Source: Candidatus Saccharimonadota bacterium
Lineage (GTDB): Bacteria; Patescibacteriota; Patescibacteriia; 2-12-FULL-60-25
Reading direction: 5' to 3'
NCBI GenBank assembly: GCA_022843095.1
Contig: JALHOH010000001.1
Coordinates: 600,001-632,000, forward strand
DNA: 32,000 nucleotides
The notes below the pieces were generated by a model. That model worked only from the letters and a program-made list of their open reading frames with translations, had not been told where the DNA came from and made no database searches. Shown here piece by piece: positions 1-32,000 of this stretch (position 1 is its first letter; the number at the start of each line of letters is the position of its first letter). The translations under genes were made by a program, and so were the position numbers.

Positions 1-721
1 GGGGCGGCAGCGTTTCGCGACTATATCCTTCTTGGCGTGGATCAAAAACGATGCTCGCACGGCCAGAGGTTCCGAATAGTTTTCCATCGTTCGACCAATA
101 GTATGTTCCCATGGGGAGGGGAACGATGGAGGTGCTTCCCGGACGCATCCAGTATCCGTTTCCTGCGTTCGTTTCGATGAATGCGGAAGTGGTGTTTGGA
201 GACCACTGCACGCGCTTGATGGATTCAGCGGGAACGGGAATCGTGGTTGGGGTCGCCGTGTTTTGTGCAAAAACGTGTGTAGAGGTGCCGTGTGATTCGA
301 AAAACAGCAACGCTCCAGAATCCTGTGTGCTCACCCGATTAAATGCGCCGGTGCGTACACGGGATGGACGTTCGTTCTTCCACAGGCGTACGCGATCAAC
401 GAACGTAGCGTATTCGGCGCGTACATCGAGCACTTTTTCCCAGGGATGATACCCGTCACGAGCGATCAAAATGCGATGACTTCCCGGCGTAATACTGGTG
501 CGCGTTGTTGGGGTCAGTGCATCCAGACGCGTTCCATCCAGTGACACCGTTGCCCGGCGTGGGGTGGAATCCAGAATCAACGTCCCATGGTGTTCGATCG
601 TTGTTTTGTTGGGATTGTATCGGTAGCCGGAGGTATAAAAAATCAAAACGGGCGCCAGGGCAAAAAAGATGGCGACATACACCCAAGGCAGAATCCGACG
701 ATGGAACGGAGGGGCGTACAT
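1..721 (-). CDS. PEGA-domain membrane protein, N-terminal part (gene runs off the window start)
   Basis: Absent from the ORF track because it has no in-window stop. Hand translation of the minus strand from the ATG (plus-strand CAT 719-721) stays open down to base 2: MYAPPFHRRILPWVYVAIFFALAPVLIFYTSGYRYNPNKTTIEHHGTLILDSTPRRATVSLDGTRLDALTPTTRTSITPGSHRILIARDGYHPWEKVLDV... It has one N-terminal TM helix followed by a PEGA-like signature (TLILDSTP..A.V.LDG ... PGSHRILIARDGY). It supersedes ORFs 111..449(+) and 456..809(-). Confidence 0.7.
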   Translation of the reverse strand, partial: MYAPPFHRRILPWVYVAIFFALAPVLIFYTSGYRYNPNKTTIEHHGTLILDSTPRRATVSLDGTRLDALTPTTRTSITPGSHRILIARDGYHPWEKVLDVRAEYATFVDRVRLWKNERPSRVRTGAFNRVSTQDSGALLFFESHGTSTHVFAQNTATPTTIPVPAESIKRVQWSPNTTSAFIETNAGNGYWMRPGSTSIVPLPMGTYYWSNDGKLFGTSGRASIVFDPRQEGYSRETLPP

Positions 722-801
722 GGACAGGTGTTTCCATCACAGGATACACTTTGACACGATCACTCGTCACGTTTTTTCCATTTTGTCGTTTTTTCGATCG
801 T

Positions 802-2073
802 ATGCGCATGCGTATTCAGGGCGGGTCCCGGCTTCGCGGAACGGTAGAGGTTCATGGGGCGAAAAATGCGATCGGGCCACTGATCGCGGCTTCGTTGCTA
901 CTCAAAGGGCCGGTTCGGTTTACGCATGTCCCGCGGTTAACGGATGTCCTTGGGTTATTGGATATTTTGCACGGCATGGGTGCCCGCGTGGAATGGGAGG
1001 GGGAGCATGACCTGTTGTTGGATACGAAAGAGGTAGATCCATCCAAGTTGGATCGCAAAAAAATGAAGCGCATGCGGTTCAGTATTTTGTTGCTTGGACC
1101 CATGCTCGCGCGGTTTAAGAAGATCTTTGTTCCTGAACCGGGTGGGTGTTCGATCGGAAACCGTCCCATTGATACGCATTTGTTTGCGCTGGGAGAATTA
1201 GGCGCCAAAATCGAGTGCGATGCGGAAGGATCGTTGTTTCTGGAAGCGCCAACCTTGAAAGGGGCTTATGTTATCCTTCCGGAATTCAGTGTCACCGCCA
1301 CAGAGAACCTGATCATGGCCGCGGCGCTTGCACAGGGGAAGACCTCAATTCGACTTGCCGCAGCGGAGCCACATGTCCAGGAGCTTTGTCATTTTTTGAA
1401 TCATGCCGGTGCAAAGATTACGGGGATCGGTTCGCATGAATTAGAAATTACCGGGGTCAAAAGCCTCCGTGCTCCAAAGGAACTGTGGCCGGTCGTCCCG
1501 GATATGGTCGAGATCGGCACATTTGCGATCGCTGCGGCGCTCACAAAAGGAGAAGTCGACATTCATCCCGCGATTCCGGAGCATTTGGATGCGGTGTGTT
1601 CGGCGATGCGACGTATTGGGGTTCGGTTCTCGTTCACCAAGAACGGGTTGCGTGTGCAAGGTGGCGGTCGTTACAACGCCTTCAAGCTGCAGACAAATAT
1701 TTATCCAGGCTTTCCGACCGACCTCCAAGCCCCTTTTGGATTGCTGGCCACGCAGTGTCATGGAACGACCCTGATTCAAGAACCTATGTTTGAATCGCGG
1801 TTGGGGTATACGAATGAATTGGTCAAAATGGGCGCAAATGCCATCATCGCGGATCCGCATCGCGTCATCATCACGGGTCCAACCCCGTTACGAGGAACGG
1901 AGATTCGGAGTTTGGACCTGCGGGCCGGGGCGACCATGGTGCTTGCAGGATTGATCGCGGAAGGGGAGACGATTATTCACGACGCAGAAATGGTGTACCG
2001 AGGGTATGAACGGTTGGATGACCGTTTGCAGGCGCTTGGCGCATCGATCACACGGCTCGAAGACCTGGCATAA
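802..2073 (+). CDS. murA: UDP-N-acetylglucosamine 1-carboxyvinyltransferase
   Basis: In ORF 505..2073 the MurA-like part begins at ATG 802 (MRMRIQGGSRLRGTVEVHGAKNAIGPLIAASLLL). The active-site region is PGGCSIGNRPIDTHL, and the resulting length of about 424 aa fits MurA. The upstream 99 codons look non-protein-like and overlap the divergent PEGA gene. Confidence 0.95.
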   Translation: MRMRIQGGSRLRGTVEVHGAKNAIGPLIAASLLLKGPVRFTHVPRLTDVLGLLDILHGMGARVEWEGEHDLLLDTKEVDPSKLDRKKMKRMRFSILLLGPMLARFKKIFVPEPGGCSIGNRPIDTHLFALGELGAKIECDAEGSLFLEAPTLKGAYVILPEFSVTATENLIMAAALAQGKTSIRLAAAEPHVQELCHFLNHAGAKITGIGSHELEITGVKSLRAPKELWPVVPDMVEIGTFAIAAALTKGEVDIHPAIPEHLDAVCSAMRRIGVRFSFTKNGLRVQGGGRYNAFKLQTNIYPGFPTDLQAPFGLLATQCHGTTLIQEPMFESRLGYTNELVKMGANAIIADPHRVIITGPTPLRGTEIRSLDLRAGATMVLAGLIAEGETIIHDAEMVYRGYERLDDRLQALGASITRLEDLA

Positions 2074-2082
2074 CTTTTCTCC

Positions 2083-3384
2083 ATGACTATGCAAGAAACA
2101 TCAAATCATTCCATTCGCCTCTGGCTCCCACTCGTGGTCTTTGCGATATTGTGTGGGTTTGCTGGCGGGGTGTTGTATGCCCGCGCCCCAGAGCGTCGTC
2201 CGCTGTTGAACGCCACTTCTTCATCGGCGTCAGGAACGGTGGCGGGGATCGGTCAGCTGCCGCCTTCAAGCGTTGATGCAAAAGACGTGGATTTTTCGCT
2301 TTTTTGGGAGGTGTGGGCATTGATGAAGGAGAAGTATTACGATCAATCCATTTCGGATAAGGATTTGTTTTACGGAGCGCTTGCAGGCCTCGCCCAGGCG
2401 CCAAAAGATCCGTATACCACCTTTTTTCCGCCGAAAGAGGCGGAAGAATTCCAGACCTCCCTTTCGGGAAAGTTTTCCGGCATCGGGGCGGAAATTGGGA
2501 TGAAAAACGAGCAATTGCAGATCGTCGCGCCACTGCCGGAGACCCCGGCAGAAAAGGCAGGGTTGCGTCCCGGGGATTGGATCGTTAAGATAGATGGGAC
2601 GGAAACGACGGGCATGACGGTGGATAAAGCCGTGCACCTGATCCGCGGGCCGAAGGGCACAAAAGTCACCTTGAATATCTTTCGTCCGGAGGGCAAAAAA
2701 CCCCCGTTTGACGTAGAGATTATTCGTGACACGATCCAGATCTTTAGCGTGAAGTCAAAGATGCTGCCAGAACAGGTTGCCTACATTGAGGTGTCCAGTT
2801 TTGCAGAAGATACGACGTCTGGGTTCCAGAAGGCATTGCGCCAATTAATCCCTCAAAAACCCAAGGGCATTATCCTCGATTTGCGGAATAATCCCGGTGG
2901 ATTTTTGCAAACATCCGTGGAAATGGCAGGGTCGTGGGTCGGGGATCAGGTCGTTGTCAAAGAGCGGCGGCAAGGAAAGATTGTCGAGCAGCTGATGGGG
3001 GAAGGGGATGGGCGACTTTCGACCATTCCGACCGTTGTTCTCGTGAATGAAGCGTCTGCGAGTGCCGCAGAGATTGTCGCGGGCGCTTTGCAGGATTACG
3101 GGAAGGCTACGGTGGTTGGGATGAAGACGTTTGGAAAAGGTTCAGTGCAAGATTATCAAGGGCTTCCAGATGGCGCCGGTATCAAGATTACGATCGCCGA
3201 ATGGGTGACCCCGAAGGAACGCACGATCAACAAAGAGGGGCTCACGCCCGATATCGTTGTGGATCGAACGTTGGAAGATTATGAAGCAAAACGAGACCCA
3301 CAATTGGAACGCGCCATCGGCATCCTCACCGGCACGGCCACCTCGACCGCGGGGATTCCCACCTCGGCATCGAGCACCCGGTGA
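2083..3384 (+). CDS. ctpA: C-terminal processing peptidase (S41 family) with PDZ domain
   Basis: It has an N-terminal TM helix (IRLWLPLVVFAILCGFAGGVLY) and a PDZ-like segment (GIGAEIGMKNEQLQIVAPLPETPAEKAGLRPGDWIVKIDG). S41 signatures are DLRNNPGG, VLVNEASASAAEIVAGAL and KTFGKGSVQ. Confidence 0.9.
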   Translation: MTMQETSNHSIRLWLPLVVFAILCGFAGGVLYARAPERRPLLNATSSSASGTVAGIGQLPPSSVDAKDVDFSLFWEVWALMKEKYYDQSISDKDLFYGALAGLAQAPKDPYTTFFPPKEAEEFQTSLSGKFSGIGAEIGMKNEQLQIVAPLPETPAEKAGLRPGDWIVKIDGTETTGMTVDKAVHLIRGPKGTKVTLNIFRPEGKKPPFDVEIIRDTIQIFSVKSKMLPEQVAYIEVSSFAEDTTSGFQKALRQLIPQKPKGIILDLRNNPGGFLQTSVEMAGSWVGDQVVVKERRQGKIVEQLMGEGDGRLSTIPTVVLVNEASASAAEIVAGALQDYGKATVVGMKTFGKGSVQDYQGLPDGAGIKITIAEWVTPKERTINKEGLTPDIVVDRTLEDYEAKRDPQLERAIGILTGTATSTAGIPTSASSTR

Positions 3385-3394
3385 GATCGGACGC

Positions 3395-3874
3395 GTGAAA
3401 CAAGAAGCTGGCGCCGGCGGAATTATTTTTCGCCGGCGTGAAGGCGTGATTGAGTTTTTCTTCGTGAAGCACGGAAAAACCGGGCGCTGGACCTTTCCGA
3501 AAGGCCACCAGGAATTGGGGGAAACCTTGATTGAAACGGCCATTCGGGAAATTCGCGAAGAGGCGGGACTTGAACGGTTGCGCTATGTCGCGTCGATCGG
3601 GAAGACATCGTTCCGGTATCGCCGTGAACGGGATGTGATTCAAAAAACGGTCCATTTCTTTTTGTTTGAAGCGGCTCCTGATGCAAAAGAAGTGCTGACC
3701 GGTGAAGAAGCTATTTGGGAAGCGATTTGGGTTCCAGAAACGCGGGTGTACGAAACTGTTGGGTATCAAAACCTCCGACGGTTATTGGCGCGCGCGCGGC
3801 ATGTCGTGCATCGCGATGAAGAAATTGGGGCGCATAAACTCGCCCCGCTTGCGATGCCTCCGTCCTCGTCGTAG
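3395..3874 (+). CDS. Nudix hydrolase
   Basis: The Nudix box is GHQELGETLIETAIREIREEAGL (GX5EX7REUXEEXGU). ORF 3257..3874 overlaps ctpA by 128 nt. The in-frame GTG at 3395, 10 nt after the ctpA stop, gives a 160-aa protein starting VKQEAGAGGIIFRR. Confidence 0.85.
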   Translation: MKQEAGAGGIIFRRREGVIEFFFVKHGKTGRWTFPKGHQELGETLIETAIREIREEAGLERLRYVASIGKTSFRYRRERDVIQKTVHFFLFEAAPDAKEVLTGEEAIWEAIWVPETRVYETVGYQNLRRLLARARHVVHRDEEIGAHKLAPLAMPPSSS

Positions 3875-3883
3875 GATGGAATC

Positions 3884-5344
3884 ATGACGAATCGTGTCTT
3901 GTGTGCCGCGCTTGCGGCGTGTGCATTAGGATGGGCGTTTCCCGCGCAAGCGGCGATCTTCCAAATGGCGGATGGCCGCTTTTATGATACGGCAACGGGA
4001 CGGATCGCGGGGACGCAAGAGGAATTGATGGGGCAAGTAAGCGCCGGAACTTCAACCGTGGTTATTGTGCCTGGGCAAGAATCGTTGGTTTCAACTACGA
4101 CGACGGTGGTTCCGACGCCCTATTTGGATGCGATCGAGAATGCGCAGGCAGAACTGAACCGTCGGATTGCGAATGAGCGCCCGGCGAAGCCGGTGATCTC
4201 GACGCGTGAGGATGAATGGCGTCGTGTCACCGTCGCGGTTTGGGATCGTGCGCAGGCCACCACAACGTATCATCATGCCGAAAAAAATGGCACAAAAATT
4301 CGCTGGCTGGATGACGACGCAGAGGGACGCGTGGTGTTTGCGAATGGGGTCAATTCCACCTTCCGTTTTTCCGATCCGAACAAAGTGGTTGTCGCCATCC
4401 GCTATCCGATTTATCGGAATATCGGGACGGCAAAGAAGAAAAAATTTGAGGTGCAGGACGTGGTGTACACCCCCTATTCTCCGGCGCTCCATGTTCCTGA
4501 GGTGATTGAAGCGGGGAAGGAGCATCTCCAATCCGCATTTGATCGCGTATACGCGTCGTTAGATACGCAAGGAGTGCGTTCCTATGCGTCATCTGGTATG
4601 CCGATCACGGCGGTCGTGGATCGCAAAGCGGCGGAAGCGGTAGTTATCATTGAGCATTCTGAGACCAAGCTCGTGACACGCGATCCGGCGGAAGCGTCAG
4701 AGCGATTTTATGTAGTGCTTGGAGCAAACAAGGAGCGTTCGTATCATTATTCCAAGTCTTCAGCGGGCGCGCTTGGGATCGTGCAGTTTATGCCGACCTC
4801 CTATGAGCGGTTTGCAAATATTCGTCCGGAGCTTGGCTTACGAAGGGATGGATTCGAGACGGCGATGCGTGATCAGGATAACGCCTTAAAAGCGCAGGTC
4901 GCCTATTTGGATTACCTGATGTCCTTTTTGCCCAAGGAGTTGCGCGCGAGTTCGACGGCGGATCTCCATGAATTTGCCGTTGCGGCGTATAACGGCGGAC
5001 CATTTCGTGTGAAGCAGTCCTTGGAAGAATGGGAGGAGATTTTGGATGGGGAGCGCACCAAAAAGGCGGCAGCACTGCAGTCCAAGCGGACGGCGTTGCA
5101 GCGTGAAGCGGACGCATTGCGCAAAAAAATCTTGAACGAGGAGGATGCGGCTGTGTGGAAACCGATGCAAAAAAAGTTAAACGGCATTCGTGCACAAATA
5201 AAAGTCCTAGACGGTCAGATCGCTTCCACGAATAAAGGAGTGCTTCGACAGGAAACGATCGATTACGTTCTTAAATACCGCCATATTCAAGGGTATTTGC
5301 AGCAAGAAACCGCGGTCACGACGTATTCTTCGCAAGCGCGATAA
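3884..5344 (+). CDS. secreted lytic transglycosylase (SLT/GH23-like) with C-terminal coiled coil
   Basis: The signal peptide is MTNRVLCAALAACALGWAFPAQA. SLT motifs are ERSYHYSKSSAGALGIVQFMPTSY (E..S......S..GA.G..Q) and AVAAYNGGPFRV. The C-terminus is charged and heptad-like (KKAAALQSKRTALQREADALRKKILNEED). Confidence 0.7.
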   Translation: MTNRVLCAALAACALGWAFPAQAAIFQMADGRFYDTATGRIAGTQEELMGQVSAGTSTVVIVPGQESLVSTTTTVVPTPYLDAIENAQAELNRRIANERPAKPVISTREDEWRRVTVAVWDRAQATTTYHHAEKNGTKIRWLDDDAEGRVVFANGVNSTFRFSDPNKVVVAIRYPIYRNIGTAKKKKFEVQDVVYTPYSPALHVPEVIEAGKEHLQSAFDRVYASLDTQGVRSYASSGMPITAVVDRKAAEAVVIIEHSETKLVTRDPAEASERFYVVLGANKERSYHYSKSSAGALGIVQFMPTSYERFANIRPELGLRRDGFETAMRDQDNALKAQVAYLDYLMSFLPKELRASSTADLHEFAVAAYNGGPFRVKQSLEEWEEILDGERTKKAAALQSKRTALQREADALRKKILNEEDAAVWKPMQKKLNGIRAQIKVLDGQIASTNKGVLRQETIDYVLKYRHIQGYLQQETAVTTYSSQAR

Positions 5345-5345
5345 C

Positions 5346-5861
5346 ATGTCCCCTTTGCTCATGCAGGCACGAGTCCTTGTTTCGGAGCGGATTCCTGGAA
5401 CGCGAAAAGGAAGTGCCGAACCGGCGTATCTTCATTCTTGGCGCGTGGGTGATGCGCTTGCGCAATTTGGGTACGCCGAGGAAGTAGTTGTTGCGGGGAC
5501 GCTTCACGACGTCGTGGAGGATGGAGATGTGACGTTCGAGGATCTGCGAACGCAAGGATTTTCGTCCAAGATTGTTTCGTTAGTGGATCTATGTACTCAT
5601 GATCTTGGCTTGGAGTATGGGGATGCACGTTGGGTCAAGATGATCGCACGTCTCGTTGATGCGCAGGATGTGGACGCGTGGGCGATCAAGCTCGCGGATC
5701 TCGCGGATAATGTAAAAGGCAGTCGTACGATGCCAGAAGATCGTCGGAGGTTTATGCGTGAGGTGAAAGCACCTCTCTTGTTACGCGTCTCAGAGCCTTG
5801 GATGGGAAAAACAGCGCCTTGGTCTGCACTCGCCCAAACAATAGAAGATGGTGTACGATAG
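5346..5861 (+). CDS. HD-domain phosphohydrolase (RelA/SpoT-type HD, small alarmone hydrolase-like)
   Basis: It carries HSWRV ... AGTLHDVVEDG ... KLADLADN, the H..HD..D pattern of the (p)ppGpp-hydrolase type HD domain. It is 171 aa and single-domain. Confidence 0.7.
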   Translation: MSPLLMQARVLVSERIPGTRKGSAEPAYLHSWRVGDALAQFGYAEEVVVAGTLHDVVEDGDVTFEDLRTQGFSSKIVSLVDLCTHDLGLEYGDARWVKMIARLVDAQDVDAWAIKLADLADNVKGSRTMPEDRRRFMREVKAPLLLRVSEPWMGKTAPWSALAQTIEDGVR

Positions 5862-5867
5862 CGATAT

Positions 5868-6074
5868 ATGGCCGTCGTGCGACCCGTGTCTTCGCTCCCA
5901 ACTATGCACCGTCAGAGTACGTTAAATGCGATTTCTCAAAAAACGCATGCGTTAACGTCACGCATTGTCCATGTACAGGCAGCGGGACAGCGGTTGCAGC
6001 AAACGTTTCAGCAAACCAGCGTTTCCGCGTTATCACGATTGCAGCAGGCGCATCAAATCGTGAATAAGCTATAA
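5868..6074 (+). CDS. hypothetical small protein (Q-rich, helical)
   Basis: This is an ORF only, in the same orientation and tightly packed between neighbours. No recognisable motif was seen. Confidence 0.3.
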   Translation: MAVVRPVSSLPTMHRQSTLNAISQKTHALTSRIVHVQAAGQRLQQTFQQTSVSALSRLQQAHQIVNKL

Positions 6075-6077
6075 GCT

Positions 6078-6314
6078 ATGCACGAATCTTCATTTCGGAC
6101 AGATCGTTCGTCGGAAGCGCAAGATCGGGTTCTGACTCGGCCAGAATTGGTTCGAGAATTGGGGCACTGGGCGGGGTATGTGCACGAGTTGGACGCGCTC
6201 GCAGGCGCATTGGATCTTTCGGATCCGGAAACGTATCAACTGTTTCATGAAACGCGTGCGGGGATGCTGCGCGCGATGGATGTGTTGCACGAAGCCTTGG
6301 AGTCGGGCGTATGA
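6078..6314 (+). CDS. hypothetical small acidic helical protein
   Basis: The ORF ends in an ATGA overlap with the next gene (ATG 6311 / TGA 6312-6314), which suggests translational coupling. No family was recognised. Confidence 0.45.
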   Translation: MHESSFRTDRSSEAQDRVLTRPELVRELGHWAGYVHELDALAGALDLSDPETYQLFHETRAGMLRAMDVLHEALESGV

Positions 6315-6844
6315 CGCCTGCGCGCGCGGCGAAAGTGGCGCATATTCTAGGGCGACGACAGTCGGATGTTGCAGTCGTCTTGGAGGAGGTCCATGATCCG
6401 CATAACATTGCGGCGATTTTACGTTCCTGTGATGCGTTCGGCGTTGGCGCCGTGCATCTTTTGTATCCGTCCGGCAGGTCTCCAAAAAAGCGAGTAATGC
6501 GTTCAAAAGCGGCGGCGTCGGCGGCAAAATGGCTGAACATTCAGGTGTGGCACGATCAAGAAGCCTTGCTTGCGCAACTTAAGAAAGAAGGAAAGCGGGT
6601 CTACGGGAGTGTGTTACAAGAAGGGGCGGTGGATCCGTTGGATGCACCATTGGCTGACCCGGTTGCGATCGTGGTTGGGAATGAACATCGAGGGATCACG
6701 CCCGAACTTGCGGCACACGTGGACGGGTTTCTTCGTATCCCGATGATGGGGTTTGTGGAAAGTTTTAATGTCTCAGTCGCCACCGCGTTGCTGTTGTACG
6801 AAGTCTATCGCCAACGTGAACATGCTGGACGTATCCCCGCGTGA
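6311..6844 (+). CDS. SpoU/TrmH-family RNA 2'-O-methyltransferase
   Basis: SPOUT motifs are VVLEEVHDPHNIAAILRSCDAFGV, VVGNEHRGITPEL and IPMMGFVESFNVSVATALLLYE. Confidence 0.85.
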   Translation: MTPARAAKVAHILGRRQSDVAVVLEEVHDPHNIAAILRSCDAFGVGAVHLLYPSGRSPKKRVMRSKAAASAAKWLNIQVWHDQEALLAQLKKEGKRVYGSVLQEGAVDPLDAPLADPVAIVVGNEHRGITPELAAHVDGFLRIPMMGFVESFNVSVATALLLYEVYRQREHAGRIPA

Positions 6845-6847
6845 TGG

Positions 6848-7993
6848 TTACGCGGCGCGGAATTGCTGAGTCAAATGCTCCGCGATGCGTTTGGTAGCTT
6901 CGGTGACCTGCTGGTTTGGAAGGACACATTCCGCTCGTTCGGGCGAACCCGTTCCCTGGAAGGCGCGCACACCATCTACCGCGGAATACGGTGCAACCGC
7001 GTGCAGTGTCGCATGGACGTCCGGTCCACGCTGAACGCAGAGCAAAAACAACTTTGCATCCGGGGCGTAGGCGATAAGCTCTTCCATGATTCCGTCCAGC
7101 GGAGAGGAATATCCGGCATCGGTTGCGATTTCGTCTTCCGGGGTGACGTGCGTCCAAAATAACCCGATCGACGGATCGCTATCCAGGCGGGCAAGCGCAT
7201 GGCCCCAGAGTTTTAGTTCCTGAACCGTACGGGTGCGCCACAGGCCATGCACGATGGCTTCGCGTGCGGCACCGCGTTCGACAAGCGAAGCGGAAACGGC
7301 GAGCGTTTTTGGAGAAACGCGATGCGAGCGGAAGCCGCGGGAACGTGCGATGATGCCCGTAAGAAGCGCGGTTGCGAAAGCACCGTCAATCGACACGGGG
7401 ACCGGTTCCCATCCATCTGCCAGACGCGTCAGAATTTCGGTCGTGGCCGCCGCTTGGACGTCCACGAGGTTCAACGACCCCCACGCCTCGTTTTGTGGAT
7501 CGCAGTCGATATTCAGGGTCGGGATCCGCTGAAAAAGATCCGCGTCTTCGCGGGAAAGCGTCCCACAGGAGGCGCGATCGGGGACATCCAGTGCGATGAT
7601 GAGGTCGATAGCTTCGTCCCCGGGTTCGATGCGGACATCGCGAGTGGTCCAGGACCCTTGCTTTGGATTGACCAGGATTTCCAGATAACCGTTGACCAGG
7701 TCATACGAAAGATCCGCGACGGGCACTTGGCGGGCATCGAGGCGGATTTTGAGTCCGCGATGGGTGCTGGGGGTGGTTCGAAGAGCGTGGGTGGCCGTCA
7801 AAAATGGCGGAAGAGTCGGCAGGGTGGCCATGGGGACCACGAGTTCAAACGTTTTCCCAAGTCGTTCCAACAGATGGCTCATGGCGCAGAGCGACGCCAA
7901 CGCATCCACGGACGGGTGTTCGCGGGTAACAACGAGAATGTGTCCGGCGCGTTCAATGTGTGCGCGCGCTTGTGCGGCTAACGTGAGAGCCAT
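6848..7993 (-). CDS. DHH/DHHA1-family phosphoesterase-like protein with degenerate catalytic motifs
   Basis: The layout is NrnA-like: ILVVTREHPSVDALASLCAMSHLLERLGK (motif I region), DLIIALDVPD (motif II), and NIDCDPQNE where DHH normally sits. ATG 7993 is preferred over the TTG at 8017. Confidence 0.55.
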   Translation of the reverse strand: MALTLAAQARAHIERAGHILVVTREHPSVDALASLCAMSHLLERLGKTFELVVPMATLPTLPPFLTATHALRTTPSTHRGLKIRLDARQVPVADLSYDLVNGYLEILVNPKQGSWTTRDVRIEPGDEAIDLIIALDVPDRASCGTLSREDADLFQRIPTLNIDCDPQNEAWGSLNLVDVQAAATTEILTRLADGWEPVPVSIDGAFATALLTGIIARSRGFRSHRVSPKTLAVSASLVERGAAREAIVHGLWRTRTVQELKLWGHALARLDSDPSIGLFWTHVTPEDEIATDAGYSSPLDGIMEELIAYAPDAKLFLLCVQRGPDVHATLHAVAPYSAVDGVRAFQGTGSPERAECVLPNQQVTEATKRIAEHLTQQFRAA

Positions 7994-8146
7994 GGGAAGT
8001 CTGCCGGATCCTAGCAAGGGAGCTCGGAATGGCCTAGCAGGGTAGGCATGTGGAAGAAAAATGTCAATGCGTTGACATTTTTACGGAAAAGCCGATTTTT
8101 ATCATCAAAATAGCCAGTTTTTGTTCATCCCACTGAACAGTTTTCT

Positions 8147-8175
8147 CTTGACAGACGCGCCAATGTTCCCTACAA
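8147..8175 (+). promoter_or_regulatory. sigma70-like promoter for the zinc-finger gene
   Basis: TTGACA (8147-8152), a 17-nt spacer and TACAAC (8170-8175) lie about 45 nt upstream of ATG 8219, which has a strong SD (AAAGGAGG). Confidence 0.35.
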
Positions 8176-8218
8176 CCAATCCACGCAGGAGAAGTGGAGT
8201 GAGAAAAGGAGGTCTACG

Positions 8219-8464
8219 ATGTTTCAACCCACGAATATCGTGAAGTGTGCTACTTGCAATGGTGTATCGCCGCAACGGGAGACGTGTCGGGCGTGCAAAG
8301 GCGACGGGTACCTGTGCGGGACCTGTAAGAACACGGCCAGAATCCATGTCCCGCAGGTAGGGGATGCTCCGGCATCAGAGATCTCGTGTGGATGCCTTTT
8401 TCACGAGGACGATGTGCTCGGGAGCCCGGATTCCGCATCGGGCGCGTCCACCGCAGCGCCGTAA
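8219..8464 (+). CDS. small cysteine-rich zinc-finger protein (DnaJ-type CxxCxGxG-like repeats)
   Basis: A strong SD, GAAAAGGAGGTCTACG, precedes the ATG. The protein contains CATCNG, CRACKGDG and CGTCKN motifs, and the gene has its own promoter-like and terminator signals. Confidence 0.6.
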   Translation: MFQPTNIVKCATCNGVSPQRETCRACKGDGYLCGTCKNTARIHVPQVGDAPASEISCGCLFHEDDVLGSPDSASGASTAAP

Positions 8465-8471
8465 GGCTCAG

Positions 8472-8506
8472 AACCGCTCGACTCGAAGGGCGGTTTTCTT
8501 TTTTTT
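8472..8506 (+). terminator. rho-independent terminator
   Basis: The stem pairs AACCGC (8472-8477) with GCGGTT (8490-8495) and is followed by TTCTTTTTTTT. Confidence 0.7.
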
Positions 8507-8529
8507 GACGCTTCGATACAGTGGGACGC

Positions 8530-11172
8530 ATGTCTACGGAGTTTACGATGGCAAAGGCGTATGAGCCGAGCGGTTTAGAGGAGCAACTCTACGCCGCGTG
8601 GGAAGCGTCCGGTGCATTTAACCCGGACCATCTTCCGGATCGCAATCAGCAAGGCGAGCCGTATTGCATCCTGATGCCGCCGCCGAATCGCACAGGGACG
8701 TTGCATATGGGGCATGCGACGATGCTTGCGATTGAGGATGTGCTCGCACGGTTTCATCGAATGCGAGGAAAAAAGGTGTTGTGGATTCCGGGGACGGACC
8801 ACGCGGCCATCGCGACGCAGGTGAAGGTGGAGCAGTTGCTTATCAAAGAGGGGATCAAAGACCCGCGCGCCGAATTGGGTCGGGAGAAGTTTTTGGAACG
8901 GGTGGTGGCGTTTGCGGAAGATTCTGCAAAGACGATTAACCACCAGGTGCGAAAGATGGGATCGTCCTGCGACTGGTCGCGTGAACGCTATACTTTTGAT
9001 GCAGAACGCAACGCCGCGGTGAATCGCGTGTTTGCCATGATGTTTGAAGACGGGATCATCGAGCGTGGATATCGCGTGGTGAATTGGGATCCGCAGTTTC
9101 AAACGACGCTGTCCGATGACGAGCTGGAAACGAAAGAAACCACGGCGCGTTTGTTGACCTTCAAATACGACGCGGATTTTCCTATTGCGATTTCGACGAC
9201 GCGTCCGGAGACGAAGTTTGGTGACACGGCTGTTGCGGTGCATCCGGACGATACGCGCTATCAAGCATTTGTTGGAAAAACCTTGGATGCGGTATTTTGC
9301 GGCAAAAAAATCCAGATTCGCGTGATCGCTGATCCGGCCGTTGATCCGGCATTTGGAACGGGGGCGCTTGGGGTCACTCCGGCGCACAGCATGATCGACG
9401 CGGAACTTGCAGAGCGTCACGGGTTGCCGACCATCCCGGTGATCGGGCGCGATGGTCGGTTGCTTCTGGGTGCAGTTCCGGAGGCATTTGTTGGGTGTAC
9501 CTTAAGCGATGCGCGAAAAATGATTGAAGAAGCATTGCAGGCGCAGGGTTTGCTTCAGGAGGTGAAAGAGGTCCCGCAAGCATTGCCGATTGCGCAGCGC
9601 GGGGGAGCAATCGTGGAACAGCTTCCCATGAAGCAGTGGTTTGTCCGCGCAAACAAGCCGTTTGCGTTGCGTCAGGACACGCTGGGAAAATGGAAGAAAG
9701 GGGATCAGGTGACGCTGAAGGAACTCATGCGCGAAGCCGTGGCCTCGAAGCAGACGTCCATCGTTCCAGACCGGTTTGAGAAGATTTATTTTCATTGGAT
9801 CGAGCATCTGCGCGATTGGTGCATTTCGCGCCAGATTTGGTTTGGGCACCGTATTCCGGTGTGGTATCGCGGGGACGAACTCCGGGTGTCCGAAGGATCT
9901 CCAGGGGAGGGATGGGAGCAGGATCCGGACACGCTCGACACGTGGTTTTCTTCTGGGATGTGGACGTTTTCGGCGTTGGGTTGGCCAAATGAAGAGACGT
10001 GGAACCGGCACCGCGCGTATCATCCGACGGCGGTTCTTGAAACCGGCTATGATATTTTGTTTTTCTGGGTTGCGCGTATGGTGCTCATGGCGACGTATGC
10101 CATTGGGGAGGTGCCGTTCAAGGATGTGTATCTGCACGGACTCGTCCGCGATGAGCAGGGACGCAAGATGTCCAAGTCATTGGGCAACGTGTTGGATCCG
10201 TTGGATCTCATCCCGAAATATGGGACAGATGCCGTACGGTTGTCGCTCATGGTGGGCACAACGCCGGGCATGGACGTCAAGTTATCCGAGCAAAAGATCG
10301 AGGGGTTCCGCAACTTTACGAATAAAGTGTGGAACATTGCTCGGTACATTTTGAGCACCACGAATGCGGACGCAGCGCCATCAACCACAACGACGCTTGC
10401 GGATCGTTGGTTGGATGCGCGTCTTGCGACGGTCACGCGTTCGGTGACGGAAAAATTGGAACGCTACCAATTTTCGGCGGCGGCAGAAGAGCTTCGTGAT
10501 TTTACCTGGAATGATTTGGCGGATTGGTACCTGGAAATCGCGAAAGTCGAAGGGGGGAAGGATGCGCGACTGCGCCGCACGTTGCAGACAGTGCTGGCAC
10601 TTTGGCATCCGTTTATGCCATTTGTGACCGAGGAGATTTGGAAGCAGGCAGCACCAGGATCACCCTTTTTGATGGTGACTCCGTGGCCGATGGCAGAAGG
10701 TCGGGCAGAGGAACCGGTGTTTACGGCGTTGCAATCGTTGGTGACGGAGATGCGTCGCTTGCGTGCGGAACAGCGGGTGGAGCCGTCACGCGCGATTGCA
10801 TTTTCGATCGTGTGTGAGTCAGAGCTTTGGTCGCAGTTGGAAGAGAATAGCGCATGGATCAAGCGATTGGTGCATGCAGAAGCCATCACTCGAACCAGCT
10901 CCTTGCCGGCGTCTTGGCCGGTTGCGACGCAGGGCGCGACATCCGTCGGATTCGATCCGGCGGGGGCGTTGGATTTGGCCCAGGAACGGGAAAAATGGAA
11001 GAAAGAGCTCGAAGCAACCGTCGGGTACATCGCCTCGTTAGAACAGAAGTTGGCGAATCAAGAATTTACGGCAAAAGCGCCGGAAAAAGTGATCCAAGGG
11101 ATGCGGGAGAAGCATGCGGATGCCGTCGCAAAACGGGATACGCTTCGCGCTCGGTTGGCAGAGGATTCCTGA
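8530..11172 (+). CDS. valS: valine--tRNA ligase
   Basis: Motifs are PPPNRTGTLHMGHA (HIGH) and KMSKSLGN (KMSKS), with a C-terminal coiled coil. Possible starts are GTG 8521, ATG 8530 and ATG 8548. Length is about 880 aa. Confidence 0.97.
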   Translation: MSTEFTMAKAYEPSGLEEQLYAAWEASGAFNPDHLPDRNQQGEPYCILMPPPNRTGTLHMGHATMLAIEDVLARFHRMRGKKVLWIPGTDHAAIATQVKVEQLLIKEGIKDPRAELGREKFLERVVAFAEDSAKTINHQVRKMGSSCDWSRERYTFDAERNAAVNRVFAMMFEDGIIERGYRVVNWDPQFQTTLSDDELETKETTARLLTFKYDADFPIAISTTRPETKFGDTAVAVHPDDTRYQAFVGKTLDAVFCGKKIQIRVIADPAVDPAFGTGALGVTPAHSMIDAELAERHGLPTIPVIGRDGRLLLGAVPEAFVGCTLSDARKMIEEALQAQGLLQEVKEVPQALPIAQRGGAIVEQLPMKQWFVRANKPFALRQDTLGKWKKGDQVTLKELMREAVASKQTSIVPDRFEKIYFHWIEHLRDWCISRQIWFGHRIPVWYRGDELRVSEGSPGEGWEQDPDTLDTWFSSGMWTFSALGWPNEETWNRHRAYHPTAVLETGYDILFFWVARMVLMATYAIGEVPFKDVYLHGLVRDEQGRKMSKSLGNVLDPLDLIPKYGTDAVRLSLMVGTTPGMDVKLSEQKIEGFRNFTNKVWNIARYILSTTNADAAPSTTTTLADRWLDARLATVTRSVTEKLERYQFSAAAEELRDFTWNDLADWYLEIAKVEGGKDARLRRTLQTVLALWHPFMPFVTEEIWKQAAPGSPFLMVTPWPMAEGRAEEPVFTALQSLVTEMRRLRAEQRVEPSRAIAFSIVCESELWSQLEENSAWIKRLVHAEAITRTSSLPASWPVATQGATSVGFDPAGALDLAQEREKWKKELEATVGYIASLEQKLANQEFTAKAPEKVIQGMREKHADAVAKRDTLRARLAEDS

Positions 11173-11197
11173 CTTCTGGAGTGACGCTTGACACAAG

Positions 11198-11236
11198 GGG
11201 AGACTTCCGCCATGATGGCGGGAGTCCTTTTTTTTC
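11198..11236 (+). terminator. rho-independent terminator after valS
   Basis: An imperfect hairpin, GGGAGACTTCCGCC-ATGAT-GGCGGGAGTCC, is followed by a T9 run (11228-11236). Confidence 0.6.
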
Positions 11237-11465
11237 GGGTGGTCGTTTAATCGGTAAGACACGAGATGCCTTTTTGCCTCGCCGTGATCCTGTCATACGT
11301 CATGCATCCACGGCGTATGTCCGATGAGTCCAAAAGCGTGTGGGTCTCCGACTCGCTATTGGCTCAGCGTCGATGCAGCGTCGACGTTCGTCTCCACCAC
11401 CACACCTCCTCCGGGAGGCGAGAAGGCTAGTACTCGAAATGCTGGTTCAAGCCCGGCCCACCCGA
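11236..11465 (+). ncRNA. structured RNA with tRNA-like ends split by about 165 nt (identity unresolved)
   Basis: A 7-bp acceptor-like stem pairs CGGGTGG (11236-42) with CCACCCG (11458-64), followed by A73. U8 is present. The D-arm GTTT-AATCGGTA-AGAC (11245-60) is almost identical to that of tRNA-Glu at 20780-95. There is an AAAT variable loop and a T-arm GCTGG-TTCAAGC-CCGGC (11441-57). In place of an anticodon arm, CGAG/AT/GCCTTTTTGCCTC (11262-80) pairs with GAGGCGAGAAGGC/TAGTA/CTCG (11415-36) as 4+13 bp, enclosing 134 nt. A dedicated terminator follows. Confidence 0.5.
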
Positions 11466-11474
11466 CTCTCTTTT

Positions 11475-11510
11475 CACCCCATGCATCCGCATGGGGTGTT
11501 TTCTTTTGGT
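11475..11510 (+). terminator. rho-independent terminator of the tRNA-like RNA
   Basis: A perfect 10-bp stem pairs CACCCCATGC (11475-84) with GCATGGGGTG (11489-98), with loop ATCC, followed by TTTTCTTTTGGTTT. Confidence 0.75.
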
Positions 11511-11539
11511 TTGCGAATAGACGTGCGCTTCGATAAGAT
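11511..11539 (+). promoter_or_regulatory. sigma70-like promoter for tyrS (would give a leaderless or near-leaderless mRNA)
   Basis: TTGCGA (11511-16), a 17-nt spacer and TAAGAT (11534-39) are present. ATG 11549 lies only 10 nt after the -10 box, and no SD is visible. Confidence 0.35.
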
Positions 11540-11548
11540 GCGGTCGAT

Positions 11549-12769
11549 ATGTCTGCTGTCTCTACCGACGCATCATTGATCGAACAGTTCTTGTCTCATG
11601 CGGTCGAGAATGTGTTTCCGTCCACCGAGGCGTTACGTGAACGCCTCTCTTCCGGCAAGCGGTTGCGCGTGTATTACGGGATCGATCCAACGGGCCCGAC
11701 CATCCATCTTGGTCACACGGTGCCCTTGCGCAAGCTTCGGATTTTGCAGCAGCTTGGCCACGAGGTGATTTTGCTGATCGGAGACTTTACAGCCATGATC
11801 GGCGATCCGACGGGAAAATCAGATACGCGCAAACAATTGACCAAAGAACAGGTCGCGGAAAACATGGCGCTCTATCGAACGCAGGCTTCGACCTTTTTGG
11901 ATTTTGATGGACCGAATCCCGCGCATTTTCGGTTGAACAGCGAATGGTTGGGAAAAATGACGTTTTCAGATGTGATCGCGCTCGCCTCCAAATTTACAGT
12001 GCAGCAGATGCTTGAGCGCGACATGTTTGAAAAGCGGTTAGAAGAGGGGACGCCGATCCATGTCCACGAATTCTTTTATCCGCTCATGCAGGGATACGAT
12101 TCCGTGGCGTTGGATGTGGATTTGGAACTCTGTGGAAACGATCAAACGTTTAACGCGTTGGCAGGGCGCACATTGCAACGCATCGAGCGCAATAAAGAGA
12201 AGGCCGTTCTTGCAACCAAGTTGCTCACCGACGCAACCGGGAAGAAGATGGGCAAGAGTGAGGGAAACATGGTTGCGATGACCGATGCTCCGGAGGATAT
12301 GTTTGGGAAGGTTATGAGCTGGCCGGATGCCATGATCGTACCCTCTTTTGAGATTGCGACGGATGCATCGCCCGAGCAGGTAGCACGTGTGAAGCAGGCG
12401 ATGGCAGACGGAGAAAATCCCATGTTGTTTAAGCGCGAATTGGCGCGTCAGATTGTGACGATGCTCGCGAGTGCGGAGGCGGCTGTTTTGGCGGAAGCGC
12501 ATTTTGATCGTGTCCATAAAGACCATGCCGCGCCTGAAGACATTCGCGAGGTGCGGATGGACGTGGCGGAGATCGCATTGGTGGATGCGCTCGTGCAAGC
12601 CGGACTCGTGGATTCAAAGTCAGAGGCGCGTCGTCAGATTGAACAAGGGGGTGTCAAAGTGGATGACACGGTAGTGACCGACGTCAAAGCGCAGATTCGA
12701 GTAGATGCGGGGGGAACGACGCTCCAGAAGGGAAAACGACACTTTGCGAAACTCATCCGAAACGCCTAA
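11549..12769 (+). CDS. tyrS: tyrosine--tRNA ligase
   Basis: Motifs are GIDPTGPTIHLGH (HIGH) and KMGKS (KMSKS), with a C-terminal S4-like domain (SEARRQIEQGGVKVD). Confidence 0.95.
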   Translation: MSAVSTDASLIEQFLSHAVENVFPSTEALRERLSSGKRLRVYYGIDPTGPTIHLGHTVPLRKLRILQQLGHEVILLIGDFTAMIGDPTGKSDTRKQLTKEQVAENMALYRTQASTFLDFDGPNPAHFRLNSEWLGKMTFSDVIALASKFTVQQMLERDMFEKRLEEGTPIHVHEFFYPLMQGYDSVALDVDLELCGNDQTFNALAGRTLQRIERNKEKAVLATKLLTDATGKKMGKSEGNMVAMTDAPEDMFGKVMSWPDAMIVPSFEIATDASPEQVARVKQAMADGENPMLFKRELARQIVTMLASAEAAVLAEAHFDRVHKDHAAPEDIREVRMDVAEIALVDALVQAGLVDSKSEARRQIEQGGVKVDDTVVTDVKAQIRVDAGGTTLQKGKRHFAKLIRNA

Positions 12770-12771
12770 CT

Positions 12772-14532
12772 ATGCACGCGTGGGAACAATGGAAAAAAAC
12801 CTTTGCCGAACGACTCGGCGACGTGTTAGTGCGTTCGATTTCACCGGAAGAGATATTGGTTCCACAAAATCCTGAACATGGGGATTTTGCGTTTGGTTGC
12901 TTTAAGCTGGCGAAAGAGCGCGGTCAATCGCCGGCAGCGATCGCGCAAGATCTAGCTGCGCATCTTCGTTTGGATCACACCGATTTCGCGGAGGTGGCCG
13001 CTGTTGGTCCGTACGTCAATGTCCGGTTGGAAACGCGCGATGCAGTGCATCGTGTGGTGCGCGATATCGAGACGGCAGAGGATGCTTATGTTCAAGGGGT
13101 CTCGAAGCCGGGAAAAATCGTTTTGGAATACGCGAACCCGAACACGCACAAAGAGTTGCACGTCGGTCATTTGCGTAACATCGTGCTTGGTGTTGCCTTG
13201 GTTCGGACCATGCAGGCGGCGGGATACCCTGTTGTGCCGATTGGATTCTTGAACGATGTCGGATCAAATGTCGGTAAAACCTTGTGGTATCTCGTTCAAT
13301 CGGAAGGAGAGGATGTCCGAACGTTTGATGAGACGGCATTGGAACGTGTCCTTCACAAGATTCTTCCGGAACGCCGGACCGGGAATGAATTGGGGCGCTT
13401 GTATACCGAAGCAACGCGGGCAGTAGAGGCGGATGAAACGCGCAAAGAAGACGTGTCATTTGTGCAGCAGCAGTTGGAAGCCCACACCCCGGCATGGGAG
13501 CAGTTGTGGCGCGAGACACGGCGCTGGTGCATCGATGAAATGGCGCAGATTTTTGCGGATTTAGGCGTGACCGTGGAACGGCAGTATTTTGAATCGGATT
13601 TGTTGGATCGGAGCCATGAGGTTGTTCGGGATTTGCTTGCAAAAGGCATCGCGAAAGAAAGTGAAGGGGCGGTGATCGTGGATTTGGAAGAAGAGAAACT
13701 CGGAGTCGTTGTGTTGCGGAAACAGGACGGTACGTTGCTGTACTCCGCAAAAGATTTGGCGCTTGCGGAATGGAAGCGCGCGGAATATCCGGACATGACG
13801 GCTTCTTGGGTGTTGGTGGACATGCGTCAGTCGTTGTACTTCCGCCAATTGGGTTCCATCCTGAAAAAATTGGGAATTGTTTCTCCTGTTGAAGCGATCG
13901 TGTATGAATTGGTGACGTTGCCGGAAGGAGCGATGTCGAGTCGAAAAGGAAACATCGTCACGTTCCAACAACTACGTGATACGGTGCTTGCCTACGCACG
14001 CGAGGAGGTGGTGAAACGTCATCCGGAATGGCACGAGGGGAAGGTTGCACATACGGCTTGGGCGATTGCCATCGCTGGGATGAAGTTTGGGATGGTGAAG
14101 CAAGATCCGGATAAGGTGTTTACCTTTGATTTGGCGCAGCAGCTTGCGTTTGATGGAGCAACGGGTCCGTATATTCAGTACGCGGCAACGCGCATGGGTT
14201 CGATTTTGCGGAAAGCGGAATCCCAGGGCGTACGCGTGACGGACGGGGAGCTTAGCCGCGCAGCAACGCATCCGACGGAAAAAGCGCTGGCATTGCAGCT
14301 CGCGAAACTTCCTTCCGTGGTGGCGCAATCCGGCGCCGAACGCAAACCGGCACTCGTGGCGCACTGGGCATTGGAAACGGCGCAGGCGGCAAATGCGTTT
14401 TATCGTGATGTGCCGGTGCTGGAGGGGGAGATTGGGTCTCAGGTGGCACGGTTGCGACTGTGCCGAGCGACGCGTCGTGCCCTTGAAAAAGCCTTGTTCT
14501 TGCTGGGAATCCCATTGCCGGACGAGATGTAG
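12772..14532 (+). CDS. argS: arginine--tRNA ligase
   Basis: Motifs are ANPNTHKELHVGHLRN and MSSRKGN, with a C-terminal DALR-like anticodon-binding region. It starts 2 nt after the tyrS stop. Confidence 0.95.
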   Translation: MHAWEQWKKTFAERLGDVLVRSISPEEILVPQNPEHGDFAFGCFKLAKERGQSPAAIAQDLAAHLRLDHTDFAEVAAVGPYVNVRLETRDAVHRVVRDIETAEDAYVQGVSKPGKIVLEYANPNTHKELHVGHLRNIVLGVALVRTMQAAGYPVVPIGFLNDVGSNVGKTLWYLVQSEGEDVRTFDETALERVLHKILPERRTGNELGRLYTEATRAVEADETRKEDVSFVQQQLEAHTPAWEQLWRETRRWCIDEMAQIFADLGVTVERQYFESDLLDRSHEVVRDLLAKGIAKESEGAVIVDLEEEKLGVVVLRKQDGTLLYSAKDLALAEWKRAEYPDMTASWVLVDMRQSLYFRQLGSILKKLGIVSPVEAIVYELVTLPEGAMSSRKGNIVTFQQLRDTVLAYAREEVVKRHPEWHEGKVAHTAWAIAIAGMKFGMVKQDPDKVFTFDLAQQLAFDGATGPYIQYAATRMGSILRKAESQGVRVTDGELSRAATHPTEKALALQLAKLPSVVAQSGAERKPALVAHWALETAQAANAFYRDVPVLEGEIGSQVARLRLCRATRRALEKALFLLGIPLPDEM

Positions 14533-14548
14533 CCGCTTCGTTTCTTGA

Positions 14549-14568
14549 GCAACCCCAAACGGGGTTGC
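14549..14568 (+). other. GC-rich hairpin after argS (weak terminator or RNA stabiliser)
   Basis: GCAACCCC-AAAC-GGGGTTGC forms a perfect 8-bp stem but has no clear T tract after it. Confidence 0.3.
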
Positions 14569-14582
14569 TATCGTATTCCCAT

Positions 14583-15617
14583 ATGCCTTCGCTTTTGGAT
14601 CGGGATGCGTGGTGGTGGGGCGTTGGGGTGGTGCTTGCGGCGGCACTGACGTCGTTTATCGTGTTTTCACCGGAAACGTCACTTCCAAACGCGTATGTGG
14701 AGGACCGTGTGCCCACTTCGACGCGCGAAATGACGCGGGTTGGTGCGATCCTTCCGCTCTCGGGCGCGGCATCTGGGACGCATGGAGAGGGGTTTGTGGA
14801 GGCGCTTGAATCCGCGTTTCAAGAGCGGAATGCTTTGCAAAGCGCGACATCGTCTCTTGTCATACTTTCCGTCGAGGATAGCGGCTGTACGCCTGCGGGT
14901 GCTGCGTCTGCGACCAAGCGTTTGTTGCAAGAACGTCCAGCATTGTTGCTTGGAGGGGTCTGTCCGGGTGAGTTCCTGGCGTACGCGCAGGTCGTGACAA
15001 CGACGCCGACGCTTCTCTTTTCGGAAACCGTCCCGCCACGACCACGTGGAGTGACAACGACGTGGTTCACGGCGCTTCTGCCAACGTCATCCATGCGCGC
15101 GCGTGCAACGGTGCGATTCGGCATCCGTACGGAGCGGCAGCGCGTTGGGATCGTTGCGGAGCGCGAAGGGCGTTCGTTGCAGGCCACGGATGCCGTGATC
15201 GGAGATCTGCGCCGTTCCGGCCATGTGCTTGCCTCCGTGATGCGTCTGCCACGGACCCAGCGACAGTTTCGGAATCAGGTGCGTCTCTTAAAAAATGCGC
15301 GTGTGCAAACGGTGTATCTCGCCGCGTCCACTCGGGCGTTTGCCGTGGCTTTTTTGAAGGAGTTTGAGGCCCAAGGCGTGCAAGCGCAGGTTATCGCTGA
15401 AGGCGGTTGGATGGATGAGGGTCCGGAATCCGTGTTTGAAGGCGTGACTCGTATCGATTCTGTTTTTTCTCGCACTGTACCCATCGAGATCACGGCGAAC
15501 GCCGTTGCGGATCGAGTGGATCGCATGCTGCGGGGGCAGTCCGTGACCACCACTCCGTTCGTCGTGCGCATGTATGAGCAAGGGGGGTGGGATGTTCGTG
15601 ACACGTTTGATTTATGA
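14583..15617 (+). CDS. membrane-anchored type-1 periplasmic-binding-fold protein (LivK/branched-chain amino-acid-binding-like)
   Basis: ATG 14583 is preferred over TTG 14565. It has a TM anchor (WWWGVGVVLAAALTSFIVF) followed by RVGAILPLSGAASG...VEDSGCTPAGAASATKRLL...LLGGVCPGE, typical of this solute-binding fold. No ABC permease or ATPase lies nearby. Confidence 0.6.
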   Translation: MPSLLDRDAWWWGVGVVLAAALTSFIVFSPETSLPNAYVEDRVPTSTREMTRVGAILPLSGAASGTHGEGFVEALESAFQERNALQSATSSLVILSVEDSGCTPAGAASATKRLLQERPALLLGGVCPGEFLAYAQVVTTTPTLLFSETVPPRPRGVTTTWFTALLPTSSMRARATVRFGIRTERQRVGIVAEREGRSLQATDAVIGDLRRSGHVLASVMRLPRTQRQFRNQVRLLKNARVQTVYLAASTRAFAVAFLKEFEAQGVQAQVIAEGGWMDEGPESVFEGVTRIDSVFSRTVPIEITANAVADRVDRMLRGQSVTTTPFVVRMYEQGGWDVRDTFDL

Positions 15618-16249
15618 ACGCACGAACGCGAGCCACGCGACATACGCGAGCCGTCGAGATTGTGAAGGTGTTGCGGAAATTGTTTCCGCATCCAACCGTC
15701 GCGTTGCGTTATGGTTCTCCGTGGGAATTATTGGTTGCCGTGATGTTGTCTGCGCAGTGTACGGACAAAAAGGTGAACGAAGTCACCGCGCGGTTGTTTC
15801 GTAAGTACCGCACGCTTGAAGCCTATTGTCGCGCCTCTCAGACGGCGTTCGAGCAGGATATTTTTCAAACCGGATTCTATCGGCAGAAGGCGAAGCATAT
15901 CTTGGCCACCGCAAAACGGATTCGGGATGTGTATGATGGAACGGTTCCCTCTGCGATGGAAGATTTATTGTCGTTGCCGGGGGTTGCGCGAAAAACGGCG
16001 AACGTGGTCAGGAACGCCGCGTTTGGTTTGGTCGACGGGATCGCGGTGGATACGCATGTGCGGCGGTTAACACGGCGGTGGGGACTGACAACGTCCACGG
16101 ATCCAAAACGGATCGAGCGCGAGTTGATGGAGATTCTGCCCCGTTCGGCATGGAAGGATTTTACTCTGCAGGTCATCGAATATGGGCGCACCTATTGCCC
16201 TGCGAAACGGCATGACCATGCGGCGTGTCCCATTCCGGATGCGCGTTGA
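15614..16249 (+). CDS. nth: endonuclease III (HhH-GPD DNA glycosylase)
   Basis: Motifs are MLSAQCTDKKVN, LPGVARKTANVV and GIAVDTHVRR. There is an ATGA overlap with the upstream gene. The C-terminus has only two Cys (YCPAKRHDHAAC). Confidence 0.9.
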   Translation: MNARTRATRHTRAVEIVKVLRKLFPHPTVALRYGSPWELLVAVMLSAQCTDKKVNEVTARLFRKYRTLEAYCRASQTAFEQDIFQTGFYRQKAKHILATAKRIRDVYDGTVPSAMEDLLSLPGVARKTANVVRNAAFGLVDGIAVDTHVRRLTRRWGLTTSTDPKRIERELMEILPRSAWKDFTLQVIEYGRTYCPAKRHDHAACPIPDAR

Positions 16250-16281
16250 CCGTTCGATTTTTGTTCTGGTACGGTGTCTTC

Positions 16282-17631
16282 ATGCCAGATTTGTTTGACG
16301 GGGCCGCGGCTGCGCGTCGAAAAACGGCCGGTCCTTTGCCGGACCGGATTCGTCCGCAATCGTTTGCGGAGTTTTTGGGGCAACAGGCGCTTGTGGGAGC
16401 GGACGCGCCATTGCGGCGGTTGATCCAGGAAGATCAGGTGCCGAATTTGATTTTTTGGGGGCCACCGGGATGCGGCAAAACCACGCTTGCAAAACTCATT
16501 GCCGCGCATACACATGCAGAATTTGTGGAGCTTTCTGCGGTCATGAGCGGCGTGCAAGACATACGTAACGTCGTGAAAGACGCCGAAGCAACGGAAAAAT
16601 ATCATGGACGTCGCACCATTTTGTTTATCGATGAAATCCACCGGTTCAATAAGGCACAGCAAGACGCACTGTTGCCACATGTGGAGCGCGGGACGGTTAC
16701 CTTGATCGGCGCAACAACGGAGAATCCAAGTTTTGAGGTGATTACGCCGTTGCTTTCTCGATGCAAAGTCTTTGTGCTGGAAAAACTTTCCATCCAGGAG
16801 GTGGAAGTATTGCTTGCGCGAGCGCTGGAAGATCGGACGCGTGGGCTTGGGGCAAAGTGCGTGGCAGCGGATCCGGGGGTGCTTACGGATTTGGCGTCCA
16901 TGGCCGACGGAGACGCACGTCATGCCTTGGTTGCGCTTGAATTGGCGGTGAAGTCGGCGAGTGTTGGAAGCGATGGGGTCATTCGCCTGACGCGAGATCA
17001 TGTCGGCCGCGCCTTGCAGCGCACGCATCTCGCCTATGATAAAGGGGGAGAGGAGCACTACAACATCATTTCGGCGTTGCATAAGTCCATGCGCGGGAGT
17101 GATCCGGACGCAGCGTTGTATTGGCTTGGTCGCATGCTCGAGGCGGGGGGAGATCCGTTGTATGTTGCGCGTCGGTTGATTCGATTTGCCTCGGAAGACG
17201 TGGGTCTTGCGGATCCGCAGGCGTTGCCACAAGCGGTCGCGGCAGCACAGGCGGTACATCAGATCGGGATGCCGGAATGTGCGGTGAATTTGGCGCAGGC
17301 CGTGGTGTATTTGTCGCTCGCGAAAAAATCGAATGCGCTGTACCGGGCGTATGGCCAGGTGGCGCGGGATCTTCGGACGTTGCCGAATGCGCCGGTTCCG
17401 TTACATTTACGAAACGCGCCCACGGATCTGATGAAGTCGCTTGGATACGGCAAAGGGTATGTGTACACGCCAGATGACCCGACCGCACCACAATCCTTTT
17501 TACCGGAGGCGCTGGTGGGCAAGGTGTATTGGTCTCCCGAACCGGGTATACTAGGGACATGGGGCGCGTCGTCTACGCAAAACCCAAAAAAGAAGCAGGC
17601 CCCTCGCCCGAACGACGCATCACCGGGGTAA
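16282..17631 (+). CDS. rarA: replication-associated recombination protein A (AAA+ ATPase)
   Basis: ATG 16282 (MPDLFDG...) lies within ORF 16225..17631. Motifs are GPPGCGKTT (Walker A), FIDEIHRFNK, IGATTENPSFEV and the MgsA C-terminal region (HYNIISALHKSMRGSDPDAALYWL). Confidence 0.9.
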   Translation: MPDLFDGAAAARRKTAGPLPDRIRPQSFAEFLGQQALVGADAPLRRLIQEDQVPNLIFWGPPGCGKTTLAKLIAAHTHAEFVELSAVMSGVQDIRNVVKDAEATEKYHGRRTILFIDEIHRFNKAQQDALLPHVERGTVTLIGATTENPSFEVITPLLSRCKVFVLEKLSIQEVEVLLARALEDRTRGLGAKCVAADPGVLTDLASMADGDARHALVALELAVKSASVGSDGVIRLTRDHVGRALQRTHLAYDKGGEEHYNIISALHKSMRGSDPDAALYWLGRMLEAGGDPLYVARRLIRFASEDVGLADPQALPQAVAAAQAVHQIGMPECAVNLAQAVVYLSLAKKSNALYRAYGQVARDLRTLPNAPVPLHLRNAPTDLMKSLGYGKGYVYTPDDPTAPQSFLPEALVGKVYWSPEPGILGTWGASSTQNPKKKQAPRPNDASPG

Positions 17632-19382
17632 GCATCGTTGTTGTTTTGATTGCGCTCGGCATTGCCGCGAGATTTTTTCAGCTCCAGGTGCTTGAACATG
17701 ATCTTTATCGTGTTCTGGCATCTGATCAACACGAAGTGCAGGCCTCACTGATTCCGCGTCGCGGGACGATTTACGTGCGCGATCGAGCGGATAAAAAGGT
17801 GTTTCCCGTTGCCATGGATCGGGATGCGTGGCAGGTGTACGCCGTCCCACGTGAGATGAAAGATAAGGCAAAAGTGGCGGAAGAGGCGTCACCCATTCTT
17901 GGGATTCCCTCCGCGGAGTTATTGGCGCTGTGGACGCCGACCACGACCTACAAAGTGCTGGTAAAGGATGCGCCACTGGGCATGGTTGATACGCTTCGAG
18001 AAAAGCGCATTCCAGGCATCGGGGTAAACAAGGGGTTGGCGCGGGAATACCCGGAGCGTGGGATCGGCGGGCAGTTTTTGGGATTTGTTTCGTTGAATGA
18101 AGAGAACCATCGGGTGGGGCGGTATGGCATCGAGGGGGCGAATGACGCGACGCTCGCCGGAACCTACGGATCCATCGTTGCAGAGAAAGACGCGGCAGGG
18201 CGCCGACTGACGATCGGGGATATCCAAATGATCGCCTCGAACGATGGGTCGGATTTGGTGCTCACGATCGATCGCAACGTTCAATATTTTGTCTGTGCAA
18301 AGATCGCCGAAGCGGTCCGGCGTTTTGAAGCAGAGTCGGGAACGGTGGTGATCATGGAGCCAAACACCGGGGCGTTGATTGCGCTTTGCAGTGCGCCGGA
18401 TTTTGAACCATCAACCTACCGCGAAGCAAAAGACATCTCCGTCCTCAATAATCCTGCGACGTTTTACGCCTGGGAACCGGGATCGATTTTTAAGCCGCTC
18501 ACGCTTGCGGCGGGAATCGAACGCGGCAAAATAACGCCGCGCAGCACCTACACGGACAAAGGGGAGGAAACGATGGATGATTTTACGGTGCGTAACTCTG
18601 ACAAAAAGGCACATGGCGTACAGACGATGACGCAGGTGTTGGAAAAATCGTTGAACACCGGGACCATCCACGTGCAGCGCTTGTTGGGGAAGGAGGCGTT
18701 TCGTGAGTTTGTGGTGAAATTCGGGTTTGGGGAAAAGACGGGGATCGAAATGCAGACCGAGGCCAAGGGGAATATCGCCTCGCTGGTAAAAAAGGGGCAG
18801 ATTTTTGCCGCGACCGCTTCGTACGGTCAGGGGATCACGACGACACCGATTCAGATGGTGGCATCTTTTGGTGCGCTTGCGAACGGCGGGGTGTTGATGA
18901 AGCCGTATGTGATTGCGGAGACGATTGATCCAGACGGAGTTGTGACAGCGACCAAACCCCAAGAAGTCAGACGCGTCATCAGCGAGCGGACGGGTCAGCT
19001 GGTGACGGCCATGATGGTGAATGTGGTCGAGAATGGACACGGAAAAAAGGCGGGCGTGCCGGGGTATTGGGTTGCGGGAAAAACGGGGACGGCACAGGTG
19101 CCGGATCCAAACGGTCGCGGATATCTTCCAGATGCGACGATCGGATCCTTTGCGGGATATGCGCCGGCGGAAAAACCGGTGTTTGTGATGCTCGTCAAAA
19201 TCGATAAGCCAAAAACGGTGCAATACGCCGAAGCGTCTGCTGCGCCAATTTTTGGCGAAATTGCCGCGTATTTGTTGCAGTACTACCAAGTTCCGCCCGA
19301 ACGTCCGATCGTGAAACCGCCACCACCCGTGCCAACTCCTCCGCCGACGGCGACGCAGCCTTCGACGTCCACGACGCGTTAA
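17559..19382 (+). CDS. class B penicillin-binding protein (transpeptidase, FtsI/PBP2-like)
   Basis: ATG 17559 is followed by a TM helix (ITGVSIVVVLIALGIAARFF). Motifs are SIFK (SxxK), SLN (SxN) and KTGTA (KTG). The tail is proline-rich. Confidence 0.9.
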   Translation: MGRVVYAKPKKEAGPSPERRITGVSIVVVLIALGIAARFFQLQVLEHDLYRVLASDQHEVQASLIPRRGTIYVRDRADKKVFPVAMDRDAWQVYAVPREMKDKAKVAEEASPILGIPSAELLALWTPTTTYKVLVKDAPLGMVDTLREKRIPGIGVNKGLAREYPERGIGGQFLGFVSLNEENHRVGRYGIEGANDATLAGTYGSIVAEKDAAGRRLTIGDIQMIASNDGSDLVLTIDRNVQYFVCAKIAEAVRRFEAESGTVVIMEPNTGALIALCSAPDFEPSTYREAKDISVLNNPATFYAWEPGSIFKPLTLAAGIERGKITPRSTYTDKGEETMDDFTVRNSDKKAHGVQTMTQVLEKSLNTGTIHVQRLLGKEAFREFVVKFGFGEKTGIEMQTEAKGNIASLVKKGQIFAATASYGQGITTTPIQMVASFGALANGGVLMKPYVIAETIDPDGVVTATKPQEVRRVISERTGQLVTAMMVNVVENGHGKKAGVPGYWVAGKTGTAQVPDPNGRGYLPDATIGSFAGYAPAEKPVFVMLVKIDKPKTVQYAEASAAPIFGEIAAYLLQYYQVPPERPIVKPPPPVPTPPPTATQPSTSTTR

Positions 19383-19423
19383 CTTGCGAGGAAGCAGGCG
19401 AACGCGTACGCTTTTTTTATTCT

Positions 19424-20770
19424 ATGTTGCAGCAATCGCTTGAACGATGGCTTGGACGAATGGCGAAACGGACCATCCGTCGTGAGCGTCCAACCGTGAT
19501 TGGGATCACCGGGTCTGTTGGAAAATCCTCCACGAAAGAGGCGATCCGTGCGGTGCTTGCATCCGTCGTTCCTGCGTCAGCGCTGTGTGTGACGCGAAAA
19601 AACTACAACAATGAATTAGGCGTACCGCTAACCTTGTTTGGCCTGTCGTCTCCGGGGCGCTCGCCGTTGGCATGGGCACGGTTGCTTTGGACAGCATGGC
19701 TGCATGGCATGGGATTGCGTCGCACGGGATATCGCGTGCTCGTGCTCGAGATGGGTGCGGACAAGCCCGGGGATTTGGCGTACTTGACCTCAATCGCGCC
19801 CCCTTCGGTGTCTGTGGTGACGGCCGTAACCCCAGAAGATCCCTCGATGGCGCCGGTTCATGCGGAGCAGTATCCCTCTGTCGATGCCGTGGCGCAGGAA
19901 AAATCGACGTTGGTGCGCGTGTTGGGGGAAGAGGGGATCGCCATCCTGAATGCGGATGACATGCGCGTCTTTGGGATGCGTCATCTTACGCGTGCAAAAA
20001 CACTGACGTTTGGTGAAACGGATGCTTCGCACGTGCGCATTTTGTCCACGTCGGTACGCATGGCGGACGATGCACATGGACGCGTGCCAACCGGTGTTGA
20101 GGCGCTGTTTGAAGTGCGTGGAATGCGGATGACGGTGTATTTGCCCGGCGTCTTTGGTCGTTCGGCTGCCTATGCGCTTGCAGCGGCGCTTGCAGTGCGC
20201 GTGGCGCTTGGATACGCGGTGGATCCACGTGAAGACATTGGCGCGCTCCTTACGCCGATGGCGGGGCGCGTGCGGATTCTTCCGGGGATCAAACACACGA
20301 CCTTGTTTGATGATTCCTACAACTCGTCGCCTGTGGCGGTGCTTTCGGCGTTGCGTGATTTGGCGGCGCTGGATTTGTTGCCGGGACAGCGGCGCGCAGC
20401 GTGTCTGGGGGAGATGCGTGAGCTTGGCCCACAGACCGAAATGCTGCATCGCCGCGTGGGGGAAGAGGCGGCAAAGCGCGGGATTGACCTTCTTGTTTGC
20501 TGTGGTACATTTGCGCACGCGATGGCAGATGGCGCACGCGCCGCCGGGATGACGGAAGACCGTCTTCGGATCATTGAGGACACGCCGGAAGCGGGATTAT
20601 TCCTGCAGGAGTGGATCAAGCCTGGAGACGTGATTCTCGCCAAAGCCTCGCAAGGTACAAAGTCAACAAAAGGCGTTCGCATGGAGCGCGTCATCAAGGA
20701 ATTGATGGCCGAACCACTGCGCGCAAAAGAGTTGTTGTGCCGCCAGGAAGCGCGCTGGAACGAGGTGTGA
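19424..20770 (+). CDS. murF: UDP-N-acetylmuramoyl-tripeptide--D-alanyl-D-alanine ligase
   Basis: It has the Mur ligase P-loop VIGITGSVGKSSTKE, NYNNELGVPLT and DDSYNSSP. The stop codon abuts the first base of tRNA-Glu. Confidence 0.9.
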   Translation: MLQQSLERWLGRMAKRTIRRERPTVIGITGSVGKSSTKEAIRAVLASVVPASALCVTRKNYNNELGVPLTLFGLSSPGRSPLAWARLLWTAWLHGMGLRRTGYRVLVLEMGADKPGDLAYLTSIAPPSVSVVTAVTPEDPSMAPVHAEQYPSVDAVAQEKSTLVRVLGEEGIAILNADDMRVFGMRHLTRAKTLTFGETDASHVRILSTSVRMADDAHGRVPTGVEALFEVRGMRMTVYLPGVFGRSAAYALAAALAVRVALGYAVDPREDIGALLTPMAGRVRILPGIKHTTLFDDSYNSSPVAVLSALRDLAALDLLPGQRRAACLGEMRELGPQTEMLHRRVGEEAAKRGIDLLVCCGTFAHAMADGARAAGMTEDRLRIIEDTPEAGLFLQEWIKPGDVILAKASQGTKSTKGVRMERVIKELMAEPLRAKELLCRQEARWNEV

Positions 20771-20845
20771 GGCCTCATCGTTTAATGGCTAGGACAACCC
20801 CCTCTCACGGGGTAAATAGGGGTTCGATTCCCCTTGGGGCTGCCA
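20771..20845 (+). tRNA. tRNA-Glu (anticodon CUC), CCA encoded
   Basis: Hand-folded cloverleaf: GGCCTCA-TC-GTTT-AATGGCTA-GGAC-A-ACCCC-CTCTCAC-GGGGT-AAAT-AGGGG-TTCGATT-CCCCT-TGGGGCT-G-CCA. The anticodon loop is CU-CUC-AC. There is a G1:U72 wobble. Confidence 0.9.
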
Positions 20846-22516
20846 TGTTGAAGACCGCGCTGTTTGCCCCTCGGCATCGGCGCGGTCTTCTTCTATTTTC
20901 AGCGGAAAACGCGCACTCGTGTGTGGGTTCGATCCCCGCATCGTCGACGGTGCCAGCCCTGTTGAAGTCCTGCCCCTCGAAACACGCACAATGGCCTTCT
21001 GTTTCGAAAGAATCTCCGTCGAAAACGTGGGGTTCGATCCTTCGCCCCCGAGCAAGAGAAGTGGTTCCACCAATGAGACCGTGACTCCGCGTCGCCGGAT
21101 CTCGATCCGAGCGCAGGTCTCACCAACAAGCCGCCGTCGCTCCTCGGGGGGTGCGTGCCGGAACGCGAGCGAGATCTGGGCGGCGAGCTGCACGAACCCC
21201 CGCACCTTCTCCGCAGTGCGTTGCTCGTGCGCCTCGGGCGCTCGGAGCGTTCGCTCCTGGTCGAGTCGCTCGGCGACGAGCGCTTGTTTGCGCGTGAGGT
21301 AGTCGGATTCGTCCAGTACCCCACGAACGCAGAGCGTTGTGAGGCGTTCGAGCTCGAGCGAGATCTCCTCGATCCGGCGGCGGGCTGCCGCGAGGGTAGC
21401 CCGCTTCGCCTCGGCCTCGGCGCGCTCAGTGCCGTCGAGTTGTGCGAGCGCCCATTCCTCGAAACCGGGCGGTAGTTCGACGTCCCGAAAGGCAGCCTCG
21501 ATCGCGTGGTCGATCCAGCGTTCTTCGAGGTGCGGGCGCTCGCAAACGCCCAGCTCGTTCTTCCGGCGCGAACAGCGATAGTACACGTACTCACTCCCGA
21601 ACCGGTTCACGTGGCGCTCGGAGGTTGTTCCTCGCCCACATTCACTGCAGCGAAGCAGGCCACGGTATGTGAAGCGGTAGCGCTTCGGGCGGGGAGCGTG
21701 GCGAGTCTTCAGAATCGCCTGCACGCGTGCGAATTCGGCTGCAGTCACGACTGGCACATGCGCGCCTTCGTACACCTCGTCGCCGTGGCGGAGCACTCCC
21801 GAATAGAACGGGTTGTGCAGCATGTGGTGGATGCTCACGAGCGGGAGCGGTCCTGCGGGATGGCGACGCGTGCCCCGTGTGCGCAGCCCGAGCGTTTTGT
21901 CAGCGTAGATGGTCGCATCATGGAGACTCATCGTCCCAGAGAGGAAACGACGAAACAGCGCTCGGACGAGCGGAAACCGTTCGGGATCGGGGATCGTTGC
22001 CCCCGCACCACGGCCTCGTGCAGCGGGAGACTCCTTGAGGTAGCCGAGCGGAACAATGCCCGTCCAGCGTCCCGACTGGAGTACCGCGCGGTTTCCTCGC
22101 TTCACGTTGTCGGAAAGATCATCGACGTACTTCTTGGACATCCCGAAGTCGAGGTTCAGCATGAACTTGTCGTCTCCAGTGTTCCGGAACGTGCGACCCG
22201 GGGTTAGAATCTGCCCGATCTTGCGTCGGTCGAGCGCGTCGATGACCTGGCCGCCGTCGAGCGCATTCCGCGCCAGGCGGTCAGGCTTCCAGCACAGAAT
22301 CCCTGCGACGGGCCGCCGCTCGAGCGCAGCCATCATGGCGCCGAACACGGGGCGTCCCGGGGTACGGGCGCTCTGCGCTTCCTCGAAGGTGCGCGAGATC
22401 GTGATCCCGTTTCGGGCAGCGAGTTCGCGGAGTTCGGCGATCTGCGCCGAGATCGACGCGATCTGGCGGTCATCTTCCTCGGTGGACTTGCGTACGTAGA
22501 GAAACCATGTGGACAT
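20789..22516 (-). CDS. large serine recombinase (integrase)
   Basis: The N-terminal resolvase domain is MSTWFLYVRKSTEEDDRQIASISAQ (catalytic Ser in RKST), followed by a recombinase domain (GRWTGIVPLGY). The zinc ribbon is CSECGRGTTSERHVNRFGSEYVYYRCSRRKNELGVC, followed by a coiled coil. The recognisable protein ends near aa 490 (about nt 21045). The remaining ~85 codons run through the T-arm repeats and 57 nt of tRNA-Glu before the first stop. Confidence 0.9.
   Translation of the reverse strand: MSTWFLYVRKSTEEDDRQIASISAQIAELRELAARNGITISRTFEEAQSARTPGRPVFGAMMAALERRPVAGILCWKPDRLARNALDGGQVIDALDRRKIGQILTPGRTFRNTGDDKFMLNLDFGMSKKYVDDLSDNVKRGNRAVLQSGRWTGIVPLGYLKESPAARGRGAGATIPDPERFPLVRALFRRFLSGTMSLHDATIYADKTLGLRTRGTRRHPAGPLPLVSIHHMLHNPFYSGVLRHGDEVYEGAHVPVVTAAEFARVQAILKTRHAPRPKRYRFTYRGLLRCSECGRGTTSERHVNRFGSEYVYYRCSRRKNELGVCERPHLEERWIDHAIEAAFRDVELPPGFEEWALAQLDGTERAEAEAKRATLAAARRRIEEISLELERLTTLCVRGVLDESDYLTRKQALVAERLDQERTLRAPEAHEQRTAEKVRGFVQLAAQISLAFRHAPPEERRRLVGETCARIEIRRRGVTVSLVEPLLLLGGEGSNPTFSTEILSKQKAIVRVSRGRTSTGLAPSTMRGSNPHTSARFPLKIEEDRADAEGQTARSSTWQPQGESNPYLPRERGLS
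20851..20900 (+). terminator. rho-independent terminator after tRNA-Glu
   Basis: A 10-bp stem pairs AAGACCGCGC (20851-60) with GCGCGGTCTT (20880-89), has a 19-nt loop and is followed by CTTCTATTTTC. Confidence 0.6.
20905..20968 (+). repeat. degenerate tRNA 3'-half-like repeat (unit 2)
   Basis: GAAAACG...GTGGGTTCGATCCCCGC...GGTGCCAGCCCTGTTGAAGTCC parallels tRNA-Glu plus its flank (GTAAATAGGGGTTCGATTCCCC...GCTGCCATGTTGAAGACC). No matching 5' half or cloverleaf is present. Confidence 0.5.
21021..21072 (+). repeat. degenerate tRNA 3'-half-like repeat (unit 3)
   Basis: GAAAACGTGGGGTTCGATCC repeats the variable-loop/T-arm pattern of units 1 and 2 at about 105-nt spacing. The segment ends in GGTTCCACCA and sits at the GC-content transition. 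Confidence 0.45.
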
Positions 22517-22552
22517 ATGGAGAGGTAAGTTCGTGAGTCTCGTGGAATTGCC

Positions 22553-22753
22553 TCATTTGGAACCAGAGTCGTCAACGGATGACTCCGACGCCGAGTCATG
22601 CAGCCGGTCGACAAACCGGGCCATACCCGCGTACGCACGCAAAAACGCCTGCGCCCGCACGGTCGCTTCTTCGCGAGATAGGTCTCGGCCGTAGTTCGAG
22701 CGCCAGAGCGCGCGAAACTCCTCGATGGCGCGCGGCGAAAGCCCAGGAATCAT
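22553..22753 (-). CDS. small helical protein upstream of and co-oriented with the recombinase (possible accessory or directionality factor)
   Basis: An internal ATG at 22753 in ORF 22553..22969 gives the 66-aa product MIPGLSPRAIEEFRALWRSNYGRDLSREEATVRAQAFLRAYAGMARFVDRLHDSASESSVDDSGSK. It ends 37 nt upstream of the recombinase start. The functional role is inferred from position only. Confidence 0.45.
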   Translation of the reverse strand: MIPGLSPRAIEEFRALWRSNYGRDLSREEATVRAQAFLRAYAGMARFVDRLHDSASESSVDDSGSK

Positions 22754-22814
22754 AGACTTCCATTCTTCCCGCAAAGCTGGCGTACGGTCAGGGGACGAAA
22801 TTGCAGAAAACCAC

Positions 22815-22840
22815 AAAAGAGTCCACAGGGGGACTCTTTT
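22815..22840. terminator. bidirectional terminator-like hairpin
   Basis: A perfect 10-bp stem pairs AAAAGAGTCC (22815-24) with GGACTCTTTT (22831-40), with a 6-nt loop. An A-run lies on one side and a T-run on the other, so a stem followed by a U-tract forms on both strands. Confidence 0.55.
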
Positions 22841-23107
22841 GTGTTGGGCATGGGGATCGAGTGTGGATAACCCAGGGGGAATCCTCAAATTCGTCCCCCT
22901 TACCGCTTCGCTCCGATGTGGCATCCTCGGAGAGCAGGAGTCGAACAGAGATCGAACACCCGAGATCACGCCCGCTTACCAGGGCTCGCGTGATTCCGGA
23001 CTGCCTCTTTGGCCCGCCGTTTGGATTCGGAGCGCGGACGCAACCCTATCGGTCTTGCGTTCCCTCCGCAACAGACCGCGGTCCGGAGAGTAACCAACTC
23101 TCTCCGT

Positions 23108-23770
23108 ATGGACCGCGTTTTTCAGTTTGCGCGGGCGTCTTCGATGCCCCTCGCAGCCATTGTGCTCGCCCCTCGTTGGGGTGGCCTCGTCGTCCTGGAT
23201 CGCTTCGGGCTCGCCTTGCGTCCAGGCGAAACCGAGCGCCCGCACGTCCCCGAGACGGCCGGGACGCTCGCCTTTCAGACCGTGTCACTCCGCGCGGCCA
23301 AGACGCCTGAGCATCGCCGTCGTGCGGTGCGGCGGATCGTCGGGCGCATCGTGCGGGGGCACCGCCCTGCGCTCCTCGTTGTTGGACGCATTGGCCGTGA
23401 AGGCCCCATCCACCGCGAACTGCGCACGCATGCCGTCCAAGCTGCAGACCTCCACGAGATCCAGGCTGAGATCCGCCCTGTGCCCAACGCCAAAGCGTCG
23501 CTCCTCGGACCTGGGATGCACCCAGAGGGCGCGCTCGCTGCCGTCCTCACCCGAACCGTCTGCCCGGTGCTCGACGCCCTGCGCACGGCCCGTGGCGACG
23601 TCCGGCGGTATCGCGCCCACGCATGGAGCGCGCTCGCCATCGCCGTCACGGCATACGCCGAATACTGCCCCTGGAGCCTCCAGGCGCTCGCCGACGTGTC
23701 TTCCATTCCCATCGGGCTCGCAGACGCGCTCCGCCGTTCCCTCGCTCATTCTTCGCACTCCCTTCCATGA
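23108..23770 (+). CDS. hypothetical protein (alternating beta/alpha pattern, possibly RNase H-like fold)
   Basis: ATG 23108 within ORF 23009..23770 gives MDRVFQFARASSMPLAAIVLAPRWGGLVVLD...RPALLVVGRIG...RAHAWSALAIAVTAY. It ends in an ATGA overlap with the next gene. The fold assignment is a guess from the pattern. Confidence 0.5.
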   Translation: MDRVFQFARASSMPLAAIVLAPRWGGLVVLDRFGLALRPGETERPHVPETAGTLAFQTVSLRAAKTPEHRRRAVRRIVGRIVRGHRPALLVVGRIGREGPIHRELRTHAVQAADLHEIQAEIRPVPNAKASLLGPGMHPEGALAAVLTRTVCPVLDALRTARGDVRRYRAHAWSALAIAVTAYAEYCPWSLQALADVSSIPIGLADALRRSLAHSSHSLP

Positions 23771-24090
23771 ACGACCCACTGTCCCTCCGCCGCGGAGAGA
23801 TGGCGCGAGCGCTCCTGCGCCTGACCGCGCCGGATGTGCTCGTGCTCATCGCGCTCTCGCTCGCCGCAGATCCCGTGACCGCAAGACTCACCCTCGTGCG
23901 CGAAGACCTGGCCGTACGCCTCGCCGTTCCGCTCGACCGTATCCAAAGAGCCCTCGATCGCTTGGTGCGCCACGGCTTCGTTGCGCGCATCGGCGTCGAA
24001 GGGGACGCCGAGCTGCTCGAGCTCGTGCACGTCCTTCATCGCGTCGGGCAGCCACCCGCGCATCTGCCATTTGAACCCATGATGCTATGA
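23767..24090 (+). CDS. winged helix-turn-helix DNA-binding protein
   Basis: ATG 23767 is in the frame of ORF 23623..24090, giving MNDPLSLRRGEMARALLRLTAPDVLVLIALSLAADPVTARLTLVREDLAVRLAVPLDRIQRALDRLVRHGFVARIG. This is a MarR/Rep-like wHTH pattern. Confidence 0.6.
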   Translation: MNDPLSLRRGEMARALLRLTAPDVLVLIALSLAADPVTARLTLVREDLAVRLAVPLDRIQRALDRLVRHGFVARIGVEGDAELLELVHVLHRVGQPPAHLPFEPMML

Positions 24091-24731
24091 CCCTGAACCC
24101 TTGGGTCCCCGTCTCGATCGCCTGCAGCGGTCGCACGCGGACCCTGCCGCTCCTCTCCTTGGCGGTTGCGCTGCGTGTCGACACGCAGAGGCTTGAGATT
24201 TCTCTTCGTGTGTTTCTTGGGCTCGGAGAGTTCGCCGAGTTTTCCGGCGAGTTCTCGCAGCCGGAACGTTCCGAACCGAACGTTTCCGTTCCGTCCGAAC
24301 CGAACGTTACGTTCGATTCTGTACCGTCCGAACGATCCGAACGATCCGAACGAACGTCTCTGTACCCATCAACGTTGGGTTCATCAGGCGCCCCCTTCAA
24401 AGGGGCTCCTGATGAACACCCAAACGATCAGAACGAACGTTCCGAAACGTTGCGCGCGAACGACGAAACGACGCTCGACGAAGCCGCGAAGGTGCTCGCG
24501 CTCGCGCTGGACGACCTCCCGAACATCGCGGCGATCCGGGTGCTCGTTCGCGCGCATCCGCCAGAGCGGCTCGAAGAAGCGCTCAAGCGAACGATCGCGA
24601 TCGCCTCGACCGATGTGCGTCGCTCGCGCGGCGCGATCTTCACCGGCATCACCAAGCGCCTCGCCGCCATCGGCTGGCGCTCCGACTCACGCTCTCCCGC
24701 CCCCTATGCACCACCGCCCACCGCGCCGTGA
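24087..24731 (+). CDS. putative replication protein whose central low-complexity part coincides with the iterons (alternative: only the C-terminal 93 codons from TTG 24450 are coding)
   Basis: There is an ATGA overlap with the wHTH gene. The only Met is M1. The central part, ERSEPNVSVPSEPNVTFDSVPSERSERSERTS, is the translation of the DNA repeats. The C-terminal part, LDEAAKVLALALDDLPNIAAIRVLVRAHPPERLEEALKRTIAIASTDVRRSRGAIFTGITKRL, resembles C-terminal helical modules of phage/plasmid replication proteins (from memory). Confidence 0.4.
   Translation: MTLNPWVPVSIACSGRTRTLPLLSLAVALRVDTQRLEISLRVFLGLGEFAEFSGEFSQPERSEPNVSVPSEPNVTFDSVPSERSERSERTSLYPSTLGSSGAPFKGAPDEHPNDQNERSETLRANDETTLDEAAKVLALALDDLPNIAAIRVLVRAHPPERLEEALKRTIAIASTDVRRSRGAIFTGITKRLAAIGWRSDSRSPAPYAPPPTAP
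24263..24354. repeat. iteron-like direct repeats (putative replication origin core)
   Basis: The 14-mer CCGAACCGAACGTT occurs at 24271-84 and 24295-308 (24-bp period). Tandem 9-mers CCGAACGAT, CCGAACGAT and CCGAACGAA occupy 24328-54, bracketed by CTGTACC at 24319 and 24360. The palindromic hexamer AACGTT occurs 6 times between 24265 and 24451. Confidence 0.6.
24380..24416. repeat. 15-bp inverted repeat adjacent to the iterons
   Basis: TTCATCAGGCGCCCC (24380-94) pairs with GGGGCTCCTGATGAA (24402-16) at 14 of 15 positions, with a 7-nt spacer. Confidence 0.6.
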
Positions 24732-25269
24732 TCCCCGTGTGCTCGCGCTCGTCGCGTCCTGCGAAGGCATCGCGTTCGCTGCGCTCGATGCGTGGAACGT
24801 CCGCGCCCTCGGCACCTTCGCCGCAGACGAACCCATCACGCTCGCGCTCGTGCGGCTCATCTTGCGCACGCGCCCCTCGCACATCGTCCTCGCGGGACCA
24901 CGCTCGTCACGCACACGTATTCAACCGCTCCTTCGCACGCTTGCGGAGCGTTCCGGGCTCGGTCTGCTCGTTCTCGATCGCGCCGCAGCGACGGCGCTCA
25001 CAGCGCGCGCACCGTCCATGGACGAGCTCCGTCTCGCGTACCCCGAGCTCGTCGTGATGGACACGCCACACGCAGAGCCCGCCCTCATTCTCGCGGTCGC
25101 GTCACTCACGCACGCGCCGCTTCACCCTCGTCGATATGCACCAACCGTTGCTCGTTCCCATGCCTCCGCCGTGGCTCTCCCGCGCACAGGACGCCCTCAC
25201 GCTGTACCGAGTCCTCGAAGATCGGCAGCTTGCCGTCCTCGTGGAGCGTCCCCTCGAAGAAGTCCGTGA
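24706..25269 (+). CDS. hypothetical protein, weakly similar in pattern to the 23108..23770 product
   Basis: Only the part of ORF 24166..25269 from ATG 24706 looks protein-like: MHHRPPRRDPRVLALVASCEGIAFAALD...SHIVLAGP...LGLLVLD...HAEPALILAVASLTHA. The last ~45 codons overlap the next gene and may not be genuine. Confidence 0.45.
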   Translation: MHHRPPRRDPRVLALVASCEGIAFAALDAWNVRALGTFAADEPITLALVRLILRTRPSHIVLAGPRSSRTRIQPLLRTLAERSGLGLLVLDRAAATALTARAPSMDELRLAYPELVVMDTPHAEPALILAVASLTHAPLHPRRYAPTVARSHASAVALPRTGRPHAVPSPRRSAACRPRGASPRRSP

Positions 25270-25984
25270 TGTCTTGGATCGTCTCGTGCGGGCGAAGCTG
25301 CTTGTGGCGTTGCGTCCGCTCTCGCTCGGCGTCTCGTCCACCACGGCGTATGGCTTCACCGTCAGGGGCGCGAAGCTCTACGCACGCACGACCGGTGCCC
25401 CCATGCCGCGTGCCGTGCATGCGAAGCGCTCTGCGCTCACGCTCTTGCACGAGCTCGCCGTGGCAGAGGTCGGGCTCGTGTTCCGTGCCCTGCACGCCCG
25501 CGCGATTCTCGCGCTCGAACGGTTCGATACCTCGCGCGAGCGTATCGGATTCGCGCAGGCGATCGCGGGACCGAAGCCCGAGCTCGTGCCGCTCGTCGCG
25601 GATGCGTTCCTGTCCGTCCGCGTGCAGGGGACACGTCACGCGCTCTTGGTCGAAGTGGATCGTGGAACGGTGAGCGCAGCTCGCGTCGCGAAGAAAGCAG
25701 AGGGATACCTCGCGTGGCTCCGCGCGGAAGGCCCCGAGACGCGCTTCGGCGTGCGAGCGCTTCGCGTGCTCTATGTCGTGCCGAACCGAGCACGCCTCGA
25801 ACGCCTGCGCGACGCGATCCTCGACGTCGCTGGGCGTGCAGGTACGGGGCTCTTCTGGTTCGCGGAAGCGAGCAACGTCCGCATCGAGACACCAGAGCGC
25901 ACCCTCGAGCCCGTGTGGTCTACTGCGCGCAAGCACGATCCGGGACACGCCGGTCTCTTCGCGGCGCCTGCGGCTCCGTCTTGA
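25136..25984 (+). CDS. replication-relaxation family-like protein (N-terminal wHTH)
   Basis: An N-terminal wHTH-like segment (LTLYRVLEDRQLAVLVERPLEEVRDVLDRLVRAKLLV) is followed by LTLLHELAVAEVGLVF...PLVADAFLSVRVQGTRHALLVEVDRGTVSAARVAKKAEGY. This matches my recollection of the Replic_Relax signature (H...v..v ... PDa.. ... lEvDrGT...K...Y). Confidence 0.6.
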   Translation: MHQPLLVPMPPPWLSRAQDALTLYRVLEDRQLAVLVERPLEEVRDVLDRLVRAKLLVALRPLSLGVSSTTAYGFTVRGAKLYARTTGAPMPRAVHAKRSALTLLHELAVAEVGLVFRALHARAILALERFDTSRERIGFAQAIAGPKPELVPLVADAFLSVRVQGTRHALLVEVDRGTVSAARVAKKAEGYLAWLRAEGPETRFGVRALRVLYVVPNRARLERLRDAILDVAGRAGTGLFWFAEASNVRIETPERTLEPVWSTARKHDPGHAGLFAAPAAPS

Positions 25985-26124
25985 GAGATGGGGTTGGCCG
26001 CAGGCGTTCCTCTCCCGTCCGCGCGGAGGCACCACGCTCTGCGCGCGATGGCGTCCTTGGTCCCCCAAAGGATGCGTCATGTCCCTCGCGCTCGGTGACG
26101 GGCGCGGGGGCATGCGGGAGGGGT

Positions 26125-26625
26125 TCAGATGCCTGCTCCCTCCCAGTCGATCACGACGATGCGACGTGCGCTCTCCGTGTACCCGATGACCCGAGCCGTC
26201 ACATCGAAGCGCTCGCAGAGGTCCTCGGCCTTCAGGATCTCCGCAACGGGAACGATGAGGATGAAGTCGATGTGGCGCTCGAACGCCGCATCCGCGTACG
26301 GCTTCCACTGCCGTTCGGCCTCGGCTGCGGTGACGGAGTCGCTCGTCTCAACCTCGAACACGAACGAGGGCTCGATCGAGAGGCTGCCGGTCTGCAACTC
26401 GGTGAACTCGCCGACAATCAGGTCCGGGTACAGCGTGTCCGCGAAGACAAAGCGCTTGGAGGAACCCGCGTTCGCTCCAACGTCGTATCCGCCGCCGATC
26501 AGGTTGTCTGTCGCCTCCGCGATGACGCGGTCGTGCAGGTCGCTCGCCGCTGCCGTGCGTGTCCGTCCCGTCATGGTGTTCGGCATCGCGCTATCATGGG
26601 CGGTTGTCAAACGGACGATCAGCAC
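26125..26625 (-). CDS. Uma2/DUF820-like PD-(D/E)xK restriction-endonuclease-fold protein
   Basis: YPDLIVGEF...PSFVFEVETSDSVTAAEAERQWKPYADAAFERHIDFILIVP follows the Uma2-type pattern (PD..v ... vvEV.S.s....D...K...Ya..g..ey..v) as I recall it. The start is either GTG 26625 (9 nt after the upstream stop) or ATG 26586. Confidence 0.5.
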   Translation of the reverse strand: MLIVRLTTAHDSAMPNTMTGRTRTAAASDLHDRVIAEATDNLIGGGYDVGANAGSSKRFVFADTLYPDLIVGEFTELQTGSLSIEPSFVFEVETSDSVTAAEAERQWKPYADAAFERHIDFILIVPVAEILKAEDLCERFDVTARVIGYTESARRIVVIDWEGAGI

Positions 26626-26634
26626 GAGCGTGAG

Positions 26635-28068
26635 CTACTGGCTCGCGATGCGATTCCAATCGAAGGAATCACATGGTGGGGTGAAGATCGAAAACGACCC
26701 GTAGAAGTTGTCGAGGAGCTGGTCGGCTTGCCGAAGCGATGGCGCCAGTGTGGCAACGTCCTTCACGCCGAGCGCTTGCGCGAGGCTCGTCGCGGCACGT
26801 CGGCTCGTCGCTCGTTGGATGAACTCTGGCGGTCCGCTCAAGTACAACACCGTCCACGGTCGCCATGCGTCGTTCCAGTTGGAGTCACGACTGACACGGC
26901 TCCGCAGATAGAGAAAGTAGTCCGCGTCCATGAACTGCTGCCACGGGACGCGTTCAGCGAGCGGCCCGGAGGAGTACCGCGCCTTCAGGATGTCGGCACG
27001 TATGGACGTTCGGTTCTGCTTGAGTCGCTCGCGTCGCACGCGATCGAGCAGCTCCGTGAACTCCGAAAGTCTGTCGAAAGTCACGGTCCGATCCGGTCTA
27101 GAACCACCTGTCACGGTGAGCGGCGTTCGAAGAAGTTCATCAACGGTGCTCCACTTCTTTTCGCGAAGCTGAGCCTCGATGAAGACAACGAATGTTTCAT
27201 GCGCCACAAACCGGAACAAGTCGAAGCTGGTCTTGAAGAACGATCCTGAAAACCCACGTGGAACATCGAACCGACGAAGCATCTGCTCGAAGAACCCGAG
27301 CATCTCCTCCCGGACGGCTTCGTCGCCGAAGATCGCGACTTGCCCGGCGACGCGCGCAAACTGTTCGACAATGGGCGCAGATGCATCGATGGCCTGTACG
27401 AGCAGTTCGTCATCGTTGCCGCGCTCGGGGCGGAGCGCGTCGATGTCTGAGAGCGCACGCAGAACGTATCGACGTGTCACCGAGACGCGATCAGCACGTC
27501 CCTCGGCGAGTGCGTCGATGAGCTCGTCCGCGGGGTGACGCGGAGGTGGAGGAGCGGGCTTCGCTTGCTCGGCCACGGCAAGCGCAGCTCGTACCGCGAC
27601 TTCGAGTGTCTTCTGCAGCGCGCGCCGGGGGTCGGCTTTCTGTTCGTCGGTCTCCTGCACGGCGAACGTCATGGTGCGGCGTTGGCGAATATCAAACGGA
27701 AGGTCTCCCGGCGGACCGTATGCGGTGTTCATCACGAGCACGACGCGCTCCCACCCGAGTACTTTGAGCGCATAGCCGAGCTCGACGAGCACGTTTGGAT
27801 TTGGGGATGGTCGCCCCGCGGTGTCTGTCGTGACGAGTGTCACATCCGCGACGAACACCGCAGCGCGATCGATCTTCTCGAAGATCGTGGCCACGATGTC
27901 GGGTGAACCCGGAATGCCGGCGGTGTCTTTGTCGAGCCGGGGATCGACGTCGACCGTGATGTCGTTGCGGATCGCCTGGGTTGCATCCTCGAGGGCGCGC
28001 TGGATGAGGTTGCGCGTTGTGTTCCCAGGGCGGTCCGACTGCCACGCATAGAAGACGGTGGTGCTCAT
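26635..28068 (-). CDS. nucleoside 2-deoxyribosyltransferase/TIR-like N-terminal domain fused to an uncharacterised ~300-aa helical C-terminal domain
   Basis: ATG 28068 (MSTTVFYAWQSD...) lies within ORF 26635..28107. The N-terminal domain carries VFYAWQSD, GIPGSPDIVATIFEKIDRAAVFVADVT and SPNPNVLVELGYALKVLGWERVVLVMN. This matches the NDT-like pattern (I..D...I..aD.vva... then E.GYA...gk.vi) of the TIR/NDT/SLOG flavodoxin-like group. The C-terminal domain has no motif I recognise. Confidence 0.6.
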   Translation of the reverse strand: MSTTVFYAWQSDRPGNTTRNLIQRALEDATQAIRNDITVDVDPRLDKDTAGIPGSPDIVATIFEKIDRAAVFVADVTLVTTDTAGRPSPNPNVLVELGYALKVLGWERVVLVMNTAYGPPGDLPFDIRQRRTMTFAVQETDEQKADPRRALQKTLEVAVRAALAVAEQAKPAPPPPRHPADELIDALAEGRADRVSVTRRYVLRALSDIDALRPERGNDDELLVQAIDASAPIVEQFARVAGQVAIFGDEAVREEMLGFFEQMLRRFDVPRGFSGSFFKTSFDLFRFVAHETFVVFIEAQLREKKWSTVDELLRTPLTVTGGSRPDRTVTFDRLSEFTELLDRVRRERLKQNRTSIRADILKARYSSGPLAERVPWQQFMDADYFLYLRSRVSRDSNWNDAWRPWTVLYLSGPPEFIQRATSRRAATSLAQALGVKDVATLAPSLRQADQLLDNFYGSFSIFTPPCDSFDWNRIASQ

Positions 28069-28130
28069 GCTGCCCTTCACAGAAGCAATCGCGTCGAGGC
28101 CGCGCAAGTCCTCGTCCGTGTTGACCGAAT

Positions 28131-29399
28131 ATGCTCCTTCCCTTCGCGCGCATCGATCACCGGCTCGGACGAGGCCGGATCGTTGCGATTCGCGCGACGG
28201 ACGCAGCCCGGCACATCCACATCATCGGGCAGACGGGTGCCGGTAAGTCGGTGCTGATCGAAAGGCTCTTCGTCGCAGAGATGCGCGCGGGACATGGCGT
28301 CGGGCTCCTCGATCCGCACGGAGACCTGGTCGAACGACTGCTCGACTTCGTTCCGCGCGAACGCACGAACGATGTCGTGCTCGTGGACGGCAGCGAGCGA
28401 GAGGCGCCCGTCGGACTGAACCCGCTCGACATGCACGACGCACCAGCACCCGAGCTCGTTGTCTCCGGCGTCCTCTCGGTGTTCAAGAAGGTGTACGGCG
28501 ACTCCTGGGGACCGCGGCTCGAACACCTCCTGCGGAACGCGCTCTTCGCGCTCGCGGACGTGCGTGATGCAACGCTGCTCGGCGTGCTGCGCATGTTGGT
28601 CGAGGAGCGCTTTCGCGCGCGTGTGCTGCGCTCGGTGCAGAACCCCATCGTGCGATTCTTCTGGGAGAGGGAGTACCCGTCGTATCCGCCTGCGTTTCGC
28701 GCAGAGATGGCGAGCCCCGTGCAGAACAAGATCGCCGCTGCACTCACGCACCCGTTGCTCCGCGGAATCGTGGGACAGGTCCGCACGACGGTCTCCGCGC
28801 GAGAGATCATGGACGAAGGACGCGTGCTGCTCGCGAGCCTCGCGAGGGGACGGATGGGCGAGGACGCGTCGATGTTCGTGGGCGCGCTCCTACTCGGACA
28901 GTTTCAGCTCGCGGCGTATGCGCGTGCGGATGAGGCCCCGCGCGAGCGCCGTCCCTTCACGCTCTACGTCGACGAGTTCCCGTCTTTCGCGACGGAGAGC
29001 TTCGGGGATCTCTTGGTGGAGGCGCGGAAGTTTGGCCTCGCACTCGTGCTCGCGCACCAGCACATGGCGCAACTCTCTCCCGCGCTCGGCCGGGCGATAC
29101 TCGGGAACGCAGGGACAACCATTGTGTTTCGCGTGGGGCCCGAGGACGCTGCGCAGCTCGCGCCGTTGTATGCGCCGGAGCTTCGCGCAGAGGACCTCTC
29201 GAAGCTCGCGCGCCACCAGATCGCGCTTCGCCTCGCTGTGAACGGTACGACCTCCGCGCCATTCACAGCGGAGACGTTGCCGCCCTTCGAGGCCCGCGAA
29301 CGCACAAAACAGAGCGCGCTCATCCAGCGCATCTCACGCGAGCGATACGGCACGCATCGCGCGCGCCGCGACGCCCAACTCCGCGCGCAGTTGGAGTGA
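28131..29399 (+). CDS. soluble FtsK/HerA-superfamily P-loop ATPase (TraD/VirD4 coupling-protein-like or DUF87/HerA-like)
   Basis: Walker A is HIIGQTGAGKS, followed by LLDPHGD. Walker B is FTLYVDEF. The region EARKFGLALVLAHQHMAQLSPALGRAILGNAGTTIVFRVGPEDA is also present. No TM segments are seen. It diverges from the NDT/TIR-like gene across a 62-bp spacer. Confidence 0.8.
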   Translation: MLLPFARIDHRLGRGRIVAIRATDAARHIHIIGQTGAGKSVLIERLFVAEMRAGHGVGLLDPHGDLVERLLDFVPRERTNDVVLVDGSEREAPVGLNPLDMHDAPAPELVVSGVLSVFKKVYGDSWGPRLEHLLRNALFALADVRDATLLGVLRMLVEERFRARVLRSVQNPIVRFFWEREYPSYPPAFRAEMASPVQNKIAAALTHPLLRGIVGQVRTTVSAREIMDEGRVLLASLARGRMGEDASMFVGALLLGQFQLAAYARADEAPRERRPFTLYVDEFPSFATESFGDLLVEARKFGLALVLAHQHMAQLSPALGRAILGNAGTTIVFRVGPEDAAQLAPLYAPELRAEDLSKLARHQIALRLAVNGTTSAPFTAETLPPFEARERTKQSALIQRISRERYGTHRARRDAQLRAQLE

Positions 29400-29404
29400 C
29401 GGGC

Positions 29405-29653
29405 ATGATCGGGGCACGCTTGTCGAGGTGGTTTCAGAAAGCAATCACCGGCGACACGATGACGACGCGTGTCGCGAGGCACGCGAGGGAGGATCGGACG
29501 GCTCAGCGCATACGGCTCGCTTCGTACAACATCGAGAATTTGTTCTTGCGTCCAGTTGTGATGAACTAAAACTCCTGGGGGGATCGAAAGAACATCCTTG
29601 CGGCGCACTGCACGACCATTACAAAGGCTCTCCGGCACGCTCGATGACGACGA
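29405..29653 (+). pseudogene. remnant of an endonuclease/exonuclease/phosphatase (EEP) family gene
   Basis: An unlisted 54-codon ORF, MIGARLSRWFQKAITGDTMTTRVARHAREDRTAQRIRLASYNIENLFLRPVVMN, ends at TAA 29567-69. RLASYNIENLF is the characteristic N-terminal strand/metal-ligand motif of EEP nucleases. The frame continues plausibly after the stop (NSWGDRKNILAAHCTTITKALRHAR) and then ends. The remaining ~250-300 aa expected for an EEP domain are absent. Confidence 0.4.
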
Positions 29654-29683
29654 TCACGCCGAGCGCAGCAAGCGCGCACGAAG

Positions 29684-30028
29684 TCAGTCGACGTTCGCGC
29701 GTTCGAACCGCTGCCGCTTGAACATCTTGATCTTGTATATCTGCCCCTCGGTCTGACAGTTGCTCCACGCAGGTGTGACCGCTGCGCATGCCGCAGCTCG
29801 CTCACGACGAAGACTCGACGCGAGCAAGACGACCACCCCTGTGACGGTCACGTTGGCGAGGCGAGCATCGTCGACCACGCGAATGTACTCGCCGTGAACG
29901 CGGCTCGATCGACGATCGCAACAGGGACGGTCCGCCGATCGCGCGGCGGACCGCAGCATCAACACCAACGCAAACTCGTCCACGGCTGCGGCGTCGAGTC
30001 GCAGCGACTTGGGGAGATCGAGCAGCAA
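29684..30028 (-). CDS. doubtful ORF / possible frameshifted gene
   Basis: It has only a TTG start. The upstream frame closes at 30104-06. A different minus frame (29959..30225) could supply an N-terminus if a frameshift exists. No motif was recognised. Confidence 0.2.
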   Translation of the reverse strand: MLLDLPKSLRLDAAAVDEFALVLMLRSAARSADRPCCDRRSSRVHGEYIRVVDDARLANVTVTGVVVLLASSLRRERAAACAAVTPAWSNCQTEGQIYKIKMFKRQRFERANVD

Positions 30029-30213
30029 CCGCGACAGATGATCAACCGAGACGAAGGCAATCGATCGCGGCGTGTGCCATCGGTCCCCGGCGCGCCCGCG
30101 CCGTCATCGAGAGTGCGGGAGAGCCAGTTTCGCGTGGCCAGCGACAGGAGGCTTTCGTCAACCTCGTCCTCGGCCGTTGCGAAGACGCCCCGAGCGACAA
30201 AGAGGAGCGGTAC

Positions 30214-31593
30214 ATGCAAGAGCAAGCCGAACGCATCCGAGCGTGGATCGCGAGCTACCTCACCGCTTGGCGCGCGGCGTGGGACGCCGCGAGCGAATCA
30301 ACCCGCGCCCACGTCCACACGTTTCGAGCAGAGGACCTGCGCGCTCCGGTGCAGTTTCGAGTCACGCTCTGCACGGACCCCAAGTATCCCTTCTGCACCA
30401 CGGCTCTCACGCTCGCGCGCGACCCCAACACCCCCGACGGCGAGGTGACGATCGAGATCGAAGCCCCCGACACGCTCGCGCAGCGAAACGAGTATCGCGC
30501 CAACATGCTCGTCCAATACTTCGAGAGCATGCGCCAGAACTATGCTCCTGGTCGTGAGTTCGAGCCGCCGCTTCTGAATGCCGGCGTGAGATATCGCGCC
30601 GCCAATGGTTCGTTTTGGGTTCTCCCCGACGACGTGAGCCGCCTCCCAATCGAGGAACTGATCGCACATCACTTCCGCGAACAGACGCCGCACGTCATCC
30701 AACCACAACCCACGTTCAAGCCCCGCCATCTCTTCGATCTCCGCCAAACACGCGAAGAAGTGACCTTCGCGACGTGGCTCGAGTCGCCTACGAACGTACG
30801 CGAGTTGCTGTGGGAACTCGGCATCCGCGCGCCCTGCTGGTACGCGATCAGCTTGCCGCGCTCGATGGTTCTGCCGGGCGCAAGCGGCGACTTCGACTTC
30901 GTCGCAGGCGAGCTCGAGTTCCTCATGACGAACGATGAGTGGCGCGCTCGCCGAACTCGTATCGCTGCGACGTACCCCCTCGCAGCCCACCCCTCACGGA
31001 TCGATCAGGATACCGTCGACGAAGCGGCTCGTGACGGCTGCGTCGGGTGGCCGCCCGATCCCTCGGCCACCCTCGTTGGCGTCGAGGTCAAGGTCTCGAA
31101 GTATGACGGTACAAGCGATCATCTCGGAGCGACCCACGAGAACGAGGGCGAACGCATCGTCGGTCAGCTCAAGCGACTCCGGCAGATCGGCTCCGTGCGT
31201 GCGGCCCTTCTGCACCTGATCGTGACGAACCCGCGTGGAGGGTGGGGAACAGCCGATCAAGATCTCGCTCGCGCATACAGGAAGCTCGAGTCCCTGATGC
31301 CGCTCATCAAGCACGACCACTTCGGCTACTTCTCAGCCGTACTCGCGTCCGTCGCGCACCAAGACGAGCGATTCGCGGGCTCCCAGACAAGGCTCCTCGC
31401 CGACCCCAGCCCCCCAACCCTTGAACGGACCACGGACTCCGACGAGCCACGCAAGCGCCTTGCTGAAGCCCTCGGGAAACTCCCTCGTCCACGTGACGTG
31501 ATCCAACCCATCCGCGTCTGCGCCGACTGCAAGACGCTCTTTCGCGCCTTCGCCCCCAGCGCCGACCAGTGCGGCTGCACGCGTCGCGGATAG
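30214..31593 (+). CDS. hypothetical protein with a PD-(D/E)xK nuclease-like core and a Cys-rich C-terminus
   Basis: The 459-aa protein carries GASGDFDFVAGELEF (D), then about 75 aa later ATLVGVEVKVSKYD (ExK), then GQLKRLRQIG, which is the D...ExK...Q order of the restriction-endonuclease fold. The N-terminal ~230 aa are unrecognised. The C-terminus is CADCKTLF...QCGC. Confidence 0.6.
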   Translation: MQEQAERIRAWIASYLTAWRAAWDAASESTRAHVHTFRAEDLRAPVQFRVTLCTDPKYPFCTTALTLARDPNTPDGEVTIEIEAPDTLAQRNEYRANMLVQYFESMRQNYAPGREFEPPLLNAGVRYRAANGSFWVLPDDVSRLPIEELIAHHFREQTPHVIQPQPTFKPRHLFDLRQTREEVTFATWLESPTNVRELLWELGIRAPCWYAISLPRSMVLPGASGDFDFVAGELEFLMTNDEWRARRTRIAATYPLAAHPSRIDQDTVDEAARDGCVGWPPDPSATLVGVEVKVSKYDGTSDHLGATHENEGERIVGQLKRLRQIGSVRAALLHLIVTNPRGGWGTADQDLARAYRKLESLMPLIKHDHFGYFSAVLASVAHQDERFAGSQTRLLADPSPPTLERTTDSDEPRKRLAEALGKLPRPRDVIQPIRVCADCKTLFRAFAPSADQCGCTRRG

Positions 31594-32000
31594 GTCACGA
31601 CACGCGCCAACCGTATCCCGACGCCGTCGTGCAAGTCGGTGTCGAAGCAAGTGACACTGCGCGAGAGACTGTGGCAGCGTCATGCCAGGCGGCCGCAAGC
31701 GTGTCGCCGCGTTGCGGGGCGTTGGAATTGAGCGGCACCACGGGAGCTGCTTGGCAGCAGCACGCAGCGAACGGATCCACGCCAATCGTACCTCACTTGC
31801 TGTGCGAGCAGTGACGTCGAGCAACTCGCCAAGTTCGCTTGCGGTCAGGTGGAAGTGCGAGGCGTATGCGAGCAAAAACTCGAGCTGCATGCGTCGTCGG
31901 TTCCTTGCGATCGCCACGCGCATCGCACACAGAGCTTCCTCGAGCTGCCGCCTCTCGAGCGGTGAGAGTGCGCTCGCTTCGTCGAGTTCCCGGAGCCCCC
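31333..32000 (-). CDS. HTH protein (sigma-70 region-4 / LuxR-like helix-turn-helix), 5' end beyond the window
   Basis: The minus frame is open from the window end: ...LSPLERRQLEEALCAMRVAIARNRRRMQLEFLLAYASHFHLTASELGELLDVTARTASEVRLAWIRSLRAAAKQL. The first stop comes only at 31333, giving a 260-nt convergent overlap with the 30214..31593 gene, so the true 3' extent is uncertain. Confidence 0.4.
   Translation of the reverse strand, partial: GLRELDEASALSPLERRQLEEALCAMRVAIARNRRRMQLEFLLAYASHFHLTASELGELLDVTARTASEVRLAWIRSLRAAAKQLPWCRSIPTPRNAATRLRPPGMTLPQSLAQCHLLRHRLARRRRDTVGACRDLSATRAAALVGAGGEGAKERLAVGADADGLDHVTWTREFPEGFSKALAWLVGVRGPFKGWGAGVGEEPCLGARESLVLVRDGREYG

Follow-up and report, generated by a model that had tools for sequence, protein, structure and literature searches.

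Introduction

The engineered tRNA scaffold of Ponchon and Dardel is made by swapping the anticodon arm of a tRNA for an RNA of interest, and tRNA enzymes process the resulting chimera, which is shielded from nucleases (PMC3753655). The Y RNAs of the YrlA and Yrn1 families (RF02553, RF01053) are non-coding and contain a tRNA-like module of D- and T-arms; in M. smegmatis YrlA it has a 7-bp acceptor, is cleaved by RNase P and receives CCA (PMC4201824). In tmRNA (the RF00023 clan), tRNA-like halves are joined via a long helix and a large structured middle, and bacterial tRNA genes with a group I intron (RF00028) carry a large insert at the anticodon loop of a tRNA-shaped gene. B. cereus tRNA-Other and mascRNA are tRNA-shaped RNAs of tRNA size that are processed like tRNAs and do not decode. 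We know of no such pseudo-tRNA with a 170-nt domain replacing the anticodon arm.

Here we describe an element in the spacer between valS and tyrS of the window (the whole stretch of DNA that was analysed, 32,000 nt) and compare it with these systems. Like the tRNA scaffold, it retains the acceptor, T- and D-arms, and a hairpin-closed RNA replaces the anticodon stem-loop (PMC3753655); unlike that laboratory design, it is natural and chromosomal and has its own promoter and terminator, and we only infer its processing. The acceptor of YrlA is closed into a stem-loop, and the Ro-binding stem is built from the RNA ends (PMC4201824), whereas the ends of the element form the acceptor. No Y RNA model of Rfam (YrlA/Yrn1) matched in the window, and no rsr gene was found among the window genes. 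The element shares the overall layout of tmRNA, but it has neither G3:U70 nor a tag frame, its D-stem is complete, and it matches no tmRNA model. It also resembles the tRNA genes with group I introns in the position of its large insert; it differs from them in that it matches no covariance model, its insert falls short of their size, excision would probably not restore a canonical tRNA, and the corresponding insert of a related locus (L167) is only 34-42 nt long. Like tRNA-Other and mascRNA, it is tRNA-shaped and is read here as non-decoding, and its 170-nt domain sets it apart from them; the mascRNA model of Rfam gave only a weak sub-threshold match, to a tRNA-like sequence of another related locus (L012b).

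A tRNA body with a long helix and a structured insert at the anticodon position

The preliminary description of this DNA had proposed a tRNA-like RNA whose halves are parted by a long helix and a structured insert. This core reading is supported, and its coordinates were verified (Table 1). Every piece of the tRNA body that it had listed (acceptor, D-arm, T-arm, invariant nucleotides and A73) was found in place, and its 4 + 13 bp helix was confirmed base for base together with the insert. The acceptor strands (CGGGTGG at 11236-42 and CCACCCG at 11458-64) form a perfect 7-bp stem followed by A73 at position 11465, T8 is present, and the D-arm (11245-60) contains A14, G18G19 and A21. The element thus has the 7-bp acceptor, D-arm, T-arm and invariant nucleotides of the tRNA family (RF00005), and it does not have the 5-bp anticodon stem with a 7-nt loop and U33 of that family. 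The anticodon position is occupied by a 4-bp helix (CGAG at 11262-65 with CTCG at 11433-36), which is separated by a 2 x 5 internal loop (AT / TAGTA) from a 13-bp helix (11268-80 with 11415-27) that includes two G.U pairs and encloses exactly 134 nt. The A15-U48 combination of the element agrees with the covarying Levitt pair 15-48. The likeness of the D-arm and the AAAT variable loop to the tRNA-Glu of the window, also pointed out before, was borne out; that tRNA-Glu does encode CCA, and an encoded 3' CCA is absent from the element, where A73 is followed by CTC.

Table 1. Features of the element and its surroundings in the window, and tRNA-shaped sequences at related loci
Feature	Positions	Strand	Remarks
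Promoter of the element, sigma-70 type	11188-11216	+	TTGACA-17-CATGAT; 10/12 matches; end 20 nt before C1
valS intrinsic terminator	11197-11235	+	hairpin + T8, found by scan; ATGATGGCGGG..TC.TTTT kept in L167
Acceptor and D half of the tRNA body	11236-11261	+	C1-G7, T8 C9, D-arm GTTT/AATCGGTA/AGAC, A26
5' strands of the 4-bp and 13-bp helices	11262-11280	+	CGAG and GCCTTTTTGCCTC, AT between
Insert	11281-11414	+	134 nt; predicted further closing pairs, hairpins A, B and C, unpaired CU-rich stretch
Hairpin A of the insert	11294-11319	+	folding prediction
Hairpin B of the insert	11326-11365	+	irregular; folding prediction
Hairpin C of the insert	11366-11388	+	9 bp; folding prediction
CU-rich stretch of the insert	11389-11412	+	CGUCUCCACCACCACACCUCCUCC; predicted unpaired, 22-24 nt
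3' strand of the 13-bp helix to variable loop	11415-11440	+	GAGGCGAGAAGGC, junction TAGTA, 4-bp helix CTCG, variable loop AAAT
T-arm, acceptor 3' strand and discriminator	11441-11465	+	GCTGG-TTCAAGC-CCGGC (11441-57), CCACCCG, A73
Intrinsic terminator of the element	11475-11507	+	found by scan; sole part covered by partial Rfam matches
tyrS promoter	11511-11539	+	TTGCGA-17-TAAGAT; outside the element, 9 nt before the tyrS ATG at 11549
L001 tRNA-like			8-nt loop CUUAGAAA; Rfam tRNA 57.5 bits
L008 tRNA-like			6-7-bp anticodon stem, 2-4-nt loop
L012a tRNA-like			loop ACGGCGU, C33
L012b tRNA-like			11-nt loop
L163 tRNA-like			6-nt loop UGUAUG; C1:G72, A73; preceded by ~290-nt structured region
L165a tRNA-like			plausible tRNA-Pro(UGG)
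L165b tRNA-like			73-nt 'Tyr(GUA)'; G33, C73, no long variable arm
L166 tRNA-like			13-nt loop
L167 tRNA-like			C1:G72, A73; 9-bp arm + 34-nt insert; minimum-energy fold is a cloverleaf
L171a, L171b tRNA-likes			loops UGAA and UUCAA

Folding of the 230-nt RNA gave -97 kcal/mol (z = -4.5), and enforcing the cloverleaf on the element cost just 2.5 kcal/mol. With 11268-11427 removed in silico, what is left of the body was recognised as a tRNA by ARAGORN at default settings. We then searched 1.14 Mb on both strands with a strict descriptor, which combined a 7-bp acceptor with a T-arm and a D-arm (A14 and GG required) and permitted overall lengths of 66-520 nt. The results showed 23 matches, compared with a mean of 0.03 over 30 shuffles, and a chance origin of the tRNA body is therefore excluded. 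Only two matches were longer than 78 nt, namely the element itself (229 nt) and L167 (110 nt), and both lie on the plus strand of the valS-tyrS spacer.

The 134-nt insert is predicted to form three hairpins

The insert folds with z = -4.56 relative to shuffled sequence, and it is predicted to lengthen the 13-bp helix and then to form three hairpins (A to C, Table 1). A hairpin had been proposed earlier at 11368-87, and the folding indeed predicts one there, at 11366-88. Searches with nhmmer and blastn over 164-171 loci and the window found no alignable homologue of the element, of the insert or of whole spacers, the tyrS promoter excepted, so the fold given here is a purely thermodynamic one. 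Genome and metagenome collections were scanned with TyrRS as the anchor, and a protein search and 12 contigs were added; across all of these the best relatives reached just 70% TyrRS identity.

One short motif of the insert, (C)ACCUCCUC(N0-3)GGGA, which resembles the 16S 3' end, recurs among spacer RNAs that are otherwise unalignable. It was found at 11403-11418 of the window, at 3806-3822 of L001 and at 1235-1250 of L020, with a variant at about 166-181 of L008. In L001 and L008 the motif forms the tip of a hairpin that is backed by four compensatory pairs, and three of the six plus-strand matches to ACCTCCTC in 1.15 Mb fall in spacers. We regard this recurrence across the compared sequences as a lead only. 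The L020 spacer contains four CCUCC-type motifs and has no tRNA-like sequence. An anti-Shine-Dalgarno or sponge role of the CU-rich (CCUCC) strand was considered and not adopted, since the motif was picked post hoc and such a role is weakened by the fact that most window genes have no matching ribosome-binding site.

Promoter and terminator signals between valS and tyrS

The element lies between valS (8521-11172) on the left and tyrS (11549-12769), followed by argS, on the right. The scans recovered both signals that had been noted previously, the TTGACA box (11188-93) and the terminator of the element (11475-11507), and the promoter scan placed CATGAT at 17-nt spacing from the former. The -10 box of this promoter sits in the loop of the valS terminator hairpin, so that the 3' arm and U-run of that terminator would make up a 5' leader of about 13 nt in the transcript of the element.

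A second promoter was found downstream of the element terminator. The form TTGCNN-17-TAAGAT stands 8-11 nt before the tyrS ATG, with TAAGAT invariant and TTGC conserved in the window, L163, L165, L167 and L171, and it was also found in L164, a locus without the element. No ribosome-binding site was present upstream of the tyrS ATG (window 11511-11551, and L163, L164, L165, L167 and L171). The position of the promoter 8-11 nt before the ATG and the lack of a ribosome-binding site suggest that the tyrS mRNA is leaderless. Since tyrS keeps its own conserved promoter downstream of the element terminator, the element, judged by these signals, is not a tyrS leader. A similar CTTCGATA box was seen just 5' of the valS start, and most window genes have no Shine-Dalgarno sequence.

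The closest TyrRS relatives are Patescibacteria (CPR), near Candidatus Uhrbacteria, with a best identity of 70%. The valS-tyrS order is widespread in CPR, and the spacer measures 20 nt at its shortest and exceeds 700 nt at its longest. Small ORFs of about 110-150 aa that are unrelated to the element occupy it in some lineages (L004 3590-3945, L010 3539-3897 and L014 3458-3918); an 'FWTR' stretch is common to those of L004 and L010, which may be related. From these comparisons, the spacer appears to be an insertion hot spot. Small ORFs that overlap the element itself matched no Pfam family.

tRNA-shaped genes at the same spacer in related genomes

Analysis of the related loci showed tRNA-shaped genes in the valS-tyrS spacer of at least nine related lineages (L001, L008, L012 with two, L163, L165 with two, L166, L167 and L171 with two). 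Their anticodon loops have 4, 5, 6, 8, 11 or 13 nt, or 7 nt with C33 or G33, or are replaced by a long insert, and only that of L165a looks canonical (Table 1). Judged across these loci, the element is one extreme member of a locus group of tRNA-shaped genes in related CPR genomes with non-canonical anticodon arms. ARAGORN returned 'tRNA-???' five times in the first 164 loci, and all five calls lie within the valS-tyrS spacer. Most true tRNAs in these loci encode CCA, with three exceptions, whereas 10 of the 11 spacer tRNA-likes outside the window do not; L167 alone encodes it.

L167 is the nearest structural relative of the element. Its TTGACA-17-AATGAT stands 21 nt before C1 and is followed by ATGATGGCGGG..TC.TTTT as in the window, and between the two loci there are compensatory changes in the acceptor, D and T stems. 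L165 has exactly the same D- and T-loops as L167. The element is absent from L164 (one of the two closest relatives, with a spacer of 32 nt), from L169 and from many others, and is therefore dispensable. The acceptor of L171b contains a mismatch, which hints at decay in some members.

The L001, L008 and L012 loci allowed a comparison at closer range. Their flanks are at least 95% identical, non-coding terminators and promoters included, whereas the cassette between the valS terminator and the tyrS-proximal terminator (L001 3640-4040, L008 1-411, L012 3607-4040) is only about 70% identical or wholly replaced, and the cassettes still fold. This pattern in the three aligned loci does not suggest neutral decay but a structured RNA subject to exchange or diversifying selection. 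A second tRNA-like sequence is present in L012, and only its 5' part is retained in L008.

Interrupted tRNA-likes occur at more than one locus, because one further example stands elsewhere. In L155, a distant AT-rich CPR genome, a tRNA-like of 186 nt (195-380, minus strand) with an extended anticodon stem of about 10 bp and a rod of about 100 nt lies outside the valS-tyrS spacer, upstream of an rmuC-like gene.

Several smaller features of these loci were observed. A multi-branched structured region of about 290 nt with a 12-bp closing stem and no Rfam match lies directly 5' of the L163 tRNA-like (2540-2835). GUA, the tyrosine anticodon, is present in the abnormal loops of the tRNA-likes nearest to tyrS in L163 (2836-2908, UGUAUG) and L165 (1306-1378, CGGUAAA); the long variable arm typical of bacterial tRNA-Tyr is missing from both, and the triplet could be due to chance or to TyrRS mimicry. 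The 8-nt anticodon loop of L001 (3730-3745) carries UAG. Yeast mitochondrial tRNA-Thr(UAG) also has an 8-nt anticodon loop, and this likeness is probably a coincidence.

Compensatory changes in the tRNA body

We aligned the 12 tRNA-like bodies and evaluated the 16 pairs of the acceptor, D and T stems. The results showed that these stems are 99.5% paired, with changes on both sides in 13 of the 16 pairs, a result reached by none of 500 shuffles; the count of covarying pairs may be inflated, as the 12 bodies may stem from different tRNAs. When the pairing partner was slid by 1-3 columns as a control, 39-49% of positions were paired. The tertiary pair 15-48 was G-C seven times and A-U four times and was never broken, which one of 500 shuffles also reached. 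Two comparisons appear less exposed to the caveat of different tRNAs, judging from the sequences compared: that of the window with L167, and that among L001, L008 and L012. A comparative alignment of the valS-tyrS spacer, which the preliminary description had called for, thus gave compensatory changes in the body stems, but for the insert it offered no alignable homologue.

Searches for known RNA families

Default ARAGORN and Rfam detected only the tRNA-Glu in the window and missed the element. The Rfam searches covered the window, L001, L012 and L163 and used gathering thresholds as well as E <= 10. In the region of the element the searches at E <= 10 returned only terminator look-alikes, leaving the insert and the flanking structured domains unmatched, and in L001, L012 and L163 they returned tRNA matches for the normal-size relatives and terminator look-alikes only. 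The Rfam and ARAGORN runs, which had been proposed to assign the region to a known family, gave no confident assignment, at E <= 10 and with relaxed ARAGORN settings too. The relaxed search did produce a 'tRNA-Phe(gaa)' with a 154-nt intron; this is a forced fit that needs a mismatched stem and a 9-nt variable loop, and we rejected it.

Doubts about a tmRNA and about a group I intron had been voiced at the outset, and both were upheld. The pair check gave G3:C70 instead of G3:U70 together with a full D-stem, six-frame translation gave no tag ORF with a stop, and no match was found by ARAGORN (default, relaxed and tmRNA mode) or by the Rfam tmRNA clan at E <= 10. For RF00028, which comprises the P3-P9 catalytic core, there was likewise no match at E <= 10. 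The T-box leader (RF00230, with stem I specifier, T-box sequence and antiterminator) did not match at E <= 10 either; a T-box acts where the downstream gene depends on read-through from the leader, and here a conserved tyrS promoter is predicted after the terminator. Inspection of the putative splice sites found no bulge-helix-bulge, the junction being the 2 x 5 internal loop between the 4-bp and 13-bp helices. The earlier suggestion that the arms of the 13-bp helix could be terminal inverted repeats found no support. The repeats match at 11 of 13 positions as in a MITE, but no target-site duplication and no second copy were found (window and 1.1 Mb of related loci), and both mismatches are G.U, fitting an RNA helix.

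A candidate non-decoding tRNA-shaped RNA and its alternatives

On these data we give an even chance to the reading that the element is transcribed on its own into a tRNA-shaped RNA of about 230 nt that does not decode, a natural "tRNA scaffold". Going by the sequence signals, transcription would start from TTGACA-17-CATGAT, nested in the valS terminator, and stop at the terminator of the element. The intact 7-bp acceptor, T-arm and D/T elbow would make the transcript a substrate of RNase P, cut before C1 with U at position -1, and the intact body would also permit trimming of the 3' end behind A73. This would yield an L-shaped RNA with a rod of about 170 nt and its three-hairpin domain in place of the anticodon stem-loop. 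The tRNA body may then define the ends of the RNA, protect it from nucleases and serve tRNA-binding proteins as a handle, and the lineage-specific arm, including the predicted unpaired CU-rich strand of 22-24 nt, could be the working part or effector.

A decaying relic is a real rival of this scaffold reading, and we consider it possible though rather unlikely. The element would be a former tRNA gene, perhaps tRNA-Pro-like (C1:G72, A73), that lost its anticodon loop to an insertion and is now functionless. Such a past would fit the plausible tRNA-Pro(UGG) of L165 at the same locus, whose D- and T-loops are shared with L167, and a highly plastic, recombination-prone spacer that ranges from 20 nt to over 700 nt and elsewhere holds unrelated small ORFs; the missing element in L164 and L169, the acceptor mismatch of L171b and an insert without homologue point the same way. 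However, the damage is confined to the anticodon arm in about 10 independent sequences, with the body stems and the 15-48 pair kept intact via compensatory changes. Promoter and terminator are kept in the window and in L167, CCA is gone while every stem stays, and the L001/L008/L012 cassette has diverged far beyond its neutral flanks yet folds. A small mobile element with 13-bp terminal inverted repeats that inserted into a tRNA-like gene is very improbable: the helix arms do match at 11 of 13 positions, but besides the missing target-site duplication and further copies and the G.U-compatible mismatches, the corresponding structural position is expanded in L167 and L155 by unrelated sequence.

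The case for a tRNA gene with an unknown or minimal self-splicing intron starts from the fact that deleting exactly 11268-11427 leaves a 2 + 5 = 7-nt loop, AUUAGUA, with U33, and that this shortened sequence is called a tRNA by ARAGORN at default settings. With the junction placed between U33 and U34, a 71-nt tRNA with anticodon UAG would result; a U stands directly before the putative 5' splice site, the L001 loop CUUAGAA(A) carries the same UAG triplet, and the 22-nt 'unpaired' strand could form pseudoknots invisible to minimum-energy folding. We nevertheless hold this to be improbable. No group I or group II model of Rfam matches even at E <= 10, and the 160 nt to be removed are below the size of known tRNA group I introns, which measure about 200 nt or more. 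The final base of the insert is C, not G, and a bulge-helix-bulge is absent by inspection. The spliced product would have U37, an A.A pair atop the stem and no long variable arm, so it would not be a Leu tRNA. In addition, the orthologous insert of L167 is just 34-42 nt long and no excision there yields a loop with U33, and CCA is not encoded, unlike in most true tRNAs here. A bolder form is a shade less probable still, namely that the insert represents a novel type of tRNA intron in bacteria, distinct from both group I and bulge-helix-bulge introns. Its removal at the foot of the 13-bp helix, between U33 and U34, would leave a 71-nt class-I tRNA(UAG), and the odd-looped relatives would be stages of intron gain and loss. 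Equally improbable as the self-splicing intron is a cis-acting or TyrRS-binding regulator of tyrS, in which a tRNA mimic before a terminator would act as attenuator or synthetase decoy. The element does lie directly upstream of tyrS with a terminator between, and GUA occurs in the tyrS-proximal tRNA-like loops of two relatives (L163 UGUAUG, L165b CGGUAAA). But tyrS has its own conserved promoter, also where the element is absent, and no ribosome-binding site; because that promoter lies 8-11 nt before the ATG, a read-through transcript would not be a translated mRNA. A T-box match is absent, and the window element has neither a GUA loop nor a long variable arm. To a divergent or minimal tmRNA-like ribosome-rescue RNA we assign next to no probability, although its topology is the same, with tRNA-like halves joined by a long irregular helix and a structured middle: G3:C70, the full D-stem, the missing tag-like peptide frame with a stop and the missing ARAGORN and Rfam matches argue against it, and the L167 insert is too short for coding.

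If expressed, the scaffold-like RNA would be the natural equivalent of the engineered scaffold and would show the tRNA body at work in bacteria as a processing and stability chassis for grafted unrelated RNA domains. A group of tRNA look-alikes that do not decode would thereby also be defined in CPR, where RNA biology has hardly been explored. A description of such RNAs was not found in the literature on CPR; within the searched literature the group is so far undescribed, and it is new within the broad class of tRNA-like non-coding RNAs. Standard finders of tRNAs and RNA families miss such genes or mislabel them as 'tRNA-???', 'tRNA-Ala', 'tRNA-SeC' or 'tRNA-Tyr'.

Other features of the window

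The viral contigs contained no exact match to either tRNA half of the element, so a reading of the element as a phage attachment site is without evidence. Elsewhere in the window, the 3' end of the tRNA-Glu (20771-20845) is abutted and overlapped by the ORF of a large serine recombinase (20789-22516, minus strand), and a TrwB-like coupling protein (28131-29399) is followed by several ORFs without Pfam matches. From its gene content, this region beside the tRNA-Glu resembles a mobile element that has integrated there. Downstream of the tRNA-Glu, within the recombinase ORF, two orphan T-arm-like motifs (GGGTTCGATCC with flanking stems) were observed at 20923-20946 and 21028-21050; they could be remnants of attachment sites or chance matches.

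Follow-up and report, generated by a model that had tools for sequence, protein, structure and literature searches.

A predicted head-swapped bSEFIR-like protein carried as gene-sized cargo in a mobile element of a Candidatus Saccharimonadota bacterium

The window, that is, the whole stretch of DNA analysed here, comprises 32,000 nucleotides of a Candidatus Saccharimonadota genome (GCA_022843095.1, contig JALHOH010000001.1, positions 600,001 to 632,000 of the forward strand), and all coordinates below are counted from its first letter. An island boundary lies at a tRNA-Glu(CTC) gene (20771..20845, plus strand, found with ARAGORN), likely the integration site of a mobile element. The left end of this element carries a large serine recombinase gene (20789..22516, minus strand) with Resolvase, Recombinase and Zn_ribbon_recom domains, and the GC content steps from 0.55-0.60 to 0.61-0.68 at about 21 kb. 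Two further backbone genes enclose the pair of genes considered here, A and B. The first, convergent with gene B, encodes a Replic_Relax protein (25136..25984, plus strand; PF13814, E 1.9e-15) and is conserved in related elements; the second, divergent from gene A, encodes a TrwB/VirD4/HerA-like ATPase (28131..29399, plus strand; PF10412, E 1.2e-12, plus DUF87) and shows 92-97% nucleotide identity to related elements. Collectively, the recombinase, the two backbone genes, the GC step and the tRNA gene bear out the mobile-element setting proposed in an earlier sequence-only reading of this DNA.

Gene A (26635..28068, minus strand) encodes a protein of 477 aa with a TIR-like head and a bSEFIR-type C-terminal domain, as delineated from its translation, its homologues and an AF2 model (pLDDT 93.5, pTM 0.81). 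Although the same reading frame remains open upstream to a TTG at 28107, the start is set at the ATG because the homologues begin there. The existence of about 80 full-length homologues with 28-84% identity is the reason why gene A is counted as real, in agreement with the 477-aa gene first proposed. These homologues, now annotated as hypothetical, are found in cyanobacteria, Planctomycetes, Acidobacteria, rhizobia, Bacteroidota and CPR bacteria, and the distribution of the family is patchy, from cyanobacteria to CPR to Bradyrhizobium. Across 81 sequences the invariant positions are F6, W9, D75, PNPN89-92, E96, L97, G98, N114 and LPFD123-126; the N-terminal motifs on which the sequence-only reading relied are thus present, with their key residues invariant. 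Gene A matches neither NCBIfam nor, by tblastn, the phage collection, and the sequence-profile search against PDB sequences, run with the full length and with the head alone, returns nothing significant.

For the second gene, B (26125..26574, minus strand), the open reading frame extends from 26125 to 26625, downstream of gene A on the same strand. The ATG at 26574, which would give a protein of 149 aa, is the most likely start, because all homologues measure 129-149 aa and the DNA homology to related elements begins exactly at this position. With this start, gene B lies 60 nt downstream of gene A, instead of the 9-48 nt originally given. This gene, too, is counted as real; its family is large, with 816 cluster representatives at E<=1e-3, and unnamed. 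The AF2 model (pLDDT 88.4) has an alpha-beta-beta-beta-alpha-beta core, shared with Uma2 (PF05685), AHJR-like, Hjc and MmcB-like nucleases, to which the fold and profile matches are weak. The Foldseek matches, to a CdiA-CT nuclease, BstEII, an MmcB-like protein, endonuclease I and a Holliday junction resolvase, are likewise weak, and all belong to the PD-(D/E)xK superfamily. D51, at the start of strand 2, and E74, at the end of strand 3, are invariant. Whereas PD-(D/E)xK nucleases have a canonical Lys, in gene B this position is a near-invariant Glu76 (E-V-E-T), so that the motif reads D...ExE instead of D...ExK; furthermore, the family has conserved residues of its own (H14-D15, N35 and W90). 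Regarding the Uma2-like PD-(D/E)xK label that gene B was initially given, the superfamily probably holds, as the fold and Foldseek indicate, and the Uma2 part is rejected: no Pfam family matches at E<=0.1, Uma2 included, and among 150 family representatives only two show a weak Uma2 match (eight match AHJR-like, also weakly). No match is found in NCBIfam, and nothing significant in the sequence-profile search against PDB sequences. A fusion to a membrane partner of about 190 aa was looked for in long B-family proteins and none was found, and three of these (P0184, P0226 and P0243) match no PDB sequence. With its PD-(D/E)xK-like fold, gene B belongs to the backbone of the element and is not a partner of gene A.

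The head of gene A (residues 1-150; 27619..28068, minus strand) has a flavodoxin-like fold and is assigned, from its profile and structure matches, to the TIR-like domains of the CAP12/PycTIR type (PF10137). The window protein itself matches PF10137 with E 4.5e-4, and its 20.7 bits fall short of the gathering score (24.7 bits); among its relatives, 36 of 38 match at E<=0.01 (best E 4e-7), and the annotation is already precomputed on several homologues. The PADLOC model PDLC00731 ('Effector', TIR) is matched by 76 of the 81 family members. In the Foldseek search, ranks 1-8 are occupied by TIR-STING structures (7un8, 9lmq, 9lmr; E 1.2e-3 to 9e-3, probability 1.0), and the N-terminal 'VFYSWQSD' resembles the TIR start 'vFISYS..D'. 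The invariant Glu96 (codon 27781..27783, minus strand), situated in PNPNVLVELGYA, is the predicted catalytic residue. In a sequence alignment it lines up with the Glu of PycTIR 'NVHLEFG' (8jsj), the only PDB sequence match with a plausible alignment, which is weak (E 0.31). The original claim of a TIR/NDT-superfamily head with a Glu, joined to a large sensor-sized domain, is therefore upheld by the invariance of Glu96 and by the PF10137 and Foldseek matches.

The best Pfam, PADLOC and Foldseek matches thus point to the head type of CAP12 (TIR-STING) and PycTIR, effectors of CBASS and Pycsar, which share with gene A the conserved Glu in an NV..E.G motif, within the weak alignment mentioned above. 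In these effectors a domain that binds cyclic nucleotides (STING or cNMP-binding) activates the TIR domain, which depends on a separate cyclase gene, whereas in gene A the head is N-terminal and joined to the bSEFIR tail, and neither a cyclase nor any other partner is conserved. By analogy with CAP12 and PycTIR, an NAD+-depleting effector role of the head is expected.

It is difficult to assign the substrate of the head with certainty, because NDT-type enzymes match it about equally in rmsd. The Foldseek matches to Chroococcidiopsis NDT extend over 115-124 columns with an rmsd of 3.1-3.6 A (3.1 A for 8rh3) and probability 1.0, at E 0.04-0.1, and Rcl is also matched. In NDT and Rcl (PF05014) a Glu ends the equivalent strand-helix junction of the flavodoxin-like fold, the ELGYA motif of gene A resembles the NDT nucleophile motif, and a related head in Ruegeria gives a weak PF05014 match (E 0.0068). 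The head might accordingly be an NDT-like N-glycosidase acting on nucleotides or nucleosides (e.g., dNMP or NTP) rather than an NADase, still within a single-gene depletion effector. This reading is considered improbable: gene A has no PF05014 match at E<=0.1, and the order of the Foldseek ranks, the PADLOC TIR effector model, the PycTIR alignment and the TIR-like start all argue against it. A housekeeping NDT is likewise rejected; enzymes of the NDT type are small, serve housekeeping or salvage and, unlike gene A, do not carry a 330-aa tail.

The all-helical C-terminal domain (residues 151-477; 26638..27618, minus strand), a predicted sensor or regulatory module, had at first been described as about 300 aa with no placeable motif. 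This description does not hold, since bSEFIR has a homologous C-terminal domain: alignment of the tail with nine bSEFIR proteins by hhalign gives a probability of 99.9% and E 1.3e-34 over 322 columns, covering residues 150-477. By BLASTP, gene A shows 27% identity over 246 aa (E 2e-13) to the Deinococcus protein WP_041231793, itself a match to the PADLOC bSEFIR model (3e-94) and to Pfam SEFIR/TIR_2, and the tail matches phrog_11745 with E 5e-27. The PADLOC bSEFIR model (PDLC03957) is matched, via the tail, by 12 of the 81 family members at E<=0.01, and the window protein does not match it at E<=0.1. Searching with the tail alone as a single sequence gave seven proteins, a number limited by the word index, and the Foldseek list for the full-length model is filled by head matches.

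bSEFIR is a single-protein anti-phage system whose N-terminal domain causes NAD+ depletion (Millman et al. 2022, preprint; Osterman et al., preprint), and the family is defined by a dominant N-terminal SEFIR match, SEFIR (PF08357) being stronger than TIR (Millman et al.). Both bSEFIR and gene A proteins are about 480 aa long, with an N-terminal TIR-superfamily head and a helical tail of about 330 aa; the two tails share the motifs FDxxxF..HE(L/T)F, RL..NRxSxHAD(I/L)L, ADxxLF and WxP, and both occur as single genes with no conserved partner, borne on plasmids, phages and islands. In contrast to the SEFIR/TIR_2 head of bSEFIR, gene A and 38 relatives have no Pfam SEFIR or TIR_2 match, so that the defining feature of the family is absent, and the two heads align with an hhalign probability of only 2.6%. 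Since the heads are not detectably related, these comparisons identify gene A as a head-swapped bSEFIR-like protein, in which the tail is homologous and the head would have been replaced, not diverged.

Comparison with related elements shows how gene A is placed at this locus. The swapped-in segment, consisting of gene A and short flanks (26575..28132), is delimited by blastn breakpoints at 26574 and 28133 (versus L001 and L086-L090) and by junction alignments, with an identity of 92-97% outside the segment. In five related elements with this degree of backbone DNA identity, gene B is present and gene A is absent; the corresponding position is taken up by some 620 bp that contain a gene B paralogue (B'), in the order B'-B. 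In the junction alignment, some of the upstream sequence proper to gene B, among it a TTGACA box, is retained despite the swap. The gene A segment has therefore replaced a B paralogue at a fixed slot of an otherwise 92-97% identical element.

Taking these results into account, it is moderately probable that gene A encodes an abortive-infection protein which follows the bSEFIR plan and is self-contained, as a single gene carried as cargo in a variable slot, with gene B independent of it. The candidate defence or abortive-infection role proposed in the sequence-only reading is credible because the tail is homologous to that of the experimentally validated bSEFIR. On this plan we infer NADase chemistry for the head, a sensing role for the tail and an anti-phage phenotype for the protein. 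The C-terminal domain would keep the head inactive until an infection cue is detected; the activated head, probably after oligomerising, would cleave NAD+ by means of Glu96, or with lower probability the N-glycosidic bond of another nucleotide, and this would starve both the phage and the infected cell. In the gene A family, the SEFIR head of the plan would have been exchanged for a CAP12/PycTIR-type head (PF10137). At this locus, gene A presumably came as a gene-sized cassette into the slot between the TrwB-like ATPase and Replic_Relax genes, displacing the B paralogue in an element integrated at tRNA-Glu, and gene B, as a backbone gene of the PD-(D/E)xK-like family, would work independently.

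Gene A, flanked in an integrative element by genes for transfer and replication, could also serve the element itself, as a toxin for addiction or inter-element competition, by which the island would be stabilised or rivals excluded. A relative with 67% identity sits in another element, one that also has genes for a DUF87 ATPase and Replic_Relax, and conjugative plasmids often carry relatives of the head (56 of 71 records). Location, however, does not separate this reading from host defence, because defence genes are routinely cargo of mobile elements; moreover, most members of the family in genomes lie outside this element type, and no antitoxin-like partner is conserved. A role in the service of the element is accordingly given little credence.

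The self-contained, single-gene reading is to be compared with the two-gene cassette originally proposed, in which A would be a nucleotide-depleting effector and B its nuclease partner or sensor. Genes A and B may be co-transcribed here, since they share a strand, are separated by 60 nt and show no terminator in between, in a scan which, like that for promoters, is uninformative in this GC-rich DNA. Distant homologues of gene B adjoin AAA_21+RloB, HEPN and Abi_alpha genes. Furthermore, either B' or A is found in the slot upstream of gene B, and B could in principle be the constant partner of exchangeable genes; a bolder addition would be that this slot exchanges effector genes, all using B as common partner. 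Against the cassette, none of the 60 other full-length gene A loci has a B-family gene in the fetched flanks, with either narrow or broad HMMs, and none is found in the 186 fetched gene A-related loci, which include head-only loci. Gene A has no conserved neighbour among 54 loci, the largest neighbour cluster, with A and A-internal ORFs excluded, being 7 of 54 and from related cyanobacteria. The co-occurrence data, together with the five elements that hold B without A, largely refute the cassette, on a ground that the sequence-only reading had itself named, and a conserved A+B operon is rejected; the upstream sequence that B keeps across the swap and the single-gene action of the bSEFIR relatives argue in the same direction. 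Gene A stands alone, and a partnership with B is regarded as very unlikely. The accompanying remark, that no named system corresponds to the pairing, is correct as worded, but only because the pairing is not a system; gene A alone is close to the named bSEFIR. In the raw neighbour tally, some neighbours of gene A family members are restriction-modification, DRT or candidate defence genes.

Production of a signalling nucleotide by the TIR-like head for a separate effector encoded elsewhere, as in Thoeris, is highly improbable: signals are generated by many bacterial TIR domains, and such screens include PF10137 in the TIR families, but no conserved effector gene lies near gene A, and both bSEFIR and the PF10137 proteins so far characterised (Cap12, PycTIR) act as effectors in their own right, depleting NAD+.

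With gene A read as a single-gene protein on the bSEFIR plan, its family widens bSEFIR beyond the defining SEFIR head, and gene A and bSEFIR form a natural head-swap pair, in which one predicted sensor domain is joined to two unrelated TIR-type enzymes. What the bSEFIR-like family conserves is the tail rather than the head, and the tail thus becomes the prime candidate for the phage sensor of bSEFIR. The PADLOC bSEFIR model misses most of the roughly 80 full-length gene A homologues, and the locus offers a clean case of gene-sized cargo replacement at a fixed slot. More tentatively, and with less than even confidence, the bSEFIR tail may be a portable infection-sensing module that drives unrelated TIR-superfamily heads, of the SEFIR/TIR_2 or the PF10137 type. 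Together with the PF10137-type heads on other tails, it would then form a combinatorial head-tail network of single-gene NAD+- or nucleotide-depleting immune proteins, mostly missed by current defence-finder models. The head of the gene A type is found on at least 18 other, unrelated tails, with head matches of E 1e-63 to 1e-75.

Both open reading frames lie where the sequence-only reading had placed them, on the same strand, and both are real genes with homologues elsewhere. Gene A, at 26635-28068 (-), encodes 477 aa from an ATG preceded by GAAGGG; its frame extends upstream to a TTG at 28107, and its homologues (approximately 80 full-length sequences, 28-84% identity) start at the ATG. Gene B was listed as a frame at 26125-26625 (-). 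Because its homologues are all 129-149 aa long and DNA homology with related elements begins exactly at the ATG at 26574, gene B most likely corresponds to 26125-26574 (149 aa), which places it 60 nt downstream of A on the same strand.

The two genes had been proposed to form a two-gene cassette that should recur elsewhere. The loci scanned for B comprised 80 genome, 80 metagenome and 26 viral A-related loci, together with a 67%-identical Myxococcales relative; 60 contain a full-length A homologue. Searched with both a narrow (11 sequences) and a broad (150 representatives) HMM, every fetched A-related locus, including these 60, lacks a B-family gene, and all-against-all clustering of neighbours gives no conserved partner of A. 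On the contig of the closest A relative (84% identity), an MmeI-like restriction-modification gene lies downstream and no 149-aa gene is called. Furthermore, B occurs without A in five contigs from independent sequencing runs, whose backbone shares 92-97% DNA identity with the window element; a sixth related contig ends just upstream of B. The absence of co-occurrence and the B-only elements refute the cassette, and gene A is autonomous.

In the five related contigs, window positions 26575-28132 are missing, and approximately 620 bp stand in their place with the gene for B', which is 149 aa long and paralogous to B (33-35% identity). The blastn homology ends at 28133, where the TrwB-like gene has its 5' end, and at 26574, the start codon of B, with weaker similarity reaching approximately 40 nt upstream of B, TTGACA box included. 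Since B is kept without A and the segment is swapped for B', A is a gene-sized cargo exchanged into a variable slot, and B belongs to the backbone. B and B' lie in tandem in five of the related elements (9450-9899 and 10001-10450 in L001; also L086-L090), and in L001 the same slot holds an extra AAA_21 ATPase gene (10503-11264, 253 aa). Overall, elements sharing the backbone (92-97%) differ in three modules: the cargo slot (B' or A), the extra AAA_21 gene, and the integrase module, a tyrosine integrase with HTH_17 in L001 (15339-16475) and a serine recombinase in the window (20789-22516). The 67%-identical A relative, on the Myxococcales MAG contig JAEUKI010000032.1, lies in an element with DUF87 ATPase, Replic_Relax, HNH and NYN genes, arranged differently from the window and without a B gene. 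This type of gene seems to be a recurrent cargo of such elements.

Regarding the tail of gene A, described earlier as an unknown domain, homology to the C-terminal part of bSEFIR is evident. A tblastn search of plasmids yielded a 481-aa Deinococcus protein with a matching tail (BLASTP: 27% identity over 246 aa, E 2e-13), which carries N-terminal SEFIR and TIR_2 domains and matches the PADLOC bSEFIR model at 3e-94. Profile-profile comparison of the A family with nine bSEFIR proteins encoded by plasmids and by one Clostridium phage aligns A 150-477 with bSEFIR 140-481 (probability 99.9%, E 1.3e-34), with common motifs including FDxxxF..HE(L/T)F, RL..NRxSxHAD(I/L)L, ADxxLF and WxP. Moreover, in 12 of the 81 A-family members the tail gives a direct match to the bSEFIR HMM, and phrog_11745 matches A residues 215-455 (E 5e-27). 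In contrast, the heads show no detectable relation (hhalign probability 2.6%). With a homologous tail and a head of no detectable relation, gene A is a head-swapped bSEFIR-like protein. bSEFIR itself has been validated as an anti-phage system made of one gene (Millman et al., preprint), and Osterman et al. (preprint) describe its N-terminal domain as the part that depletes NAD+. On Leptospira interrogans plasmid p4 (L095, 1756-2040), a canonical bSEFIR gene stands 13 nt ahead of one annotated as nucleoside 2-deoxyribosyltransferase, so that a SEFIR-headed and an NDT-like protein are adjacent.

The TIR/NDT-like assignment of the head holds at the superfamily level, as indicated by profile matches, structural matches and invariant residues. 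The only Pfam match of the window protein is PF10137, the CAP12/Pycsar TIR domain (20.7 bits, E 4.5e-4), below the gathering score of 24.7; the same domain is matched by 36 of 38 relatives, and PADLOC PDLC00731 ("Effector", TIR) by 76 of 81 family sequences. The confident AlphaFold2 model built from 81 sequences (pLDDT 93.5, pTM 0.81) has its best PDB matches in TIR-STING structures (7un8, 9lmq, 9lmr; E about 1e-3) and also matches nucleoside 2'-deoxyribosyltransferases, with an rmsd of 3.1-3.6 A. F6, W9, D75, PNPN89-92, E96-L97-G98, N114 and LPFD123-126 are invariant in the 81 family sequences. A head-only profile aligned PNPNVLVELGYA with PycTIR ARDNVHLEFGISL, placing Glu96 on the conserved Glu, in a weak match (E 0.31). 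The head is nearer the TIR side than the NDT side. The same head (E 1e-63 to 1e-75) is also joined to other BLAST-distinct tails, at least 18 in all, some on viral contigs and conjugative plasmids, which fits an exchangeable effector module. A 421-aa protein with this TIR-like head and a different tail is encoded on a Ruegeria plasmid (L092, 2252-5266), where its gene shares 4 nt with the end of an AbiEi/AbiEii toxin-antitoxin pair, in the manner of a third gene of that operon.

In the proposed mechanism, the tail would detect infection and then release or assemble the head, whose Glu96 would serve to cleave NAD+ (a different nucleotide is the less likely substrate), and this cleavage would lead to abortive infection. 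Type I and II restriction-modification, DRT UG29, mad2 and PADLOC candidate systems are found among some A-family neighbours, a count without a control that weakly backs a defence role. Gene A survives from the sequence-only reading as a credible predicted defence effector; its pairing with B and the Uma2-like label for B do not.

The B family, with 816 cluster representatives (E<=1e-3), is without a Pfam or NCBIfam model. The window protein matches no Pfam family, and among 150 representatives Uma2 is touched by only 2, vs 8 for AHJR-like, 5 for HSDR_N_2 and 1 for Hjc; a Uma2-like assignment is not supported. The AF2 model (pLDDT 88.4) contains an alpha-beta-beta-beta-alpha-beta core, and its weak Foldseek matches all belong to the PD-(D/E)xK superfamily (CdiA-CT nuclease, BstEII, YaeQ, MmcB-like, endonuclease I, Holliday junction resolvase). 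N35, D51 and E74 are invariant, and H14, D15, P50, E76, T77 and W90 nearly so; these residues define a PD...E-x-E motif instead of E-x-K, within the signature HD...N...PD...ExET...W, with Glu where Lys is usual. Gene B thus represents an unnamed, uncharacterised PD-(D/E)xK-like family on mobile elements, of uncertain activity. In every case, distant homologues (129-130 aa) precede a conserved, overlapping gene of approximately 190 aa (L082, 6001-6982; L101, 6001-6959; L105, 4311-5272), whose products are mutually 33-76% identical and carry an N-terminal hydrophobic segment that by eye looks membrane-spanning. These B homologues adjoin RadC, ArdC, AAA_21+RloB, HEPN and Abi_alpha genes, and may constitute a two-gene module with their partners.

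The location of A and B inside an integrated mobile element, as first proposed, is borne out by tRNA-Glu(CTC), the GC rise, the serine recombinase, Replic_Relax (25136-25984) and the TrwB/VirD4/HerA-like ATPase (28131-29399). The first 20.7 kb are housekeeping chromosome of 52-60% GC, encoding EPSP synthase, Val-, Tyr- and Arg-tRNA synthetases, MgsA, a penicillin-binding protein and a Mur ligase. Over 1-20700, the + strand carries every large ORF and GC skew stays positive (about +0.10 to +0.23, exceeding +0.1 in each 1-kb window except one); within the island it disappears or flips, consistent with a foreign origin. GC content jumps from about 0.55-0.60 to 0.61-0.68 exactly at tRNA-Glu(CTC) (20771-20845), which the 3' end of the large serine recombinase ORF (20789-22516) overlaps on the opposite strand. 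Together, these features look like an island inserted at a tRNA gene, with its right end outside the window; integration at such a site is not typical of large serine recombinases. The element also encodes a 459-aa ORF at 30214-31593 (+), which has no significant match in Pfam, NCBIfam, PADLOC or PHROGs (sole match phrog_12292, E 0.034). By eye, its DFDFV...GVEVKVSK stretch could be a PD-(D/E)xK motif, and this ORF may be the other nuclease-like gene mentioned previously.
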